From: an uncultured Thermoleophilia bacterium
GTDB lineage: Bacteria > Actinomycetota > Thermoleophilia > UBA2241
NCBI GenBank assembly: GCA_963699725.1
Contig: CAVOVA010000020.1
Location: forward strand, 6,442-70,441
Length of the DNA stretch: 64,000 nucleotides
Direction of reading: 5' to 3'
Part shown: positions 1 through 64,000 of the stretch, piece after piece
Layout of the letters: every line of letters starts with the position of its first letter
Position numbering within the stretch: position 1 is the first letter of the stretch
The notes under the pieces: generated by a model
The model's database searches: none
Seen by the model: only the letters and a program-made list of their open reading frames with translations
What the model was told of the DNA's origin: nothing
Translations under genes and position numbers: made by a program

Positions 1-422
1 TCGACCGCCGGGTCGGCCGAGCCGATGGCCTCGGCGCCGAACTGGTAGTGCTCGCGGTAGCGGCCCGCCTGCGGCTTCTCGTAGCGGAACATCGGGCAGT
101 AGTACCAGAGCTTCACCGGCTGCGGCAGCTTGTGCATGCCGTGCTCGACGTACGCGCGGCAGATGGGCGCCGTGCCCTCGGGCCGCAACGTCAGCGAGCG
201 GTCGCCCTTGTCGACGAACGTGTACATCTCCTTGCGCACGATGTCCGTGGCCTCGCCGACCCCACGCTCGAAGAGACCCGTCTCCTCGAACTCGGGGGTG
301 ACGACGCGCCGGTAGCCGTACGCGGCGAAGACACGCGCCGCGACGGCGACCACGGCGTCGCGCTCGGCGGCCTGGTCCGGCAGCAGATCGTAGGTGCCCT
401 TGGGAGCGCGGGGCGAACTCAC
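1..422 (-). CDS. hisS: Histidine--tRNA ligase, N-terminal part; the gene runs off the left edge of the window
   Basis: Manual minus-strand translation from GTG at 422 gives VSSPRAPKGTYDLLPDQAAER... Further in frame it reads GMHKLPQPVKLWYYCPMFRYEKPQAGRYREHYQFGAEAIG, the class II HisRS motif-2 region. GTGA start/stop overlap with the upstream MBL gene. Confidence 0.85.
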   Translation of the reverse strand, partial: MSSPRAPKGTYDLLPDQAAERDAVVAVAARVFAAYGYRRVVTPEFEETGLFERGVGEATDIVRKEMYTFVDKGDRSLTLRPEGTAPICRAYVEHGMHKLPQPVKLWYYCPMFRYEKPQAGRYREHYQFGAEAIGSADPAV

Positions 423-1069
423 CAGCGGTGCTCCGGGTCGTGGCGGAGCGGCGAGAGGAACGGGTTGAGCGCGAGCTCGCGGCCGAGCGACGTGTCGGGG
501 CCGTGGCCGCTGTGCACCGTGGCGTCGGGCGGGAACCGCCGCACGAGCGTGGCCACCGAGTTGAGCAGCTGGTCCATGTCCCCGCCCGGCAGGTCGGTGC
601 GCCCGACGCTACCCTGGAAGAGCAGGTCGCCGACGAACAGGTCGTCGTCGCCGATTGCGAACGTGTACGAGCCGCGCGAGTGGCCCGGCGTCGGGATGGC
701 GAGCACGGGGATCGCCAGGTCGAGCGTCTGCTCGCCCTCGATCGTGCGCGCCGTCTCGACCGGCTCGATGTCGAACCCGGCTGCGACGCCGAGGCCGTTG
801 TCGGCCATCTCGCCGGCGTCCTCGGCGCCCACGTACACCGGGATGTCGAAGTGCCGCGCGATCGGCGCCACGCCGCCGAAATGGTCGAAGTGGCCGTGCG
901 TGACGAGCACCGCGGCAGGCGCGAAGCCGAACTCCGTGAAGGCCTCGATCACGATGTGAGCCTCGTCGCCGGGATCGATGACGAGCCCCTTCTGCCCCTG
1001 GACGACGATGAAGCAGTTGGCCTGGAGCGGGCCGAGCGGCAGGGCGAAGACTTCGGCGGGATCGGGCAT
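419..1069 (-). CDS. MBL-fold metallo-hydrolase (hydroxyacylglutathione-hydrolase-like)
   Basis: 216-aa ORF with a THGHFDHFGG metal-binding motif plus downstream TPGHSRGS and HSGHG histidines typical of the metallo-beta-lactamase fold. Confidence 0.85.
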   Translation of the reverse strand: MPDPAEVFALPLGPLQANCFIVVQGQKGLVIDPGDEAHIVIEAFTEFGFAPAAVLVTHGHFDHFGGVAPIARHFDIPVYVGAEDAGEMADNGLGVAAGFDIEPVETARTIEGEQTLDLAIPVLAIPTPGHSRGSYTFAIGDDDLFVGDLLFQGSVGRTDLPGGDMDQLLNSVATLVRRFPPDATVHSGHGPDTSLGRELALNPFLSPLRHDPEHRW

Positions 1070-1186
1070 GGTACCTCGAGTGGTCGACGTTCGGCCCCAG
1101 AGAGTATCAGACGGCGCCGAGGACGGTCGACCGCGTCGCGTTCGCCGGGCCTCGCGCTCTCGCGGCGAGGCGAGGGCCTCTCCTCG

Positions 1187-3436
1187 CTACCCCCCGACGA
1201 CGCGGTACGCGTCGTAGACCGTGTGGATGCTGCGGATATTGGCGATGATGTTGTCGAGCTGGCGCACGTCGCCGACCTCGAGCGTGAAGCGGTCTCGCAC
1301 CACGCCGTCCGGCAGCGTCTGCATGCTGCCGCCGATGATGTTCACGCCCGAGTCCGCGAGCGTGCGCGCGAGGTCCTCGAGCAGGTGGTTGCGGTCGAGC
1401 GCCTCGACCATGATCTCGACGCGGAAGACCATGCCGCCGAGCCCCTGCCAGCCGACCTTGGTGAAACGCTCGGGGTTCTTCATGAGCGCGCGCGCGTTCT
1501 TGCAGTCGTGGCGGTGGATGGTGATGCCCTTGCCGAGCGAGATGTAGCCCACGATCTCGTCGCCGGGTATGGGCTTGCAGCACTTGGCCATCCGCACCAT
1601 GATGTCGCTCATGCCCTCGACGGCGATGCCGAACTGACCGGAGAGCGCCTGCGGCCCGTCGACCTCCCGCACCGGTTGCGACGGGAGCATCTCCGGCGGT
1701 GGCGTGGCTTCCTTCATGGTGCCGGCGCGCTGCATCACCTTGTTGGCCACGGTCTTCACCGGCAGGCGGCCGGAACCCAGCGCCACGAAGAGGTCGTCGG
1801 GCTTGTTGTAGCCGACGTCCTTGCAGATCTGGGCGAACACCTTGGAGGTCAGGATCTTCTGCGCCGGCAGACCCTCCCGGCGCAGCGCCTCCTGGAGGAG
1901 GTCGCGGCCCGAGTGCTCCGAGTCCTCGCGCTGCTCGCGACGGAAGTGCTGGCGGATCTTCTGGCGCGCCCTCGGCGAGTTGACGATGTCGAGCCAATCA
2001 CGCGACGGCCCGTGGCTCGACTTGCTGGTGATCACCTCGACGATGTCGCCGCTGATCAGCTTCGTGTGCAGCGGCACGATGCGCCCGTTGACCTTGGCGC
2101 CCACGGTGTGGTTGCCGACGTCGGTGTGCACGGCGTAGGCGAAGTCGATCGGCGTGCTGTCCGCGGCCAGGCTCTTGACGTCGCCCTTGGGCGTGAAGAC
2201 GAAGACCTCGTCCTCGAAGAGGTCGATGCGGAGCGTGTCCATGAACTCGCCGGGGTCGCCGGTCTCGGACTGCCACTCCATCATCTGGTGCAGCCACGCC
2301 AGCTTGTCCTGGTCGCGGTCGCCGCGTTCCTTGTAGAGCCAGTGCGCGGCGACGCCGAACTCGGCCGTCTGATGCATGTCGAAGGTGCGGATCTGGATCT
2401 CCAGCGGCTTGCCGCCGGTCCCGATCACCGTCGTGTGCAGCGACTGGTAGAGGTTGAACTTGGGCATCGCGATGTAGTCCTTGAAGCGACCCGGGATCGG
2501 CTTCCAGACCGAGTGGATGATGCCCACCGCGCCGTAGCAGTCCTTGATGGTCTCGACCAGCACGCGCAGCCCGGTGAGGTCGAAGATCTCGTTGAACTCC
2601 TTGCCGCCGCGGCTCATCTTCGCGTAGATGGAGTAGAAGTGCTTGGCGCGGCCGGTGATGTCGGCTTCGATGCCCGCCTTCTCCAGCTCCGCGCGCAAGA
2701 AGCCCGCCGCCTCGTCGACGTAGTCCTCGCGGTCAGCGCGCCGCTGCGCGACCCACATCTGGATCTCCTGGTACTTGCGCGGGTGCAACGAGGCGAAGGC
2801 GAGGTCCTCGAGCTGCCACTTGAGGTTGTGGATACCGAGCCGGTGCGCGAGCGGCGCATAGACCTCGAGCGTCTCCTTGGCCTTCTGGATCTGCTTCTGC
2901 TTGCTCAGGTAGCAGAGCGTGTGCATGTTGTGCAGCCGGTCGCAGAGCTTGATCAGGATGACCCGGATGTCGGTGGCCATCGCGATGATCATCTTGCGGT
3001 AGTTCTCCGCCTGCTCCTCTTCCTGGGAGTTGAAGTGCATCTTGGTCAGCTTGGTGACGCCGTCGACGAGCATGGCGATCTCCTCGCCGAACTGCTCTTC
3101 GATCCAGGAGAGCGGCGCGCCGGTGTCTTCGACGACGTCGTGAAGAAGCGCCGCGGCGATGGTGACCGAGTCGAGCTTGAGCTCGGCGGCGTTGAGGGCC
3201 GTACCTACGGGGTGATGGATGTACGCCTCGCCGCTCTTGCGGCTCTGCTGGCCATGCAGGAAGGCGGCGGCCACGAATGCACGTGTGATCAGGTCCCGGT
3301 CGGGCTCGGGATTGTAGCGCTCGATGGCCGCGAACAGGTCGTCGAGCAACGGCCCGTACTCGCCGGGGACCTGCGTCAGAGCTGCGCTGTCAGGCAGGTC
3401 CGCAGGAAGTCTGGTGTCTGATACCTGTTGTGCCAT
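1187..3436 (-). CDS. relA: Bifunctional (p)ppGpp synthetase/hydrolase, RelA/SpoT family
   Basis: 749 aa. HD hydrolase region (HHPVG...LLHDVVEDT), synthetase region (YRSLHTTV-like QSLHTTVIG) and TGS/ACT C-terminal regions. The start overlaps the recJ 3' end by 61 nt, so the true start may lie downstream. Confidence 0.93.
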   Translation of the reverse strand: MAQQVSDTRLPADLPDSAALTQVPGEYGPLLDDLFAAIERYNPEPDRDLITRAFVAAAFLHGQQSRKSGEAYIHHPVGTALNAAELKLDSVTIAAALLHDVVEDTGAPLSWIEEQFGEEIAMLVDGVTKLTKMHFNSQEEEQAENYRKMIIAMATDIRVILIKLCDRLHNMHTLCYLSKQKQIQKAKETLEVYAPLAHRLGIHNLKWQLEDLAFASLHPRKYQEIQMWVAQRRADREDYVDEAAGFLRAELEKAGIEADITGRAKHFYSIYAKMSRGGKEFNEIFDLTGLRVLVETIKDCYGAVGIIHSVWKPIPGRFKDYIAMPKFNLYQSLHTTVIGTGGKPLEIQIRTFDMHQTAEFGVAAHWLYKERGDRDQDKLAWLHQMMEWQSETGDPGEFMDTLRIDLFEDEVFVFTPKGDVKSLAADSTPIDFAYAVHTDVGNHTVGAKVNGRIVPLHTKLISGDIVEVITSKSSHGPSRDWLDIVNSPRARQKIRQHFRREQREDSEHSGRDLLQEALRREGLPAQKILTSKVFAQICKDVGYNKPDDLFVALGSGRLPVKTVANKVMQRAGTMKEATPPPEMLPSQPVREVDGPQALSGQFGIAVEGMSDIMVRMAKCCKPIPGDEIVGYISLGKGITIHRHDCKNARALMKNPERFTKVGWQGLGGMVFRVEIMVEALDRNHLLEDLARTLADSGVNIIGGSMQTLPDGVVRDRFTLEVGDVRQLDNIIANIRSIHTVYDAYRVVGG

Positions 3437-5943
3437 TCTCTGTGAGCGTCCGTCCGAGTGACGTCGACCTTACTCTGTGGCCGTTCGAGATGATAGCCGC
3501 CGTCCTCGCCGGGGACGAGCAATCCAGCCTCGCGGAGCCCCTGGACGGCGGCTCTCACGGCGGCCACCGGCGCGAGGACGGCTCCTGTACCAAGGAGTTC
3601 CTGCTCGAGGGCACGGTCAAACCGGCCGGAGCCGGCGGCCAGCGCCTTCCAGACGCGTCGCATGGTGGCGTCGAGGTCGAGCTGGCTCTCGCGGACGCGG
3701 CCGGCGAACTCAGCCTCGCCGGGTCCCCAGAGGGCGTGCAGCCAGGCGTCGGACGCGGTGGCGGCGGCGAGGCCTGCCCACAACGCGCCGGTGTACGGGG
3801 GATCGAGCAGGACCACGTGCGCGAAGCCGTGTGCGAAGACGGGATGGTCGAGCACGAGATCCGGCGTGCTCATGACGACGTCGGCATCCTGAGCAGCCTC
3901 GAGGCGCGGTGAGCAGGCAGCCTGCACGTACGCTGCGGAGCATCCGAGGCCGGGCGTCAACACATCGCGCGTGAGCAGCGGCCGGCGCCGGCCGACGTCG
4001 GCGACGAGCACCAACGTCCGCTCGCCGGTGGCGAGCAGGGCCGTGAGTGCCGCGGCCGGCGGACGGCCGCGACGGTCGACGAGGCGACCCTCGGCGCGCG
4101 CCGCCTTGAGAGCCGCGGCGGCGCCGTCGCCCCCGCTCCCCCCATCGGGCGAGCCGGCGTACCCGGCGAGCAGCGCGGCCCACAGTTCCTCGTCCCGCAG
4201 GCGGTCCCGACAGCGCAGGTCGCACGCCGTGGCGCAGAGATCCGGCTCCGTCGGCTGGAGCCGGTGCAGGCTGCGTACCTGCACCTGCGCGCTCACGGCG
4301 CCGTTGTACTCGTTCTTGGAGAGCGCGAGGGCGATGTCGTGGCGCCCCGGCGCGGTGAGCTCGGCGAGGTCACCGAAGCCGAAGTGGATCGCCTGGCACG
4401 AGGCGCCGTCGCAGCGTACGCGGTACTGCGCGTGCCGCTTGTCCCGGGTGAGCCTCGGCGAGACCACCTCCGCATCGTGCAGCAGCAGCGTCACCTGGCG
4501 GTTGCCGAACCCGTGCGGCGCGAGCAGCTCGAGCTCGTCGGCAAGGCCCAGGGTGAGTTCGTCGCCGCTCACGACGGCGTCCACGTGGCGGACGCGCGTG
4601 AGATCGTCGGCGCTGAGCCTGGCCGCGGCCTCGGCCACGAACGCCTCGCGGAACGCGGGGATCGCCGCACGCCGTAGCCGCAGCCCGCAGGCGGCGCGGT
4701 GCCCGCCGAACGTGATGAGATGGTCGGCGGTACGCTCGACCGCGCCGAGCAGATCGAAGGCGGGGATGCTGCGGCCGGAGCCCTTGGCCTCGTCGTCGCC
4801 CTCGCTCAGCAGGATCGCCGGCCGGTGGAAACGCTCGGCGACCCGCGACGCGACGATACCGACGACTCCTTCGTGCCAATCCGGAGACGACAGCACGAGA
4901 GCAGGCGGCGGCGGGTCGGGCACCATCGCCACCGCCGCCTCGGTCATCGCCGCCTCGATCACTTGCCGCTCGCGGTTCAGCTCGTTGAGCTTGAGCGCCA
5001 GCGGCAGGGCCGTGTCGCGATCGGGAGCTCCCAGGAGCTCGAGCGCGATGGAAGCGTCCTCGAGGCGCCCGGCGGCGTTGAGCCGGGGGCCCAGTCGGAA
5101 GCCGACGGCTCCCGCATCCACTTCGCCCGGACGGCCGCCGGCGACCTCCAGCAGGGCAGCCAGCCCCGGCCGCGGCGCGCTGCGCAGCCGGCCGAGGCCG
5201 ATCGCCGTGAGGACGCGGTTCTCCTCGACGAGAGGGACCACGTCCGCGATCGTCCCCACGGCGACGAGGTCCGTGTACGGACGGAGCGCCAGCGGGAGAT
5301 CGACGAGCCGGTCCCCGGAGTCCTCCAACAGCGCGTGGGCGAGCTTGAACGCGACGCCCACGCCCGCGAGATGACGGCAGGGGTACGTGCCCAGCTTCGG
5401 CGTGACGACGACGCAGGCGGGCGGCTCGCCCTCGAGCTCGTGATGGTCGGTGACGATGACGTCCATCCCGAGCGCCTGGGCGCGCGCCACCTCGGCGCGG
5501 GCATTGATGCCGCAGTCCACGGTGATCAGCAGTTTGACGCCCGCCTCACCGAGCTCGTCCACTGCGGCCTCGGAGACGCCGTAGCCCTCGCTGAAGCGGT
5601 TGGGAAGACGCCAGCGCACGTCGGCGCCGAGCTCCTCGAGGACGCTGACCAGCAGGAAGGTCGCGGTGATGCCGTCGGCGTCGTAGTCGCCGTGCACGGC
5701 GATGGGCTCGCTGCGGCGCAGCGCCTGGTCGATGCGCCGCCGCGCCTCTGCCATGCCGCTCATCAGGTACGGGTCGTGAACGCGGAAATCCGGATGCAGG
5801 AAGGCCCGCGCGGCGGCGGGATCGCCGAGCCCGCGGCGCACGAGGACCTGGGCGAGGACCTCGCTCACCTCGAGCTCCCCGGCGAGTCGCCGGACCTCCG
5901 GAAACGGCGCCGGCGAGATACGCCAGGAGCCAGGATCAGTCAC
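3376..5943 (-). CDS. recJ: Single-stranded-DNA-specific exonuclease RecJ with a long C-terminal extension
   Basis: 855 aa. DHH motifs (VHGDYDADGITA, ITVDCGI, VIVTDHH) and DHHA1 (GGHRAACG). About 285 extra C-terminal residues with no motif I recognise. Confidence 0.88.
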   Translation of the reverse strand: MTDPGSWRISPAPFPEVRRLAGELEVSEVLAQVLVRRGLGDPAAARAFLHPDFRVHDPYLMSGMAEARRRIDQALRRSEPIAVHGDYDADGITATFLLVSVLEELGADVRWRLPNRFSEGYGVSEAAVDELGEAGVKLLITVDCGINARAEVARAQALGMDVIVTDHHELEGEPPACVVVTPKLGTYPCRHLAGVGVAFKLAHALLEDSGDRLVDLPLALRPYTDLVAVGTIADVVPLVEENRVLTAIGLGRLRSAPRPGLAALLEVAGGRPGEVDAGAVGFRLGPRLNAAGRLEDASIALELLGAPDRDTALPLALKLNELNRERQVIEAAMTEAAVAMVPDPPPPALVLSSPDWHEGVVGIVASRVAERFHRPAILLSEGDDEAKGSGRSIPAFDLLGAVERTADHLITFGGHRAACGLRLRRAAIPAFREAFVAEAAARLSADDLTRVRHVDAVVSGDELTLGLADELELLAPHGFGNRQVTLLLHDAEVVSPRLTRDKRHAQYRVRCDGASCQAIHFGFGDLAELTAPGRHDIALALSKNEYNGAVSAQVQVRSLHRLQPTEPDLCATACDLRCRDRLRDEELWAALLAGYAGSPDGGSGGDGAAAALKAARAEGRLVDRRGRPPAAALTALLATGERTLVLVADVGRRRPLLTRDVLTPGLGCSAAYVQAACSPRLEAAQDADVVMSTPDLVLDHPVFAHGFAHVVLLDPPYTGALWAGLAAATASDAWLHALWGPGEAEFAGRVRESQLDLDATMRRVWKALAAGSGRFDRALEQELLGTGAVLAPVAAVRAAVQGLREAGLLVPGEDGGYHLERPQSKVDVTRTDAHREWHNRYQTPDFLRTCLTAQL

Positions 5944-6000
5944 GAGTTCATCACGCCGGCAGTGTACCGCTCGAGGACGACGGATGCAGAAGCGGGCGGG

Positions 6001-6663
6001 TCAGATCGACGTGGCAGCCGTCTGAGGATCTTCACCGGCGTCGCCTGCCTCGGCCGCCGCGACGGCCTCGCTCGGCGCCTCCGCGCCGGCCCCACCCGCT
6101 GCATCATCGGCCATCGTCACCGCGGTCGTCTCGCCGGCCTCCCCGGCGTCCTGAGGGCCGGCATCGTCGGTCGTCTCAGACTCCGCCTCGCCGCGGTCCG
6201 GGCCGGCGACGGCGGTGTCCGCCTCGTCCACGATCACGGTGGCGGCGCCGTCATCCACGACGACGGTGGCTTCCTGACCGGTGCCGGCCACCGTCGCGGC
6301 CTCCTCCGCGTCGACCACGGTGGCGACCTCTTCGGCAGAGACAACGGCGGCGTCCTCTTCGGCGGCAGGGACAGGTGCGAGCCGCGCCGCCAGGGACTCA
6401 GCCTCACGAAGGCGCTCGTAGGTCGTCTGGAGCTCCGCCTCGAGCTTGCGCCGCTGGCCGTAGACGGCCGTCCGCGCCAGGTAGGCGGCGATGAGGCCGA
6501 CGACGAACACGAGGGCGGCGATCACCGCCGCGATCCACAGCAGCGAGACCGCGGTGGCCGTGCCGGCGACGTAGTCCACGTCGAAGACGACTCCGTTGTT
6601 CAGCGCGCCGCCGACGAGGATCAGCAGGGCGACGACGGCGAGCAGTATGAGCGCGTTGCGCAC
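6001..6663 (-). CDS. Membrane protein with two N-terminal TM helices, a coiled-coil segment and an acidic Ala/Glu/Asp-rich tail
   Basis: ORF 6001..6705. I prefer GTG at 6663, which is preceded by AGGAGG with a 7-nt spacing. Hydrophobic segments LILLAVVALLILVGG and LLWIAAVIAALVFVVGLIAAYL. LapA/DUF1049-like topology, by inference only. Confidence 0.6.
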   Translation of the reverse strand: MRNALILLAVVALLILVGGALNNGVVFDVDYVAGTATAVSLLWIAAVIAALVFVVGLIAAYLARTAVYGQRRKLEAELQTTYERLREAESLAARLAPVPAAEEDAAVVSAEEVATVVDAEEAATVAGTGQEATVVVDDGAATVIVDEADTAVAGPDRGEAESETTDDAGPQDAGEAGETTAVTMADDAAGGAGAEAPSEAVAAAEAGDAGEDPQTAATSI

Positions 6664-6736
6664 GAGACGGCCTCCTGGAAAGGGTTCCGCGGGCGAGTAT
6701 AGCAACCGGCGCCCGGCACACGCACCGGCGCCGGCG

Positions 6737-7666
6737 TCACAGGCGCTCGATGGTCGCGTCCTTGCGCGCCTGGACCAGCCACCTGTCCAGCTCCGCGGAG
6801 CGGCGGCGCCCGGTGAGCCCCTCCTCGATGTCCGTGCGCACGCGAGCGAACGGAATCACCCGCTCCGGCCGGCGCGAGAAGACCTTCACGACCCAGGTGC
6901 CGCCCGGACCAGCCACGGGCGCGGAGATCTGGCCCGTGCGGAGCCGCTCCACCGTCTTGCCCAGAGCGCCCGGCAAGGAGGCTGGGTCGATCCAACCCAT
7001 CATCCCTTCGGCGGCCTTGATCTCGGGGTCGATCGTGAACTGCCGCGCCACTTCCCTGAAGGGTCGTCCCTGGCTCAGTCGCCTGATCGCATTGCCGGCG
7101 ATACCCTCGTTGCGCACGACGATCGCTCCGAGCCTGACCGCGGCGGCCGTGGTGAAGAGCTCGGCGCGCCGCCGCTCGTAGAAGCGCCGCACGGTCCGCG
7201 GTTCGGCCTTGACGTCTGGGAAGCGGGCGTCCTGGACGGCCTCGCGAAGCACGCCGATCCTCAGGCTCTCACGCAGCTGCGCCTCACTCATCGCCGCCTG
7301 GTCGAGGCCGGCCTGGAGTGCGGCCTCGCCGCCGAGTCGTTCGCCGACGGCCGCCAGGCGGCTCTCGACCTCAGCTTCGTCGGCGGTGAGGCCCAGACGC
7401 TCGGCCTCCGCGCGTACGAGCTCTCGATCGATCGCGTCGTCGAGCGCGGCGCCGTCATCCCTGTCCTGCCCGGTCAGACGTGCCTCGGCGAGCACCTGAT
7501 CGACGTCGCTCTGACGCACCTCGCGTCCGTCGATGCGCGCCACGACGGCATCCGGGCTGCTGCTGACGCTGCTGCTGCTGCCGCCGCCGCACGCGCCGAG
7601 CGCGAGGGCGGCGAACACGGCCACCGCAGCAGCGAGGATCAGAGCTGGGCGGGCGATCGTCGTCAT
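6737..7666 (-). CDS. Parvulin-type peptidyl-prolyl isomerase lipoprotein (PrsA/SurA-like)
   Basis: 309 aa. Lipoprotein signal ...ALALGACGG, a SurA-like N-terminal region, and a C-terminal PpiC-type domain (GMMGWIDPASLPGALGKTVERLRTGQISAPV). Confidence 0.8.
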   Translation of the reverse strand: MTTIARPALILAAAVAVFAALALGACGGGSSSSVSSSPDAVVARIDGREVRQSDVDQVLAEARLTGQDRDDGAALDDAIDRELVRAEAERLGLTADEAEVESRLAAVGERLGGEAALQAGLDQAAMSEAQLRESLRIGVLREAVQDARFPDVKAEPRTVRRFYERRRAELFTTAAAVRLGAIVVRNEGIAGNAIRRLSQGRPFREVARQFTIDPEIKAAEGMMGWIDPASLPGALGKTVERLRTGQISAPVAGPGGTWVVKVFSRRPERVIPFARVRTDIEEGLTGRRRSAELDRWLVQARKDATIERL

Positions 7667-7729
7667 GGCCTCACAGACTACGGCAGGGAACGGCTGAGCG
7701 CAGACCGGCGCCTCGGCAGGTGCCGACGG

Positions 7730-8779
7730 TCAGACGGACGCCGACTCGGTCGCGCCCTCGAAGGGCTCGCTGGCCACCGAGCGCTCGCCGCCGATGAAGC
7801 GCGCCGGGAAGTAGCAGGCCACATCGTGCCGTGCCCCCGCGTCTCCGCCCGTGCTCGACAAGACGGGCATGGCCGTCGTGCAGATCTCCTGGGCCCGCGG
7901 GCATCGGGGGTGAAAGACGCAGCCTTTGGGGGGGTTCGTAGGACTGGGTACATCGCCCTCGAGGATGATGCGCCGCCGGGCGCGTTCAGTGGTGGGGTCG
8001 GGGATCGGGACGGCGGAGAGCAGCGCTTCGCTGTACGGGTGCTGCGGGTAGTCGTACAGCAACGCGCTGTCCGAGATCTCGACGATCTTGCCGAGATACA
8101 TCACGGCGACGCGGTCGGAGGCGTGCTTGACCACCGAGAGATCGTGGGCGATGAAGACGTAGGTGAGATCGAACTCGTCCTGGAGATCCTCGAGAAGGTT
8201 GATCACCTGGGCACGGATGGACACATCGAGCGCACTCACCGGCTCGTCGCAGATGATGAGTTTGGGCTTGAGCGCCAGCGCCCGCGCGATGCCGATGCGT
8301 TGCCGCTGCCCGCCCGAGAACTCGTGCGGATAGCGCTCGGCGTGTTCGGCGCTGAGCCCGACGGTCTCGAGGAGCTCGAAGACGCGCTTCTCTCGCTCAG
8401 CCTCAGTACCGATGTCGTGGATCTTGAGGGACTCGCCGACGATGTTGCGCACGCGCATACGCGGGTTCAGCGAGGCGTACGGGTCCTGAAAGATGATCTG
8501 CATGTCGCGCCGCAGTCGCTGCATCTCGCTCCTCGACGCCGCCATGATGTCCGTGCCCTCGAACGTGATCGTACCGGCCGTCGGCGCGATGAGCCGCAGC
8601 ACGGCGCGCCCCGTCGTGGATTTGCCGCATCCGCTCTCGCCGACGAGACCAAGCGTCTCGCCCTTCTCCACCGAGAAGCCGACATCGTCGACCGCGTACA
8701 CCTGGCCGGTCGTGCGCTTGAGGATCCCCGTCCTGATCGGGAAGTACTTCTTCAGTCCTCTGACCTCGAGCAGGCTCAC
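7730..8779 (-). CDS. Oligopeptide/dipeptide ABC transporter ATP-binding protein (OppF/DppF-like)
   Basis: Walker [10 protein letters not shown], signature [15 protein letters not shown], Walker [13 protein letters not shown], and an oligopeptide C-terminal domain. GTGA overlap with the upstream ATPase. Confidence 0.9.
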
Positions 8780-9801
8780 CTGACGTACTCCTGGAAGTGG
8801 GGCAGCGCGGCGCGGAACTCACGACGCTGGGCATCGGGGATCCAGCAGTTGACGCCGTGATCCGGCCCCACGATCTCGAGCTCGGGCCACTCGTCTCGAC
8901 ACTCAGTGCGCTCGTAGGCGCAGCGCCCGACGAATGGGCAGCCGCTCGGCAGCGCGATCAGATCCGGCGGCTGTCCCTTGATGGGCGTGAGCCGCGTCTT
9001 CTCGATCTCGTCCAGCCGCGGCAGTGAGCCGAGCAGGCCCCACGTGTAGGGGTGGTGCGGGTTGTAGAAGATCTCGTCGATGCCGGCGTACTCGACCGTG
9101 CGGCCTCCGTACATCACCATCACCTTGTCGGCGATCTCGGCGACCACGCCCAGATCGTGGGTGATCAGGATGACGCCACTCTCGTAGCGCTGCTGCATCT
9201 CCTCGATGACTTCGATGATCTGTGCCTGGATCGTGACGTCCAGCGCCGTGGTGGGCTCGTCGGCGATGAGGATGTCCGGGTTGCAGCTGATGGCCATGGC
9301 GATCATGGCCCGCTGGCGCATGCCCCCAGAGAACTCGAAGGGGTAATGGGAGATGCGCTTGTCGGCGTCGGGGATGCCCACCCGGTTGAGCAGCTCGGCG
9401 GACATCTGCCAGGCCTCGGCCCTGGTCTTTCCCTGATGAAGGATGATCGCCTCGGCGATCTGGTCGCCGACCTTCAAGACGGGGTTCAGGCTCGTCATGG
9501 GGTCCTGGAAGACCATGGCGATGTCGTTGCCCCGCACCTTGCGCATCTCTTCGTCGGCGAGCGTGCGCAGATCGCGGTCCCCGAGCATGAGCGTGCCCTC
9601 GACGACCTTGCCCGGCGGATCGGGGATCAGCCGCATCAGGGAGAGCGCCGCCACCGTCTTGCCGGAGCCCGATTCGCCGACGATGCCCAGCGTCTCCTTG
9701 CGGTCGAGCGTGAAGCTCACGCCGTTCACCGCCTTGACGACGCCGGCGTAGGTGAAGAAGTGGGTCGAGAGGCCGTCGACCGTGAGGAGTCGTTCACCCA
9801 T
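8776..9801 (-). CDS. Oligopeptide/dipeptide ABC transporter ATP-binding protein (OppD/DppD-like)
   Basis: Real start ATG at 9801 ([15 protein letters not shown]...). Walker A GESGSGKT, signature [12 protein letters not shown], Walker [12 protein letters not shown]. The listed 853-aa ORF is an artefactual upstream extension. Confidence 0.9.
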
Positions 9802-9803
9802 GG

Positions 9804-10808
9804 CTATTCCTTGAGCTTCGGGTCGGTGGCGTCCCGCAGTCCGTTGCCGAACGAGATGAAACCGAAGACGGACACGGTGAGCGCAACACTCGGGAAGGTG
9901 ACCATCCACCAGCTGCCGGCCTGGAGATAGGTGAGGTAGTCGGAGATCATCTTGCCCCACGAGGCGTCGGGCGGCTGGATGCCGATGCCGAGGTAGCTGA
10001 GGGCGGCCTCGGTGACGATGGCGCCGCCGATGCCCATGGCGATGGCCACGTAGATGGGCGCCATCGTGTTGGGCAGCACGTGTCTGAAGATGATGCGCAG
10101 GTCGCTGGCGCCCTGGGCGCGGGCGGCCTCGACGTACTCCATGGCCTTGACGCTCAGCACCGAGCCGCGGTTCAGGCGCGCGTACGTGGCCCACCCCAGG
10201 ATGCCGATGGCGATGAACACGTTCCAGAGGCCCGGGCCGAGAACGGTCATGATGAGCAGCACGAAGAGGATGTAGGGAAAGGCGAAGAAGACGTCGGCGG
10301 TGCGCATGATCACCGAGTCCACCCAGCCCCCGTAGTAGCCGGACACCGGGCCGAGGATGAGACCGAGGAACAGCGCAATGGCGACGGCGATGACACCGAC
10401 GAGCATCGAGATGCGCGTCGCGACCAAGGTCCGCGAGAAGACGTCCCGGCCCAGGTAGTCGGTGCCGAACGGGTGCGACCACGAGGGTGCCGACCCGAGA
10501 CCGTTGGGCGACAGCTCGTAGTTCACGGCATTGGGATCGTAGGGCGCCAGATACCCCGTGCCGGGGTCGCCGGTGTTCAGCCCGACGAGGTTGGCGATCT
10601 CCTGGGTGATGCCCAGGGCGAGAAACACGATGATGATGCACATCCCCACGACGGCCAGGTGATTGCGCCTGAGGCGCCGCCAGGTGTCGGCCCAGAGACC
10701 GAGCGGACTGCGCCCGGCGAACTGGTCCTCGACCAGCTCGCGCTCGCCGACGCTGCTGATCGACACGTCGGTCGTGATGATGTTGCCGCTGGTGTCGCGA
10801 TCGCTCAC
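9804..10808 (-). CDS. ABC transporter permease (OppC/DppC-like)
   Basis: 334 aa, multi-TM, BPD-transporter EAA-like loop (EAARAQGASDLRIIFRHVLPN). Confidence 0.9.
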   Translation of the reverse strand: MSDRDTSGNIITTDVSISSVGERELVEDQFAGRSPLGLWADTWRRLRRNHLAVVGMCIIIVFLALGITQEIANLVGLNTGDPGTGYLAPYDPNAVNYELSPNGLGSAPSWSHPFGTDYLGRDVFSRTLVATRISMLVGVIAVAIALFLGLILGPVSGYYGGWVDSVIMRTADVFFAFPYILFVLLIMTVLGPGLWNVFIAIGILGWATYARLNRGSVLSVKAMEYVEAARAQGASDLRIIFRHVLPNTMAPIYVAIAMGIGGAIVTEAALSYLGIGIQPPDASWGKMISDYLTYLQAGSWWMVTFPSVALTVSVFGFISFGNGLRDATDPKLKE

Positions 10809-10814
10809 GTGGGC

Positions 10815-11789
10815 TCAGCCTTCCAGACGGATACGCGGGTCGACCCACGCATAACCGAGATCGACGGCCAGATTGGCGAAGACGTAGATGAAGGTCGCGA
10901 AGAGCACGCCCCCGGCGACGACGGGCAGATCGCGGGCGCCGATCGCCTGGTAGATCATCAGGCCGATCCCGGGGCGGGAGAACACGGTCTCGGTCAGGAT
11001 GGCGCCCCCCATGAGGGCTCCCAGATCGATGCCGGCGATCGTCATGACGGGGATGACGGCGTTCTTGAAGGCATGGCGGCGGACCACCGCGCGCTCGGAC
11101 AGGCCCTTGGCACGCGCGGTGCGGATGTAGTCGGAGCGGATGACCTCGAGCATCGAGGCGCGCTGCATGTACGAGATGTAGGCGACCCCGATGAGACCGA
11201 GCGTGACGGCGGGAAGGATCAGGGTCATGAAACTCGTCCACGAGGCCGGGAGGACCCAGAAGACATTGTCGCCGGCGCCGGTGAGCGGGAAGATGTCGAT
11301 CCCGAACCACTCCTGGAGCTTCAGAGAGAAGAACCACTGCATGAACAGGCCGAGCACGAACACCGGGATGCCCCAGATGATGAGCGCCCCCGTGGTGAGG
11401 GCAGTGTCCCAGAAGGTGTACTGGCGCAGGGCCGAGTAGATGCCCAACGGGATGCCCAGGAGCTCGATCAGCACCGCCGCCAGCGCCAGCTGGATGGTGT
11501 TGGGCGCGTTGTCCTTGATGAGCTCCATGACCGGCTGCTGGAGCGCGTACGACTCCCCAAGGTCGCCGCGCAGCAAACGGCTGACGAACCTGTAGTACTG
11601 CACGTAGACGGGCTGGTCGAGACCGAGCTGCTGGGAGATCTCGGCGACCCTCTCGGGGGTGGCGTTCTTACCGGCGAGCTGGCGTGCCGGGTCCCCCGGG
11701 ATGGTGAACATGATGACGAAAGTGATGACGCTGACGCCGAAGAGCACGATGACGAGCTGGAACAGGCGCCTGACGACATAGGAGGCCAT
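10815..11789 (-). CDS. ABC transporter permease (OppB/DppB-like)
   Basis: 324 aa, multi-TM, loop SDYIRTARAKGLSERAVVRRHAFKNA typical of OppB/DppB. Confidence 0.9.
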   Translation of the reverse strand: MASYVVRRLFQLVIVLFGVSVITFVIMFTIPGDPARQLAGKNATPERVAEISQQLGLDQPVYVQYYRFVSRLLRGDLGESYALQQPVMELIKDNAPNTIQLALAAVLIELLGIPLGIYSALRQYTFWDTALTTGALIIWGIPVFVLGLFMQWFFSLKLQEWFGIDIFPLTGAGDNVFWVLPASWTSFMTLILPAVTLGLIGVAYISYMQRASMLEVIRSDYIRTARAKGLSERAVVRRHAFKNAVIPVMTIAGIDLGALMGGAILTETVFSRPGIGLMIYQAIGARDLPVVAGGVLFATFIYVFANLAVDLGYAWVDPRIRLEG

Positions 11790-11857
11790 GCGCTACGCGA
11801 CCGTATCCACTTTTCCGCCTTCAGTCCGGAAGTGTATGACCGGGAATCCTCGGTGCG

Positions 11858-11896
11858 AGTGGCGGCCCGCCGCGCTTCTCGCGGCGGGCCGCCACT
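11858..11896 (-). terminator. Perfect 17-bp stem / 5-nt loop hairpin between the binding-protein gene and the first permease gene
   Basis: AGTGGCGGCCCGCCGCG-cttct-CGCGGCGGGCCGCCACT read directly from the sequence. No U-tract follows, so it may be an attenuating terminator or an mRNA stabiliser. Confidence 0.55.
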
Positions 11897-11954
11897 GCAA
11901 GGACTGCGAGCAGTCTAGGTAGTCACTACTGCACGCGCAAATCACGACTCGGTC

Positions 11955-13637
11955 TTATTGGGCAGCATCCGCCTTGACCCACACCGTCCACATGTCGGTG
12001 AAGCCCATCGGATTGTGGACGTAGCCGCCGATGCGGTTGTTGGTCACACGGAAGTCGCGGTAGAAGTACAGAGGCGAGGCCGGCATGTCCGTGAGGATCT
12101 GCTTCTCCGCCTGCAGGTACAGGTCGTAACGCTGCTGATCGTCGACCGTCTGGCGCGCCTGCAGCAGCATGTCGTCGACATCCGTGTTGGAGTAGAAGGT
12201 GTAGCTGCCCGTGCGCGCCTGGTCCGACTGGAACAGCGGGTACAGGAAGTTGTCCATCGACGGGTAGTCGGCGATCCAGCCCATGCGGAAGAGCTGGCTG
12301 CCGCTGCCCTCGGCGCCCTTCGAGAGCTTGTCGAGGAAGGTGCCCCACTCGAAGTTGCTGAGCTTCACGTCGATCCCGACGTTCTTCCAGCCGGCCTGCA
12401 GCACCTCGGCGATCTTCTGGTGGCCCTCGTCGGTGTTGTACCAGTAGTTGAGCGTCGGGACGGTGCCCAGACCGTCGACCATGGTCTTGGCGCCCTCGGG
12501 GTCAAAGCCGTACGGCGACTGCTCGGGCTGGTAGCCGGGGATGCCCACCGGCACGTAGCCCTGGGCAGCCAGCGGCACACCCTCGTTGACGATGTTGATG
12601 ACGTTCTGCGAATCCGTCGACATGGCGATGGCCTTGCGCAGTTCGAGGTCCTGACCGAGCGTCGCATCGGTCATGTTCATGCCGATGAAGTACACCGCCA
12701 GGGTCGGCCAACGCTTGGCCGTCCACTCGCCGCTCTTGACCTTGGGGTTGTTCTCGGCCGCGGCCACCTGGCCGGGCGGCACGTTGGTGTAGTCGGTGGT
12801 GCCCTTCTGGAACTCGAGCCACTCGGTCGACGACTCGAGGATGATGGGCATATTGATGTTGTCGACCCAGCCGGCGTTCTCGGTGTCCCAGTAGTCCGGG
12901 TTCTTGACCAACTGGACGGACTGGTTGTTCTTCCAGGACTCGACCATGTAGGGACCGGTGCCGACGGGCTTCTTGCCGTAGGCCTTGGCGCCGACCTCGT
13001 CGATGTACTCGACGGGAGTCGCCGCCGCGACGGTGTGGCCCAGCGTCTGCGGGAACTCGGCGAACGCGTAGCGAAGCTTGACCTCGAGCGTGTAGTCGTC
13101 GATCGCCCTGACGCCCGTCAGGCCCTGCTTCGGATCCACCTGGTAGCCGCCGTCATCGCATCCCTCGACCGGAGCGAGGATGTACGACACGTAGGACTGG
13201 TTGGCGGGGTCCGTGACCCGGTTCCACGAGTCGACGAAGTCCTGCGCCACGACCTCGCGGTTCACGGGCGCCTGGAACATGACGCCCTGCTTGAGCGTGA
13301 ACGTCCAGGTCTGCGAGTCGGTGGTCTCCCACTTCTCGGCGATGTCCGGCTCGGCCACCATCTCGCCTTGCTCGTTCAGCACGTACTTGGCCAGACCCTG
13401 GAACACCTGGTGGGCGACCTGCATGCCCTCAGACTCCTGGGCGTTGAGCGGCTCGATGGAGACCGGGTTGGCGCTGAGCGGGTAGTTGTAGGTGCCACCC
13501 GCCGTTGGCGTGCCCTCGCTGGTAGTCGTGTCGGTGGTCTCGTCGCTGCTGCCGCACGCGCCCAGAACGAGCGCAGCGGAGGCGAGGACGGCGGCCAGAA
13601 CGAGCAGGCCGCGCCAACTCCTGATGGGTTTCTTCAC
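11955..13637 (-). CDS. ABC transporter substrate-binding lipoprotein, family 5 (peptide/nickel type), copy 1
   Basis: GTG at 13637 is preceded by AAGGAGG. Lipobox LVLGACGSS. SBP_bac_5-like sequence throughout. Confidence 0.9.
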   Translation of the reverse strand: MKKPIRSWRGLLVLAAVLASAALVLGACGSSDETTDTTTSEGTPTAGGTYNYPLSANPVSIEPLNAQESEGMQVAHQVFQGLAKYVLNEQGEMVAEPDIAEKWETTDSQTWTFTLKQGVMFQAPVNREVVAQDFVDSWNRVTDPANQSYVSYILAPVEGCDDGGYQVDPKQGLTGVRAIDDYTLEVKLRYAFAEFPQTLGHTVAAATPVEYIDEVGAKAYGKKPVGTGPYMVESWKNNQSVQLVKNPDYWDTENAGWVDNINMPIILESSTEWLEFQKGTTDYTNVPPGQVAAAENNPKVKSGEWTAKRWPTLAVYFIGMNMTDATLGQDLELRKAIAMSTDSQNVINIVNEGVPLAAQGYVPVGIPGYQPEQSPYGFDPEGAKTMVDGLGTVPTLNYWYNTDEGHQKIAEVLQAGWKNVGIDVKLSNFEWGTFLDKLSKGAEGSGSQLFRMGWIADYPSMDNFLYPLFQSDQARTGSYTFYSNTDVDDMLLQARQTVDDQQRYDLYLQAEKQILTDMPASPLYFYRDFRVTNNRIGGYVHNPMGFTDMWTVWVKADAAQ

Positions 13638-13826
13638 TGTGACCTCCTTGATGACTGACAGAGCCAGACTCCCCCCGGAGTCCCTTACAGCCGCGGCGCG
13701 ATCGACGCACCGGCGACCGGATCTGCTTCTTTGACGCACCTCCCTCTTCTTTCAAGGGCACTGTGCAGCGCCCTTCGCTCATTTGTCAACTTTACTCCGA
13801 TATGCAATCGCCTGCAGAACCTCGGC

Positions 13827-15500
13827 CTACTCGACCCACACGGAGCGCACGTCGGTCAGCCCCATGGGGTCGACGGTGAAGCCGCGGATACGGCCGTCCG
13901 CAACGCGGAAGTAGCGGTAGAAGTACAGCGGCACGGCCGGCATGTCCGTGAGGATGATCTTCTCGACCTGGGCGTACAGGTTCTGGCGCTGCTGGCCATC
14001 CATGGTCGCGCGCGCCTTCTGCAGGAGCTCATCGACGCCTTGGTTGGCGTAGAACGTGTAGCTTCCGGTGGGCGACTGGTCGGACTGGAAGAGCGGGTAG
14101 AGGAAGGCGTCCATCGCAGGGTAGTCGGCGATCCAGGCCACGCGGAAGAGTTGGCTGCCGCTGCCGTTGTTGCCTCTCGAGAGCTTGTCCAGGAAGGTCC
14201 CCCACTCGTACTCAGTCGGCGCCACCGAGAGCCCGGCCTGCTCCCAGCCCGCGACGAGGGTCTCCGCTATCTGGCGGTGGTCCTCGTCCGCGTCGTACCA
14301 GTAGTCGAGGGTGGGGACGAAGCCCGCGCTGGTAACGAGGTTCGTGGCGTTCTCCAGGTCGTAGGTGTAGGGGTTCTGCGCGGCCTTGTAACCGGGGATG
14401 CCCGGGGGCACGTAGCCGGCGGCGACCTGCGCGATGCCCTGACTGACCTGGTCGACCACCGTCTGCGCGTCCGTCGATTGCGAGATGGCCTTGCGCAGGT
14501 CGAGATCGGGGCCCAGCGTGCCGTCGGTCATGTTCATGCCGACGAAGTACACGGCCGCCGCCGGCCACGCCATGGCCGTCCAGGTACCCGCGGCCACCTC
14601 GGGGCCGGCCTCGACGGCCGCGATCTCGTCGGTGGGGACCCGCGAGCAGTCCAGGTCGCCGCGCTCGAAGCCGGCCCACATGGACTCCACATCGTCGAAG
14701 ATCGGCAGCTCGACGGTGTCCACCCAGCCGGCGTTCTCGGTGTCCCAATACGTGGCGTTCCTGATGAGTCTGACGGAGCGCCCGCGGCGCCAGGAGGCCA
14801 CGGCGTAGGGTCCGGTGCCGACCGGCCTCTTCGCGAACGCCTTCTCCCCCACCTCGACGATGTACTCGACGGGGGTCACCGCGGCGACGGGGTGACCGAG
14901 CGTCGCGGGGAAGTCGGCGAACGGATAGCGCAACGTCACCTGGAGTGTCACGTCGTCGATCGCCGTCACGCCGGTCAGGCCCTGCGCCGGGTCCGTCTGG
15001 TAGCCGCGGTCGTCGCAGCCCTCGAGCGGCGCCAGGATGTACGCCACGTAGGACTGGTTGCCGGGGTCGGTCACCCTGGACCATGAGTCGACGAAGTCCT
15101 GCGCGGTCACGGGCCTGCTGACGGGAGCCTGGAAGGTCACGCCGGGCCTGAGGTGGAAGATCCAGTTCTGCGCGTCCTCGGACTCCCACGACTCGGCGAT
15201 ATCCGGCTTCGTGATCAGCCGGCCGTCGTCGTCGAGCACCCACTTCGTGAGCCCCTGGAAGACCTGATGCGCGACCTGCAGGCCGGACGCGTCCTGCGCG
15301 TTGAGCGGCTCGATCGACATGGGATTGCCCGGCAGAGGAAAGGTGAACGTACCGCCTGGCTTCGGCGTGCCCCCGTCGCCGGAGGGCGCACCACCCCCGC
15401 CTGAAGAAGCGCTGCCGCACGCCGCGAGAGCGGCCGCCCCGCCGAAGAGCAAGGCGGCGATCGCGAGCAGGACGACGAGTCTGAACGGGCGCGACGACAT
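13827..15500 (-). CDS. ABC transporter substrate-binding lipoprotein, family 5, copy 2 (tandem paralogue)
   Basis: 557 aa, lipobox ALAACGS. Collinear with copy 1 and, by eye, well over half of positions are identical (e.g. SIEPLNAQ...LQVAHQVFQGL, YWDTENAGWVD). Confidence 0.9.
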   Translation of the reverse strand: MSSRPFRLVVLLAIAALLFGGAAALAACGSASSGGGGAPSGDGGTPKPGGTFTFPLPGNPMSIEPLNAQDASGLQVAHQVFQGLTKWVLDDDGRLITKPDIAESWESEDAQNWIFHLRPGVTFQAPVSRPVTAQDFVDSWSRVTDPGNQSYVAYILAPLEGCDDRGYQTDPAQGLTGVTAIDDVTLQVTLRYPFADFPATLGHPVAAVTPVEYIVEVGEKAFAKRPVGTGPYAVASWRRGRSVRLIRNATYWDTENAGWVDTVELPIFDDVESMWAGFERGDLDCSRVPTDEIAAVEAGPEVAAGTWTAMAWPAAAVYFVGMNMTDGTLGPDLDLRKAISQSTDAQTVVDQVSQGIAQVAAGYVPPGIPGYKAAQNPYTYDLENATNLVTSAGFVPTLDYWYDADEDHRQIAETLVAGWEQAGLSVAPTEYEWGTFLDKLSRGNNGSGSQLFRVAWIADYPAMDAFLYPLFQSDQSPTGSYTFYANQGVDELLQKARATMDGQQRQNLYAQVEKIILTDMPAVPLYFYRYFRVADGRIRGFTVDPMGLTDVRSVWVE

Positions 15501-15601
15501 GATGAGCCTATCGCGGGCGCATGTCAGCCCGCTCCGGCGGTAAGTCGCGTCGATGCTCCCTCGGGACGATCGTGGGGCGGTCGTGAGCGCCTCCCCGGAC
15601 G

Positions 15602-15620
15602 GAGCGCGCTGCGCGCGCTC
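15602..15620 (-). terminator. GC-rich hairpin just downstream of secG
   Basis: GAGCGCGC-tgc-GCGCGCTC, 5 nt after the secG stop. The loop is very short and there is no U-tract. Confidence 0.3.
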
Positions 15621-15624
15621 GGCG

Positions 15625-15846
15625 TCAGCTCAGCCTCCACAGCAGCATGAACGTGTTCAGGAAGAACAGCACCCCCACGATGATCGTGTAGCGCGTGAGG
15701 TTCCGCTCCATGACGCTCGCGGACGAGGCGAACGAGAAGCCGGTGACGCTGGCCATGCCGGCGTCCTTGCCGGAGTGCAGCAGGATGAGCACGATCACGA
15801 GGATCGCGAGGACGAGCTGGAAGGTGACGAGGATGGCGTTGAGCAA
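15625..15846 (-). CDS. secG: Preprotein translocase subunit SecG
   Basis: TTG at 15846 is preceded by GGGGGAG. Two TM helices, LLHSGKDAGM motif, and the conserved position after tpiA in the gap operon. Confidence 0.8.
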   Translation of the reverse strand: MLNAILVTFQLVLAILVIVLILLHSGKDAGMASVTGFSFASSASVMERNLTRYTIIVGVLFFLNTFMLLWRLS

Positions 15847-15974
15847 GTCAGTTCTCCCCCTGGAGGCGGGCGTGGACGGACGCGAGCATACCATTCTTGC
15901 ACTTCAGCCGGCCTCCGCCAAACGTGACCGGCGACTGGTGCGGCCGGCGAGCGTGGTGGCCGGCGCCGGCAGGC

Positions 15975-17528
15975 TCAGGACTCGAGCAGGTCCCTGCCGG
16001 TCATCTCTCGCGGCTGTTCCACGCCCAGCAGCGCCAGCACCGTGGGCGCCAGGTCACAGAGCCGGCCGCCCTCGCGCACGCGCACGCCCGGCACCGTCGC
16101 GACGAAGGGCACGAGGTTCGTACTGTGCGCCGTGTTGGGGCTGCCGTCCGGCTCGAGCATGTGGTCGGAGTTGCCGTGGTCGGCGGTGATGAGGCAAGCG
16201 CCGCCCAGGTGGTCGACCGCCTCGACGACCCTGCCGAGGCAGGCGTCGACTGTCTCGACCGCCTTGACGGCGGCAGGAATGACACCTGTGTGGCCGACCA
16301 TGTCGGCGTTCGCGTAGTTCACGACCACGAAGTCGAACGCGTCGGCCTCCAGTTGCTCGACCAGCGCGTCAGTGACGCCCGGCGCGCTCATCTCGGGCTT
16401 GTGGTCGTAGGTGGGCACCTCACGCGGGCTGGGCACCAGGATGCGGGTCTCCCCCTCCGCCTCGCGTTCGACGCCGCCGTTGAAGAAGAAGGTGACGTGC
16501 GCGTACTTCTCGGTCTCGGCGATGTGGAGCTGTCGGAGGCCGTTCTCGGCGAGGACCTCGGACAACACGTGCGCGGGGTGCTCGGGCTGGAAGGCCGCGG
16601 GGAGTGTGAACTCCTTCTTGTACCGGGTCATGGTGACGAAGTCGACGGCGGGCGGGTGCGCGCCGCGGTCGAACTCGGCGAAGCCTCGTTCGGCAAAGGC
16701 GCGCGTGAGCTCACGGGCGCGGTCGGGGCGGAAGTTGAAGAAGAGGCAGACGTCGCCGTCGCGCACGCGCGACTCATGCTCGGGAGCGACGATCGTCGGG
16801 CGCACGAACTCGTCGTTCTCGCCGCGAACGTAGGCCGCTTCGACCGCCGCCTGGGCGTCTGCGGCGAAGAAGCCCTCGGCGTACGCCAGGGCGTCGTAGG
16901 CAAGCTTGACGCGATCCCAGCGCGTGTCGCGGTCCATCGCGTAGTAGCGGCCGCTGATCACGCCGTAGCGGCCGACGCCGAGGCGGTCCATCGCCGCCTG
17001 GATGGTGGCCAGAAAGCCCTTGGCGCTGCGCGGCGGCGTGTCGCGGCCGTCGAGGAAGGCGTGCACCACGACGTCGCGGACCTTCTCTCGACGGGCGAGC
17101 TCGAGACACGCCTCGAGATGGCCCATGTCGCTGTGGACGCCGCCGCCGGAGACGAGGCCCATCAGGTGAAGACGGCTGCCCCTGCCCGCCGCCTTGGCGC
17201 AAGCCTGGCGCAGGACGGGGTTCTCGAAGAAGCTGCCGTCCTCGATCGCGAGGCTGATCCGCGTGAGGTCCTGATACACGACGCGGCCGGCGCCGATGTT
17301 GAGGTGCCCGACCTCAGAATTGCCCATCTGTCCCGGCGGCAGTCCCACTGCAGGGCCCGAAGCGTCGAGGACGCCGTACGGATACTCAGCCGTGAGCCGG
17401 TCGAAGACCGGCGTCGCCGCGAGGCTCACGGCGTTGTCCGGGCCCGGCGGGCCGACCCCCCAGCCGTCCAGTACGATCAGTACGACTGGACGGTAGGTGC
17501 GTGCGCCGGCGGCGCCCGGATGGGTCAC
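15975..17528 (-). CDS. gpmI: 2,3-bisphosphoglycerate-independent phosphoglycerate mutase
   Basis: 517 aa. VLIVLDGWG, GNSEVGHLNIGAGR, ADHGN motifs. GTGA overlap with the pgk-tpiA stop. Confidence 0.95.
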   Translation of the reverse strand: MTHPGAAGARTYRPVVLIVLDGWGVGPPGPDNAVSLAATPVFDRLTAEYPYGVLDASGPAVGLPPGQMGNSEVGHLNIGAGRVVYQDLTRISLAIEDGSFFENPVLRQACAKAAGRGSRLHLMGLVSGGGVHSDMGHLEACLELARREKVRDVVVHAFLDGRDTPPRSAKGFLATIQAAMDRLGVGRYGVISGRYYAMDRDTRWDRVKLAYDALAYAEGFFAADAQAAVEAAYVRGENDEFVRPTIVAPEHESRVRDGDVCLFFNFRPDRARELTRAFAERGFAEFDRGAHPPAVDFVTMTRYKKEFTLPAAFQPEHPAHVLSEVLAENGLRQLHIAETEKYAHVTFFFNGGVEREAEGETRILVPSPREVPTYDHKPEMSAPGVTDALVEQLEADAFDFVVVNYANADMVGHTGVIPAAVKAVETVDACLGRVVEAVDHLGGACLITADHGNSDHMLEPDGSPNTAHSTNLVPFVATVPGVRVREGGRLCDLAPTVLALLGVEQPREMTGRDLLES

Positions 17529-19480
17529 GACGGCCCCGTGAAGCGCACGATGCGGGCGAACTCCCGCGGGTCGAGGCTGGCTCCGCCGACGAGCACGCCG
17601 TCGATGTCGGGTTGCGCCATCAGCGTGTCGATGTTGGCGCCCTTGACGCTGCCGCCGTAGAGGATGCGCACGCCGTCGGCGGCGTCGCCGAAGCGCTCAC
17701 GCACGCGGCTGCGCACGAAGGCGACGGTCTCCTGTGCCTGCTCCGGGGTCGCGGTCACCCCGGTGCCGATAGCCCAGATGGGCTCGTAGGCGATCGCGAC
17801 GGTGGCGAGCTCCGCCGCACTGATCTCGGCCAGGTCGGCATCGAGCTGGCCGCCGACCTTGCCCTCCGTCTGGCCGCCCTCCCGCTCCTCGAGCGTCTCG
17901 CCGCAGCAGAGGATCGGCCGCAGGCCGGCATCGAGCGCGGACCGCACCTTGCGCGCCAGGTCGGCGTCGTTCTCGGCGTAGTACTGGCGCCGCTCGGAGT
18001 GGCCGAGGATCACGTAGGGCACGCCGAGCTCGACGAGCATGTCCGGCGCCGTCTCGCCGGTGAAGGCGCCCTCGGCGGCGTAGTGCATCGTCTGGGCGCC
18101 GACCGCCACGTTGCTGCCGGCGGTGGCGGCGAGTGCCGTCTCGAGGCACACGTCCGGCGGGCAGAGCAGGACGTCCCGGTCGTCGACCCCGGCCACTTGC
18201 GGGACGAAGGCAGCGAAGAAGGTCTTCGTGTCCGCGCGGGTCTTGTACATCTTCCAGTTGCCCGCCATGAGCGGGCGACGACCCGGCGTCGCCGGAGCCA
18301 TACTGCGGTCCATGAGCGCCTCCACGCCGGGCAGCGCCCGGCCCTCCAGAAACTCCATCGATGCCCCCCCGCCAGTCGAGATGTGAGTGAGGCGGGCATC
18401 CAGACCGAACGTGCGCACCGCCGACACCGTGTCGCCGCCGCCGGCGACGGTGACCGCGACCCCGCCGGCGATGGCTTCACCGACGGCGCGTGTGCCGGCG
18501 CTGAACTCGTCGATCTCGAACAGGCCCATGGGGCCGTTCCAGTAGATCGTGCCGGCTCCGCGCAACTGGCGCACGAACTCGGCGGTCGTCTCGGGGCCGA
18601 TGTCGAGCGCCATCTCGTCGGCGGCGATGCCGTCGGCAGCGACGACCCGTGACGGCGCGCCGGCCGCGGCCTCACGTGCCGCGACGACGTCCGTCGGGAC
18701 GACCAGACGGCCGTGGGCGGCCGCCGCTTCGGCGAGGATCTCGCCGGCGACCGCGACCTCGCTGCCGGCGCCCTTGGACGCGCCGACCTCGTACCCCTTG
18801 GCGGCGAGAAAGGCATTGGCCATGGCGCCGCCGATCAGCACCGTGTCGGCGATCTTGAGCATGTGCCGGATGAGGCTGATCTTGTCGGAGACCTTGAGAC
18901 CACCGAGCACCACGACGAAGGGCCGCGCCGGATGGCGGAGGAGGCGGCCCAGGATCTCCAGCTCCTTGGTCATGAGCAGCCCGGCGATCGACGGCAAGTA
19001 GTGCGTCACGCCCTCAGTCGACGCGTGCGCGCGATGCGCGGTTCCGAAGGCGTCGTTTACGTATACGTCGCCGAGCGCGGCGAGCTGGCGGGCGAATCCG
19101 TCGTCGTCGCCCGTTTCCTCGGCGTGGAAGCGGAGGTTCTCGAGCAGGAGCACGTCGCCGGGTCGCAGGGCGGCGGCCGCCTGCGCGACGGCGGGGCCGA
19201 CGCAGTCGTCCGCGGTCGCCACTGGACGGCCCAGCAGCTCAGAGAGGCGCGCCGCCACCGGCGCCATGCGCAACCCGTCCACGACCGCGCCCTTGGGGCG
19301 GCCGAGATGGGACATGAGCACGACCGCGCACCCCTGGTCGAGGAGGTACGCGATCGTCGGCAGGGCGGCACGGATGCGCGTGTCGTCGACGACCCGGCCG
19401 CCCTCGAGCGGCACGTTGAAGTCGACGCGCACGAGGACGCGTTTGCCCGCGAGCGGATAGTCGGTGAGCGCACGCTTCAT
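17525..19480 (-). CDS. pgk-tpiA: Fused phosphoglycerate kinase / triosephosphate isomerase (single 651-aa ORF)
   Basis: N-terminal PGK (RVDFNVPL..., ...FLEGRALPGVEAL), linker DRSMAPATPGRRP, then TIM (LMAGNWKMYKT..., ILGHSERR, AYEPIWAIGTG). No stop codon between the two modules. Confidence 0.93.
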   Translation of the reverse strand: MKRALTDYPLAGKRVLVRVDFNVPLEGGRVVDDTRIRAALPTIAYLLDQGCAVVLMSHLGRPKGAVVDGLRMAPVAARLSELLGRPVATADDCVGPAVAQAAAALRPGDVLLLENLRFHAEETGDDDGFARQLAALGDVYVNDAFGTAHRAHASTEGVTHYLPSIAGLLMTKELEILGRLLRHPARPFVVVLGGLKVSDKISLIRHMLKIADTVLIGGAMANAFLAAKGYEVGASKGAGSEVAVAGEILAEAAAAHGRLVVPTDVVAAREAAAGAPSRVVAADGIAADEMALDIGPETTAEFVRQLRGAGTIYWNGPMGLFEIDEFSAGTRAVGEAIAGGVAVTVAGGGDTVSAVRTFGLDARLTHISTGGGASMEFLEGRALPGVEALMDRSMAPATPGRRPLMAGNWKMYKTRADTKTFFAAFVPQVAGVDDRDVLLCPPDVCLETALAATAGSNVAVGAQTMHYAAEGAFTGETAPDMLVELGVPYVILGHSERRQYYAENDADLARKVRSALDAGLRPILCCGETLEEREGGQTEGKVGGQLDADLAEISAAELATVAIAYEPIWAIGTGVTATPEQAQETVAFVRSRVRERFGDAADGVRILYGGSVKGANIDTLMAQPDIDGVLVGGASLDPREFARIVRFTGPS

Positions 19481-19511
19481 GGCGTCTTCAGCCTCCCGGT
19501 GAGTGCGTCTG

Positions 19512-20639
<1,128 letters not shown>

Positions 20640-23600
20640 TCAGCGGGCCGGCGGGAGCGCCGGCTGTGCGATCGTCGGTATGCGTCCGAGGAAGATGTTG
20701 CCCGTGCGGCCGTCGATGGACACCCAATCGCCCACCTCGATCGTCTGGCCGGCCAGGCGAACCGTACCCAACGTCTCGAGGACTTCGAGATCCTCGCACT
20801 CGACGACCGCGGTCTTGCCCAGGCGCTTGGCGGTGACGGCGGCGTGCGACGTGGTGCCGCCGCGGGCCGTGAGGATGCCGCTGACACGTGTGATCATGCC
20901 GATGTCTTCCGGCACCGTGTCCGGGCGCAGGAGCACGATGTTCTCATCCGGGGCCTCAGCCAGCAGACGGTCGATCTGCTCGGCATCGACGGCGGCACGG
21001 CCCGAGTAGGCGCCGCCGGCGACGCCCATCCCCACGGCGACCGGCGGCCCGTAGTTGGGCGACGCCGTGTCGAAGTAGGCGGCGTCGCGCGTCTGCTCCT
21101 GCACGGCCGAACGTTTCTGCAGCACGTACAAGTCAGACGCGGCCGGCGACTCGAAGGTGAACTCGATCTCCTGGGGATCGAACTCACGCTCGCCGACGAG
21201 GTCGCGCGCGACCGTCAGGAGCTGCTGGTAGATGTCGGGGAAGTCCCGCTCCAGCGAGTGCTCCGTGCCGCGGTAGGTGGCACTGCCCAGCCGCTGCGCC
21301 TCCGAGATCGGCCACGGGAACACGAGACCGCCGACGAGGTCCTCACCCTGGCTGCGCACGGCGAAATCGCCGAAGAGGCGGACCTGACGGCTGTATGGTT
21401 CGAGCGGGTTGTTGGTGAAGGTGACGCCCGAGCCGGACTCCCGGCTGAGGTTGCCGAACACCATGCGCTGCACGACCACCGCCGTCCCCCACTCCTCGGC
21501 GACCCCGATGTACTGCCGGTAGAAGCGGGCCGGCGCCGAGTCCCAGGAGTCGAGCACCTTGCGCAGGCAGGCGATGACCTGGGCGAACGGCTCGTCGACG
21601 AACACGACGCCGTGGTCGCGGGCGCGCGACTTGTAGGCGAAGGCGATCTCCTTCATCTGCTCGGGCATGAAGTCGACCTTCTGCCCGACCCCGTAGCGTG
21701 ACTTGTACTCGCTCATGATGGCGTCGAAGAAGTCGCGGTCGATGCCGTAGGACATGGCCCACGACTGCAGAAAGCGGCGGTAGCTGTCCCACGCCGCCCA
21801 GGCCGTCTCCGGACGCCGTGCGAACGCCTCCGCGAGCTCGTCGTTGAGGCCGACGTTGACGAACGTGGTCATGAGGCCGGGCATCGAGATCGCCGCGCCG
21901 GAGCGGATCGAGAGCAGCAGCAGCCGACGCGGGTCACCGAGACGCAGCCCGATCCGGCGCTCGAGCGCGCTCACCGCCGCCTGCACGCGGTGGATCGTGT
22001 CGTCGTAGAGCGGTGGATACGACATGGCCGGCAGTGCGAGAAAGAGCTCGTTGCTCAGCACGAAGCCCTCCGGCACCTGGTGGCCGTACGCGGCCATCTG
22101 CTTCAGGCCGAGCCCCTTGAAGCCGAGCGTCATCTGGTCGTCGGTGCCGGGCTTGGCCCTGTGGAGCGGGGAGACCAGCCGTTCCGGGTCGTAGTTCATC
22201 ATCCGCGTCAGCCCGCGTTCGTCGAGGCGGCCGTTCAGCATCGAGATCTGGCGGAGCGCCGCGGACACGTAGCGGTCGAGCGACTGCAGCCCGAGGCCGG
22301 ACACGAGCACGTCGCGCAGCACCATCTCGGCGACGGCGTCCACGGGCAGGCCCCGCGCCTCGCACTGGCGCGGGTCGTTGACGAGCACGGAGTGCAGGAC
22401 CTGCTCGTGACTGAGGACCGAGGTCGACGAGAGCTCGGTCACGTTGTTGGCGAGGAACTGGAACACGTTCTGGTACTGCCGGAAGGTGAAGTTGCGGCTG
22501 GCGAACGTAGCCTCGAGCATCGCCAGGTTGGCGCCGAGCGCGCGCGAGTCGACACCGTCGACGGCGAGCGCGCGCTCGAAGCGCCGCAGCGTCGTCGCCA
22601 TGCGGCGCAGGGACGCGCGCGTCACGTAGAGCTCGATGCCCTCGGCGACGACGTCGTCGAGCAGACGGGCGACGAGACTCTCGACGCGGAAGGACAGCCC
22701 AAGGGCGTCGAACCGCGGCTCGCTGTAGTTGCCGTAGATCGAGGGGATGCCGGCGGCGATGTGCCGCTTCTGGTAGATGTTCTCGGTCGCCGGCGAAGCC
22801 GCCGGGCCGAGGATGACGGCCTTGAGTTGCTCCAGGATCGTCAGCGAGGCGTCGAGCAGCGCGTCGCGCGTGCGCGGCGCCTGCCGGGCCTGCCAGCGCG
22901 CCAGAGCGACCTCGAAGCGCTGCCGCAGCCTGCCGTCGAGCTTGAGGTCGCGGCCGACCGCCGCACCGACGTCGTCGGCGGCGAGCGAGTACTTCCGGGC
23001 GAGCAGCTGGTAGGTGCGGACGACGAGCGCCACCCGGCGCCGGGCCACGCCGGCCGGAGAACGTTCCTCCACACGGCCCCTGCCCTTCGCCGAAAGGCCA
23101 AGACGCTCGTCCAGCTGCCCGGGTGCAAGGGCCAGAAGCCCGTCCAGAGCGTCGCGGGCATCTCGGCACGACTCCTTCGCGAGCGCCGTGAGTACGTCGT
23201 GCGGCCCCTCGGCCCATTCCCGCTCGCCGCGCACTGCGGCAAGCGTGTTGGCCGACACGTAGGGCTCGAGGCCGCCGGGGTCGAGCGTCAGCCAGTAGTC
23301 CAGAACGGCGCGGCTGAACGCTACCATGCGGTTCGACGACTCCGCGTGAACCTGCTTGCGCAGGAAATGCATGAGCGTGTCGCGCCGCCCGCAGATCTCG
23401 TCGATCTGGGTCGAGACGGAGCGCAGTTCCCCCTCCGCCCCGACCTCGTTGAAATAGACCGGCAGCGTGCGCAGGAGTTGCTTGGCGACGAAGTAGATGG
23501 GCCGGATATCGGCGTTGAGAAGGCGCGTCACGTCGCGCTGGAACAGGTCCGTGTCGGCGATGAAGACGCCGCCGAGGCGCAGTTGGACGTTGAGCGCCGC

Positions 23601-24854
23601 AGCCAGCCGCTCGAAGAGGGCGGGGTTCGACTCGATGATGTGCATCCAGCAGCGGATCTTCGGCAGGTGGTACGGGTTGACGACGGTCTCCCAGTCGTCG
23701 GTGGCGCCGCGGATGTCGGGGTACTGGAACTTCCAGTACAGGATGTCCTCCATGAGGTGGTCGGCGGCCTTGACGTTGCCCGCCTCGCCAATCGCCACGC
23801 CGATGGCCTCGTAGCACTCGAAGCGCGTGAGCAGGAACTCGTTGTCGCGGTCGCGGAAGAAGGCGGTGAGGCGGGTGAGGATGCGCTCCGCGTCGGTGTG
23901 CCGGTCCGGGTGCATCATCTGTTTGACCACGCCGAGGAGGTCGGCCATCACCTCCTTCTGGCGATAGCCCAGGGTCTCGTCCTTGAGGAAGAAGAGACAG
24001 ACGGCGAACCTGTCCTCGAGGTTGTCGACGCGGAACAGCGAGTCGATGGCCGCGCCGAGGATGGCCGAGAACAGGCGGAACGCCGGCGTGAGCAGCTTCT
24101 CGTCCGGCGCCGCCTCCAGCGCCTGCAGCAGCGTCGTGAGACGTCGCTCGCTGAGAAAGGCGAACTGCCCGGCCACAGCGCCGGGATCGGTGAGATGCTC
24201 ACCCTGCCTGAGCGCCCAGGCAGGCACGTCGAGGGCGTCGCGCACCCGCTGGTAGCTCGCCTCGAGAAGGCTGCGGTACAGCGCCTGGTAGCCCGCGGCG
24301 AGCTCCGGTCGCGACGCCGCCCGCTCGATGACGTTGTGCACCAGCGTGTCCCGCTCGAGGAACTGGGCCTCGTGCTCCGGCAGCAGGCGCTGCAGCGCCG
24401 AGGCCAGCCCTGCGAGAGCCTCGTCGTAGGCGTCGGCGTGCGGTCCTGCCATCGTGTCGGCCGACCAGGTGAGCAGGGCGCGGAGGAGCAGGGAGAACTG
24501 CTCGGGCGTCAGGTCGGAATCGAGCAGGCCGACGACCAGCTCCGCGAGGAGACCGAACAACTCGAGCCGGTCCGGCGAGCGCTCGAAATACGACCAGTTG
24601 CGCAGCAAGGTCGTCTGGAAGCCGTCCACCAGCAGGTCGGCGTTGCGGAACGTGTGGAAGTACTCGCCCATCGTCTCCGCAAGCGCGGCGCGCACGCCGT
24701 GGAGACCGTCCACCGCTTCCAGCAGCGGCAGATAGCGGTCCGGGATGACCACCTCCTGCGCCGTGTTGGCGAGGTTGGCGCGCAGGGCGTCGGAGTCGAA
24801 GGGTACGGGCGAGGTCCTCACGCGTGCATGATACCGCGCCGCGCCGGTCGTCAT
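20640..24854 (-). CDS. 1404-aa protein: uncharacterised N-terminal ~900 aa + PPDK-like ATP-grasp nucleotide-binding domain + phosphohistidine swivel domain; no PEP/pyruvate TIM-barrel domain
   Basis: The C-terminal ~497 aa carry PPDK-type motifs: LLLSIRSGAAISMPGLMTTFVNVGLND, GTAVVVQRMVFGN...SGSGVTFTNNP, GEDLVGG, DPQEIEFTF...LYVLQKRS and GILTARGGTTSHAAVTAKRLGK. The ORF ends ~65 aa after the catalytic His. Confidence 0.85.
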   Translation of the reverse strand: MTTGAARYHARVRTSPVPFDSDALRANLANTAQEVVIPDRYLPLLEAVDGLHGVRAALAETMGEYFHTFRNADLLVDGFQTTLLRNWSYFERSPDRLELFGLLAELVVGLLDSDLTPEQFSLLLRALLTWSADTMAGPHADAYDEALAGLASALQRLLPEHEAQFLERDTLVHNVIERAASRPELAAGYQALYRSLLEASYQRVRDALDVPAWALRQGEHLTDPGAVAGQFAFLSERRLTTLLQALEAAPDEKLLTPAFRLFSAILGAAIDSLFRVDNLEDRFAVCLFFLKDETLGYRQKEVMADLLGVVKQMMHPDRHTDAERILTRLTAFFRDRDNEFLLTRFECYEAIGVAIGEAGNVKAADHLMEDILYWKFQYPDIRGATDDWETVVNPYHLPKIRCWMHIIESNPALFERLAAALNVQLRLGGVFIADTDLFQRDVTRLLNADIRPIYFVAKQLLRTLPVYFNEVGAEGELRSVSTQIDEICGRRDTLMHFLRKQVHAESSNRMVAFSRAVLDYWLTLDPGGLEPYVSANTLAAVRGEREWAEGPHDVLTALAKESCRDARDALDGLLALAPGQLDERLGLSAKGRGRVEERSPAGVARRRVALVVRTYQLLARKYSLAADDVGAAVGRDLKLDGRLRQRFEVALARWQARQAPRTRDALLDASLTILEQLKAVILGPAASPATENIYQKRHIAAGIPSIYGNYSEPRFDALGLSFRVESLVARLLDDVVAEGIELYVTRASLRRMATTLRRFERALAVDGVDSRALGANLAMLEATFASRNFTFRQYQNVFQFLANNVTELSSTSVLSHEQVLHSVLVNDPRQCEARGLPVDAVAEMVLRDVLVSGLGLQSLDRYVSAALRQISMLNGRLDERGLTRMMNYDPERLVSPLHRAKPGTDDQMTLGFKGLGLKQMAAYGHQVPEGFVLSNELFLALPAMSYPPLYDDTIHRVQAAVSALERRIGLRLGDPRRLLLLSIRSGAAISMPGLMTTFVNVGLNDELAEAFARRPETAWAAWDSYRRFLQSWAMSYGIDRDFFDAIMSEYKSRYGVGQKVDFMPEQMKEIAFAYKSRARDHGVVFVDEPFAQVIACLRKVLDSWDSAPARFYRQYIGVAEEWGTAVVVQRMVFGNLSRESGSGVTFTNNPLEPYSRQVRLFGDFAVRSQGEDLVGGLVFPWPISEAQRLGSATYRGTEHSLERDFPDIYQQLLTVARDLVGEREFDPQEIEFTFESPAASDLYVLQKRSAVQEQTRDAAYFDTASPNYGPPVAVGMGVAGGAYSGRAAVDAEQIDRLLAEAPDENIVLLRPDTVPEDIGMITRVSGILTARGGTTSHAAVTAKRLGKTAVVECEDLEVLETLGTVRLAGQTIEVGDWVSIDGRTGNIFLGRIPTIAQPALPPAR

Positions 24855-24983
24855 CCGTGTCCGCCAGACTGCTGCCTGCCGTTCGGACCTGCGCTAGGAT
24901 GCGGGCGACCGCACAGGCAAGCGGTATCCGGAGAGGCCCGTCCGACGGGGAGGTCCGGCGCCGCGACAGGAGGTACCGCAGGG

Positions 24984-26219
24984 ATGGGTGCACAACGGAC
25001 TCTCGGCATCAACGGTATCGGCCGCATCGGCAAGCTGACGCTCTGGCATCACCTCGGGCGGGACGACTTCGACCGCTTCATCGTCAACACAGGCCGCCCC
25101 GTGGGCACTTCGCTCGAGTCGGTGGTGCAGTATCTCTCCAAGGACTCGACGTACGGGCCGCTCCATCGCTTCCTCTTCGGCCGTTCCGGCGTCCGCGACA
25201 TGAGCGTCGTGGATGAAGAACGCGGCCTGATCAGCGCCTACGGCAAAGAGATCGTGATCCTGCGCGAGGCGCGCAACCCCAAGGACATCCCGTGGCGCGA
25301 GCACGGCGTCGCCCTGGTCGTGGACTGCACCGGCACCTTCCGCGACCCCCACGCCGACCCCGACGCGGCGCGCGGCGCGCTCCGCGGCCACCTCACGGCG
25401 GGCGCGGCCGTCGTCGTCCAGAGCTCGCCGTTCAAGAGCAGGCAGAAGGGCGTCCCTCTCCCTCCGGACGCCGCCATCCTCATCCACGGCATCAACGACT
25501 ACGAGTTCGATCCGGCGCAGCACACCCTGGTGTCGGCCGCCTCGTGCACGACGACCGCACTGGCGCACATGATCCGGCCGCTGCTCGACCGCGACCTCAC
25601 CAAGGACATGATCACCGCGGGCATGAGCACCATCCATGCGGTGACGAACTCGCAGCCGGTCCTCGACTCCGTCCCCAAAGCCGGCGCCACCGATCTGCGC
25701 AAGACGCGGGGCGCACTCGGCAACGTGGTGCTCACGTCCACCAATGCCGCGGCGGCCCTCGAGCAGGTGATGCCGGAGATCGGCACGATCGGCTTCATGG
25801 CCGACTCGGTGCGCGTACCCACCCAGAGCGTCAGCCTGATCATCCTCAACGTGACGTTCCAGAGCGAGACGCTGCCAGACGGGACCGTCTCGGTCGAACG
25901 CGAGGCCATCAACGCCATCTACCGCGCTTCCTCGGAGGGTGAGGCGAGGGGCTTGCTCAAGTACACGGACGAGCAGAACGTCTCCGGGGACATGTTGGGC
26001 GAGGACGCCGCGGTCGTCATCGAGGGCGCCGAAACGCACACGCGCACAGGCTTCGTGAACCTGCGCCTGCCGCCGTGCGCGCCCGGCGATACGGAGAGAA
26101 GGGAAACGGTGCGCGTGCCGCTCACGCACGTCAAGGTCTTCGGCTGGTACGACAACGAGATGGGCAGCTACACGTATCGGCTCGGCGAGCTCACGATCCG
26201 CGCCGCGCGAAGCATGTGA
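24984..26219 (+). CDS. Atypical GAPDH-family dehydrogenase (411 aa)
   Basis: ATG at 24984 preceded by AGGAGG. GINGIGRIGK, SAASCTTT (catalytic Cys), TIHAVTNSQ (His), DLRKTRG, VRVPT, WYDNEMGSY. Several insertions relative to the canonical Gap encoded 4.5 kb away. Confidence 0.85.
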   Translation: MGAQRTLGINGIGRIGKLTLWHHLGRDDFDRFIVNTGRPVGTSLESVVQYLSKDSTYGPLHRFLFGRSGVRDMSVVDEERGLISAYGKEIVILREARNPKDIPWREHGVALVVDCTGTFRDPHADPDAARGALRGHLTAGAAVVVQSSPFKSRQKGVPLPPDAAILIHGINDYEFDPAQHTLVSAASCTTTALAHMIRPLLDRDLTKDMITAGMSTIHAVTNSQPVLDSVPKAGATDLRKTRGALGNVVLTSTNAAAALEQVMPEIGTIGFMADSVRVPTQSVSLIILNVTFQSETLPDGTVSVEREAINAIYRASSEGEARGLLKYTDEQNVSGDMLGEDAAVVIEGAETHTRTGFVNLRLPPCAPGDTERRETVRVPLTHVKVFGWYDNEMGSYTYRLGELTIRAARSM

Positions 26220-26261
26220 GTCAGTGAGCGGTGCGCCTGTCGGCGGCCCTCGCCGGCTCGG

Positions 26262-27197
26262 CTACGAGGTCCGGTCGGCCGCCGCGCCCGCGAGGACGGC
26301 GAGCCGGCGCAGGCGGTGATTGAGCGCCGAGCGGCTCAGCGGCGGGTCGGCGATGGCGGCCAACTCCTGCAGGCTCAGGTACGGGTACTCGACGCGCAGC
26401 TCGGCGACCTCTCGCAGTCCCGCCGGCAGGCCGGCCCACTCCGGAGAGCCCATGAGCGCGCGCATGGCGGCGGCCTGCCGGGCGCCTGCCGCCGCCGCCC
26501 GCCGCGCGTTGGCGGCGTCGCAGTTGGCGAGCCGGTTGGCGCTCTCGCGGACGGTCCCGAGCACCGCGTGCTCCTCCCAGCGCAGGCACGAGTCGTGGGC
26601 GCCGAGTACGGCGAGGAGATCCGCCGCCGTCTGCCCCCGCTTGGTGTAGCAGGCGATGTTGCGCTCACGCGCCGTCAGGGAGAACGCGAGGTCGAGACGG
26701 GCGAGCAGGCGCTGCGTCTGCTCCGCGAGGCCGGCGTCCTCCACGGTGAACTCGGCGTGCACCGGCGCGCCGGGAGCCGACATCGAGCCGCAGCCGAGGA
26801 ACAGCCCGCGCAAGAAGGCCACGAGGCAGCAGCGGCGCTCGACCAGCCGCCTGGGCACGGTCATCTGGACGGTGAGGTCGTCGGAGAGCACGCCGAGCTC
26901 ATTGAGCAACTGAAGACCGCGGCCCTCGTCGCCGAGCAACACCTCGTAGCGCAGCCCGATCGGCGCGCTGTCGACGGTGCGCAGCGAGGAGTCGACGTCG
27001 AGCGGCTTGAGCAGCGCGAGCAGGTGACGGGCGATCGCGGGCAGTGTGACCGAGACGCGCACGCCGAAGTGCCGTCCGGAGCCGATCTCGAAGACGCCGG
27101 CGCCGAACAGCAGACCCGAGATCTGCGCCCGGCGGCAGTGACCCGATGTGGGCAGGATCATCCCCAGCTCGAGCTTGACGTCGCGGGTGAAGCCCAC
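26262..27197 (-). CDS. whiA: DNA-binding protein WhiA
   Basis: 311 aa, GTG start. LAGLIDADG-like N-terminal region and a C-terminal HTH (LSLQELAAIADPPLSRSALNHRLRRL). Conserved position after yvcK. Confidence 0.9.
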   Translation of the reverse strand: MGFTRDVKLELGMILPTSGHCRRAQISGLLFGAGVFEIGSGRHFGVRVSVTLPAIARHLLALLKPLDVDSSLRTVDSAPIGLRYEVLLGDEGRGLQLLNELGVLSDDLTVQMTVPRRLVERRCCLVAFLRGLFLGCGSMSAPGAPVHAEFTVEDAGLAEQTQRLLARLDLAFSLTARERNIACYTKRGQTAADLLAVLGAHDSCLRWEEHAVLGTVRESANRLANCDAANARRAAAAGARQAAAMRALMGSPEWAGLPAGLREVAELRVEYPYLSLQELAAIADPPLSRSALNHRLRRLAVLAGAAADRTS

Positions 27198-27202
27198 GCC
27201 CG

Positions 27203-28453
27203 CTACCTCACCAGGCGCAGAAGCGCCTGTGACAGGCGTTCGGAGTCGTGCCGGACGACGCCGCTCTCGGCGGCGACCGGCGCGCGGACGACCTTGACGC
27301 CGAGCGCCTTGAGACGCTCGGCGTCGACGACGACGGGGCGAGCGCCGAGGCGCCCATAGCTGGCCAGGAGCTCATCCGAGACCGGGGCGTCGTTCACGAG
27401 GATCGCATCGATCATGCCGGCGAGCCCGTGACGCTGCAGAGCGTCGAGGTGATCGCCAGCCGTGTAGCCGTCCGTCTCGCCCGGCTCGGTCATGACGTTG
27501 CAGACGTAGATGACCCAGGCGCGCGTGTCTGCGAGCGCCCGGCGCACCTCAGGCACGAGCGCGTTGGGGATGACGCTCGTATACAGGCTGCCCGGGCCGA
27601 GCACGATCAGGTCCGCCCTGGCGATCGCGGCGATCGCCTGCGGCACGCCGCGCGGCGCCTCCGGCGTCAGCCAGACGCGCCGCGGCAGCCTCGCGGCAGC
27701 CGTGATCGTGCTCTCGCCGGTCACCTGGCCGCCGTCCTCGAGCTGCGCGTGCAGCACGACATCGTCGAGCGTCGAAGGTAGCACGCGGCCGCGGACCTTG
27801 AGCACGTGGGTCGCCTCACGGACGGCGTGCTCGAAGTCGCCGGTCACCTCGGCGAGAGCCGCCATGAAGAGGTTGCCGAAGCTGTGTCCCTGCAAGCCCC
27901 CCTCAGCGGGGAAGCGATACTTGAACAGCTGGCTCATCATCGACTCGTCGTCGGCCAGGGCGACCAGGCAGTTGCGCAGGTCGCCGGGCGGCGGCATTCC
28001 CATGTCCCGGCGCAGCAGCCCTGAGCTGCCGCCGTCGTCGGCCATCGTCACCACGGCGGTCAGGTTGCTGCTGTGCGCTTTGAGTCCGCTGAGGAGCGCC
28101 GCGAGGCCGCTTCCTCCGCCGATCGCCACAACGCGCGGCCCTCGCGCCAGCCTGCCTGCGGCACGGATCTCGCTCGCCGTCTCCGGCGTCGTCTTCCGGA
28201 ACATCCACACGCGGCCAGCCCCGTAGGCCAGAGCAAAGGCGCCGACCGCCATCCCGTCGATCGACAGCAGCAGGGCAGCCCAGTGCCGGTTCTCGAGCCA
28301 GCCCATGCCGAGCCCTCGCATGAGCTGCGGCGACCACAGCACACCTATGGCGAAGATCGCCGAGTAGACGAGGAGCACGCCGCCGGCGCCGGCCAGAAGG
28401 ACCCAGCGTTTGATCCCCAGACCCGGGGCGAGCCACTCGAGAGATCGCGGCAT
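27203..28453 (-). CDS. yvcK: YvcK/CuvA-family (UPF0052, CofD-like) gluconeogenesis factor with an N-terminal membrane anchor
   Basis: 416 aa. VVAIGGGSGL motif and a CofD-like core, preceded by ~90 aa containing two hydrophobic helices. Confidence 0.88.
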   Translation of the reverse strand: MPRSLEWLAPGLGIKRWVLLAGAGGVLLVYSAIFAIGVLWSPQLMRGLGMGWLENRHWAALLLSIDGMAVGAFALAYGAGRVWMFRKTTPETASEIRAAGRLARGPRVVAIGGGSGLAALLSGLKAHSSNLTAVVTMADDGGSSGLLRRDMGMPPPGDLRNCLVALADDESMMSQLFKYRFPAEGGLQGHSFGNLFMAALAEVTGDFEHAVREATHVLKVRGRVLPSTLDDVVLHAQLEDGGQVTGESTITAAARLPRRVWLTPEAPRGVPQAIAAIARADLIVLGPGSLYTSVIPNALVPEVRRALADTRAWVIYVCNVMTEPGETDGYTAGDHLDALQRHGLAGMIDAILVNDAPVSDELLASYGRLGARPVVVDAERLKALGVKVVRAPVAAESGVVRHDSERLSQALLRLVR

Positions 28454-28456
28454 CGG

Positions 28457-28583
28457 TCAGTCCATCAGTTCATCTCGCGTTGGGCCCTTGCGGGCCGCGC
28501 GTCGCTCACTGGTTCTTCGTTCATTAGTCCGCCTCGCTGTCGGCCTGACGGCCGGCGAGTCGCTCAATAGCGCTTCCGTCCAT
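28457..28583 (-). other. Chain of three stop/start-overlapped mini-ORFs (19, 19 and 2 codons) filling the rapZ-yvcK spacer
   Basis: Read by hand. rapZ TAAtg -> MDGSAIERLAGRQADSEAD (28524..28583). TAAtg -> MNEEPVSDARPARAQREMN (28465..28524). TGAtg -> MD (28457..28465). Then 3 nt and the yvcK ATG. The motif GGACTAATG(A/G)ACG is repeated. Confidence 0.3.
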
Positions 28584-29452
28584 TAGTCCCGGGCGAGGTC
28601 CCGGTGACGCACGACGGTGTAGTAGCCCTGCTTGGCGAAGCGTTGGCCGATGAGCTCCGCGATGGCGACCGAGCGATGCCGGCCCCCCGTGCAGCCGACG
28701 CCGATGGTGAGGTGTGCCTTGCCTTCCGCCGCGTAGCGCGGGAAGAGGAAGTCGAGCAGCGGGAACAGACGCTCGAGATACTCGTTCGTGCCGGGCGATT
28801 CGAGGACGAAGTCCCGGACCTCCTCGTCCAGCCCGGTGAGAGGACGGAGCCTGAGGTCGTAGTGCGGGTTGGGCAGGAAGCGCACGTCGAAGAGCAGGTC
28901 GGCGTCGATGGGGATGCCGTACTTGTAGCCGAACGACACGACGGCGAAGACGATGTTGGTGCGCCGCGTGTGGTTGATGAGGTCCTCGTTGAGGCGCGCC
29001 TTGAGCTGGTGGATCGAGATGTCGCTCGTGTCGATGATCAGATGCGCGCGCTCGCGGAGGCCGGCGAGGCGCTGGCGCTCCTTGCGGATGCCGTCGATGA
29101 CGCTGCCGCGCTCCGCCAGTGGATGGCGGCGGCGCGTCTCCTTGAAGCGACGGACCAGCGCCTCGTTGGACGCCTCGAGAAACACGAGCGTGTACTCGAC
29201 GCCGCGCTCGTGCAGTTCGTCGAGCAGCTGCTCCAGGGCGCCGAAGTACTCGCCGCCGCGTACGTCGCTGACGACGGCGACACGGTCGACCTTGCTGCCC
29301 TCGCGACGGAACAGGTCGACGAGCGTCGGCACCAGCTCGGGCGGCAGGTTGTCGACGCAGAACCAGCCGGCGTCCTCAAAGGAGTCCATCGCCTGCGACT
29401 TCCCCGCTCCGGAAAGACCCGTGATGATCACGAACTGAAGCGCCTCGGTCAC
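28583..29452 (-). CDS. rapZ: RNase adapter / nucleotide-binding protein RapZ (YvcJ)
   Basis: GTG at 29452 with a GTGA overlap on the ogt stop. Walker A GLSGAGKS, C-terminal GCTGGRHRSV motif. Confidence 0.9.
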   Translation of the reverse strand: MTEALQFVIITGLSGAGKSQAMDSFEDAGWFCVDNLPPELVPTLVDLFRREGSKVDRVAVVSDVRGGEYFGALEQLLDELHERGVEYTLVFLEASNEALVRRFKETRRRHPLAERGSVIDGIRKERQRLAGLRERAHLIIDTSDISIHQLKARLNEDLINHTRRTNIVFAVVSFGYKYGIPIDADLLFDVRFLPNPHYDLRLRPLTGLDEEVRDFVLESPGTNEYLERLFPLLDFLFPRYAAEGKAHLTIGVGCTGGRHRSVAIAELIGQRFAKQGYYTVVRHRDLARD

Positions 29453-29985
29453 TCGACCCTCCCCTCCCTCACGCGTACGCCCTCGAGCGCGAGCAGGCGC
29501 TCCTTCCAGGCCGGGTCGTCGCCGTAGAAGCCGAGCCGGCCGTCGTTCTTGATGACCCGGTGACACGGCAGGATCACCGGGAGCTCGTTGCGCGCCATGG
29601 CAGAGCCCACGGCGCGGTAGGCGTTCGGACGTCCGGCCTCTCGGGCCAGATCGCGATAGCTGACGACCTCACCGTACGGGACGCGCGCCAGCGCCCGGTA
29701 GACGTCGCGCTCGAACAGCGTGAAGCCGTGAGCCGCCGCGTAGGCGTCGATGTCGAGCGCGAAAGCGACGGGCTCACCGGCGAAGTAGCGCTCGATCTGC
29801 CGCACCCAGCGGTTGCCGGCGTGGTCGCCCGGCGACGGCTGCGTCTCGCGGTCCGGAAGATCGAGCTCGAGCGGCAGGTCGGCGGCGAGGACCAGCCGGC
29901 CGACGCCCAGCGAACAGACGTAGTACTCCTCGGTGACGCGGCCAAGGCCGGCGTACGCGTCAGCCAGTCTTGTGGAGGTGCGCAT
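29449..29985 (-). CDS. ogt: Methylated-DNA--protein-cysteine methyltransferase
   Basis: 178 aa with the active-site PCHRV motif (LPVILPCHRVI). The 5' end overlaps the uvrC 3' end by 26 nt, so the start is uncertain. Confidence 0.85.
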   Translation of the reverse strand: MRTSTRLADAYAGLGRVTEEYYVCSLGVGRLVLAADLPLELDLPDRETQPSPGDHAGNRWVRQIERYFAGEPVAFALDIDAYAAAHGFTLFERDVYRALARVPYGEVVSYRDLAREAGRPNAYRAVGSAMARNELPVILPCHRVIKNDGRLGFYGDDPAWKERLLALEGVRVREGRVE

Positions 29986-31843
29986 AGATCTCCCTTGCTA
30001 CCTTGCGCGGCAGTCCCGGCACGCGCTCGATCTCTTCACGCCCGGCGCTCAGGAAGCGCTCGGGGCTGCCGAAGTGCTCCAGGATGCGCCGGCGGCGTAC
30101 CGGGCCGACCTGCGGAAGCTCGTCGAACACCGACGAGCGGTGCAGGTCGGCGTCTCGCCGCTGCCTATGGTACGCCACCGCGAACCGGTGTGCCTCGTCG
30201 CGGACGCGCTGCAGCAGCAGTGAGCCGGGGTCGTCGGCAGGCAGGGGAAGCGGGTCCCGGAGCCCGGGCACGAAGACCTCCTCTCGCTGCTTGGCGAGGC
30301 TGACGACCTCCACGTCCGCGCCGGCGTCGCGCACTGCGGCGACGGCGGCCGAGAGCTGCCCCTTGCCGCCGTCGACGAGCACGAGGTCGGGCAGCGCGGC
30401 GAAGCTCTCGTCGTAGTCGCCGGCGTCAGTGGCGCGGCGCTCGAAGCGCCGCCGCAGCACCTGGTTCATCATCGCGAAGTCGTCCTGACCGGTGGCGTCA
30501 CGGACGGAGAACTTGCGGTAGTGCGCCTTCTTGGGGACGCCGCCCTCGAACACGACCATGGAGCCGACGGGGTGCTGCTCGCCCAGGTTGGAGATGTCGT
30601 AGCACTCGATGCGGAGCGGGAGGCGGTCGAGCGCGAGGCCGTCGCGCAGGCTCTCCAGCGCCTCGATGCGCGAGGCCGAACGCCGCGCGATACGATCGGA
30701 CTCGGTCTGCGCGGCCAGCTCGGCGTTGTGCTGCGCGAGCTCGAGGAGGCGCCGCTTCGGACCGCGCCGTGCGGCGCGCACGGCCACGCGCGAGCCGCGC
30801 CGCTCGCCCAGGACGGCGCCGACGCCGGCGCCGTCCTCGAGCGGCGCGACCACCTCCGGCGGGATCACGGAGCCCTCCCAGTAGAACTCGAGCAGGAACT
30901 CCTCGAGCACGTCGCCGGCTTCGCGACCGGCCGCGTTCTCGAGGTAGAACGACTGGCGGTCCACCACGGCTCCGTCACGCACGCGGAACACCTGGACGTT
31001 GGCGCCGGGGTCCTCCTGCGAGAGACCGATGACGTCGAACGCCTCGCGCTCGTCCACCCGGGCGGACTGGCGCTCGTGGACGTGGCGCACGGCGGCGAGC
31101 CTGTCGCGGAGCAGCGCCGCCTTCTCGAACTCCTGCGCGGCGGCGGCGGCCGTCATCTCGCGCTCGATGTCCTTCTCGACCGCCCCGAGGTGGCCGCGCA
31201 AGAAGTCGACCGCCTGGTTGACCGCGCCCATGTACTCCTCGTGCGAGACGCGGCCGTCGCACGGGCCGAGCGAGCGCTTGATGAAGTACTGCAGGCACGG
31301 CGAGCCGCTCGGCCGTCCCGGCTGCGCGCCGCGGCATTTGCGGTACGGGAAGATGCGGCCGATGAGCTCGAGGGTGTCGCGGACCTTGCGCGCGCTCGAG
31401 AAGGGTCCGAAGTAGAGATTGCCGGGCACACGGCGGCCGCGGAAGAAGCGCACCCGTGGCCACTCTTCGTTGAGCGTTATCTCGATGGACGGGTAGCTCT
31501 TGTCATCGCGCAAGCGCAGGTTGTACGGCGGGCGCTCCTCCTTGATGAAGTTGTCCTCCAGGAGGAGCGCCTCCGACTCCGAGTCCGTCACCACCCAGTC
31601 GATATCCGCGGCCTGGGAAAGCATCTCGCCGGTACGGCCGTGCGGGATGCCGGCCGGGCGCAGATACGACGCCACCCGCTTGCGTAGTACCTTGGCCTTG
31701 CCCACGTACAGGACCGTGCCGGCGGCGTCGCGAAAACGGTACACGCCGGGTTCGTCGGGGATGCGCTTGAGGATCGCGCGAAGGTGGTCCAGATCGCTCG
31801 TGTGGCGCGCTTCGGGGGTCATCCTGGTGATTGTACCCGCCAC
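29960..31843 (-). CDS. uvrC: Excinuclease ABC subunit C
   Basis: 627 aa. GIY-YIG N-terminus (GVYRF...VLYVGKA), UVR domain, Endonuclease-V-like and HhH C-terminus. Confidence 0.95.
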   Translation of the reverse strand: MAGTITRMTPEARHTSDLDHLRAILKRIPDEPGVYRFRDAAGTVLYVGKAKVLRKRVASYLRPAGIPHGRTGEMLSQAADIDWVVTDSESEALLLEDNFIKEERPPYNLRLRDDKSYPSIEITLNEEWPRVRFFRGRRVPGNLYFGPFSSARKVRDTLELIGRIFPYRKCRGAQPGRPSGSPCLQYFIKRSLGPCDGRVSHEEYMGAVNQAVDFLRGHLGAVEKDIEREMTAAAAAQEFEKAALLRDRLAAVRHVHERQSARVDEREAFDVIGLSQEDPGANVQVFRVRDGAVVDRQSFYLENAAGREAGDVLEEFLLEFYWEGSVIPPEVVAPLEDGAGVGAVLGERRGSRVAVRAARRGPKRRLLELAQHNAELAAQTESDRIARRSASRIEALESLRDGLALDRLPLRIECYDISNLGEQHPVGSMVVFEGGVPKKAHYRKFSVRDATGQDDFAMMNQVLRRRFERRATDAGDYDESFAALPDLVLVDGGKGQLSAAVAAVRDAGADVEVVSLAKQREEVFVPGLRDPLPLPADDPGSLLLQRVRDEAHRFAVAYHRQRRDADLHRSSVFDELPQVGPVRRRRILEHFGSPERFLSAGREEIERVPGLPRKVAREIYAHLHKTG

Positions 31844-31882
31844 GTCGTCGGCAGGCGGTCCCGCTGGCGAATCGCCTGGGTC

Positions 31883-32115
31883 TCAGTCCTCGGCGTCCAG
31901 CTTCGCCAGGATCGCCAGGGCGTCCTCCACGTAGACGCGCGGCACCAGCACCTGGACGGCTCCGAGCCCCCCGCGAGCGCCCGGGAACAGCCACCCCGAC
32001 TGCGCGCCACCGTGCACCTCGACCGGTATGCCGGCCGACTCGAGGGCGGTCGCGATGATGGACCCGCTGACGCCGTCCGGCGGCGCCGCGATCACCACGA
32101 CGTCCGGGTCGCCGC

Positions 32116-32119
<4 letters not shown>
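31883..32119 (-). CDS. Small 78-aa protein, DUF2007-like (putative signal-transducing fold)
   Basis: ATGA start/stop overlap with uvrA. Sequence [16 protein letters not shown]...[15 protein letters not shown] resembles DUF2007. The assignment is tentative. Confidence 0.5.
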
Positions 32120-34977
<2,858 letters not shown>

Positions 34978-35027
34978 GTTCTCAGTCTGGCAGACGTGGC
35001 AAGTCCAGGTTGGTCCGGCTGCGCCGA

Positions 35028-35642
35028 CTAGTCGATCAGCAGCAGGCCGGTCCAGGCGGGATGATCCTCGGCCGGCAGCTCAACGCTGAGGCCGGCCGCT
35101 TCGGCCGTGGCGACGACGTCGATGCCCACCGCCTCCATGGACGGACGCGCCTCGAAGGGGTGCCGGCACTTCTCCCCCGACGCCTGGCCTACGCATTCGT
35201 CGCAGAGCACGCACTCGCCGCCGGAGAAGGCCGCGGCGTAGCGGTAGCCGAGCTTGAACGCGGCGCGCTCCAGGTCGGTCATGAGGTGAGCGAAGCGATT
35301 CTGGCTGTCCCTGAGCCCCGAGATCTGCTGGGCATCCGCCGTCGACTCCGCGTAGGTGCGCCCTTCGAGCTGACCGTCGACGCAGTCCTGCGTGAGCGCG
35401 ATGTCGAGCTGCACGACCAGCGCGTCGCCGTACTTCGCCAGCACGCCGCGCGTCTGGTCGGCGGGCATGACGACGGGCGGGCACATGAGGTTGTGGCCGT
35501 AGCTCGAGCACAACGGCACGCGACACTTGAGGTTCACGCGCTCGTCGATGACGACGGCCGCGGCCGGCACCGGCGCCGCCCTGTCGGCGCCGAGGTCCTC
35601 CGCCGCGGCGATGAGCCGCTGCAGGTGCATGGCGTCAGCCAA
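35028..35642 (-). CDS. DUF2284-like predicted metal-binding protein
   Basis: 204 aa with Cys motifs [17 protein letters not shown] and [10 protein letters not shown]...CRHPF. The start overlaps the uvrB stop by 8 nt. Confidence 0.65.
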
Positions 35643-37647
35643 CTGCTTCTCCTCTCCGAACGAGCTCCTTGCTGAGCTCCTTGATCTCGTCGCGCAGCTT
35701 GGCCGCGTACTCGAACTTGAGCTGGTCGGCCGCCTCGAACATCTCTGCCTCGAGGCTCGTGAGGAGCTTCTCGAGGTCGGCGCGCGGCATGGCCATCTTC
35801 TTGGCCACGGCTTTGGCGGCGCGGCGGCCCTTGGTAGGGACGGCCGCCGCGTCGCTCATCATGGTGGAGATGTCGGTGACGCCCTTGATCACGCTCAGTG
35901 GCGTGATGCCGTGCTCCTCGTTGTAGGCCGTCTGACGGGCGCGGCGGCGATTGGTCTCGCCGATCGCCGCCTCCATCGCCGCGGTGACCCGGTCCGCGTA
36001 CATGATCACGGTCCCGTCGATGTTGCGGGCGGCGCGGCCGATGGTCTGGATGAGGCTGGTCTGGCCGCGCAGGAACCCCTCCTTGTCGGCGTCGAGGATG
36101 GCGACCAGGGTGACCTCGGGCAGGTCGAGCCCCTCGCGCAGCAGATTGATGCCGACGAGCACGTCGAACTCCCCGAGGCGCAGGTCGCGGATGATCTGGA
36201 TGCGCTCGAGTGTGTCGATCTCGCTGTGCAGGTAGCGGACCTTGAACCCGTTCTCGAGCAGGTAGTCGGTGAGGTCCTCGGCCATCCGCTTGGTGAGGGT
36301 CGTGACGAGGACGCGCTGGTCCTTGTCGACGCGCCGCCGGATCTCGTTCATGAGGTCGTCGATCTGCCCGTCGGTCGAGCGCACCTGGACCACCGGGTCG
36401 ACGAGGCCGGTGGGCCGGATGATCTGCTCGGCGATGTTCAGGCTGTTGGCCAGTTCGAACTGCCCGGGCGTGGCGCTGACGAAGATGAGCTGCGGCACCT
36501 TGGCGAGGAACTCGTCGAAGCGGAGCGGTCGGTTGTCGAGCGCGCTCGGCAGACGAAAGCCGTAGTCCACGAGCTGCTGCTTGCGCGACTTGTCGCCCTC
36601 CGACATGGCGCGGATCTGCGGCAGCGACATGTGCGACTCGTCGACGAAGCAGAGGAAGTCGTCGGGGAAGTAGTCGAGCAGGCAGTTCGGCGTGGCCCCC
36701 GGTTCCTTGCCCAGCAGGATGCGGGAGTAGTTCTCGATACCGCTGCAGTAGCCCATCTCGCGCAGCATCTCCATGTCGTACTGCGTGCGCTGGCGCAGGC
36801 GGTGCGCCTCGAGGATCTTGCCGTGCTCCTCGAACCACGCGCAGCGCTCGTCGAGCTCACGGCGGATCTCGACGAGAGCGCGCTCGATGGCGGGGTCGTT
36901 GGTCACGAAGTGCGTCGCCGGGTAGATCGCCACGTGCGCCGGCTTCTCGAGGATCTCGCCGCTCACAGGGTCGAAGCTGACGATCTGCTCGACCTCGTCG
37001 CCCCACAACTGGATGCGGATGGCGGTGTCCTGGGCGGCCGGCCATATCTCGACCGAGTCGCCGCGCACGCGGAACTTGCCGCGCGCGGGCTCGAAGTCGT
37101 TGCGCGCGTACTGGATGTCGACCAGTTTGCGCAGCATCTCGTCCCGCTCCGCGGACTGGCCGACCTGGAGCAGCACCATCTTCTCGAGGTAGTCCTCGGG
37201 CGAGCCGAGGCCGTAGATGCAGCTCACGCTGGCGACGATGACGACGTCGCGCCGCAGGAACAGTGAGGTCGTGGCGGCGTGGCGCAGGCGGTCGATCTCG
37301 TCGTTGATCGACGAGTCCTTCTCGATGTAGAGGTCCTGCGCCGCGACGTAGGCCTCCGGCTGGTAGTAGTCGTAGTAGCTGACGAAGTACTCGACCGCGT
37401 TGTCCGGCAGGAACTCGCGGAACTCGTTGCAGAGCTGGGCCGCCAACGTCTTGTTGTGGGCGATGACCAATGTGGGCTTGCGCGCCTTCTCGATGACGTT
37501 GGCCATGGTGAAGGTCTTGCCGGAGCCGGTGACGCCCAGGAGCGTCTGGTAGCGGTCACCGCGCAGGACGCCGTCGGCGAGCGCGGCGACCGCCTCAGGC
37601 TGGTCGCCGGTCATGCCGTACGCGGCTTGGATCGTGAACTCACTCAT
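35635..37647 (-). CDS. uvrB: Excinuclease ABC subunit B
   Basis: 670 aa. GVTGSGKT Walker A, DESH box, C-terminal UVR domain. Confidence 0.97.
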
Positions 37648-37725
37648 GCGCCCTCGACTCTACCAATACGAACACCTGTTCGCAACGGCCGGCGGGCCTG
37701 CTGCAGCCCCGCCGCGCCCGGCGGC

Positions 37726-38340
37726 TCACCCGGACTCGGACGACGCCCCCAAACGCTCGCCGTATGTCTCACGGTATACCCGGCGCGCCGTCAGCACTGC
37801 TCTGACGTATGCCTTCGTCTCCGCATAGGGAATGTCGGCGATCCGCAGCGGGTGCCCGTGCGCGGCCGCCGCCGCCCGCCACTCCATGACGGCGCCCATG
37901 CCGGCGTTGTACGAGGCGACGGCGGCGCGCACGTCGTCGTCGAACGCATCGAGAGCGCTGCGCAAGTAGTAGCACCCGTACCGCACGTTCACCTCGGGGT
38001 CCTCGAGATCGGCGGTGGTGAAGGCGATGCCGCCGGTCTCGCGGGCGATCTGCTCCGCGGTCTCGGGAAGGATCTGCATGAGCCCCACCGCGCCCTGCTC
38101 CGACCGCGCGTGCTCGTCGAAGCGGCTCTCCGCATAGATGACGGCGGCGACCAGCGCCGGGTCCAGACCGTTGTCGCGCGCAGAGGAGCGGATCGCCTCA
38201 GTGTGGTCGAGCGGGTAGACGGCCTTCGCGTACCACGACGGCGCTCCGGACGCGCCGAAGAGCGGCGTGACCCAGCGGGCGACAGCGGTCGCCGCGCCGA
38301 GCGCGGCGACCAGGAGGAAGACGATGACGAGGCGCCTCAC
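37726..38340 (-). CDS. Lytic transglycosylase (SLT domain) with signal/anchor peptide
   Basis: 204 aa. AVIYAESRF...GAVGLMQILP catalytic-Glu motif. GTGA overlap with the coaE stop. Confidence 0.8.
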   Translation of the reverse strand: MRRLVIVFLLVAALGAATAVARWVTPLFGASGAPSWYAKAVYPLDHTEAIRSSARDNGLDPALVAAVIYAESRFDEHARSEQGAVGLMQILPETAEQIARETGGIAFTTADLEDPEVNVRYGCYYLRSALDAFDDDVRAAVASYNAGMGAVMEWRAAAAAHGHPLRIADIPYAETKAYVRAVLTARRVYRETYGERLGASSESG

Positions 38341-38993
38341 GAGGCGCTCTCGCCGGCGCCGCCCCCCGCGGCTGGTCGCTCGCCGGCGAGGATGCTCGCC
38401 ACCGTCTGCCCCAGGAACTCTCGCAGTGCCTTGCGCGTGCCCGTGTTCTCGTACACGAAGTGGCTGCGGGCGATCTTCTCCTGCTCCGGCATCTGCAGGG
38501 CAAGACGGCGGCTGAACTCACTGTCGGTGAGCTTGGCCGTCAGGCGCCGGCGGCGTACCTCTTCGGGCGCCGTGACCAGCATGACGAAGTCGAAGCTGTC
38601 GGCGAATCCCGCCTCGAAGAGGAGCGGGATCTCGACGGCAAGGAGCGCGGGCCGCGGCCGGACCTGGCGCTGAGCGGCGACCCAGTCGGCTACGGCCTGC
38701 CGGACGTACGGGTGCAGGAGGCCCTCCAGCCAGCGCAGCTCAGCCTGGTCGGCGAACACGATGCCGGCCAGCGCCGGCCGGCTGACGCCGCCGGCGCCGT
38801 CGACGACCGCATCGCCGAAGTGCTCGCGAATGCGATCGACGACCTCGGCGGTCGCGTACAGCCCGTGCACGACGTCGTCGCTCGAGACCACGGCGGCGCC
38901 GAGCTCGTGCAGGTAGGCGAGCGCCGTGGACTTGCCCGAGCCGATGCCGCCGGTGAGTCCGAGCAGCGGGATGTTGGTGCGCGATGCGGTCAT
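38337..38993 (-). CDS. coaE: Dephospho-CoA kinase
   Basis: ATG at 38993 (MTASRTNIPLLGLTGGIGSGKST). The upstream part of the listed ORF is Arg/Gly-rich and unlikely to be coding. Confidence 0.85.
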   Translation of the reverse strand: MTASRTNIPLLGLTGGIGSGKSTALAYLHELGAAVVSSDDVVHGLYATAEVVDRIREHFGDAVVDGAGGVSRPALAGIVFADQAELRWLEGLLHPYVRQAVADWVAAQRQVRPRPALLAVEIPLLFEAGFADSFDFVMLVTAPEEVRRRRLTAKLTDSEFSRRLALQMPEQEKIARSHFVYENTGTRKALREFLGQTVASILAGERPAAGGGAGESAS

Positions 38994-39061
38994 TCTCGCC
39001 CCAGAAGCAGACTGGGGGCGGCCGCGGCGCCGTGCGCCACAGCCGCCCCCAGTCCTCATGG

Positions 39062-40504
39062 TCAGGCCTCCGGAGACTCCTCCTCGGCGGTGGCGGCCGC
39101 GGCGTCGGGCGCGGGCTCCTCGTCGTCCTGGGCGGCGCCGGCCGGGAAGACCTCGTCGCTGAGGCCGAGCTCGGGCTCGTTCTCCACGACGGCGGGCTCG
39201 TCGCCGGCGGCCTCGACGGGCTCTTCCGGCTCTTCGTCCGACTGCTCGACCTCGACGACGACCTCGTCGGCCTCTTCGTCGGCGACCGGCTCTTCGACCT
39301 CAGCGTCGGCCTCGGGCTCCTCGTCGGCCTCGGGCTCAGGGGCGAGCGGGCGCAGCGGCTTCACGTTGTCGCCGTCGACGCGCTTGATGCTGAGACTGAG
39401 GCGACGGCGCTCGGAGTCGACCTCGATGATCTTGACGCTGACGTTCTGGTCGACCGAGACGACCTCGTCCGGACGCTCCACGTGGCGATTGGCCAGCTCG
39501 CTGATGTGCACGAGACCCTCGATGCCCTCGTAGATCTCGACGAAGGCGCCGAAGGCGACGATCTTGGTGACGCGACCGTCGACCACGTCGCCGACCTTGT
39601 GCTGGGCGACGATCTTCTGCCACGGATCTTCCTGGGTCTGCTTGAGGCCGAGGCTGATGCGCTGGCGGTCACGGTCGATGTCGAGGACCTTGACCTTGAC
39701 CTTCTGGTTGACCTGCAGCACCTCGGACGGGTGGTTGATGTGCGTCCAGCTGAGCTCGCTGATGTGGATGAGGCCGTCGATGCCGTCGAGGTCGACGAAC
39801 GCGCCGAAGTCGACGATGTTGCTGATCGTGCCCTCGACGATGTCGCCCACGTTGAGCTCGTCGATGATCTGCTGGCGGACCTCCTTGCGCTCCTCTTCGA
39901 GGACGGCGCGGCGGCTGAGGACCACGTTGTTGCGGTTGCGGTTCATCTCGATGACGCGGCAGTTGAGCTCCTGGCCGACGTACTCCTGGAGGTCCTGCAC
40001 GCGGCGGATGTCGACCAGAGAGGCCGGCAGGAAGCCGCGCACGCCGAGGTCGAGGATGAGGCCGCCCTTGACGACCTCGATCACCGTGCCGGTGACCGGC
40101 TCGCCGCTCTCGAATGCCGCCTCGATGCGCTTCCAGGCCTTCTCGAACTTGGCGCGCTTCTTGCTGAGGATCAGACGGCCGTCGGCGTCTTCCTTCGTCA
40201 TGACGAGGGCGTCGATCTCCTCGTCGAGGCCGACCTCCTCGGACGTATTGACGTTCTTGCGGATGCTGAGCTCGTTGACCGGGATGACGCCTTCGGACTT
40301 ATAGCCGATATCGACGAGGACTTCGTCCTTGTCGATGCGGACCACCCTGCCGGTGACGATGTCCCCCTCGCTGAAGTTGGTCAGCGTCAGGTCGTAGTTG
40401 GGGATGACCTCGCCGTCTACCTCGATGAGGTATCCTTCGCTGCCCTCCACGATCCTGGGGTCGTTCGCTGCTGCGAGCTGGGTGTCGATGGGTTTGTCTG
40501 CCAT
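39062..40504 (-). CDS. rpsA: 30S ribosomal protein S1 with an acidic C-terminal tail
   Basis: 480 aa. Four S1 repeats (e.g. GDIVTGRV, GTVIEVVKGGLILDLG, GDIVEGTISNIVDFGAFVDL, GDVVDGRVTKIVAFGAFVEI). Confidence 0.95.
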   Translation of the reverse strand: MADKPIDTQLAAANDPRIVEGSEGYLIEVDGEVIPNYDLTLTNFSEGDIVTGRVVRIDKDEVLVDIGYKSEGVIPVNELSIRKNVNTSEEVGLDEEIDALVMTKEDADGRLILSKKRAKFEKAWKRIEAAFESGEPVTGTVIEVVKGGLILDLGVRGFLPASLVDIRRVQDLQEYVGQELNCRVIEMNRNRNNVVLSRRAVLEEERKEVRQQIIDELNVGDIVEGTISNIVDFGAFVDLDGIDGLIHISELSWTHINHPSEVLQVNQKVKVKVLDIDRDRQRISLGLKQTQEDPWQKIVAQHKVGDVVDGRVTKIVAFGAFVEIYEGIEGLVHISELANRHVERPDEVVSVDQNVSVKIIEVDSERRRLSLSIKRVDGDNVKPLRPLAPEPEADEEPEADAEVEEPVADEEADEVVVEVEQSDEEPEEPVEAAGDEPAVVENEPELGLSDEVFPAGAAQDDEEPAPDAAAATAEEESPEA

Positions 40505-40591
40505 GTGGTGTCGTTGCCTCCCGGTCAGGTATGCGATCCGTCGTTGTCAGATGGCAACGGCCCGCGGACCGCAGCGGGCCGAAACTACGGG

Positions 40592-40600
40592 AGTATACCA
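40592..40600 (-). promoter_or_regulatory. Candidate extended -10 promoter for rpsA (TGgTATACT on the minus strand)
   Basis: Minus strand reads ...cccgTGgTATACTcccgtag... about 90 nt upstream of the rpsA ATG. The hairpin GGCCCGC-N8-GCGGGCC (40559..40580) would then lie in the leader. Confidence 0.35.
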
Positions 40601-40654
40601 CGGGAGCGCGGCCCAGGGCGAAGCTCGCGCCCCGCGAACGGGGCGGCGCCGCCG

Positions 40655-43273
40655 TCAGGCCTTCGCCGCCACCCAGTCGTCGCCGACGCCGGTCTCGACC
40701 TCGAGCGGCGGGTCGAGCTCGAGAGCGCCGCACATCGCCTCGCGAAGGAGCGGCAGGCACTTGTCGACCTCCCCATCGGGGCACTCGAGCACGAGTTCGT
40801 CGTGGACCTGCAGCACGAGCCGAGACGCGAGACCGTGGCGCTCGAGCTCGCGGCTCACGGTGACCATGGCCGCTTTGATGATGTCGGCGGCCGTGCCCTG
40901 CAAGATGGTGTTCACCGCCAGCCGCTCGCCGAGCGAGCGTACGCGGAAGTTCGACGAACGGAGCTCCGGGACTGCGCGCCGGCGCCCGAACAGCGTGGTC
41001 ACGTAGCCGTCCTGCGCGGCCTGGGCGATCGCACGCTCGCGGAAGGACTTCACGCGCGGGTACTTGGCGAAGTACGCCTCGATGAAGGCGCGCGCTTCCT
41101 CGACCGGCATGTCGACCTGCTCCGAGAGACCGAAGGCCGAGAGTCCGTACATGATGCCGAAGTTGGTCGCCTTGGCGCGCTCGCGCTGCTGCTTGGTGAC
41201 CTCTTCCACGGGAATCCCGGCGACGGCGGCGGCGGTGACGCGGTGCACATCCTCACCGCGATGGTACGCCTCGAGGAGCGCCGGCTCCTGCGAGAGCGAG
41301 GCCATCAACCGCAGCTCGATCTGAGAGTAATCGGCGACGACCAGCTTGTGACCATCCTCGGCGATGAAGCACCCCCGGATCTCCGCGCCGAGCTGCGTAC
41401 GCACGGGTATGTTCTGCAGATTGGGGTTGTTGCTGGAGAGACGCCCCGTCGCGGCGACGAGCTGGTTGAAACTGCTGTGCACGCGCCCGGTCCGGGCGTC
41501 GATGTGCTCGGGCAGGGGCTCGAGATACGTGTTGAGCAGCTTGGTGAGCTCGCGCCACTCCTCGACGGCGGGAACGATCGGGTGACGGTCGCGCAAGCCC
41601 CGCAGCACACGCGCGTCGGTGGAGAAGCCCGTCTTGCCCTTTCTCGCCGGCTCGAGACCGAGACGCCCGAAGAGCACCTCGGCCAACTGCTGCGGCGAGC
41701 CGATCGTGAACGGGCCGCCGGCGAGCCGCACGATCTCGTCGTTCAGCTCGTCGATGCGGTCGCGCACCCGGGCGGTGATCTCGCCCAGCCGGTACGGGTC
41801 CATCTTGACGCCGGCGGCCTCCATCTGCGCGAGCACGCGCACGAGCGGCAACTCGATCTCCCGGAAGAGCCGCTCGAGGCCGAGCTCGACGAGCCGTGGC
41901 CGCTGGGCCGCGGCCACACGCCAGGTGAGGGTGGCGCGCGTGGCCGCGGCGGCCTCGGCCGCCGGCCCCTCGACGAGCAGCGCGCCGTCTTCGGCGCCGG
42001 CGAGTGCGAAGAGGCCGCGCTCCTTCTCCGGACGTTCCGGCGTGAGCAGATAGGCGGCGACGGCGGTGTCGAACGCAGGGCCGACCGGGGCGTGGACGAA
42101 GCCGGACTGCGCCTTGGCGTCGTGCACGACGGCGTGCCCGGCCAGCAGCCACAGCGCCGACACGCGGCCGGCATCCGCAGGCGCTACGAGACAGACGTCG
42201 CCGCCGGCGTGAGCGGCGACCGCAAGGCCGTCGCCGTCCTCCCGCCGTTCGAACGCCACTGCGGCCTCGCCCTTCTCGAGCAGCGCCGCGACGGGGCCGA
42301 CATCCGGCTCGGCGGCGAGCCGCACGAGCGGGCCGCCCGGCGCTGCGGCCATGGGCGCCGGCGCCGGCGCTTCCGCACCGGCGATCTCGCGCAGACGCCG
42401 CTTGAGGTTGCGGAACTCGAAGCGCTCGAAGACGGCGTCGACCCCCTCCACCGGCAGCCGGTAGCCGCCGCGGGTGACGAGCTCGACGAGGTCGTGTTCC
42501 AGAGGCACGTCGAGGACCATCGTCGCCAACTGCAACGAGAGCCTCGCGGCGTCCTCGTGCTCACGCAGCACGGCGCGCCGCTTCTCGGACTTGACCTCGT
42601 CGAGGCGCGCGTACAGCTCGTCGACGGAGCCGAACTGCTGCAGCAGCTGGGCGGCCGTCTTCTCGCCGATGCCGGGCACGCCCGGGATGTTGTCCGACGA
42701 GTCGCCCTTGAGGCCGATGTAGTCGGGGATCTGCGCCGGCGTCACTCCGAAGCGTTCCACCACGGCCGCCGGCGTGTAGATCTTGACGTCCGTGACGCCG
42801 CGGCCCGTGCTCATCACCCAGATGTCCTCGTCGACGACCTGCATGGCGTCGCGATCGCCGGTGACGACGATGGAGCCGATGCCCTGCCGCTTGGCCTCCT
42901 CGGCCAGGGTGCCGAGGATGTCGTCGGCTTCGTAGCCCGGCTTCACCAGATTGGCGATCCCAAAGCCGTCCATGAGCTCGGGCAGCAGGCCCCACTGCGC
43001 GGAGAGAGCCTCGGGCATGTGCGGGCGCTGCGCCTTGTACTGCTCGTACAGCTCGTCGCGGAAGGTCTTCTCGCGAGCGTCCCAGGCAACGACGATGTTA
43101 GAGGGACGGTACTCGGAGACGATCTTGAGCAGCATCTGACTGAGGCCGAAGAGCGCGTTGGTCGGCTGCCCGGCCTGGGTGGCGATGGATTCGGGCAGCG
43201 CGAAGAAGGCGCGAAACGCCAGGCTGCTGCCGTCGAGCAGGAAGAGCCGGTCGTGGAGGTGAGGGTCGGCCAT
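40655..43273 (-). CDS. polA: DNA polymerase I
   Basis: 872 aa. 5'-3' exonuclease N-terminus, and polymerase motifs DYSQIELR, RRxAKxxNFGxxYG-like (RERAKATNFGIMYG) and QVHDELV. Confidence 0.97.
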   Translation of the reverse strand: MADPHLHDRLFLLDGSSLAFRAFFALPESIATQAGQPTNALFGLSQMLLKIVSEYRPSNIVVAWDAREKTFRDELYEQYKAQRPHMPEALSAQWGLLPELMDGFGIANLVKPGYEADDILGTLAEEAKRQGIGSIVVTGDRDAMQVVDEDIWVMSTGRGVTDVKIYTPAAVVERFGVTPAQIPDYIGLKGDSSDNIPGVPGIGEKTAAQLLQQFGSVDELYARLDEVKSEKRRAVLREHEDAARLSLQLATMVLDVPLEHDLVELVTRGGYRLPVEGVDAVFERFEFRNLKRRLREIAGAEAPAPAPMAAAPGGPLVRLAAEPDVGPVAALLEKGEAAVAFERREDGDGLAVAAHAGGDVCLVAPADAGRVSALWLLAGHAVVHDAKAQSGFVHAPVGPAFDTAVAAYLLTPERPEKERGLFALAGAEDGALLVEGPAAEAAAATRATLTWRVAAAQRPRLVELGLERLFREIELPLVRVLAQMEAAGVKMDPYRLGEITARVRDRIDELNDEIVRLAGGPFTIGSPQQLAEVLFGRLGLEPARKGKTGFSTDARVLRGLRDRHPIVPAVEEWRELTKLLNTYLEPLPEHIDARTGRVHSSFNQLVAATGRLSSNNPNLQNIPVRTQLGAEIRGCFIAEDGHKLVVADYSQIELRLMASLSQEPALLEAYHRGEDVHRVTAAAVAGIPVEEVTKQQRERAKATNFGIMYGLSAFGLSEQVDMPVEEARAFIEAYFAKYPRVKSFRERAIAQAAQDGYVTTLFGRRRAVPELRSSNFRVRSLGERLAVNTILQGTAADIIKAAMVTVSRELERHGLASRLVLQVHDELVLECPDGEVDKCLPLLREAMCGALELDPPLEVETGVGDDWVAAKA

Positions 43274-43398
43274 GCCGCGATTCTACGCCACACGGTAGAA
43301 GCGCCGCTCGCTCCCGGGTCCGGCGGCGCCGCGACCGGGGCCAGTCCGAGTGGTCGCGGGCCGGTCGCCGCCCGGTCCCCGCCGACCCCCGTCGCCCG

Positions 43399-44163
43399 TC
43401 ACGATCGCTGCTTCACCAGCAGCACCCTGGTGCCGAGAGGTCCGCACGAGTACTGGACCGCGTCGGCCAGCGCGCGCATGAAGTGGATGCCGCGGCCGCT
43501 GGTCGCGGCGGGCGGCGGCGCACAGATCGGTGATGTGTCCATCCCGCCGCCGCTGTCGACGACCTCAACCGCGACCTCGTCCTCGTAGCAGAAGAAACGC
43601 ACGTGCACGTCGTCGTCGGACCCGTGCGGAGAGCCGTGCACGACGGCGTTGGCGAGCGCCTCGGCGACGGCTACGTTGAGCTCGAAGAGGTCCGAGCCCT
43701 CCATGCCGGCCACCTCGGCGAAAGCCGCGACGCGACGCCGCGCCGCGCGCAGCTGCCTCGGCGTCGCGGGGAACGCGAACTCGTGCTCCCATCGCGGGTG
43801 GTCGTCGCGGCGAGCCGGCGCGCCGCGCTCGCCCTGCGGCGGGCCGGGCGCCGACGGCACGGAGCGCATGAGCCCGGCGCCGGCCAGCGATTCGCGGGCC
43901 TCGGGCTCCTCCACGGCCACCACGAGTTCGCCGCCGGCCTCCCGGAACGCCTGAGAGGCGTTCTGCAGCGCCCCGAGCCCCTGGTCGTCCATCGGCTCCC
44001 AGGGATCCAGGTCGACGACCACCTCCGCGGCGCCCGTCTCCAGACAACGGACCACCTCATCGGGCAGGTCCTCGGCGAGGCGCTCGCCGACGACGCCGCC
44101 GCAGTGGATCACGCAGACGTCGCCGCGCAGCTCCGTGCTGACTCGTCGGTCCGCGTGCGTCAT
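43399..44163 (-). CDS. Fusion of a STAS (anti-sigma-factor antagonist) domain and an RsbW/SpoIIAB-like HATPase anti-sigma kinase domain
   Basis: N-terminal STAS (...VVVDLDPWEPMDDQGLGAL...). C-terminal N-box EALANAVVHG, G1 VVDSGGGMD, G2 GRGIHFM. Confidence 0.7.
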   Translation of the reverse strand: MTHADRRVSTELRGDVCVIHCGGVVGERLAEDLPDEVVRCLETGAAEVVVDLDPWEPMDDQGLGALQNASQAFREAGGELVVAVEEPEARESLAGAGLMRSVPSAPGPPQGERGAPARRDDHPRWEHEFAFPATPRQLRAARRRVAAFAEVAGMEGSDLFELNVAVAEALANAVVHGSPHGSDDDVHVRFFCYEDEVAVEVVDSGGGMDTSPICAPPPAATSGRGIHFMRALADAVQYSCGPLGTRVLLVKQRS

Positions 44164-44184
44164 GTGCAGGTCACAGGGGTGCGG

Positions 44185-44475
44185 TCAAGGCCGGGCGTCG
44201 CTCTCGTACGCCGCCGGCGGTTCGAACCGGCACGCCTCCTGCCCCGGCCAGCCGCCGAACGGGTAGGTGCAATGCATCTGGTGTACCTGCTCGCCGACGT
44301 CGTCGAAGCGCGCGTGGATGCGCTCGACGATCTCGTCCGTCATGGTGAACGACCGGACGCCATCGGTGAACGCCTGCCGAAGCGCGTCCATGCGCAGTTC
44401 GAGCTCGTCGAAGTCTGCGCGCCACTGCTGCACGTCATCCGGTTCCGGATGACGAAGATTGCGCGTCTCGCTCAT
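44185..44475 (-). CDS. Hypothetical 96-aa protein
   Basis: ATG preceded by ACGGAGG. Non-repetitive composition. Ends 21 nt upstream of the STAS-kinase gene. I recognise no family. Confidence 0.5.
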   Translation of the reverse strand: MSETRNLRHPEPDDVQQWRADFDELELRMDALRQAFTDGVRSFTMTDEIVERIHARFDDVGEQVHQMHCTYPFGGWPGQEACRFEPPAAYESDARP

Positions 44476-44654
44476 GGTGCCTCCGTGATCGTCTGAACAG
44501 GCCTATCTCACGACCCGAGGTGCTCATACCCTCCCGGATGAGGCGCTACACGAGGGGCCTCGGCGCCCCACGGCCGTGCCGCCGCCCGGGGTTGTACACT
44601 CGGCGCCGGGAAGCCGGCATCCGGCCGGCCGACGCGATCAGGGAGGACGCCGTC

Positions 44655-45086
44655 ATGGGAGCACGAGAATACGCGCGGGGGCGCCGCGTCGTCGCCCGAC
44701 TCGAGCACGGCGGCGACCTGCTCGAGGAGATCGCCGCCGCCGCGGGAGCGCACGGCATGGAGGCGGCGGAGCTGCGGGCCATCGGCGCCCTGCAGCGAGC
44801 CCGCCTCGCCTTCTACGACCAGACGACGCACGAGTACGGCGAGTTCGACGTCGATCGACCGGTCGAGCTCGTCGGTCTTCTCGGCAACGTCTCGCGACGC
44901 GACGGCGCGATGGCCGTGCACGCGCACGCGGTGCTGGCCGATCACGACGGGGTCTGCGTCGGCGGGCACGTGGCGCCCGGGTGCGTCCTGTTCGCCTGCG
45001 AGCTGATCTTGCAGGAGCTGGTCGGCGAGCCGCTCGAGCGAGAGCTTGACACGGTCACCGGCCTGCCCCTCTGGAGGAACCTGTAG
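44655..45086 (+). CDS. PPC (DUF296) domain protein
   Basis: ATG at 44655 preceded by GGGAGGA. Sequence ...GEFDVDRPVELVGLLGNVS...AVHAHAVLADHDGVCVGGHV... is typical of the PPC/DUF296 fold. Confidence 0.7.
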   Translation: MGAREYARGRRVVARLEHGGDLLEEIAAAAGAHGMEAAELRAIGALQRARLAFYDQTTHEYGEFDVDRPVELVGLLGNVSRRDGAMAVHAHAVLADHDGVCVGGHVAPGCVLFACELILQELVGEPLERELDTVTGLPLWRNL

Positions 45087-45190
45087 GCACGGCGCACACG
45101 CCCCGAATGCGGGCCCGCGGACACGGAGGCGAGTCCCTCGGCCCGCGGCCGAACGTACGCCACCGGTGGCGAGCGAGACGAGGGAGAGAG

Positions 45191-45281
45191 TGGTGTCGGA
45201 AGGGGGACTTGAACCCCCATGAGGTTATACCCTCACTAGGCCCTCAACCTAGCGCGTCTACCAATTCCGCCATTCCGACAC
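45191..45281 (-). tRNA. tRNA-Leu (anticodon GAG), type II with long variable arm, CCA encoded
   Basis: Minus strand reads GTGTCGGAATGGCGGAATTGGTAGACGCGCTAGGTTGAGGGCCTAGTGAGGGTATAACCTCATGGGGGTTCAAGTCCCCCTTCCGACACCA. It folds by hand into a cloverleaf. The anticodon loop is TTGAGGG. Confidence 0.9.
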
Positions 45282-45293
45282 TGAGGGATTGCG

Positions 45294-45323
45294 AGTATAG
45301 GCGGTGCCGCCCGGTGTGGTCAA
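45294..45323 (-). promoter_or_regulatory. Candidate promoter of tRNA-Leu (TTGACC - 18 nt - TATACT)
   Basis: Minus strand reads cgTTGACCacaccgggcggcaccgccTATACTcgcaatccctca followed by the tRNA 5' end. Confidence 0.5.
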
Positions 45324-45546
45324 CGCGAGCCCGGACAGCCGTGCCGCCGCCTGGCATGACGATGGGCGAGCCGTGATCTGCATAGCCCGCCCATCGGCGG
45401 CGCCCCCTTCATCTGCCTCCTGAAGCTCGAGGCCGTGGTCTGCAGAGACCGTGGCGCCGACTGAATCGCTATCGGCAGTATATGCCTGCGCGCAAGGGTG
45501 GTACAACGTTGTTGCACCTCACACCCACCGCGACCCGGAGGGCACC

Positions 45547-46482
45547 TTGACTGCGCGCATCCTCGTCGGCAGCTGCTCCTGGACGGACCCGACCCTGATC
45601 GCCTGCGGGCGCTTCTACCCGCCGGGCGTGACGAGCGCTGAGGCGCGGCTCCGCTACTACGCGGGGCAGTTCGGCATCGTGGAGGTCGACTCGACGTACT
45701 ACGCGCCGCCATCCGCGCGGAACAGCGTGCTTTGGGCGGCGCGCACGCCGGACGACTTCGTCTTCAACGTCAAGGCGTTCGGTCTGCTCACGCATCATCC
45801 AGTGCGGGTCGACCGCCTCCCCGGCTGGCTGCGGGAGGCGCTTCCCGCCGAGACCCGCCAGAAGAAGAACCTCTACATCCGGGACGTCAGCGCCACCCAG
45901 CTGCAACGACTGTGGGACCTTCATCGCGAGGCGCTCGAGCCGCTCGCGGCCGCCGGCAAGCTCGGCGCCGTGCTCTTCCAGTTCCCGCCGTGGTTCGTCC
46001 GCTCGAGCGAGCACAACGAGTACCTGCGCGCCCTTCCCGAGCGTCTTCCGGGCTGGCCTCTCGCCGTCGAGTTCCGCGGCGGAGGATGGATGGACGCGGA
46101 GTCCTCGGAGACCACGCTCGGCCTCCTCGAGGAGCTGGGGCTCGCGTACGTCAGCGTCGACGAGCCTCAGGGCTTCGTGTCCAGCACGCCCGCGACTGCG
46201 GTCGCCACCGCTCCGCTCGCCATCGTCCGCCTGCACGGCCGCAACGCCGACACCTGGGACGCGAAGACGCGGGTCGCCTCCGACCGCTTCAAGTACCTGT
46301 ACACCGACGCCGAACTGGAGGAATGGGTCCCGCGCGTCGGGGAGCTCGCGCGTCAGACGCAGGCCATACACGTCCTCTTCAACAACAACTACGAGGACTG
46401 GGGGATGCAGAACGCACGGCGCATGGCCCACCTGCTGGGCGTCGAGATGAAGCCCTCGCAGGCTCAGCTCGAGCTCGGCTGA
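45547..46482 (+). CDS. DUF72 (UPF0759, YecE-like) family protein
   Basis: TTG at 45547 preceded by GGAGGG. ILVGSCSWTD...FYP...YYAGQFGIVEVDSTYY...TPDDFVFNVKA are hallmark DUF72 motifs. Confidence 0.85.
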   Translation: MTARILVGSCSWTDPTLIACGRFYPPGVTSAEARLRYYAGQFGIVEVDSTYYAPPSARNSVLWAARTPDDFVFNVKAFGLLTHHPVRVDRLPGWLREALPAETRQKKNLYIRDVSATQLQRLWDLHREALEPLAAAGKLGAVLFQFPPWFVRSSEHNEYLRALPERLPGWPLAVEFRGGGWMDAESSETTLGLLEELGLAYVSVDEPQGFVSSTPATAVATAPLAIVRLHGRNADTWDAKTRVASDRFKYLYTDAELEEWVPRVGELARQTQAIHVLFNNNYEDWGMQNARRMAHLLGVEMKPSQAQLELG

Positions 46483-46694
46483 CGGAGCCTCCCGGCTCGG
46501 CGCGAGCACGCCGGGCCAGAAGATGTCTTCCCACGCCGGCATGCGCGCGTCGACGAAGCCTGCGGTCGCCTTGCCGCCACCGTAGCTGGAGACCACCTCG
46601 CGCGCCCGCCCCTCGTCGTAGTCGCTCGCCACGATGGCTGCGTCATCGCGAGCAGGCCAGCAGGGGTTCGCAGGCCGAAGTACGGACGGCTATC

Positions 46695-48101
46695 ATGGCC
46701 CTGCGGAAGCTCGTTCCAACTCCCTGCGCAAGGATGGTGACCGTGGTCCGGTACGGCCTGGATGAGTACGCCTGGCGGCTGCTCGAGGATGAGGTGGTCG
46801 GGCTCTTCACCGCGCTCCTGCGCGTCGACACGAGCAACGGCAACGAGACCGCCGCCGCCCTCGTCGTGCAGGAGTACCTGGCCGGCGCCGGCATCGACAG
46901 TGAGCTGACCGGCGAGCGGCCAGACCGGCAGAGCCTCGTCGCCCGTCTCGACGGCGACCGCCCCGGTCGCACCCTGACCATGATGGGCCACCTCGACGTC
47001 GTCCCGGCGGACGCTGGCGAGTGGAGCGTGCCGCCGTTCGCCGCCGTCGTGAAGGACGGCTACGTATGGGGTTGCGGCGCCACCGACATGAAGAACCAGG
47101 TGGCCGCCGAGGCGGTCGCCCTCGCCCGGCTCAAGCGTTCGGGCGCCGGCTTCGCCGGCACCGTCAAGTTCGCGGCCACGGCCGACGAGGAGGACGGCGA
47201 GTTCTGCGGCGTGCAGTGGCTGTGCGAGCACCGGCCCGACGCGCTGCGCGCAGACTTCTTCATCAACGAGGGTCCTGGTGGGCTCTGGCTGCCGGTCGAC
47301 GGCCACAAGGTGTTCCTGCTCGCCGTCGGCGAGAAGGCCTTTGCCCAGTTCCGCATCCGCACCCGCGGGCGCGGCGGACACGGGTCCGTGCCCGAGAAGG
47401 AGCGCAGCGCCGTGATCGATCTCGCCCGCGCCGTCACGGCGCTCGGCCTCGCCGACCCGCCGGCGATCGTCTCGGGCACGACGGCGAGGTTCATCGACGT
47501 CCTCGTACCCGGCGTCGGGTTGCGCACGCGCCTCAAGGACCCCGGCACGGCGCGCGCGGCCGGCGCCGAGCTGCGCCGGCTCGACCCGGTCGTGGCCGGG
47601 CTGGTCGAGCCGCTCCTCGGCGCCACGCTCACTCCTACGGTGCTCGCGGCCGGCGCGGCGGTGAACGTCATCCCCACACGCGCCGAGGCGTGCATCGACT
47701 GCCGCATCCTTCCGGAGATGACGACGGACGACGTGCGCGACTACGTCGCGAGCCTCCTCGACCCCCTCGGCGTCGAGTGGGAGTTCGAGTGGGTCGACGT
47801 GACCACGCCGAACGCGTCGCCGGAGCCGACCGCCCTCAGTGAGAGCATCGAGCGGGTACTGCGCCGTGACGTCCCGGACGCCGTCCTCGCGCCGATGTGC
47901 TCAGGGAGCTTCACCGACTCGCGCTGGGTGCGCGAGGCGTTCCCGGACTGCACCGCCTACGGGTTCGCGCCGTTCGTGGCCGAGAGCTTCCACGCCATGG
48001 ACGGCGGCCGCGACCACCAGCCGGACGAACGCATCCTCGTCGAGGACGTGACGTACCAGGCACTGTTCTTCGAGCGCCTCGCGCGGGACCTGCTTTCGTG
48101 A
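46695..48101 (+). CDS. M20-family metallopeptidase (ArgE/DapE/CPG2-like)
   Basis: MGHLDVVP, GCGATDMK, ADEEDG motifs. The start is uncertain: ATG 46695, ATG 46734 and GTG 46737 are all in frame. Confidence 0.85.
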   Translation: MALRKLVPTPCARMVTVVRYGLDEYAWRLLEDEVVGLFTALLRVDTSNGNETAAALVVQEYLAGAGIDSELTGERPDRQSLVARLDGDRPGRTLTMMGHLDVVPADAGEWSVPPFAAVVKDGYVWGCGATDMKNQVAAEAVALARLKRSGAGFAGTVKFAATADEEDGEFCGVQWLCEHRPDALRADFFINEGPGGLWLPVDGHKVFLLAVGEKAFAQFRIRTRGRGGHGSVPEKERSAVIDLARAVTALGLADPPAIVSGTTARFIDVLVPGVGLRTRLKDPGTARAAGAELRRLDPVVAGLVEPLLGATLTPTVLAAGAAVNVIPTRAEACIDCRILPEMTTDDVRDYVASLLDPLGVEWEFEWVDVTTPNASPEPTALSESIERVLRRDVPDAVLAPMCSGSFTDSRWVREAFPDCTAYGFAPFVAESFHAMDGGRDHQPDERILVEDVTYQALFFERLARDLLS

Positions 48102-49030
48102 GCTCCCCGCCGCCCGAGGTCCTCCGCGACCGCTACCGCGGCGCGCTTCTCGGTCTCGCCGCCGGCGAGGCGCTGGGCGCTCCGGCCGAGTTCCTCACCG
48201 CCGAGCAGATCGTCGAGAAGTACGGCGTCATCACCGACATGATCGGCGGCGGCGTCTACGACGTGGCGCCCGGCGAGATCACTGACGCGACCGAGATGAT
48301 GCTCCGCCTCGCGGAGAGCCTCGCAGACAACCGCGGGTTCGAACCCGAAGACATCATGGCGCGCTACAGCGCCTGGCTCGAGAGCCAGCCCCGGCATGTG
48401 AGCCTCACGGTGCGCGCCGCCCTGATCAGCTACCGCTCCGGGACGCACTGGGACGTCGCCTCGCGGCGCGCGTTCGAGGTCCTGGGCGGGCCGACGGCGG
48501 GCAACGGCAGCCTCATCCGGTGCGCGCCGGTGGGGCTTCTGTACGCGGGCGACGCCTCCACCCGGCATGAAGTGTCGCACCGCGAGTCGATGCTGACCCA
48601 CTTCGACCAGCTCGCCGGCTGGTCGTGCGCCGCCTTCAACGATCTCATCGCGGCGGCGCTTCACGGCGACCTCCGCAGCGAGGTGCCGGCGATCGCCCAC
48701 ACCTTCGATGAAGAAGACAAGCGGGTCAGCGGCGTCCTGCGCGAGACCGCGGCCGCCGAGGTCGAGGAGATCGTGAGCTCTTCGTTCGTCCGCGACACGC
48801 TGCAGATCGGCCTGTGGACGGTGCTGCATGGCGCCGATTTCGAGCACGCCGTGACGATGGCCGTGAACATGGGCAACGACGCCACCGCCGCCGGAGCCGT
48901 CGCCGGCGCCCTCGCAGGCGCCCTCTCTGGCGAATCGGGCATTCCTGCCCGCTGGCTCGCCGAGCTCACGGTGCGCGACCGAGTGACCGCGGCCGCCGAC
49001 CGGCTCGCCGACCTCGCCGGCGTCGGCTGA
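48098..49030 (+). CDS. ADP-ribosylglycohydrolase family protein
   Basis: GTG at 48098 with a GTGA overlap on the M20 stop. DRYRGALLGLAAGEALGAPAEF N-terminal motif and C-terminal GNDATAAGAVAGALAGA motif. Confidence 0.85.
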   Translation: MSSPPPEVLRDRYRGALLGLAAGEALGAPAEFLTAEQIVEKYGVITDMIGGGVYDVAPGEITDATEMMLRLAESLADNRGFEPEDIMARYSAWLESQPRHVSLTVRAALISYRSGTHWDVASRRAFEVLGGPTAGNGSLIRCAPVGLLYAGDASTRHEVSHRESMLTHFDQLAGWSCAAFNDLIAAALHGDLRSEVPAIAHTFDEEDKRVSGVLRETAAAEVEEIVSSSFVRDTLQIGLWTVLHGADFEHAVTMAVNMGNDATAAGAVAGALAGALSGESGIPARWLAELTVRDRVTAAADRLADLAGVG

Positions 49031-49153
49031 GACGGCCGACCGGAACCCGTACGGGCACAGCCCGTGGCAGAGACCACCGGCGCGGCTTGCCGAGCCGGCG
49101 TTCACTCTGTAGTTTACGTCGTTGACGTTGTGTATCCGGCGGCGGAGGCGAGC

Positions 49154-49684
49154 GTGGACGAGGGCGAGAGAATCCGGCGACAGCGGCTGCTGGCCGAGGA
49201 GTTCGGCCTCCTCTTCGAGGAGATGGGCCGCACGAGGATGGACGGACGCATCGCGGCCTGGCTCCTCCTCGCCGACCCGCCCGTCCAGTCCCTCACCGAG
49301 ATCGCTCAGGCCCTCGGCGTGAGCAAGGCGGCCGTGAGCACGGCCGCCCGCTCCCTCCTTCAGCTCGAGATGGTCGAGCGCGTGAGCGAGCCGGGGCGGC
49401 GCGGCGACTCCTACCGCTCGCGGCCCGGCAAGCTCGAGAACGTGCTCCAGGTCGACCATATCCAGGTCCTCCAGCGACTCGTCGACCGTTCCCTCGCACT
49501 CGTCGCCGACAAGGACCAGTCGCAGTCCAACTACGCGCTGCTGCACGAGCTGCGCGACTTCCTCGGATTCCTCCAGGCGGAGATCCCCGGGCTGATGGCC
49601 CGCTGGCAGGCCCGGCGGGCGGCGATGCCGGCCGCGGTCGCCCCAGACGGAGATGACATCCCGAACGACGGAGGCACCTTTTGA
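49154..49684 (+). CDS. MarR/GbsR-family winged-helix transcriptional regulator
   Basis: GTG at 49154 preceded by GGAGG. ...GRIAAWLLLADPPVQSLTEIAQALGVSKAAVSTAARSLLQLEMVERV... The start is uncertain (ORF opens at 49064). Confidence 0.7.
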   Translation: MDEGERIRRQRLLAEEFGLLFEEMGRTRMDGRIAAWLLLADPPVQSLTEIAQALGVSKAAVSTAARSLLQLEMVERVSEPGRRGDSYRSRPGKLENVLQVDHIQVLQRLVDRSLALVADKDQSQSNYALLHELRDFLGFLQAEIPGLMARWQARRAAMPAAVAPDGDDIPNDGGTF

Positions 49685-52600
49685 GCTGGCTGACCAAGAT
49701 CTCCTTGCGCAACCGTTCCATCGTCGGCCTGGCCGTCCTCGCCGTCCTCCTGGTCGGGGCGTTCGCGATCCCGGCGCTCAAACAGGAGCTCATCCCCGAT
49801 CTCACCTTCCCCTACCTCACGGTGCTGACCGTCGACCAGGGCTCCTCGCCGGCCGACGTGGAGCGCGCCATCACGACGCCGCTCGAGCAGGCGATCAAGA
49901 CCTCGAGCGGCGTCAAGGAGTACGACTCGTTCTCGAACGACGGCCTGAGCATCATCACCGTCCAGTACGAGTTCGGCACGGACATGAACGCCAAGGAATC
50001 CGAAGTGCAGCAGGCGGTATCGGGCGTGCAGCCCATGCTGCCCGCCACCGCCCTGGCGCCGGAGATCGCGGTGCTCAACTTCGGCAGCATGCCGGTCGTG
50101 CAGCTGGCGGTGTCCTCGTCGCTGCCTTCGGAGCAGCTGGCGACGCTCCTCAGCACGCGCGTCGTGCCTCGCCTCCAGTCCATCGAGGGCGTGCAGGCGG
50201 TGACCCTCTCCGGCGTGCAGCAGACGCAGCTGAACATCCAGCTGAAGCCCGAGCAGGTCGCCGCGCTCGGCGTCACGCCCGAGCAGATCATGACCGCGAT
50301 CACGCAGGCGAACGTGACGACCGGCGCCGGCAGCGTCACCTCAGGCAGCATCGTCTACCCCATCACCGTGAGCGCCAAGGCGGAGACGGAGAAGGCGATC
50401 GCGGACGTCGTGCTGCCGACGCCTGACGCCGCGCAGGCGCCCATCCGCCTCGGCGACGTGGCCACGGTCAAGATCGCTCCGGCGCCGCTCACAGCGATCA
50501 CCCGTACCAACGGTGAGGCCTCGATCGGCATCTCCGTCAGCAAGGCCGCCAGCGGCAACACCGTCGACATCGCCGCCGCCGTGGCCGACGAACTCCCCGC
50601 CATCTCGCGGGACCTCGGCGGCGAGACGACGATCAACACGGTCGTCGACCAGTCGGTCTTCATCGAGGAGAGCATCTCGGCGCTCTGGCGAGAGGGCCTC
50701 CTCGGCGCGCTCTTCGCCGTGGTCGTCATCTGGGCCTTCCTGCGCAGCTGGCGCTCCACGGTCATCGCCGGGCTCTCGATCCCCCTCAGCGTGATCGGGG
50801 CGCTGATCATCCTGGGGTCCCGCGGCGAGTCCTTGAACATGCTCACGCTGGGCGGCCTCACCATCGCCATCGGCCGCGTCATCGACGACTCGATCGTCGT
50901 CATCGAGAACACGTACCGGCATCTGCAGGAGGGCGACAGCATCCGGCGCGCCGCCTACACGGGGACCCGCGAGGTGGCCGGGGCGATCACGGCGAGCACG
51001 CTGACCACCGTCGCCGTGTTCCTGCCGCTGGGCCTGGTGCACGGGCTCGCCTCGGAGTTCTTCCGGCCGTTCGCGCTCACGGTGACGTTCGCGCTGCTCT
51101 GCAGCCTGGCCGTCGCCCTGATCGTGGTCCCGGTCGCCTCCACCTGGCTGCTCTCGAAGCGCCAGGTCGGCCACCGCGATGAGAAGGAGCTGACACACCT
51201 GCAGAACGCCTACCTGCCGGCGCTCCGGCTCGCCCTGGACCACAAGGCGATCACGCTCGTCCTCGCAGCGGCGATCTTCGTCGGCACGATGATGCTGACC
51301 CCGCTGCTGAAGACCAACCTCTTCGACAGCTCCGAGCAGCCCACCATGACCATCACCCAGACCCTCGACCCCGGCACGAGCCTGGACGCGACCATGGCGG
51401 CTGCCGCCAAGGTCGAGGCCGTCCTCAAGGACACATCGGGCGTCGAGATCTACCAGGTCACCGCCGGCAGCACCGGCAGCCTCTTCGGCGCCGGCGGAGG
51501 CACCAACGCTTCGTCGAGCCAGGCCACCTTCTCGATCGCGACCGATCCCGACGCGGACAAGAACGCGATCATGGATCACGTCCGCGAGGGCGTGTCGGGG
51601 CTGACCGGCGCCGGCACCATCAGCGTGACCGGCGACGACTCCTCCTCGTCCATGGGCGGCATGTCGCTCATGGAAGTCCGCGTGTCGGCCAGCGACCCCG
51701 CCGTGCTCAAGGAGGCCAACGACATCGTGCTGGCCGAGGTGAAGACGGTCGAGGGGCTTGCCGACGTCACCTCGAACCTCAGCGAGGGCCGTCCGTCGGC
51801 GACGATCGTCGTCGACCAGGAGAAGGCGGCCGCTGCCGGAGTGACGCCGACGACGCTCAGCCAGTACACGACACTGGTGCTCAACGGCTACCCGATCGGT
51901 ACCGTGCCGACCACTGTCGGCACGCTGCCCGCCCAGCTCACGGTCGGCGAGATCGTCGTGCCGCCGCTGCCCGGGGCCGTCAGCCAGGTGCTCACCAAGC
52001 TCCCGGTGGCCGGCACCGGCGGCATGGTGCCGCTCGGCGACATCGCGAAGGTCGTCGAGGTGAAGGCGCCGGTCCAGGTGACCCACGTCGACGGCTCCCG
52101 TACGGCGAGCATCACGGCGACGGCGGTCAACAACAACATCGGCGCCGCCTCCACGGCCGTCAACGACGCCCTCGCCGACATGCAGCTGCCCGAGGGCGCC
52201 ACCTGGGAACTGGCCGGCGCCACGGAAATGACCAACGACGTGTTCCGCACCCTCGGCATCGCGATGCTGGTCGCCATCCTGCTCGTCTACATCATCATGG
52301 TGGCGACGTTCCGCAGCCTGCTCAACCCGCTGATCCTCCTGGTGAGCATCCCGTTCGCCGCCGTCGGCGCGATGCTGGCTCTCGTGATCACCGGCACCAG
52401 CCTCGGCATGCCGAGTCTCGTCGGTCTGCTCATGCTGATCGGCATCGTCGTCACCAACGCGATCGTGCTGCTCGACCTGGTGGAGCAGTTCCGCCGCAAG
52501 GGCATGGATGCGCGCACCGCCGTCATCGAAGGCGGCCGGCGGCGCCTGCGGCCGATCCTCATGACGGCCGTCGCGACGATCCTCGCGCTCACCCCGATGG

Positions 52601-52806
52601 CGCTCGGCATCGGCGGCAAGGGCGGCTTCCTGTCGACCCCGCTGGCGGTGGTCGTCATCGGAGGGCTCTTCACCTCGACGTTCCTCACGCTCATCCTCGT
52701 CCCCGTGCTCTACCTCGCGTTCGACCGCCTGCGTCCCGCGAGCGCCTACGCCCAGGACGATGAGGACTACCTGTCGCCGCTGCCGGCCCCGGCCCCGGCG
52801 GAGTGA
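49681..52806 (+). CDS. RND-family efflux transporter permease (AcrB/SwrC-like)
   Basis: 1041 aa, 12-TM RND topology with two large periplasmic loops. TTGA overlap with the regulator gene. No adjacent membrane-fusion or outer-membrane gene. Confidence 0.92.
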   Translation: MSWLTKISLRNRSIVGLAVLAVLLVGAFAIPALKQELIPDLTFPYLTVLTVDQGSSPADVERAITTPLEQAIKTSSGVKEYDSFSNDGLSIITVQYEFGTDMNAKESEVQQAVSGVQPMLPATALAPEIAVLNFGSMPVVQLAVSSSLPSEQLATLLSTRVVPRLQSIEGVQAVTLSGVQQTQLNIQLKPEQVAALGVTPEQIMTAITQANVTTGAGSVTSGSIVYPITVSAKAETEKAIADVVLPTPDAAQAPIRLGDVATVKIAPAPLTAITRTNGEASIGISVSKAASGNTVDIAAAVADELPAISRDLGGETTINTVVDQSVFIEESISALWREGLLGALFAVVVIWAFLRSWRSTVIAGLSIPLSVIGALIILGSRGESLNMLTLGGLTIAIGRVIDDSIVVIENTYRHLQEGDSIRRAAYTGTREVAGAITASTLTTVAVFLPLGLVHGLASEFFRPFALTVTFALLCSLAVALIVVPVASTWLLSKRQVGHRDEKELTHLQNAYLPALRLALDHKAITLVLAAAIFVGTMMLTPLLKTNLFDSSEQPTMTITQTLDPGTSLDATMAAAAKVEAVLKDTSGVEIYQVTAGSTGSLFGAGGGTNASSSQATFSIATDPDADKNAIMDHVREGVSGLTGAGTISVTGDDSSSSMGGMSLMEVRVSASDPAVLKEANDIVLAEVKTVEGLADVTSNLSEGRPSATIVVDQEKAAAAGVTPTTLSQYTTLVLNGYPIGTVPTTVGTLPAQLTVGEIVVPPLPGAVSQVLTKLPVAGTGGMVPLGDIAKVVEVKAPVQVTHVDGSRTASITATAVNNNIGAASTAVNDALADMQLPEGATWELAGATEMTNDVFRTLGIAMLVAILLVYIIMVATFRSLLNPLILLVSIPFAAVGAMLALVITGTSLGMPSLVGLLMLIGIVVTNAIVLLDLVEQFRRKGMDARTAVIEGGRRRLRPILMTAVATILALTPMALGIGGKGGFLSTPLAVVVIGGLFTSTFLTLILVPVLYLAFDRLRPASAYAQDDEDYLSPLPAPAPAE

Positions 52807-52927
52807 CGAAGGCGCCGCCCGCCGGGCCCTGACGCCCGGCGGGCGGCGCCGTTGCTCTGCGATACTGTCTTCCCATCGGCCGCGCGACGTGTCGCGGCCC
52901 GTCACTGGTACGACGAGAGGAGAAGCC

Positions 52928-53452
52928 GTGGCCAAACCATCCGCCAAGAAGCCTGCCGCCAAGAAGCCTGCCGCCAAGACCGCCGCGAAGAAGCCGCGCA
53001 CGGCGGCCGACATGGAGCGCTCCGTCCCTCGCGAGCTGACCCGCGCCCAGCTCATCGACGAGCTCAACAAAGACCTGGCCAAAGAGTTCCAGGCGCTGGT
53101 GCAGTACGTCCAGCACGCGGCTGCCATGACGGGTCCACAGTACGACGCCATCAAGGCCGAGCTCGTCGTACACTCGAACGAGGAGCACGGGCACGCCATT
53201 TCCCTTGCCGACCAGATCGACTTTCTCGGCGGTGTGCCGGGCGTCGACGTCGCGCAGGCGCTCATCTCACCGGATTCGAAGGTGATGCTCGAGCAGGACC
53301 TCGACGGGGAGCTGGACGCGATCGCCCGCTACCGCGAACGCATAGCCCAGGCCGAGGCGCTGCAGGAGTACGGTCTCCGTCGCGCTCTCGAAGACATCCT
53401 GATCGTCGAGGAGGAGCACGCCCGCGACCTGCAGGACGCACTGTCGCTCTAG
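52928..53452 (+). CDS. Ferritin-like (bacterioferritin-type di-iron) protein with an N-terminal Lys/Ala/Pro histone-like tail
   Basis: GTG at 52928 preceded by GAGAGGAGAAG. Tail AKPSAKKPAAKKPAAKTAAKKP. Candidate ferroxidase ligands E...EEHGH...E...EEEH. Confidence 0.75.
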   Translation: MAKPSAKKPAAKKPAAKTAAKKPRTAADMERSVPRELTRAQLIDELNKDLAKEFQALVQYVQHAAAMTGPQYDAIKAELVVHSNEEHGHAISLADQIDFLGGVPGVDVAQALISPDSKVMLEQDLDGELDAIARYRERIAQAEALQEYGLRRALEDILIVEEEHARDLQDALSL

Positions 53453-53464
53453 GACCGGCGGGCA

Positions 53465-53497
53465 GGCCCGGGCGCCGGCTAGGCCGGCGCCCGGGCC
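53465..53497. terminator. Perfect 15-bp stem / 3-nt loop inverted repeat between convergent genes (possible bidirectional terminator)
   Basis: GGCCCGGGCGCCGGC-tag-GCCGGCGCCCGGGCC. The loop and adjoining arm base contain the MFS stop codon. Confidence 0.55.
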
Positions 53498-54735
53498 GCC
53501 GTCATCTCAGTCCTCCGCCGTCTCCACCCGGGCGCGAGCGTGAGGAACAGCACGGCGCCGGCCAGCCCGATGACGAGCAGCGCCACGAAGGCCTGGCGGC
53601 CACCGAACGTGTCCATCGCCCAGCCGCCGAACGCCGGCCCCAGAGCCGCGCCGCCGTTCCACACCACCGTCCACACGCCCATGTAGCGGCCGCGAACGGC
53701 CTCCGGAGCGAGATCCGCGACCTCCGCCGCCGCCACCGGAGAAAGCAGCATCTCCCCCACGCTCAGCACGGTGATGAGGATGACCAGCGACCAGAGCGGA
53801 CCGGCGAACGCCGATCCGCCGAGTCCCAGGGCGAGCAGGGCGCTCGCGGCCGCGAGCAGCACCATGCGGTTGCGAAAGCGGAGGGCGCTCACGAGAGGGT
53901 ACTGGACGACCGCGACGATCCCGGCGTTGAGCGCCAGCAGGTACCCCCACTCACTGTTCGAGACGCCGAGGAAGGTGGTGATGTAAACCGCGTAGATGGA
54001 ACCGAAGTTGCCGAAGCAGAAGACCGGAAGCACGGCGACCAGGCAGAAGATGATGAAGACCCTGTCGTGGAAGACACGCCAGTAGCCGCTGCGGCCCTTC
54101 GCGTCGACGTGCTTGACCCGCAGCATCGCGCTGGCAGGCCTGCTCTCGCGGATCCAGACGGCCATGAGCACGACCATGAGCACGCATCCCGCGGCGGCGG
54201 CCAGGAACAACTCCCTGAAGGTCGCTCCCCAGCCCAGGGCCAGGCCGGCCAGCGCCGGTCCGACGACGACACCCAGATTCATGGCGACGCGGGTGACGCC
54301 GAATCCCTGCTGACGGCGATCGGGAGGCAGGAGGTCGGCGACCATCGCGTTGCTGGCGGTCTGGAACAACGGCCAGCCCAGAGCGCTCTCCAGGGCGACG
54401 AGCGCCGCGACCTGCCAGACCTCCGTAACGTAGGCGAAGCCCACGAACCACACGACGCCGACGAGCACGGAGAGCATGATCACCACCCGCCGCCCGATCC
54501 GGTCGGTGAGCTGGCCGCCCCAGAACTGCAGCGGCATGACGGCGAGCGGTACCAGCCCGAAGACCACGCCGATCATGGTCATCGAGGTCCCCAGATAGCG
54601 GCGCAGGTAGATCGCTTCGAACGGGAAGGCGAGCGCAGCCGCCCCCACGTAGATGAAGATGCCGAGCGTGAGCACCCAGAACTGGTCGGGCATTCCCCTC
54701 AGGTCTCGCACGGACTGTGTCAGACGGCCGGCCAC
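53479..54735 (-). CDS. MFS transporter
   Basis: 418 aa, ~12 hydrophobic segments, loop motif GGQLTDRIGRR between TM2 and TM3. Confidence 0.9.
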   Translation of the reverse strand: MAGRLTQSVRDLRGMPDQFWVLTLGIFIYVGAAALAFPFEAIYLRRYLGTSMTMIGVVFGLVPLAVMPLQFWGGQLTDRIGRRVVIMLSVLVGVVWFVGFAYVTEVWQVAALVALESALGWPLFQTASNAMVADLLPPDRRQQGFGVTRVAMNLGVVVGPALAGLALGWGATFRELFLAAAAGCVLMVVLMAVWIRESRPASAMLRVKHVDAKGRSGYWRVFHDRVFIIFCLVAVLPVFCFGNFGSIYAVYITTFLGVSNSEWGYLLALNAGIVAVVQYPLVSALRFRNRMVLLAAASALLALGLGGSAFAGPLWSLVILITVLSVGEMLLSPVAAAEVADLAPEAVRGRYMGVWTVVWNGGAALGPAFGGWAMDTFGGRQAFVALLVIGLAGAVLFLTLAPGWRRRRTEMTAARAPA

Positions 54736-54806
54736 GGCCTCATGCTATCTGAGCGGCGGCGAGGGGCGCTCGCGCCCTGCGGGGCTCCCGCACGCCTCCC
54801 GGAGTC

Positions 54807-55994
54807 TCAGGCAGTGGGCAGGTCCACGCAGCCGACCGACAAGCCGACGCGGCCCATCTCGACCATGAACGCCGCGGGGTCGAGTTGCTCCGGTGCAACC
54901 ACGCCGCGCAGCGCGATCTCGCCGCGTGCGAACTGCCTGACGGCGCACGCCGCCGACGCTCCCGTCTGCCAGGCCGTCCCCTGGACCCCTCTGTCCGTCC
55001 ACGCCTCGTCGTGCGACGTGACCTGGTACAGGAAGCGGCGGACCGGACGACCGGCGATGGTCCCCTCGGCGAGGGTGCCGACACAGACCTCTCCGTGGAT
55101 CTTCCCACCCAGGTCGACGGGCCGCGGGAAGCGCGACGCGACGAACCGGATGGGCGAGAACGTCGCGCCCTCGAACTCCACGGGGTCGCGACGGTTCAGC
55201 CCAAGCGCCTTGAACGCGCGCAGGGTGTCGACGAAACGGGGGTCCAGTGCGATGAAGAAGGTCGCGTCGCGCAACCCTTTGCCGGCGAGGAACATCGGCA
55301 TGAGCTGCGATTCCTCGTGGTCGACGTTGCACAGCGTGAGTTCGCCGACCGGCTCCGGGAAGGCGAAGTCCAGGAACACCGAGAGCGCCTCGTTGCGGTC
55401 CTCCCGCCCATCCCGGAAGACGGTGGGCGGGAGCAGGCACTCCTCGATCATGGTCTCGACCGAGAACGAGCAGGCGAGCTCGTAGCCCTCGACGGTGGCG
55501 TTGTCACCGTCGAGCACCAGCAGCTTCTCCAGCGTGTCGAACTGGTCGTAGAGCGCCCGGGCGAACACGTCGCTCACGCCCGGGTCGATGCCGAACGAGA
55601 TGAGCGCCGCGCGGTCGCGCTTCGCGAACTCGTCGTGCAGCGCGAACTGCTCGTCCAGGTCGGCCGTTCCGGTGATCTCACGCGGCCCGCCGGTGCCCAT
55701 GTCGAGGTAGTGCCGGCGGGCGTCCAGGCAAGCCTCCATGACCGGGACGTCCCAGGCGGTCGCCAGCGCGTTGAGCACGAGGTCGGCCTCGCCCGCGGCG
55801 GCGACCAGCGCATCGTGGTCACCGGCGTCGACGACACGCGTCTCGGCCTTGCCGGCAGGGAGCTTGCCCGCCACCTCGCGGAGGCGGCGCTCGTCGACGT
55901 CGGCCAGGATGACCTTCTCGACCGCCGGCTCTGCGGCGGCCACCCGCGCCGTCACTTCCCCCACCGCCCCGACGCCCAGCTGCAGCATGCGCAT
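54807..55994 (-). CDS. Saccharopine dehydrogenase-family NAD(P)-binding protein
   Basis: ATG at 55994 preceded by GGAAGGAGGG. MRMLQLGVGAVGEV Rossmann N-terminus. Family-level call only. Confidence 0.75.
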   Translation of the reverse strand: MRMLQLGVGAVGEVTARVAAAEPAVEKVILADVDERRLREVAGKLPAGKAETRVVDAGDHDALVAAAGEADLVLNALATAWDVPVMEACLDARRHYLDMGTGGPREITGTADLDEQFALHDEFAKRDRAALISFGIDPGVSDVFARALYDQFDTLEKLLVLDGDNATVEGYELACSFSVETMIEECLLPPTVFRDGREDRNEALSVFLDFAFPEPVGELTLCNVDHEESQLMPMFLAGKGLRDATFFIALDPRFVDTLRAFKALGLNRRDPVEFEGATFSPIRFVASRFPRPVDLGGKIHGEVCVGTLAEGTIAGRPVRRFLYQVTSHDEAWTDRGVQGTAWQTGASAACAVRQFARGEIALRGVVAPEQLDPAAFMVEMGRVGLSVGCVDLPTA

Positions 55995-56150
55995 GGAGAG
56001 CCCTCCTTCCGGAAGCGCGCCGCGGGTCCCTCCGCAGCTCGCGTACCATCGTCCACTAAACCAGTGCAAGCTTGGCAGCATAACCTCGGCTTTTCCAGCG
56101 AACATTTCCCATCGAACTTGTCCGGCACACGAAGCCAAACTTACTCGTTG

Positions 56151-56179
56151 TTGACTTGCCCTCGAGCAGCCGCTAGGTT
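56151..56179 (+). promoter_or_regulatory. Candidate promoter TTGACT - 17 nt - TAGGTT giving a leaderless mRNA for HTH-GAF paralogue 1
   Basis: The -10 ends 6 nt before the ATG at 56186, and there is no Shine-Dalgarno sequence. Confidence 0.5.
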
Positions 56180-56185
56180 CTGGCC

Positions 56186-57262
56186 ATGCTCCTGAGCGTG
56201 CAACAGGCGGCGCGCCGGCTGGGCGTCTCGCCGGTCACCATCCGCCGCTGGACGGCCACCGGCTTCCTGCCGTGCGCACGTACGGCCGGCGGCCATCGAC
56301 GCATCGACGAGCACGACATCGACGACCTCGCCAAGGCGATCGGGGGCAGCAACCACCTCGCCGCCCAGGCGGCCCGCGAGCGCGAGGTCGATGTGCTCAT
56401 CAACACCTCCGTGGCGCTGGCGGTGAAGCTCGACCTCACCGAGTTGCTGCTCGAGATCGCGATGCGCATGACGAGCCTGCTCGACTGCCATTTCTGCGCC
56501 ATCTCCGACTACGACCCGTCGACGGACGCGACGCATACGCTGGCCGAGTACGACCACGCGGGGCAGCGCCTCCCCGACGCCAGCCCCTACCGCCTGCGCG
56601 ACTTCCCGCTCACGAAGAGGGTGCTCACCGAGCAGACGGCCGCCGTGGTCAATGTCGACGACCCGCAGGCCGATCCCGCCGAGGTCGCGGAGCTGCGGCG
56701 GGAGGGCGACCGCAGCCTCCTCATGGTGCCGCTGCTCGTGCAGGGTCGCAGCATCGGCCTCCTCGAGGTCGTCGACCAGAAGCGGTCGCGACAGTTCTCG
56801 CGTCAGCAGTTGCGCCTCGCTGGGGCGATCGCCGGTCAGGCGGCGGTCGCGATCCAGAACGCCAAGCTCTTCGCCGAGCGCAGGCGCAGCGAAGAGGACG
56901 TCGTCAACCTGCGGGAAGCGCTCTCGCGTCTCACCACGTACGTGCCGGAGCTTCGCGAGGGAGCGCGCAAAGCGGACGTGCTCGCGACGGTCTCCCGGGC
57001 GGTGTGCGAGGCCCTCGGAGCGATTTCCTGCGTAGCCAGCATGGGCGGCGAGAGCGCCGGCGCGTTCGGCGCCGGCCAGATCGCCGCTCGCCAGGCCGCC
57101 GGCGACGAACGCGGCACCAACGCCAACCTCGTCGTCGCGCGCGACCCCTCGGGGAGCACCGACCTCACCCTCGCCGTCACGCTCCCGCGCCCGCCGAGCG
57201 AGGGCCAGATCGAGCTGCTCGACTTCATCGCCGCCGCCACAGCGGCGCTCGCCGGCCGCTGA
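56186..57262 (+). CDS. Excisionase/BldC-type MerR-like HTH fused to a GAF domain, paralogue 1 (358 aa)
   Basis: LSVQQAARRLGVSPVTIRRWTATGFLPCARTAGGHRRI (HTH_17-like, with the hallmark GGHRR). A GAF-like region follows (...LLMVPLLVQGRSIGLLEVVD...). Confidence 0.8.
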   Translation: MLLSVQQAARRLGVSPVTIRRWTATGFLPCARTAGGHRRIDEHDIDDLAKAIGGSNHLAAQAAREREVDVLINTSVALAVKLDLTELLLEIAMRMTSLLDCHFCAISDYDPSTDATHTLAEYDHAGQRLPDASPYRLRDFPLTKRVLTEQTAAVVNVDDPQADPAEVAELRREGDRSLLMVPLLVQGRSIGLLEVVDQKRSRQFSRQQLRLAGAIAGQAAVAIQNAKLFAERRRSEEDVVNLREALSRLTTYVPELREGARKADVLATVSRAVCEALGAISCVASMGGESAGAFGAGQIAARQAAGDERGTNANLVVARDPSGSTDLTLAVTLPRPPSEGQIELLDFIAAATAALAGR

Positions 57263-57425
57263 GCGCGGCCGCACAGTCCTCCACCCGGCTCTGGTCAGGC
57301 GGCGACAAAACCCTCATTGCCGGCAACCGTCGCTCTACCGTAGAAGGGTGCCATTTACTGGGACTTCGTCCTCGCTGCCTGCTTCGAGAACTTCGCACAG
57401 CCGATCTTGCCGAAGTTCGCACAAG

Positions 57426-57454
57426 TTGACGCTGATGCGCACGGCCGCTACGGT
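57426..57454 (+). promoter_or_regulatory. Candidate promoter TTGACG - 17 nt - TACGGT giving a leaderless mRNA for HTH-GAF paralogue 2
   Basis: Same geometry as the paralogue-1 promoter. The -10 ends 6 nt before the ATG at 57461. Confidence 0.5.
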
Positions 57455-57460
57455 TTGTGC

Positions 57461-58537
57461 ATGTATCTCAGCGTGCAGTACGCGGCGCGGCGCCTCGGCG
57501 TCTCGCCGCACACGATCCGCCGCTGGACCGCCTCCGGGTTCCTGCCCTGCACGCGCACGGCGGGGGGACACCGCCGCATCAAGCAGGAGGACATCGACGA
57601 GCTCACTCATCTGATCGGCGGTCGCAACCACCTGGCCGCGCGGCTCGCGCGGGAGCGCGAGCTGGAGACGCTCGTCGCCACGGCCGTCGCCGTCTCCAGC
57701 CAGCTCGACGTCACCGCGCTGCTGCGCGAGATCGCCGAGCAGATGACGACGCTCCTCGGCGCACACCTCTGCGTGATCTCGGACTACGACTCGGCGACGC
57801 GCACGGTCTCGGTCCAGGCGGAGTACGACGACCTCGGCAATCGCCGCAAGGACACCATGAGATACACGCTGAGCCAGTTCCCCATGGCCCGCCGGGCGAT
57901 CGAGGACCACGAGAGCATCACCGTGAACGTCAGCGACCCGCACGCCGACCCCGCCGAGGTGGCGATCATGCGCCGCGACGGCGACAAGTGCCTGCTCATC
58001 CTGCCGATGGTGCACCAGGGGCAGAGCATCGGCCTCATCGAGGTGCTCGACCACCAGCGCGAGCGCAAGTTCAGCCGCCAGGAGATGCGGCTCGCCAACG
58101 CCGTAGCGGCGCAGGCGGCCGTGGCGCTCCACAACGCGACCGTCTTCGCTCAGCTCAAGCGCAGCGACCAGGACGCGCTCACGCTGCGCCACGCGATCGA
58201 GACGATCTCGACCGGCTACGAGACGCTGCATCGTCAGACCGGCACGGCCGCAGTCCTGCAGGCGGCGGCGGACGTCTCGGCTCGTGCGCTCGGCGCGATC
58301 TCGTGCGTGGCGAGCTACCGCGGCGAGAGCGCAGGCGCCTCGGGCCTGATGCCGGGCGACCAGCTGGCGGCCCAGACGGGTGCGGCGCACGTCATCGTCT
58401 CTTCGGCGCCCTGCGGCGGTGACGAGGTCACGCTGACGTTGACGTTGGGCGGCGAGGCCGGCGACGGCCAAGCCGAGCTCCTCGGCCTCGTGGCTACGAT
58501 GGCGGCCGGCGCCCTCGGGAGCTCCCTCCCCGACTGA
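57461..58537 (+). CDS. Excisionase/BldC-type MerR-like HTH fused to a GAF domain, paralogue 2 (358 aa)
   Basis: MYLSVQYAARRLGVSPHTIRRWTASGFLPCTRTAGGHRRI. Collinear with paralogue 1 over its full length and of identical length. Confidence 0.8.
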   Translation: MYLSVQYAARRLGVSPHTIRRWTASGFLPCTRTAGGHRRIKQEDIDELTHLIGGRNHLAARLARERELETLVATAVAVSSQLDVTALLREIAEQMTTLLGAHLCVISDYDSATRTVSVQAEYDDLGNRRKDTMRYTLSQFPMARRAIEDHESITVNVSDPHADPAEVAIMRRDGDKCLLILPMVHQGQSIGLIEVLDHQRERKFSRQEMRLANAVAAQAAVALHNATVFAQLKRSDQDALTLRHAIETISTGYETLHRQTGTAAVLQAAADVSARALGAISCVASYRGESAGASGLMPGDQLAAQTGAAHVIVSSAPCGGDEVTLTLTLGGEAGDGQAELLGLVATMAAGALGSSLPD

Positions 58538-58587
58538 CCCCGCACGGCTGCGCGAGCGCGCCGCCCTGCCTCTGCTATTCTCGGCGC

Positions 58588-61440
58588 ATGCCCCGCCCCC
58601 GCCCTCGCTTCGTGGTGATCGACACCGAGACCACCGGCCTCGATCCCCTGAACGACCGCATCATCGACATCGGGGCCGTGCGGCTCGACGAGACCCTCGC
58701 CGTCACCGAACTCTTCACGACGCTGGTCGACCCCGTCGTGCCCATCCCGCTCTTCGTCACCCGCCTGACGGGCATCGAGGATGCCGACGTCGCCGGCGCG
58801 CCGGACATGGCCGAGGCCTTCGCCGACCTGCGGGCGTTCGCCGGCGACGCGATCCTCGTGGGCCACAACGCCGCGTTCGACCGCGAGCACCTCGCAGCCG
58901 CCGCGCGGCGCGCCGGGACGGCGGCGCTCGACAACGAGTGGTTCGACACGCTCGAGGCGGCCCTGCTGCTCTTTCCCGAGCTCGACCGCCACGCGCTGCC
59001 CGTGCTGGCCGAGGCACTGCGGCTGGAGACGCGCGCTCACCGGGCGCTGCCCGACGCGGAGGCGACGGCGGAGGTCCTCGCCCACCTCGCGCGGCGGGCC
59101 GCCGGCCTGGCCGAGGTGGAGCGGCGGCTGTTGGAGGCGATCTCGTGGGCCCCGCTGCGACTGCTGGACGCATGCGGGGCGGCGCCCGACGAAGCTCCTC
59201 CGCCCCTGGTCGCCGACGAGCCGCCGGAGACGCCCGGTCCCCTTGCCGTCCTCCCCGTCGATCCGGGCAACTGGAGGCACGAGCTCGATGGCCACGGGGA
59301 CGGCGCGGACGGGGACGCCGCTCCAGGCCTCGCCGGCCGTCTCCCCGGCTTCCGCCGGCGGCCAGGCCAGGTGGACTATGCGGAGGCCGCCGCCGACGTC
59401 TTCAGGCGCGGCGGCATCGGCCTCTTCGAGGCGGGCACCGGCATGGGCAAGAGCCTGGGCTATCTGTTGCCGGCGGCCTTCGCCGGAGCCGCCTCCGGCC
59501 GCCGGCTTCTCGTGAGCACCAAGACCAAGGCGCTGCAGCGCCAGCTGGCGCGGACGGAACTGCCGCTCGTCGCCGGTGCGCTGCCTCCGGGCTGGCGGTG
59601 GGCGCTGCTGATGGGGCGGGAGAACTACCTCTGCCGCCGGCGCACGGACGAGGCCGTGGCCGCGGAGTCTGAGACGCTCCCCGATCCCGGCCGCGCCCTG
59701 GCGCTGGCCTACCTCGTGGGGCGGGCGCGTCGAGGCGATGTCGACCTCTCCGCCCTGCCGTACCGCGCCACACTGGTGCTGCCGGCGCTCGCCGACCTCG
59801 CACGCGAGCTGCGCTCGTCCCGGTCGACGTGCCTCGGGCGCTTCTGCCCCGCGCGCCGGGGATGTCACTGGCGGCTGGCGCGCAGCCGGGCCGAGGCGGC
59901 CCACCTGGTCTGCGTCAACCACGCCCTCCTGCTCACGGGAAGGGAGACGCTCCCCGCCTTCGAGGACGTCGTGATCGACGAGGCGCACCTCCTGTATCAC
60001 GAGGCCACGGAGGCGTTCAGTGACAGGGTCGACGCGCGGTCGCTGGACCAGCTCCTCGGCGACCTCGGAGGCAGGCACCGGCAGCGGCCTCTCGCCCAGC
60101 GGCTCCGCGCCGCCGCGCGCAGGCTGGGCGCCGACGAGGCGCGCGCGGTGGTGGCCGCTGCTGATGCCTGCGACGTCGCCGCGGAGGAGGCGCCCGCCCT
60201 GAGCCGGGCCCTCGGCGAGGCCGTGGCCGGCCTCGCCGCCGCCGGCGCCGACGAGGATGGAGAGCCCGCAGGCGGAGGCAGCCGGCCGGGGGGCGAGTAC
60301 AACGCCACGGTGTGGCTCACGGCGGGCCTGCGCGACCTGCCGGAGCACGTCCTCTTCCAGGTCCGTGCCGGTCTGCTCGCGGAGACGCTCACCAGACTCG
60401 CGACCGCCGCGGCAGCCGGCGCGGAAGCGCTGCCGGAGGACCACCGCGAGCGCGCCGCGCTCGTGGCGCTGGCCGACGACGCCGGCGCGGCGGCCGGACT
60501 GCTCGGCGACCTGCCCGAAGGCGGCGGGCCGGAGTCCGTCGCGTGGGCCGAGCTCGAGAGCACCCAGCACGCCGCCTCGGGTAGGCCGCGCTGGGCGCTT
60601 ACTCGCTCGCCGGTCACGCCGGCCGCGGGCATCAGGGAGATCCTCTGGGACCGGCTGCGCAGTGGCATCCTCACCAGCGCGACGCTGACGGTGGCGGGCT
60701 CGTTCTCCTACTTCCGCGACATGACCGGGCTGGCTCGCGACGTCGACGTCCGCGAGCAGGTGTTCGCATCGCCGTTCGACTACCGCCGCCAGGCCGTCCT
60801 CGTCCTCGAGCACGATCCCGGAGGCGCATGGCGTCCCGATGCATTGGCCGATCGGCAAGGCGAGCGCCTCAAACGTATCGCCGCGGTCACCGGCGGCCGC
60901 ACGCTCGCCCTCTTCACCAACAAGCGCGATATGCACCGCGTCGCAGCCGTCGTCGGCGAGCACGTGGAGGACGACGGCGTCCTCGTCCTCGCCCAGGGGC
61001 TGCACGGAAGCGCAGCCAGCCTCGCGGAGGAGTTCCGCACCCACCCGGACACGATCCTGCTCGGGGTCGACACGCTGTGGACGGGACAGGACTTCCCCGG
61101 GGACGCGCTCACCTGTCTGGTGATCGCGAAGCTGCCGTTTCCGCGCCTCGACCCTCTCTTCCGCGCGCGCAGGCGCGCCTGTGAGGAAGCCGGCGAGCGC
61201 TGGTTCGAACGGTTCTACCTGCCGGAGGCCGTGCTCAAGTTCCGGCAAGGATTCGGTCGGCTGATCCGCACCGAGAGCGATGCCGGCGTCATCGTGGTGC
61301 TCGACCACCGGCTCACGCAGAAGGCCTATCGCAAGGACTTCCTCGGCAGCCTGCCGGACATGGACGTCGTCGAGGCGGCGCCCGCCGAGCTCGCCGCTGT
61401 GGTGGAACACCACCTGCGGCGACTCACGAAGGGCGCCTGA
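58588..61440 (+). CDS. dinG: DnaQ-like 3'-5' exonuclease fused to a DinG/XPD-family ATP-dependent helicase
   Basis: 950 aa. Exo motifs FVVIDTETTGLDP and GHNAAFD. Helicase Walker A EAGTGMGKS, DEAH box, and four Cys between motifs I and II. Confidence 0.9.
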   Translation: MPRPRPRFVVIDTETTGLDPLNDRIIDIGAVRLDETLAVTELFTTLVDPVVPIPLFVTRLTGIEDADVAGAPDMAEAFADLRAFAGDAILVGHNAAFDREHLAAAARRAGTAALDNEWFDTLEAALLLFPELDRHALPVLAEALRLETRAHRALPDAEATAEVLAHLARRAAGLAEVERRLLEAISWAPLRLLDACGAAPDEAPPPLVADEPPETPGPLAVLPVDPGNWRHELDGHGDGADGDAAPGLAGRLPGFRRRPGQVDYAEAAADVFRRGGIGLFEAGTGMGKSLGYLLPAAFAGAASGRRLLVSTKTKALQRQLARTELPLVAGALPPGWRWALLMGRENYLCRRRTDEAVAAESETLPDPGRALALAYLVGRARRGDVDLSALPYRATLVLPALADLARELRSSRSTCLGRFCPARRGCHWRLARSRAEAAHLVCVNHALLLTGRETLPAFEDVVIDEAHLLYHEATEAFSDRVDARSLDQLLGDLGGRHRQRPLAQRLRAAARRLGADEARAVVAAADACDVAAEEAPALSRALGEAVAGLAAAGADEDGEPAGGGSRPGGEYNATVWLTAGLRDLPEHVLFQVRAGLLAETLTRLATAAAAGAEALPEDHRERAALVALADDAGAAAGLLGDLPEGGGPESVAWAELESTQHAASGRPRWALTRSPVTPAAGIREILWDRLRSGILTSATLTVAGSFSYFRDMTGLARDVDVREQVFASPFDYRRQAVLVLEHDPGGAWRPDALADRQGERLKRIAAVTGGRTLALFTNKRDMHRVAAVVGEHVEDDGVLVLAQGLHGSAASLAEEFRTHPDTILLGVDTLWTGQDFPGDALTCLVIAKLPFPRLDPLFRARRRACEEAGERWFERFYLPEAVLKFRQGFGRLIRTESDAGVIVVLDHRLTQKAYRKDFLGSLPDMDVVEAAPAELAAVVEHHLRRLTKGA

Positions 61441-61499
61441 CTCCGCAGACAGGAGACCACCCGGCTCTCACGACAGCGTGCCCCGACGCGTGGTCTACG

Positions 61500-61667
61500 T
61501 CAGCGCGTACCGTCCGGGCGCTCACACCCACCGAGCAGCCCTTTGACGCCGGCGGCGCGTACGCAGCCGGAGCGGGCCGTGGCGGCTTGCCGGGCGATGG
61601 CCTCGGCGGCCTTCGTCAGGCGAGCGTCGCGCTGGCGCAGGATCTCGATGACGGTGATGTCGTGCAT
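61500..61667 (-). CDS. 55-codon micro-ORF (two Cys), divergent from arsR; could instead be a small RNA
   Basis: Hand translation gives MHDITVIEILRQRDARLTKAAEAIARQAATARSGCVRAAGVKGLLGGCERPDGTR. GGGAGGG lies 3-4 nt before the ATG, downstream of a strong promoter and operator. It is below the ORF-track size cut-off. Confidence 0.35.
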   Translation of the reverse strand: MHDITVIEILRQRDARLTKAAEAIARQAATARSGCVRAAGVKGLLGGCERPDGTR

Positions 61668-61684
61668 GGTCCCTCCCGGTCCGG

Positions 61685-61710
61685 TTCATATCAAATACTA
61701 TTGATATGAA
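61685..61710. promoter_or_regulatory. Perfect 10-6-10 inverted repeat TTCATATCAA-atacta-TTGATATGAA, candidate ArsR/SmtB operator
   Basis: AT-rich palindrome in an otherwise GC-rich region. It abuts the -10 of the minus-strand promoter and sits next to the arsR gene. Confidence 0.6.
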
Positions 61711-61737
61711 TCCTACTGCCCACCGCCCCCTTGTCAA
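61710..61737 (-). promoter_or_regulatory. Candidate promoter TTGACA - 16 nt - TAGGAT driving the micro-ORF transcript
   Basis: Minus strand reads ggtcTTGACAagggggcggtgggcagTAGGATtcatatcaa... Confidence 0.5.
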
Positions 61738-61754
61738 GACCAAATCAACATTTC

Positions 61755-61783
61755 TTGAACTGACGCACGGCGTGGCGTACAGT
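61755..61783 (+). promoter_or_regulatory. Candidate arsR promoter TTGAAC - 17 nt - TACAGT
   Basis: Located 30 nt upstream of the arsR ATG (RBS GAGG). A degenerate TCAA-N7-TTGA half-site pair overlaps the -35 (61745..61758). Confidence 0.4.
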
Positions 61784-61812
61784 CGACGTGACTACGACGG
61801 CTGAGGTGCCTG

Positions 61813-62241
61813 ATGACCGCACGAGCGTCCGCATCCCACACGGCCGGCCCGGCGCCGGCCGCGTGCTGCCCGCTTCCCGAGAACGTGGCGCCGCTGCCGC
61901 TCGACGCCGGCGAGGACCCGGGCGCCGACGCGGTGGCGGCCCGAGTCAAGGCGCTCGCCGACCCGGTGCGCCTGCGCATGCTCTCGGTGATCGCCGCCGC
62001 CGAGGAGTGCCGTCGCCCCGCGGCGGGAGACGCCTCCGGGCACGCGCCCGCGGGCGTGTGTGTCTGCGAGCTCCAGACGCTGCAGGGGCTCGCGCAGTCC
62101 AAGGCCTCGTACCACCTCAAGGTGCTGCGCGAGGCCGGGCTCGTCCGCGAGGAGCGCCGCGGCAAGTGGAGTTTCTACACGCTTGACACAGAGTCGGCGC
62201 GCGGTCTGCTCGCGGAGCTCACCGCGCGCCTCGGCGCCTGA
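61813..62241 (+). CDS. arsR: ArsR/SmtB-family metalloregulator
   Basis: LADPVRLRMLSVI, CVCEL (alpha-3 Cys pair), SKASYHLKVLREAGLV recognition helix, and an N-terminal CC pair (alpha-3N-type site). Confidence 0.85.
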   Translation: MTARASASHTAGPAPAACCPLPENVAPLPLDAGEDPGADAVAARVKALADPVRLRMLSVIAAAEECRRPAAGDASGHAPAGVCVCELQTLQGLAQSKASYHLKVLREAGLVREERRGKWSFYTLDTESARGLLAELTARLGA

Positions 62242-62281
62242 GGCTGGCCGGCCCGCCGCGGGAGCGGCCGGCCCGCCATGA

Positions 62282-62674
62282 CTACTTGAGCATCCTGCCG
62301 CTGCCCTTGGCGGTCTCGGCGCCGACGCGCTTGACCAGCCGCGCCTTGCTCTGCTTGCCGCAGTGGGGACAAGTCAGGTTCTTGTAGCTGTAGTAGGTGC
62401 CGTCGGGGTTCTTGCCGATCGCCGACGTGGTGAAGAAGTTGACCGTCGTCGGCACCTGGAACGCCTTGCCGCACTTGGCGCACAAGTAGCCCGACTTGCG
62501 CGAGACGAGACTGATGTACATCCACAGCCCGGCGAAGATCATGATGGCAGTCGGCAGCCAGCCCCTCCACGGAAGAACCCACTTCACGGCAACCAGCACG
62601 ATCACGATGAACAGGGCGAGCTTCCAGACCGTACTGAACCAGTCGTGCCGGGTCCTCTCAATGAAACGAGCCAC
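62282..62674 (-). CDS. 130-aa membrane protein with a C-terminal CxxC...CxxC zinc ribbon
   Basis: GTG start preceded by AAAGGAAAGGGA. Two TM helices, then LCAKCGK...CPHCGK. GC content is visibly lower than in neighbouring genes. Confidence 0.65.
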   Translation of the reverse strand: MARFIERTRHDWFSTVWKLALFIVIVLVAVKWVLPWRGWLPTAIMIFAGLWMYISLVSRKSGYLCAKCGKAFQVPTTVNFFTTSAIGKNPDGTYYSYKNLTCPHCGKQSKARLVKRVGAETAKGSGRMLK

Positions 62675-62692
62675 GCGGAATCCCTTTCCTTT

Positions 62693-62824
62693 TCAGTCCC
62701 AGCGGAAGAAATGCCGGGCGGCGAGCCCGGACGTGCCGGTGACGATGAGCACGATGATGAGGCCCCAACGCGCCGACCACGGGCCTGCGCCGGCGCCGCC
62801 GGGCGCCGCTGCGGCCGGCGTCAC
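62693..62824 (-). CDS. 43-aa single-TM micro-protein (tentative)
   Basis: GTG overlaps the upstream micro-ORF stop (GGTGA). VTPAAAAPGGAGAGPWSARWGLIIVLIVTGTSGLAARHFFRWD. Confidence 0.3.
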   Translation of the reverse strand: MTPAAAAPGGAGAGPWSARWGLIIVLIVTGTSGLAARHFFRWD

Positions 62825-62940
62825 CCTCCGACCGGCCCGGCCAGGTAGCTGACCAGGGTGAAGATGCCGAAGAGCACGACCAGGACGACGGCGACGAACG
62901 CCAGCGTGATGAAGAACCCCGCGAACAACTCTCTGGTCAT
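62821..62940 (-). CDS. 39-aa single-TM micro-protein (tentative)
   Basis: ATG preceded by GGGAGC. MTRELFAGFFITLAFVAVVLVVLFGIFTLVSYLAGPVGG. Confidence 0.3.
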   Translation of the reverse strand: MTRELFAGFFITLAFVAVVLVVLFGIFTLVSYLAGPVGG

Positions 62941-63208
62941 GTGAGCTCCCGTCGCGTGTTTGCCGGGCGGGCGCCCGCCGCCACAAAGGCGGACGACCGT
63001 CAGGCAGAGTATGCCACTCCGGCGGGGGAGGAGAAAGCGCGACGTGGGCGTACGCGCCCCGTTGGGCCGTCACGACGCGCGACGGTCTCCCGAGACACGA
63101 CTCCTGCTCAAGCCTTGCCGGTGCCGGAGCCGATGGGTAAGGTGAGCCGGCGTTGGCCGCCAGGCCGGGGGTGCAGAGCAGCCCCGACGGATCCCAAGGA
63201 GGAAACCC

Positions 63209-63883
63209 ATGGAAATCGAGTTCCAGAACGCTCCGGCCTTCACCGTCGCCGTCGTGACGATGGCGCCGGGCGAGCAGATCCGCACCGAGGGCGGCGCGAT
63301 GCTCAGCATGACCACAGGCACGCAGATCGAGACGTCGACACAGGGCGGCATCCTCAAGGGCCTGAAGCGCTCGCTCTCCGGAGAGTCGTTCTTCATGAAC
63401 ACGTTCACGGCGCCGGCGACGGGCGGCGAGATCGTCCTCGCTCACTCCCTGCCCGGCGACATGTCGTACATCGACCAGCAGGGCGACACCTGGCTCTACC
63501 ACCGTGACGGCTTCGTCGCCTGCGAGATGGGGATCGACCTCGACACCAAGTGGGGCGGCCTCAAGGGCGCGTTCGGGGCTTCGTCCTTCTTCGTCGTCAA
63601 GTGCAGCGGGCAGGGCAAGGTGATCTTCGCGACCTACGGCGCGCTGCGGCGCGTCGACCTGCAGGCGGGGCAGCAGTACACCGTGGACAGCGGGCACCTC
63701 GTGGCATGGCACGAGGCGATGCCCATCGAGGTGCACAAGGTCGGAGGCCTCAAATCGCTGTTCTTCTCCGGCGAAGGTTTCGTGGTCTCGCTGACCGGGC
63801 CCGGCACGTTCTTCACGCAGACCCGCAGCGAAGGCGCGTTCGTGAGCTGGCTCGTCCCCTATCTGCCCAAGAACAACAGCTGA
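63209..63883 (+). CDS. AIM24 / TIGR00266-family protein
   Basis: 224 aa, RBS AAGGAGG. Sequence ...GESFFMNTFTA...GGEIVLA...GDTWLYHRDGFVACE...FFVVKCSGQGKVIFATYGA...VDSGHLVAW... is typical of AIM24/DUF124. Confidence 0.85.
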   Translation: MEIEFQNAPAFTVAVVTMAPGEQIRTEGGAMLSMTTGTQIETSTQGGILKGLKRSLSGESFFMNTFTAPATGGEIVLAHSLPGDMSYIDQQGDTWLYHRDGFVACEMGIDLDTKWGGLKGAFGASSFFVVKCSGQGKVIFATYGALRRVDLQAGQQYTVDSGHLVAWHEAMPIEVHKVGGLKSLFFSGEGFVVSLTGPGTFFTQTRSEGAFVSWLVPYLPKNNS

Positions 63884-64000
63884 GGCGGCAGCGAACGCGC
63901 GGCCAACTGTTACCCCGCCGCGCGGCGGGGTAGGACGTCCAGGAGAGCATGCGTCACAGGAGATCGGCACATGAGACCGGACGACCGCCGGCAGAAGGGC

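What the first reader, a model, noticed from the sequence alone, without database searches (positions are those of the whole stretch)
24984..26219. GAPDH paralogue keeps its catalytic residues but has several insertions
Compared by eye with the canonical Gap at 19512..20510, this protein keeps the Rossmann GxGxxG (GINGIGRIGK), the catalytic Cys (SAASCTTT against SNASCTTNC), the catalytic His (TIHAVTNSQ against TIHAYTNDQ), the phosphate-site Arg residues (DLRKTRG) and the WYDNE signature. It is about 80 aa longer. The extra length lies in insertions such as RDPHADPDAARGALRGHL, SSPFKSRQKGVPLPPD and THTRTGFVNLRLPPCAPGDTERRETVRVPL. The S-loop region also differs. It therefore looks like an active phosphorylating aldehyde dehydrogenase with altered substrate or oligomer contacts, not a decayed duplicate.
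Basis: partly seen in the sequence, partly recalled or inferred. Interest (0 to 1): 0.55.

Follow-up and report, generated by a model that had tools for sequence, protein, structure and literature searches.

The report
Long GAPDH paralogue partnered with dikinase
This gene encodes an intact but unusually long relative of the glycolytic enzyme GAPDH, from a deep uncharacterised branch that in many bacterial phyla is inherited together with a giant ATP-driven phosphotransferase, which points to an undescribed step beside the GAPDH reaction of central sugar metabolism.

Summary
It is 32% identical to the canonical Gap at 19512-20510 and keeps every catalytic and anion-site residue. It has eight insertion sites, not three.

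It is not a decayed copy: dN/dS is 0.07-0.25. It also falls in no characterised clade, scoring below all NCBIfam cut-offs. A long branch with 100% support separates it from GapA, Epd and the 480-aa type.

Six insertions are family-wide. The NAD-specifying Asp32 is never acidic in 61 members and is followed by an invariant Gly-Arg, so I predict NADP(H) use.

The main result concerns the neighbouring 1404-aa PPDK-like protein (20640-24854). It lies within 600 nt of GapX in 109 of 160 loci from about 15 phyla, in three orientations. The two genes share their presence/absence pattern: 5 of 201 Actinomycetota genomes and 37 of 151 Thermodesulfobacteriota genomes carry both. GapX nearly always accompanies a canonical Gap and often sits in gap-pgk-tpi clusters.

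Best reading: an active, phosphorylating G3P dehydrogenase dedicated to this dikinase. The dikinase may make or use 1,3-bisphosphoglycerate, but that is inferred. I found no literature on the family. Earlier reports of this scan describe the same pair on other genomes.

The parts
24984..26219 (+). GapX: 411-aa divergent class-I GAPDH-family gene (P0001)
24968..24973 (+). AGGAGG ribosome-binding site, 10 nt before the ATG
   Evidence: read directly
24855..24983 (.). 129-bp spacer between the divergently transcribed GapX and PPDK-like genes. A TAGGAT box and a roughly 70-nt leader are conserved in close Thermoleophilia relatives only.
   Evidence: no Rfam match and no unusual folding energy
25005..25034 (+). 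Rossmann GxGxxG motif (residues 8-17)
25089..25109 (+). Cofactor-specificity loop. Thr36 sits at the Asp32 position and is never Asp/Glu in 61 members. Gly37 is invariant and Arg38 is present in 59/61. A family-wide 4-aa insertion follows (39-42).
   Evidence: role of Asp32 from PMC3728087
25176..25211 (+). Family-wide 12-aa insertion (residues 65-76) in the NAD-domain hairpin, next to the segment that forms the Q interface in canonical GAPDH
   Evidence: interface ranges from PMC5119734
25359..25391 (+). Family-wide 8-aa insertion (126-133) followed by the conserved R134-G135-H136. It comes directly after the TG-x-F element of the adenosine pocket.
25443..25466 (+). Family-wide 8-aa insertion (154-161) after the S-A/S-P-F-K element (canonical S119-A120-P121)
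25533..25556 (+). Catalytic Cys188 (= Cys149) within the SAASCTTT motif. Ser187 and Thr189 are the Pi-site residues.
25635..25655 (+). Catalytic His218 (= His176) and Ps-site Thr221 (= Thr179)
25656..25712 (+). S-loop, 3 residues longer than canonical (V230-P231-K232). Ser229 and Ala233 stand in for Leu187 and Pro188. Lys240 sits at the Arg195 position.
25734..25754 (+). Pi-site loop. Thr253 (= Thr208) is kept. Asn254 sits where Gly209 stands (Gly in 45 and Asn in 16 of 61 members).
25806..25820 (+). Ps-site Arg277 (= Arg231), invariant
25863..25886 (+). 8-aa insertion (294-301), present in about 61% of the family
26031..26120 (+). E-T-H-T-R-T motif followed by a 24-aa insertion (356-379). Together they lengthen the beta-hairpin (strands 352-361 and 375-390) that belongs to the P-interface sheet in canonical GAPDH.
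   Evidence: strand assignment from PMC5119734
26145..26159 (+). WYDNE signature (Asn391 = Asn313)
20640..24854 (-). Partner gene: a 1404-aa PPDK-like dikinase. It has an N-terminal 900-aa all-helical domain with no recognisable fold, a PPDK-type ATP-grasp domain, and a phospho-His swivel domain (GGTTSH at residue 1332). It has no PEP/pyruvate barrel.
19512..20510 (-). Canonical type I Gap (332 aa; TIGR01534 448 bits, above the cut-off)
17525..19480 (-). pgk-tpi fusion gene (651 aa) completing the triose-phosphate cluster

Best explanation
GapX is an active, phosphorylating glyceraldehyde-3-phosphate dehydrogenase from a distinct, deep-branching subfamily of class I GAPDH.

Shown:
- The complete catalytic machinery and both phosphate-recognition sites are conserved.
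- The fold is GAPDH and the gene is under purifying selection.
- The clade is separate from GapA, Epd and the 480-aa type.
- GapX occurs in addition to a canonical Gap.
- It is linked by position and by presence/absence pattern to a 1400-aa PPDK-like dikinase, and it recurs inside gap-pgk-tpi clusters.

Inferred:
- It uses NADP(H) or both cofactors. All three NAD-specificity determinants (Asp32, Leu187, Pro188) are replaced, and an invariant Gly-Arg follows strand beta-2.
- The family-wide insertions remodel the adenosine pocket and the S-loop.
- The long hairpin and the other surface insertions provide contacts for a different oligomer or for the dikinase.

Most speculative step:
- The dikinase uses ATP through its phospho-histidine to make 1,3-bisphosphoglycerate from 3-phosphoglycerate: 3-PG + ATP + Pi <-> 1,3-BPG + AMP + PPi. 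In reverse it would harvest ATP from 1,3-BPG.
- GapX would then reduce or produce that acyl phosphate.
- The pair would form a PGK-independent route between 3-PG and G3P, in the way PPDK or PEP synthase stands beside pyruvate kinase.
For: - Domains and fold: Pfam Gp_dh_N and Gp_dh_C. AF2 pLDDT 93.8, with best PDB matches all GAPDHs at target-normalised TM-score (TMt) about 0.9.
- Conservation: S187, C188, H218, T221 and R277 and the D-N-E of WYDNE (D390, N391, E392) are invariant in 61 members; T189 is kept in 59.
- Selection: dN/dS 0.07-0.25.
- Separate clade: a branch of 0.86 with SH-aLRT 100 separates 41 canonical sequences, including E. coli GapA and Epd, from the family. GapX scores below every NCBIfam cut-off.
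- Cofactor: position 36 is never Asp/Glu, G37 is 61/61 and R38 is 59/61. The roles of Asp32, Arg77 and Ser188 come from PMC3728087.
- Partner adjacency: PPDKL lies within 600 nt in 109 of 160 loci. Where at least 4.5 kb is available on both sides, the count is 56 of 72. The orientation is co-directional, convergent or divergent.
- Shared profile: the same 5 of 201 Actinomycetota genomes hold both genes. In 151 Thermodesulfobacteriota genomes, 42 hold GapX, 40 hold the PPDKL N-domain and 37 hold both.
- Non-adjacent cases: PPDKL is found elsewhere in 8 of 10 genomes where the two genes are not adjacent.
- Addition to canonical Gap: present above cut-off in 5/5 and 34/40 GapX genomes.
- Glycolytic context: pgk lies directly downstream of GapX in 18 loci, and gap->PPDKL->GapX->pgk-tpi operons exist.
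- Dikinase features: the phospho-His motif is intact, the ATP-grasp is PPDK-type, and the N-domain has 23 invariant residues, most of them polar or charged.
Against: - No biochemical data exist for any member, and I found none in the literature.
- The dikinase's acceptor is unknown. Its N-domain matches no known fold or family, so 3-PG is a guess from context.
- All tested genomes also carry pgk, so a bypass is not required.
- Asn254 replaces the Pi-site Gly209 in this lineage, and Lys replaces Arg195. Either change could alter phosphate handling.
- NADP preference is inferred from sequence only.
- Three Cys-less relatives nest inside the clade, so a non-catalytic role is possible for some members.
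- I could not inspect model coordinates, so the placement of the insertions rests on alignment and on published residue ranges.
Confidence: 0.6

Rival explanations
1. GapX is simply a second, NADP(H)-dependent gluconeogenic GAPDH, a functional analogue of Bacillus GapB. It works with ordinary PGK. The PPDK-like protein does a different job in the same pathway, for example regulation or phosphorylation of another metabolite, and is co-regulated with GapX rather than coupled to it mechanistically.
For: Canonical Gap and pgk are present in nearly all GapX genomes. GapX->pgk->tpi operons without an adjacent dikinase exist, for example L127, L147, L154 and L176. The cofactor determinants are changed. 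Many hosts are syntrophs or amino-acid fermenters (record titles). From my own knowledge of these groups, such organisms need gluconeogenesis.
Against: The presence/absence match with the dikinase is far tighter than pathway co-regulation usually gives. Adjacency survives three different orientations and apparent transfers between phyla.
Confidence: 0.25
2. GapX and the dikinase act on a different phosphorylated or anionic carboxylate/aldehyde pair. The dikinase would make an acyl phosphate and GapX would reduce it, as in the ProB/ProA, ArgB/ArgC or Ask/Asd pairs. The substrate would not be G3P / 1,3-BPG.
For: The protein scores below the TIGR01534 cut-off. Arg195 is Lys, Gly209 is Asn here, and the canonical SCTTN motif is SCTTT. 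Insertions flank the active-site entrance. A canonical Gap already covers the G3P reaction.
Against: Thr179, Arg231, Ser148, Thr150 and Thr208 are all conserved. These recognise the C3 phosphate and Pi of the GAPDH reaction (PMC3728087). The only recurrent neighbours are gap, pgk and tpi. Other neighbours vary between loci.
Confidence: 0.1
3. GapX mainly serves as a non-catalytic or regulatory subunit for the dikinase, for example as a scaffold, a sensor of NAD(P)H or triose phosphate, or a phospho-acceptor.
For: Cys-less and His-less relatives (P0183, P0215, P0220) nest within the clade. The first ~350 residues of the dikinase N-domain resemble HEAT-like protein-binding repeats at noise-level Z.
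Against: The catalytic Cys, the catalytic His and both anion sites are invariant in 61 of 61 main-clade members under strong purifying selection. A scaffold would not need them.
Confidence: 0.04
4. GapX is a decaying duplicate of gap.
For: It is only 32% identical to the neighbouring Gap and has many indels.
Against: dN/dS is 0.07-0.25. The family has more than 580 loci in many phyla with conserved length. It is not a recent duplicate of the local gap.
Confidence: 0.01

Closest known systems
Class I phosphorylating GAPDH (GapA; TIGR01534; e.g. Geobacillus stearothermophilus 1GD1, E. coli GapA)
   Same: It has the same two Pfam domains and the same fold (TMt about 0.9). It keeps Cys149/His176, the Ps residues Thr179 and Arg231, the Pi residues Ser148, Thr150 and Thr208, and WYDNE.
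   Different: Identity is 26-32%. GapX is 79 aa longer through eight insertions. It scores 282 bits against a cut-off of 367. Asp32, Leu187 and Pro188 are replaced. Arg195 is Lys, and Gly209 is Asn in this lineage. A long, fully supported branch separates it from the canonical sequences. It always has a dikinase partner.
NADP-using GAPDHs: cyanobacterial/chloroplast Gap2/GapA (2D2I, 1NBO), the B. stearothermophilus D32G/L187A/P188S mutant (1DBV), and B. subtilis GapB (from memory)
   Same: These are second GAPDHs beside a glycolytic one. Residues 32, 187 and 188 are altered, and Arg77 is kept (R97 here). They are the top hits by sequence and fold, but only marginally ahead of NAD enzymes.
   Different: Those enzymes are about 335 aa, keep Asp32 or replace it without insertions, and fall inside the canonical clade. 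None is known to pair with a dikinase.
Erythrose-4-phosphate dehydrogenase (Epd; TIGR01532)
   Same: It is a GAPDH paralogue located next to pgk, as in E. coli.
   Different: GapX scores 116 bits against a cut-off of 530. Epd groups inside the canonical clade, far from GapX. Epd has no insertions.
Pyruvate, phosphate dikinase (PPDK, EC 2.7.9.1), for the partner protein
   Same: The ATP-grasp and phospho-His swivel domains are shared. TIGR01828 scores 335 bits over these parts, and the GGTTSH motif is present.
   Different: There is no PEP/pyruvate TIM barrel. Instead there is a 900-aa N-terminal helical domain without a known fold. The score is below the PPDK cut-off of 843.
Kinase plus acyl-phosphate reductase pairs (Pgk/Gap, Ask/Asd, ProB/ProA, ArgB/ArgC)
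   Same: The logic proposed here is the same: one enzyme makes an acyl phosphate and a Cys-dependent NAD(P)H dehydrogenase reduces it. This comparison is by analogy only.
   Different: The activating enzyme here would be a His-phosphorylated dikinase yielding AMP, not a simple kinase. This is unproven.

Membership tests
Class I phosphorylating GAPDH (TIGR01534, EC 1.2.1.12/13) | Gp_dh_N plus Gp_dh_C domain architecture and the GAPDH fold | tested here: met
   Pfam 57 and 82 bits, both above their cut-offs. AF2 model matches GAPDH structures at TMt about 0.9.
Class I phosphorylating GAPDH (TIGR01534, EC 1.2.1.12/13) | Catalytic Cys149 and His176 | tested here: met
   C188 and H218 are invariant in 61 members.
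Class I phosphorylating GAPDH (TIGR01534, EC 1.2.1.12/13) | Ps site (Thr179, Arg231, Arg195) | tested here: met
   T221 and R277 are invariant. Position 195 is Lys240 (Lys in 47 and Arg in 8 of 61), a conservative change.
Class I phosphorylating GAPDH (TIGR01534, EC 1.2.1.12/13) | Pi site (Ser148, Thr150, Thr208, Gly209) | tested here: inconclusive
   S187, T189 and T253 are kept. Position 209 is Asn in this protein, with Gly in 45 and Asn in 16 of 61 members. The effect on phosphorolysis is unknown.
Class I phosphorylating GAPDH (TIGR01534, EC 1.2.1.12/13) | WYDNE with Asn313 | tested here: met
   D390, N391 and E392 are invariant.
Class I phosphorylating GAPDH (TIGR01534, EC 1.2.1.12/13) | Score above the curated equivalog cut-off | tested here: not met
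   GapX scores 282 bits against a cut-off of 367. All GapX-type genes in 45 other genomes score 265-347 bits, also below it. GapX therefore belongs to the superfamily and class but not to the curated equivalog.
Class I phosphorylating GAPDH (TIGR01534, EC 1.2.1.12/13) | G3P + Pi + NAD(P)+ activity; homotetramer | not testable with these tools
   Needs enzyme assays and SEC or structural work.
NAD-specific glycolytic GAPDH | Asp32 binding the adenosine 2'-OH, with Leu187 and Pro188 in the S-loop | tested here: not met
   Position 36 is Thr here and is one of L/T/V/I/F/A/Q/C across the family, never Asp or Glu. Positions 187 and 188 are Ser229 and Ala233 (PMC3728087).
Erythrose-4-phosphate dehydrogenase (TIGR01532 / NF010058) | Score above cut-off and clustering with Epd | tested here: not met
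   Scores are 116 and 111 bits against cut-offs of 530 and 539. E. coli Epd lies in the canonical clade across the 100%-supported branch.
ArsJ-associated GAPDH (NF033735) | Score above cut-off | tested here: not met
   146 bits against a cut-off of 450. Whether an arsJ gene lies nearby was not checked; the neighbours examined were the PPDK-like gene and whiA.
480-aa GAPDH type (NF006139 / PRK08289) | Score above cut-off; N-terminal extension | tested here: not met
   120 bits against a cut-off of 431. The 478-aa representative P0244 groups with the canonical sequences.
GapX-PPDKL two-gene module (defined in this scan, uncharacterised) | Family-wide insertions, the N-x-G-R loop, and a PPDK-like partner gene adjacent or in the same genome | tested here: met
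   All six family-wide insertions are present. The partner lies 129 bp away on the opposite strand. The same pair is found in 109 of 160 loci.

The most novel reading that the evidence does not exclude
GapX and the PPDK-like protein together catalyse a PGK-independent conversion between 3-phosphoglycerate and glyceraldehyde-3-phosphate. The first step would be a new reaction of central carbon metabolism, a '3-phosphoglycerate, phosphate dikinase': 3-PG + ATP + Pi <-> 1,3-BPG + AMP + PPi. It would be coupled, perhaps by channelling through a complex built on the GapX insertions, to an NADP(H)-dependent GAPDH. Many anaerobes and some soil Actinomycetota would then have a driven gluconeogenic step, or a PPi-linked glycolytic step with higher ATP yield.
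Probability: 0.25. Interest if true: 0.9.

Novelty: new variant of a known kind. Interest (0 to 1): 0.64.

Why it matters
GAPDH is one of the best-studied enzymes. Here is a large, deep clade of it: at least 580 loci in one-genome-per-species contigs, and about 1900 members in one ESM Atlas cluster. No member has been characterised. The clade has its own conserved insertions and a changed cofactor pocket, and it is tied to a 1400-aa enzyme of unknown function.

The module sits in the triose-phosphate section of glycolysis/gluconeogenesis. Its hosts include syntrophs, amino-acid fermenters, Cloacimonadota, Bacteroidales and soil Thermoleophilia. If the pair performs a new phosphoryl-transfer step, metabolic models and energy budgets for these organisms are missing a reaction.

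Even on the conservative reading (a dedicated NADPH-GAPDH), annotation pipelines now call it either plain 'GAPDH' or a 'domain-containing protein'. Both names hide a distinct function. The hypothesis can be tested directly with two recombinant proteins.

Tried and rejected
Genomic context for the representative proteins (P-ids) could therefore not be read. In particular, the basal subclade without the long hairpin (P0130, P0137, P0143, P0145, P0153, P0157, P0159, P0160) has no context. A metagenome scan seeded with that subclade returned only main-clade members.
- Natural dikinase-GapX fusions were sought with lengths = longer. The single hit, P0272, is a frameshift-ridden read-through of two adjacent genes, not a fusion. 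P0193 is a 682-aa fragment of the same kind.
- The 21-sequence alignment A1 was too divergent for the locus scan. A 5-sequence alignment worked.
- The conserved 5' leader of GapX was tested as an RNA element. It has no Rfam match, its folding z-score is 0.45, and it is conserved only among close relatives. Rejected as evidence of a riboswitch.
- The dikinase N-domain (residues 1-900) was modelled at pLDDT 89.6. It gave no PDB sequence-profile hit, no Pfam hit and no Foldseek hit at E <= 0.001. VIA-align gave only generic helical-repeat or four-helix-bundle matches at Z <= 12, which is noise level for helical proteins.
- Five literature searches found no paper on this GAPDH clade or on the pairing.
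- Neighbours beyond the pair are not conserved: metallo-beta-lactamase, DUF6179, SerA-like, glycine reductase, sigma factor, TPP enzyme. An adjacent GapN-like ALDH, reported earlier in this scan for some genomes, was not seen in the Syntrophorhabdus locus I examined.
- Model coordinates are not exposed to scripts. The 3D position of the insertions relative to the active site and interfaces could only be inferred from alignment and published residue ranges.
Full report
**1. The observation**

window:24984-26219 (+) is an open frame of 411 codons. An AGGAGG box lies 10 nt upstream of the ATG. Close homologues start at the same Met. Pfam finds Gp_dh_N (57 bits) and Gp_dh_C (82 bits).

BLASTP against the canonical Gap of the same window (19512-20510, 332 aa) gives 32% identity, E = 5e-37 and 82 gap columns.

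A 75-sequence L-INS-i alignment shows that the extra 79 residues lie in eight insertions, not three:
- Family-wide, occupied in at least 92% of members: residues 39-42, 65-76, 126-133, 154-161, 206-208 and 230-232.
- Present in 61-68% of members: residues 294-301 and 356-379.

**2. It is a working gene of a distinct clade**

The family was searched three ways.
- The 5.8-billion-protein search returned more than 120 clusters of 409-411 aa at 76-94% identity, named Thermoleophilia wherever a source gave a name.
- The exhaustive representative search found 81 clusters at E <= 1e-30. Full-length members are 375-451 aa and 33-49% identical.
- A scan of one genome per species found at least 580 loci. 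The record titles name Thermoleophilia, Acidimicrobiia, many Desulfobacterota/Thermodesulfobacteriota (Syntrophorhabdus, Smithella), Acidobacteriota, Bacteroidales/Lentimicrobium, Cloacimonadota, Clostridia, Calditrichales, Nitrospirota, Chloroflexia, Gemmatimonadetes, Methylomirabilota, Sumerlaeota, Spirochaetales and Fermentibacter.

Several lines show that the gene is functional.
- In a 61-member alignment the equivalents of Ser148, Cys149, His176, Thr179 and Arg231 and the D-N-E of WYDNE are invariant. Thr150 and Thr208 are kept in 59 and 60 members.
- dN/dS between the window gene and nine relatives is 0.07-0.25.
- AF2 gives pLDDT 93.8 and pTM 0.91. Foldseek finds only GAPDHs of about 334 aa, at TMt about 0.9 and 26-30% identity, so no solved structure carries the insertions.

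Two lines show that the clade is separate from characterised GAPDHs.
- All nine NCBIfam GAPDH/Epd models score below their cut-offs. Examples are TIGR01534 at 282 against 367, Epd at 116 against 530, ArsJ-associated at 146 against 450, and the 480-aa type at 120 against 431.
- In a maximum-likelihood tree (75 rows, quick search), a branch of 0.86 substitutions per site with SH-aLRT 100 separates two groups. One holds 41 canonical sequences: E. coli GapA and Epd, the window's Gap and a 478-aa type. The other holds 31 GapX sequences plus three Cys-less relatives.

In a sample of 201 Actinomycetota genomes the hits are bimodal. Five genomes have a GapX-type hit at E <= 1e-141. Every other hit is a canonical Gap at E >= 1e-36.

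**3. What is changed**

[quoted passage not shown] In this protein it is Thr36. Across the 61 members it is L, T, V, I, F, A, Q or C, and never Asp or Glu.

That position is followed by invariant Gly37 and by Arg38 (59/61), and then by the 4-aa insertion. Arg97 aligns with Arg77, the residue that contacts the NADPH 2'-phosphate. S-loop positions 187 and 188 are Ser229 and Ala233 instead of Leu and Pro. The loop is 3 residues longer. From this I infer NADP(H) or dual cofactor use.

The 126-133 insertion and the conserved R134-G135 follow the TG-x-F element of the adenosine pocket. H136 corresponds to the canonical His108, so it is not family-specific.

PMC5119734 gives the interface ranges of canonical GAPDH:
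- The P interface is the catalytic-domain sheet, including the 298-302 / 305-314 hairpin.
- The R interface includes the S-loop.
- The Q interface includes residues 43-53 and 274-291.

By alignment, the 24-aa insertion lengthens the P-sheet hairpin (model strands 352-361 and 375-390). The S-loop insertion lies at the R interface. The 12-aa insertion lies next to the Q-interface segment.

Two differences concern the phosphate sites. Arg195 is Lys240 (Lys in 47 and Arg in 8 of 61). Gly209 is Asn254 in this lineage (Gly 45, Asn 16).

**4. The partner**

The 1404-aa gene at 20640-24854 (-) is transcribed divergently from a 129-bp spacer. It has a PPDK-type ATP-grasp domain and a PEP-utilizers swivel domain with the GGTTSH phospho-His motif, both at its C-terminus. 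It has no PEP/pyruvate barrel.

*Adjacency.* tblastn over 80 genome loci and 80 metagenome loci finds this protein within 600 nt of GapX in 60 and 49 loci respectively. Among loci with at least 4.5 kb on both sides, it is adjacent in 56 of 72. The orientation varies:
- Co-directional, dikinase then GapX, in most phyla.
- Convergent in many delta-proteobacterial loci.
- Divergent in the window's close relatives, where the pair lies between whiA and gap-pgk/tpi.

Adjacency that survives rearrangement argues for a functional link.

*Presence/absence.*
- The dikinase N-domain is found in exactly the same 5 of 201 Actinomycetota genomes that hold GapX. These tallies include eight unpublished genomes (G001, G018, G048, G082, G088, G120, G148, G174), all of which lack both genes. 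Without them the count is 5 of 193.
- In 151 Thermodesulfobacteriota genomes, 42 hold GapX, 40 hold the N-domain and 37 hold both. The discordant cases are mostly contig-end fragments or weak hits.
- Of ten genomes where GapX lacks an adjacent dikinase, eight carry the dikinase elsewhere. In one of these (G203), the dikinase gene directly follows the canonical gap while GapX precedes pgk.

Divergence of the two proteins from the window's copies is correlated: r = 0.98 over 99 pairs, and 0.39 among the distant pairs only. These points are not independent. Reported fusions turned out to be frameshift artefacts.

**5. Pathway context**

GapX is an addition to canonical Gap, not a replacement for it. 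A canonical Gap above the TIGR01534 cut-off is present in 5 of 5 and in 34 of 40 further GapX genomes. Three of the remaining six have a near-cut-off or frameshifted copy.

The only recurrent neighbours other than the dikinase are gap, pgk and tpi.
- pgk lies directly downstream of GapX in 18 loci.
- A canonical gap lies elsewhere in the locus in 19 of the 160 loci. In some it sits just upstream of the dikinase or of GapX.
- gap->dikinase->GapX->pgk-tpi operons exist, for example L097 and L167.

Other neighbours differ from locus to locus. Together with the intact Ps and Pi sites, this makes G3P / 1,3-BPG the most likely substrate pair.

**6. The dikinase N-domain**

An alignment of 61 N-domains has 23 invariant residues, most of them polar or charged: H396, D434, D436, R478, D485, R499, K500, H503, E505, K621, Y622, E691, K696, R697, H698, S705, Y710 and E712, plus P379, L446, P465, G475 and G708. 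This suggests a catalytic or substrate-binding site rather than a mere scaffold.

AF2 predicts an all-helical domain (pLDDT 89.6). It contains one beta-hairpin whose low-confidence tip (697-702) carries R697-H698, just after K696.

No homologue could be identified:
- No PDB sequence-profile hit.
- No Pfam hit.
- No Foldseek hit at E <= 0.001.
- Only generic helical-repeat matches by VIA-align, Z <= 12.

The acceptor substrate remains unknown.

**7. Mechanism proposed**

*Shown:* an intact GAPDH-type active site, and an obligate genomic partnership with a His-phosphorylated dikinase within triose-phosphate gene clusters.

*Inferred:* NADP(H) use, and insertions acting as cofactor-pocket and interface elements.

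*Speculative (about 25%):* the dikinase interconverts 3-PG and 1,3-BPG at the cost or gain of ATP <-> AMP + PPi. From textbook free energies (my own knowledge, not a tool result) this reaction would be near equilibrium, about +4 kJ/mol. GapX would handle the acyl phosphate. The pair would parallel the way PPDK or PEP synthase stands beside pyruvate kinase.

Rival readings, in order of likelihood:
- A plain GapB-like gluconeogenic GAPDH whose partner does something else.
- Another acyl-phosphate/aldehyde substrate pair.
- A regulatory subunit, hinted at by Cys-less relatives nested in the clade.
- A decayed duplicate, which the data refute.

**8. Novelty**

I found no paper on this clade or on the pairing. 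Automatic names are 'Related to glyceraldehyde-3-phosphate dehydrogenase' or 'NAD-binding domain-containing protein'.

Earlier follow-up reports of this scan describe the same GapX-dikinase pair in at least eight other genomes and on this window's dikinase. My counts were made independently and agree with them. I class GapX as a new variant of a known kind. The two-gene system could be more than that if the dikinase reaction proves new.

Noticed in passing
window:17525-19480 (-): pgk and tpi are fused into one 651-aa ORF directly downstream of the canonical gap. Relatives' loci show both fused and separate forms (hits spanning residues 3-647, against separate hits to 3-389 and 401-647).
   Followed up: partly
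window:22761-22778 (-), residues 693-698 of the PPDK-like protein: The dikinase N-domain has an invariant K696-R697-H698 next to S705, G708, Y710 and E712. It sits at the low-confidence tip of the domain's only beta-hairpin. This may be the acceptor-site loop or a second phospho-acceptor.
   Followed up: partly
P0183, P0215, P0220 (representative proteins, no locus): Three 407-429-aa relatives nest inside the GapX clade. They have lost the catalytic Cys, WYDNE and, in part, the His. They are possible pseudo-enzymes. Their genomic context could not be read.
   Followed up: partly
P0138 (2089 aa) and P0182 (1455 aa): Two giant multi-domain proteins turned up in the search. One has four GAPDH units plus a PGK domain. 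The other has two GAPDH units plus HEAT repeats. Their origin is unknown, and they belong to the canonical type rather than to GapX.
   Followed up: no
L031 (Ca. Fermentibacter daniensis MAG contig) and L029 (MAG labelled Coriobacteriaceae): The nearest relatives of the window's GapX outside records labelled Thermoleophilia, Gaiellales or Actinomycetes are these two (69% and 75% identity). Their dikinases are also the closest (59% and 64%). The family tree does not follow organismal phylogeny; for example, Calditrichales groups with Anaerovoracaceae. This suggests transfer of the pair as a unit, or mis-binned contigs.
   Followed up: partly
window:24855-24983 and L020, L021, L023, L024: A TAGGAT box and a roughly 70-nt leader before the GapX start are almost identical in four of the close relatives, even though L021 carries a 56-nt insertion in between. 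There is no Rfam match and no unusual folding energy.
   Followed up: yes
G203 (genome of L095): C54:29114-32985 and C52:43800-44993: In this Thermodesulfobacteriaceae genome the dikinase gene directly follows the canonical gap, while GapX sits on another contig in front of pgk. The dikinase therefore associates with GAPDH genes in general, not only with GapX.
   Followed up: partly
L057:11465-12625 (+): In a Calditrichales genome the gene after GapX is a SerA-like D-3-phosphoglycerate dehydrogenase (2-Hacid_dh plus ACT). It is another enzyme that uses 3-PG.
   Followed up: no
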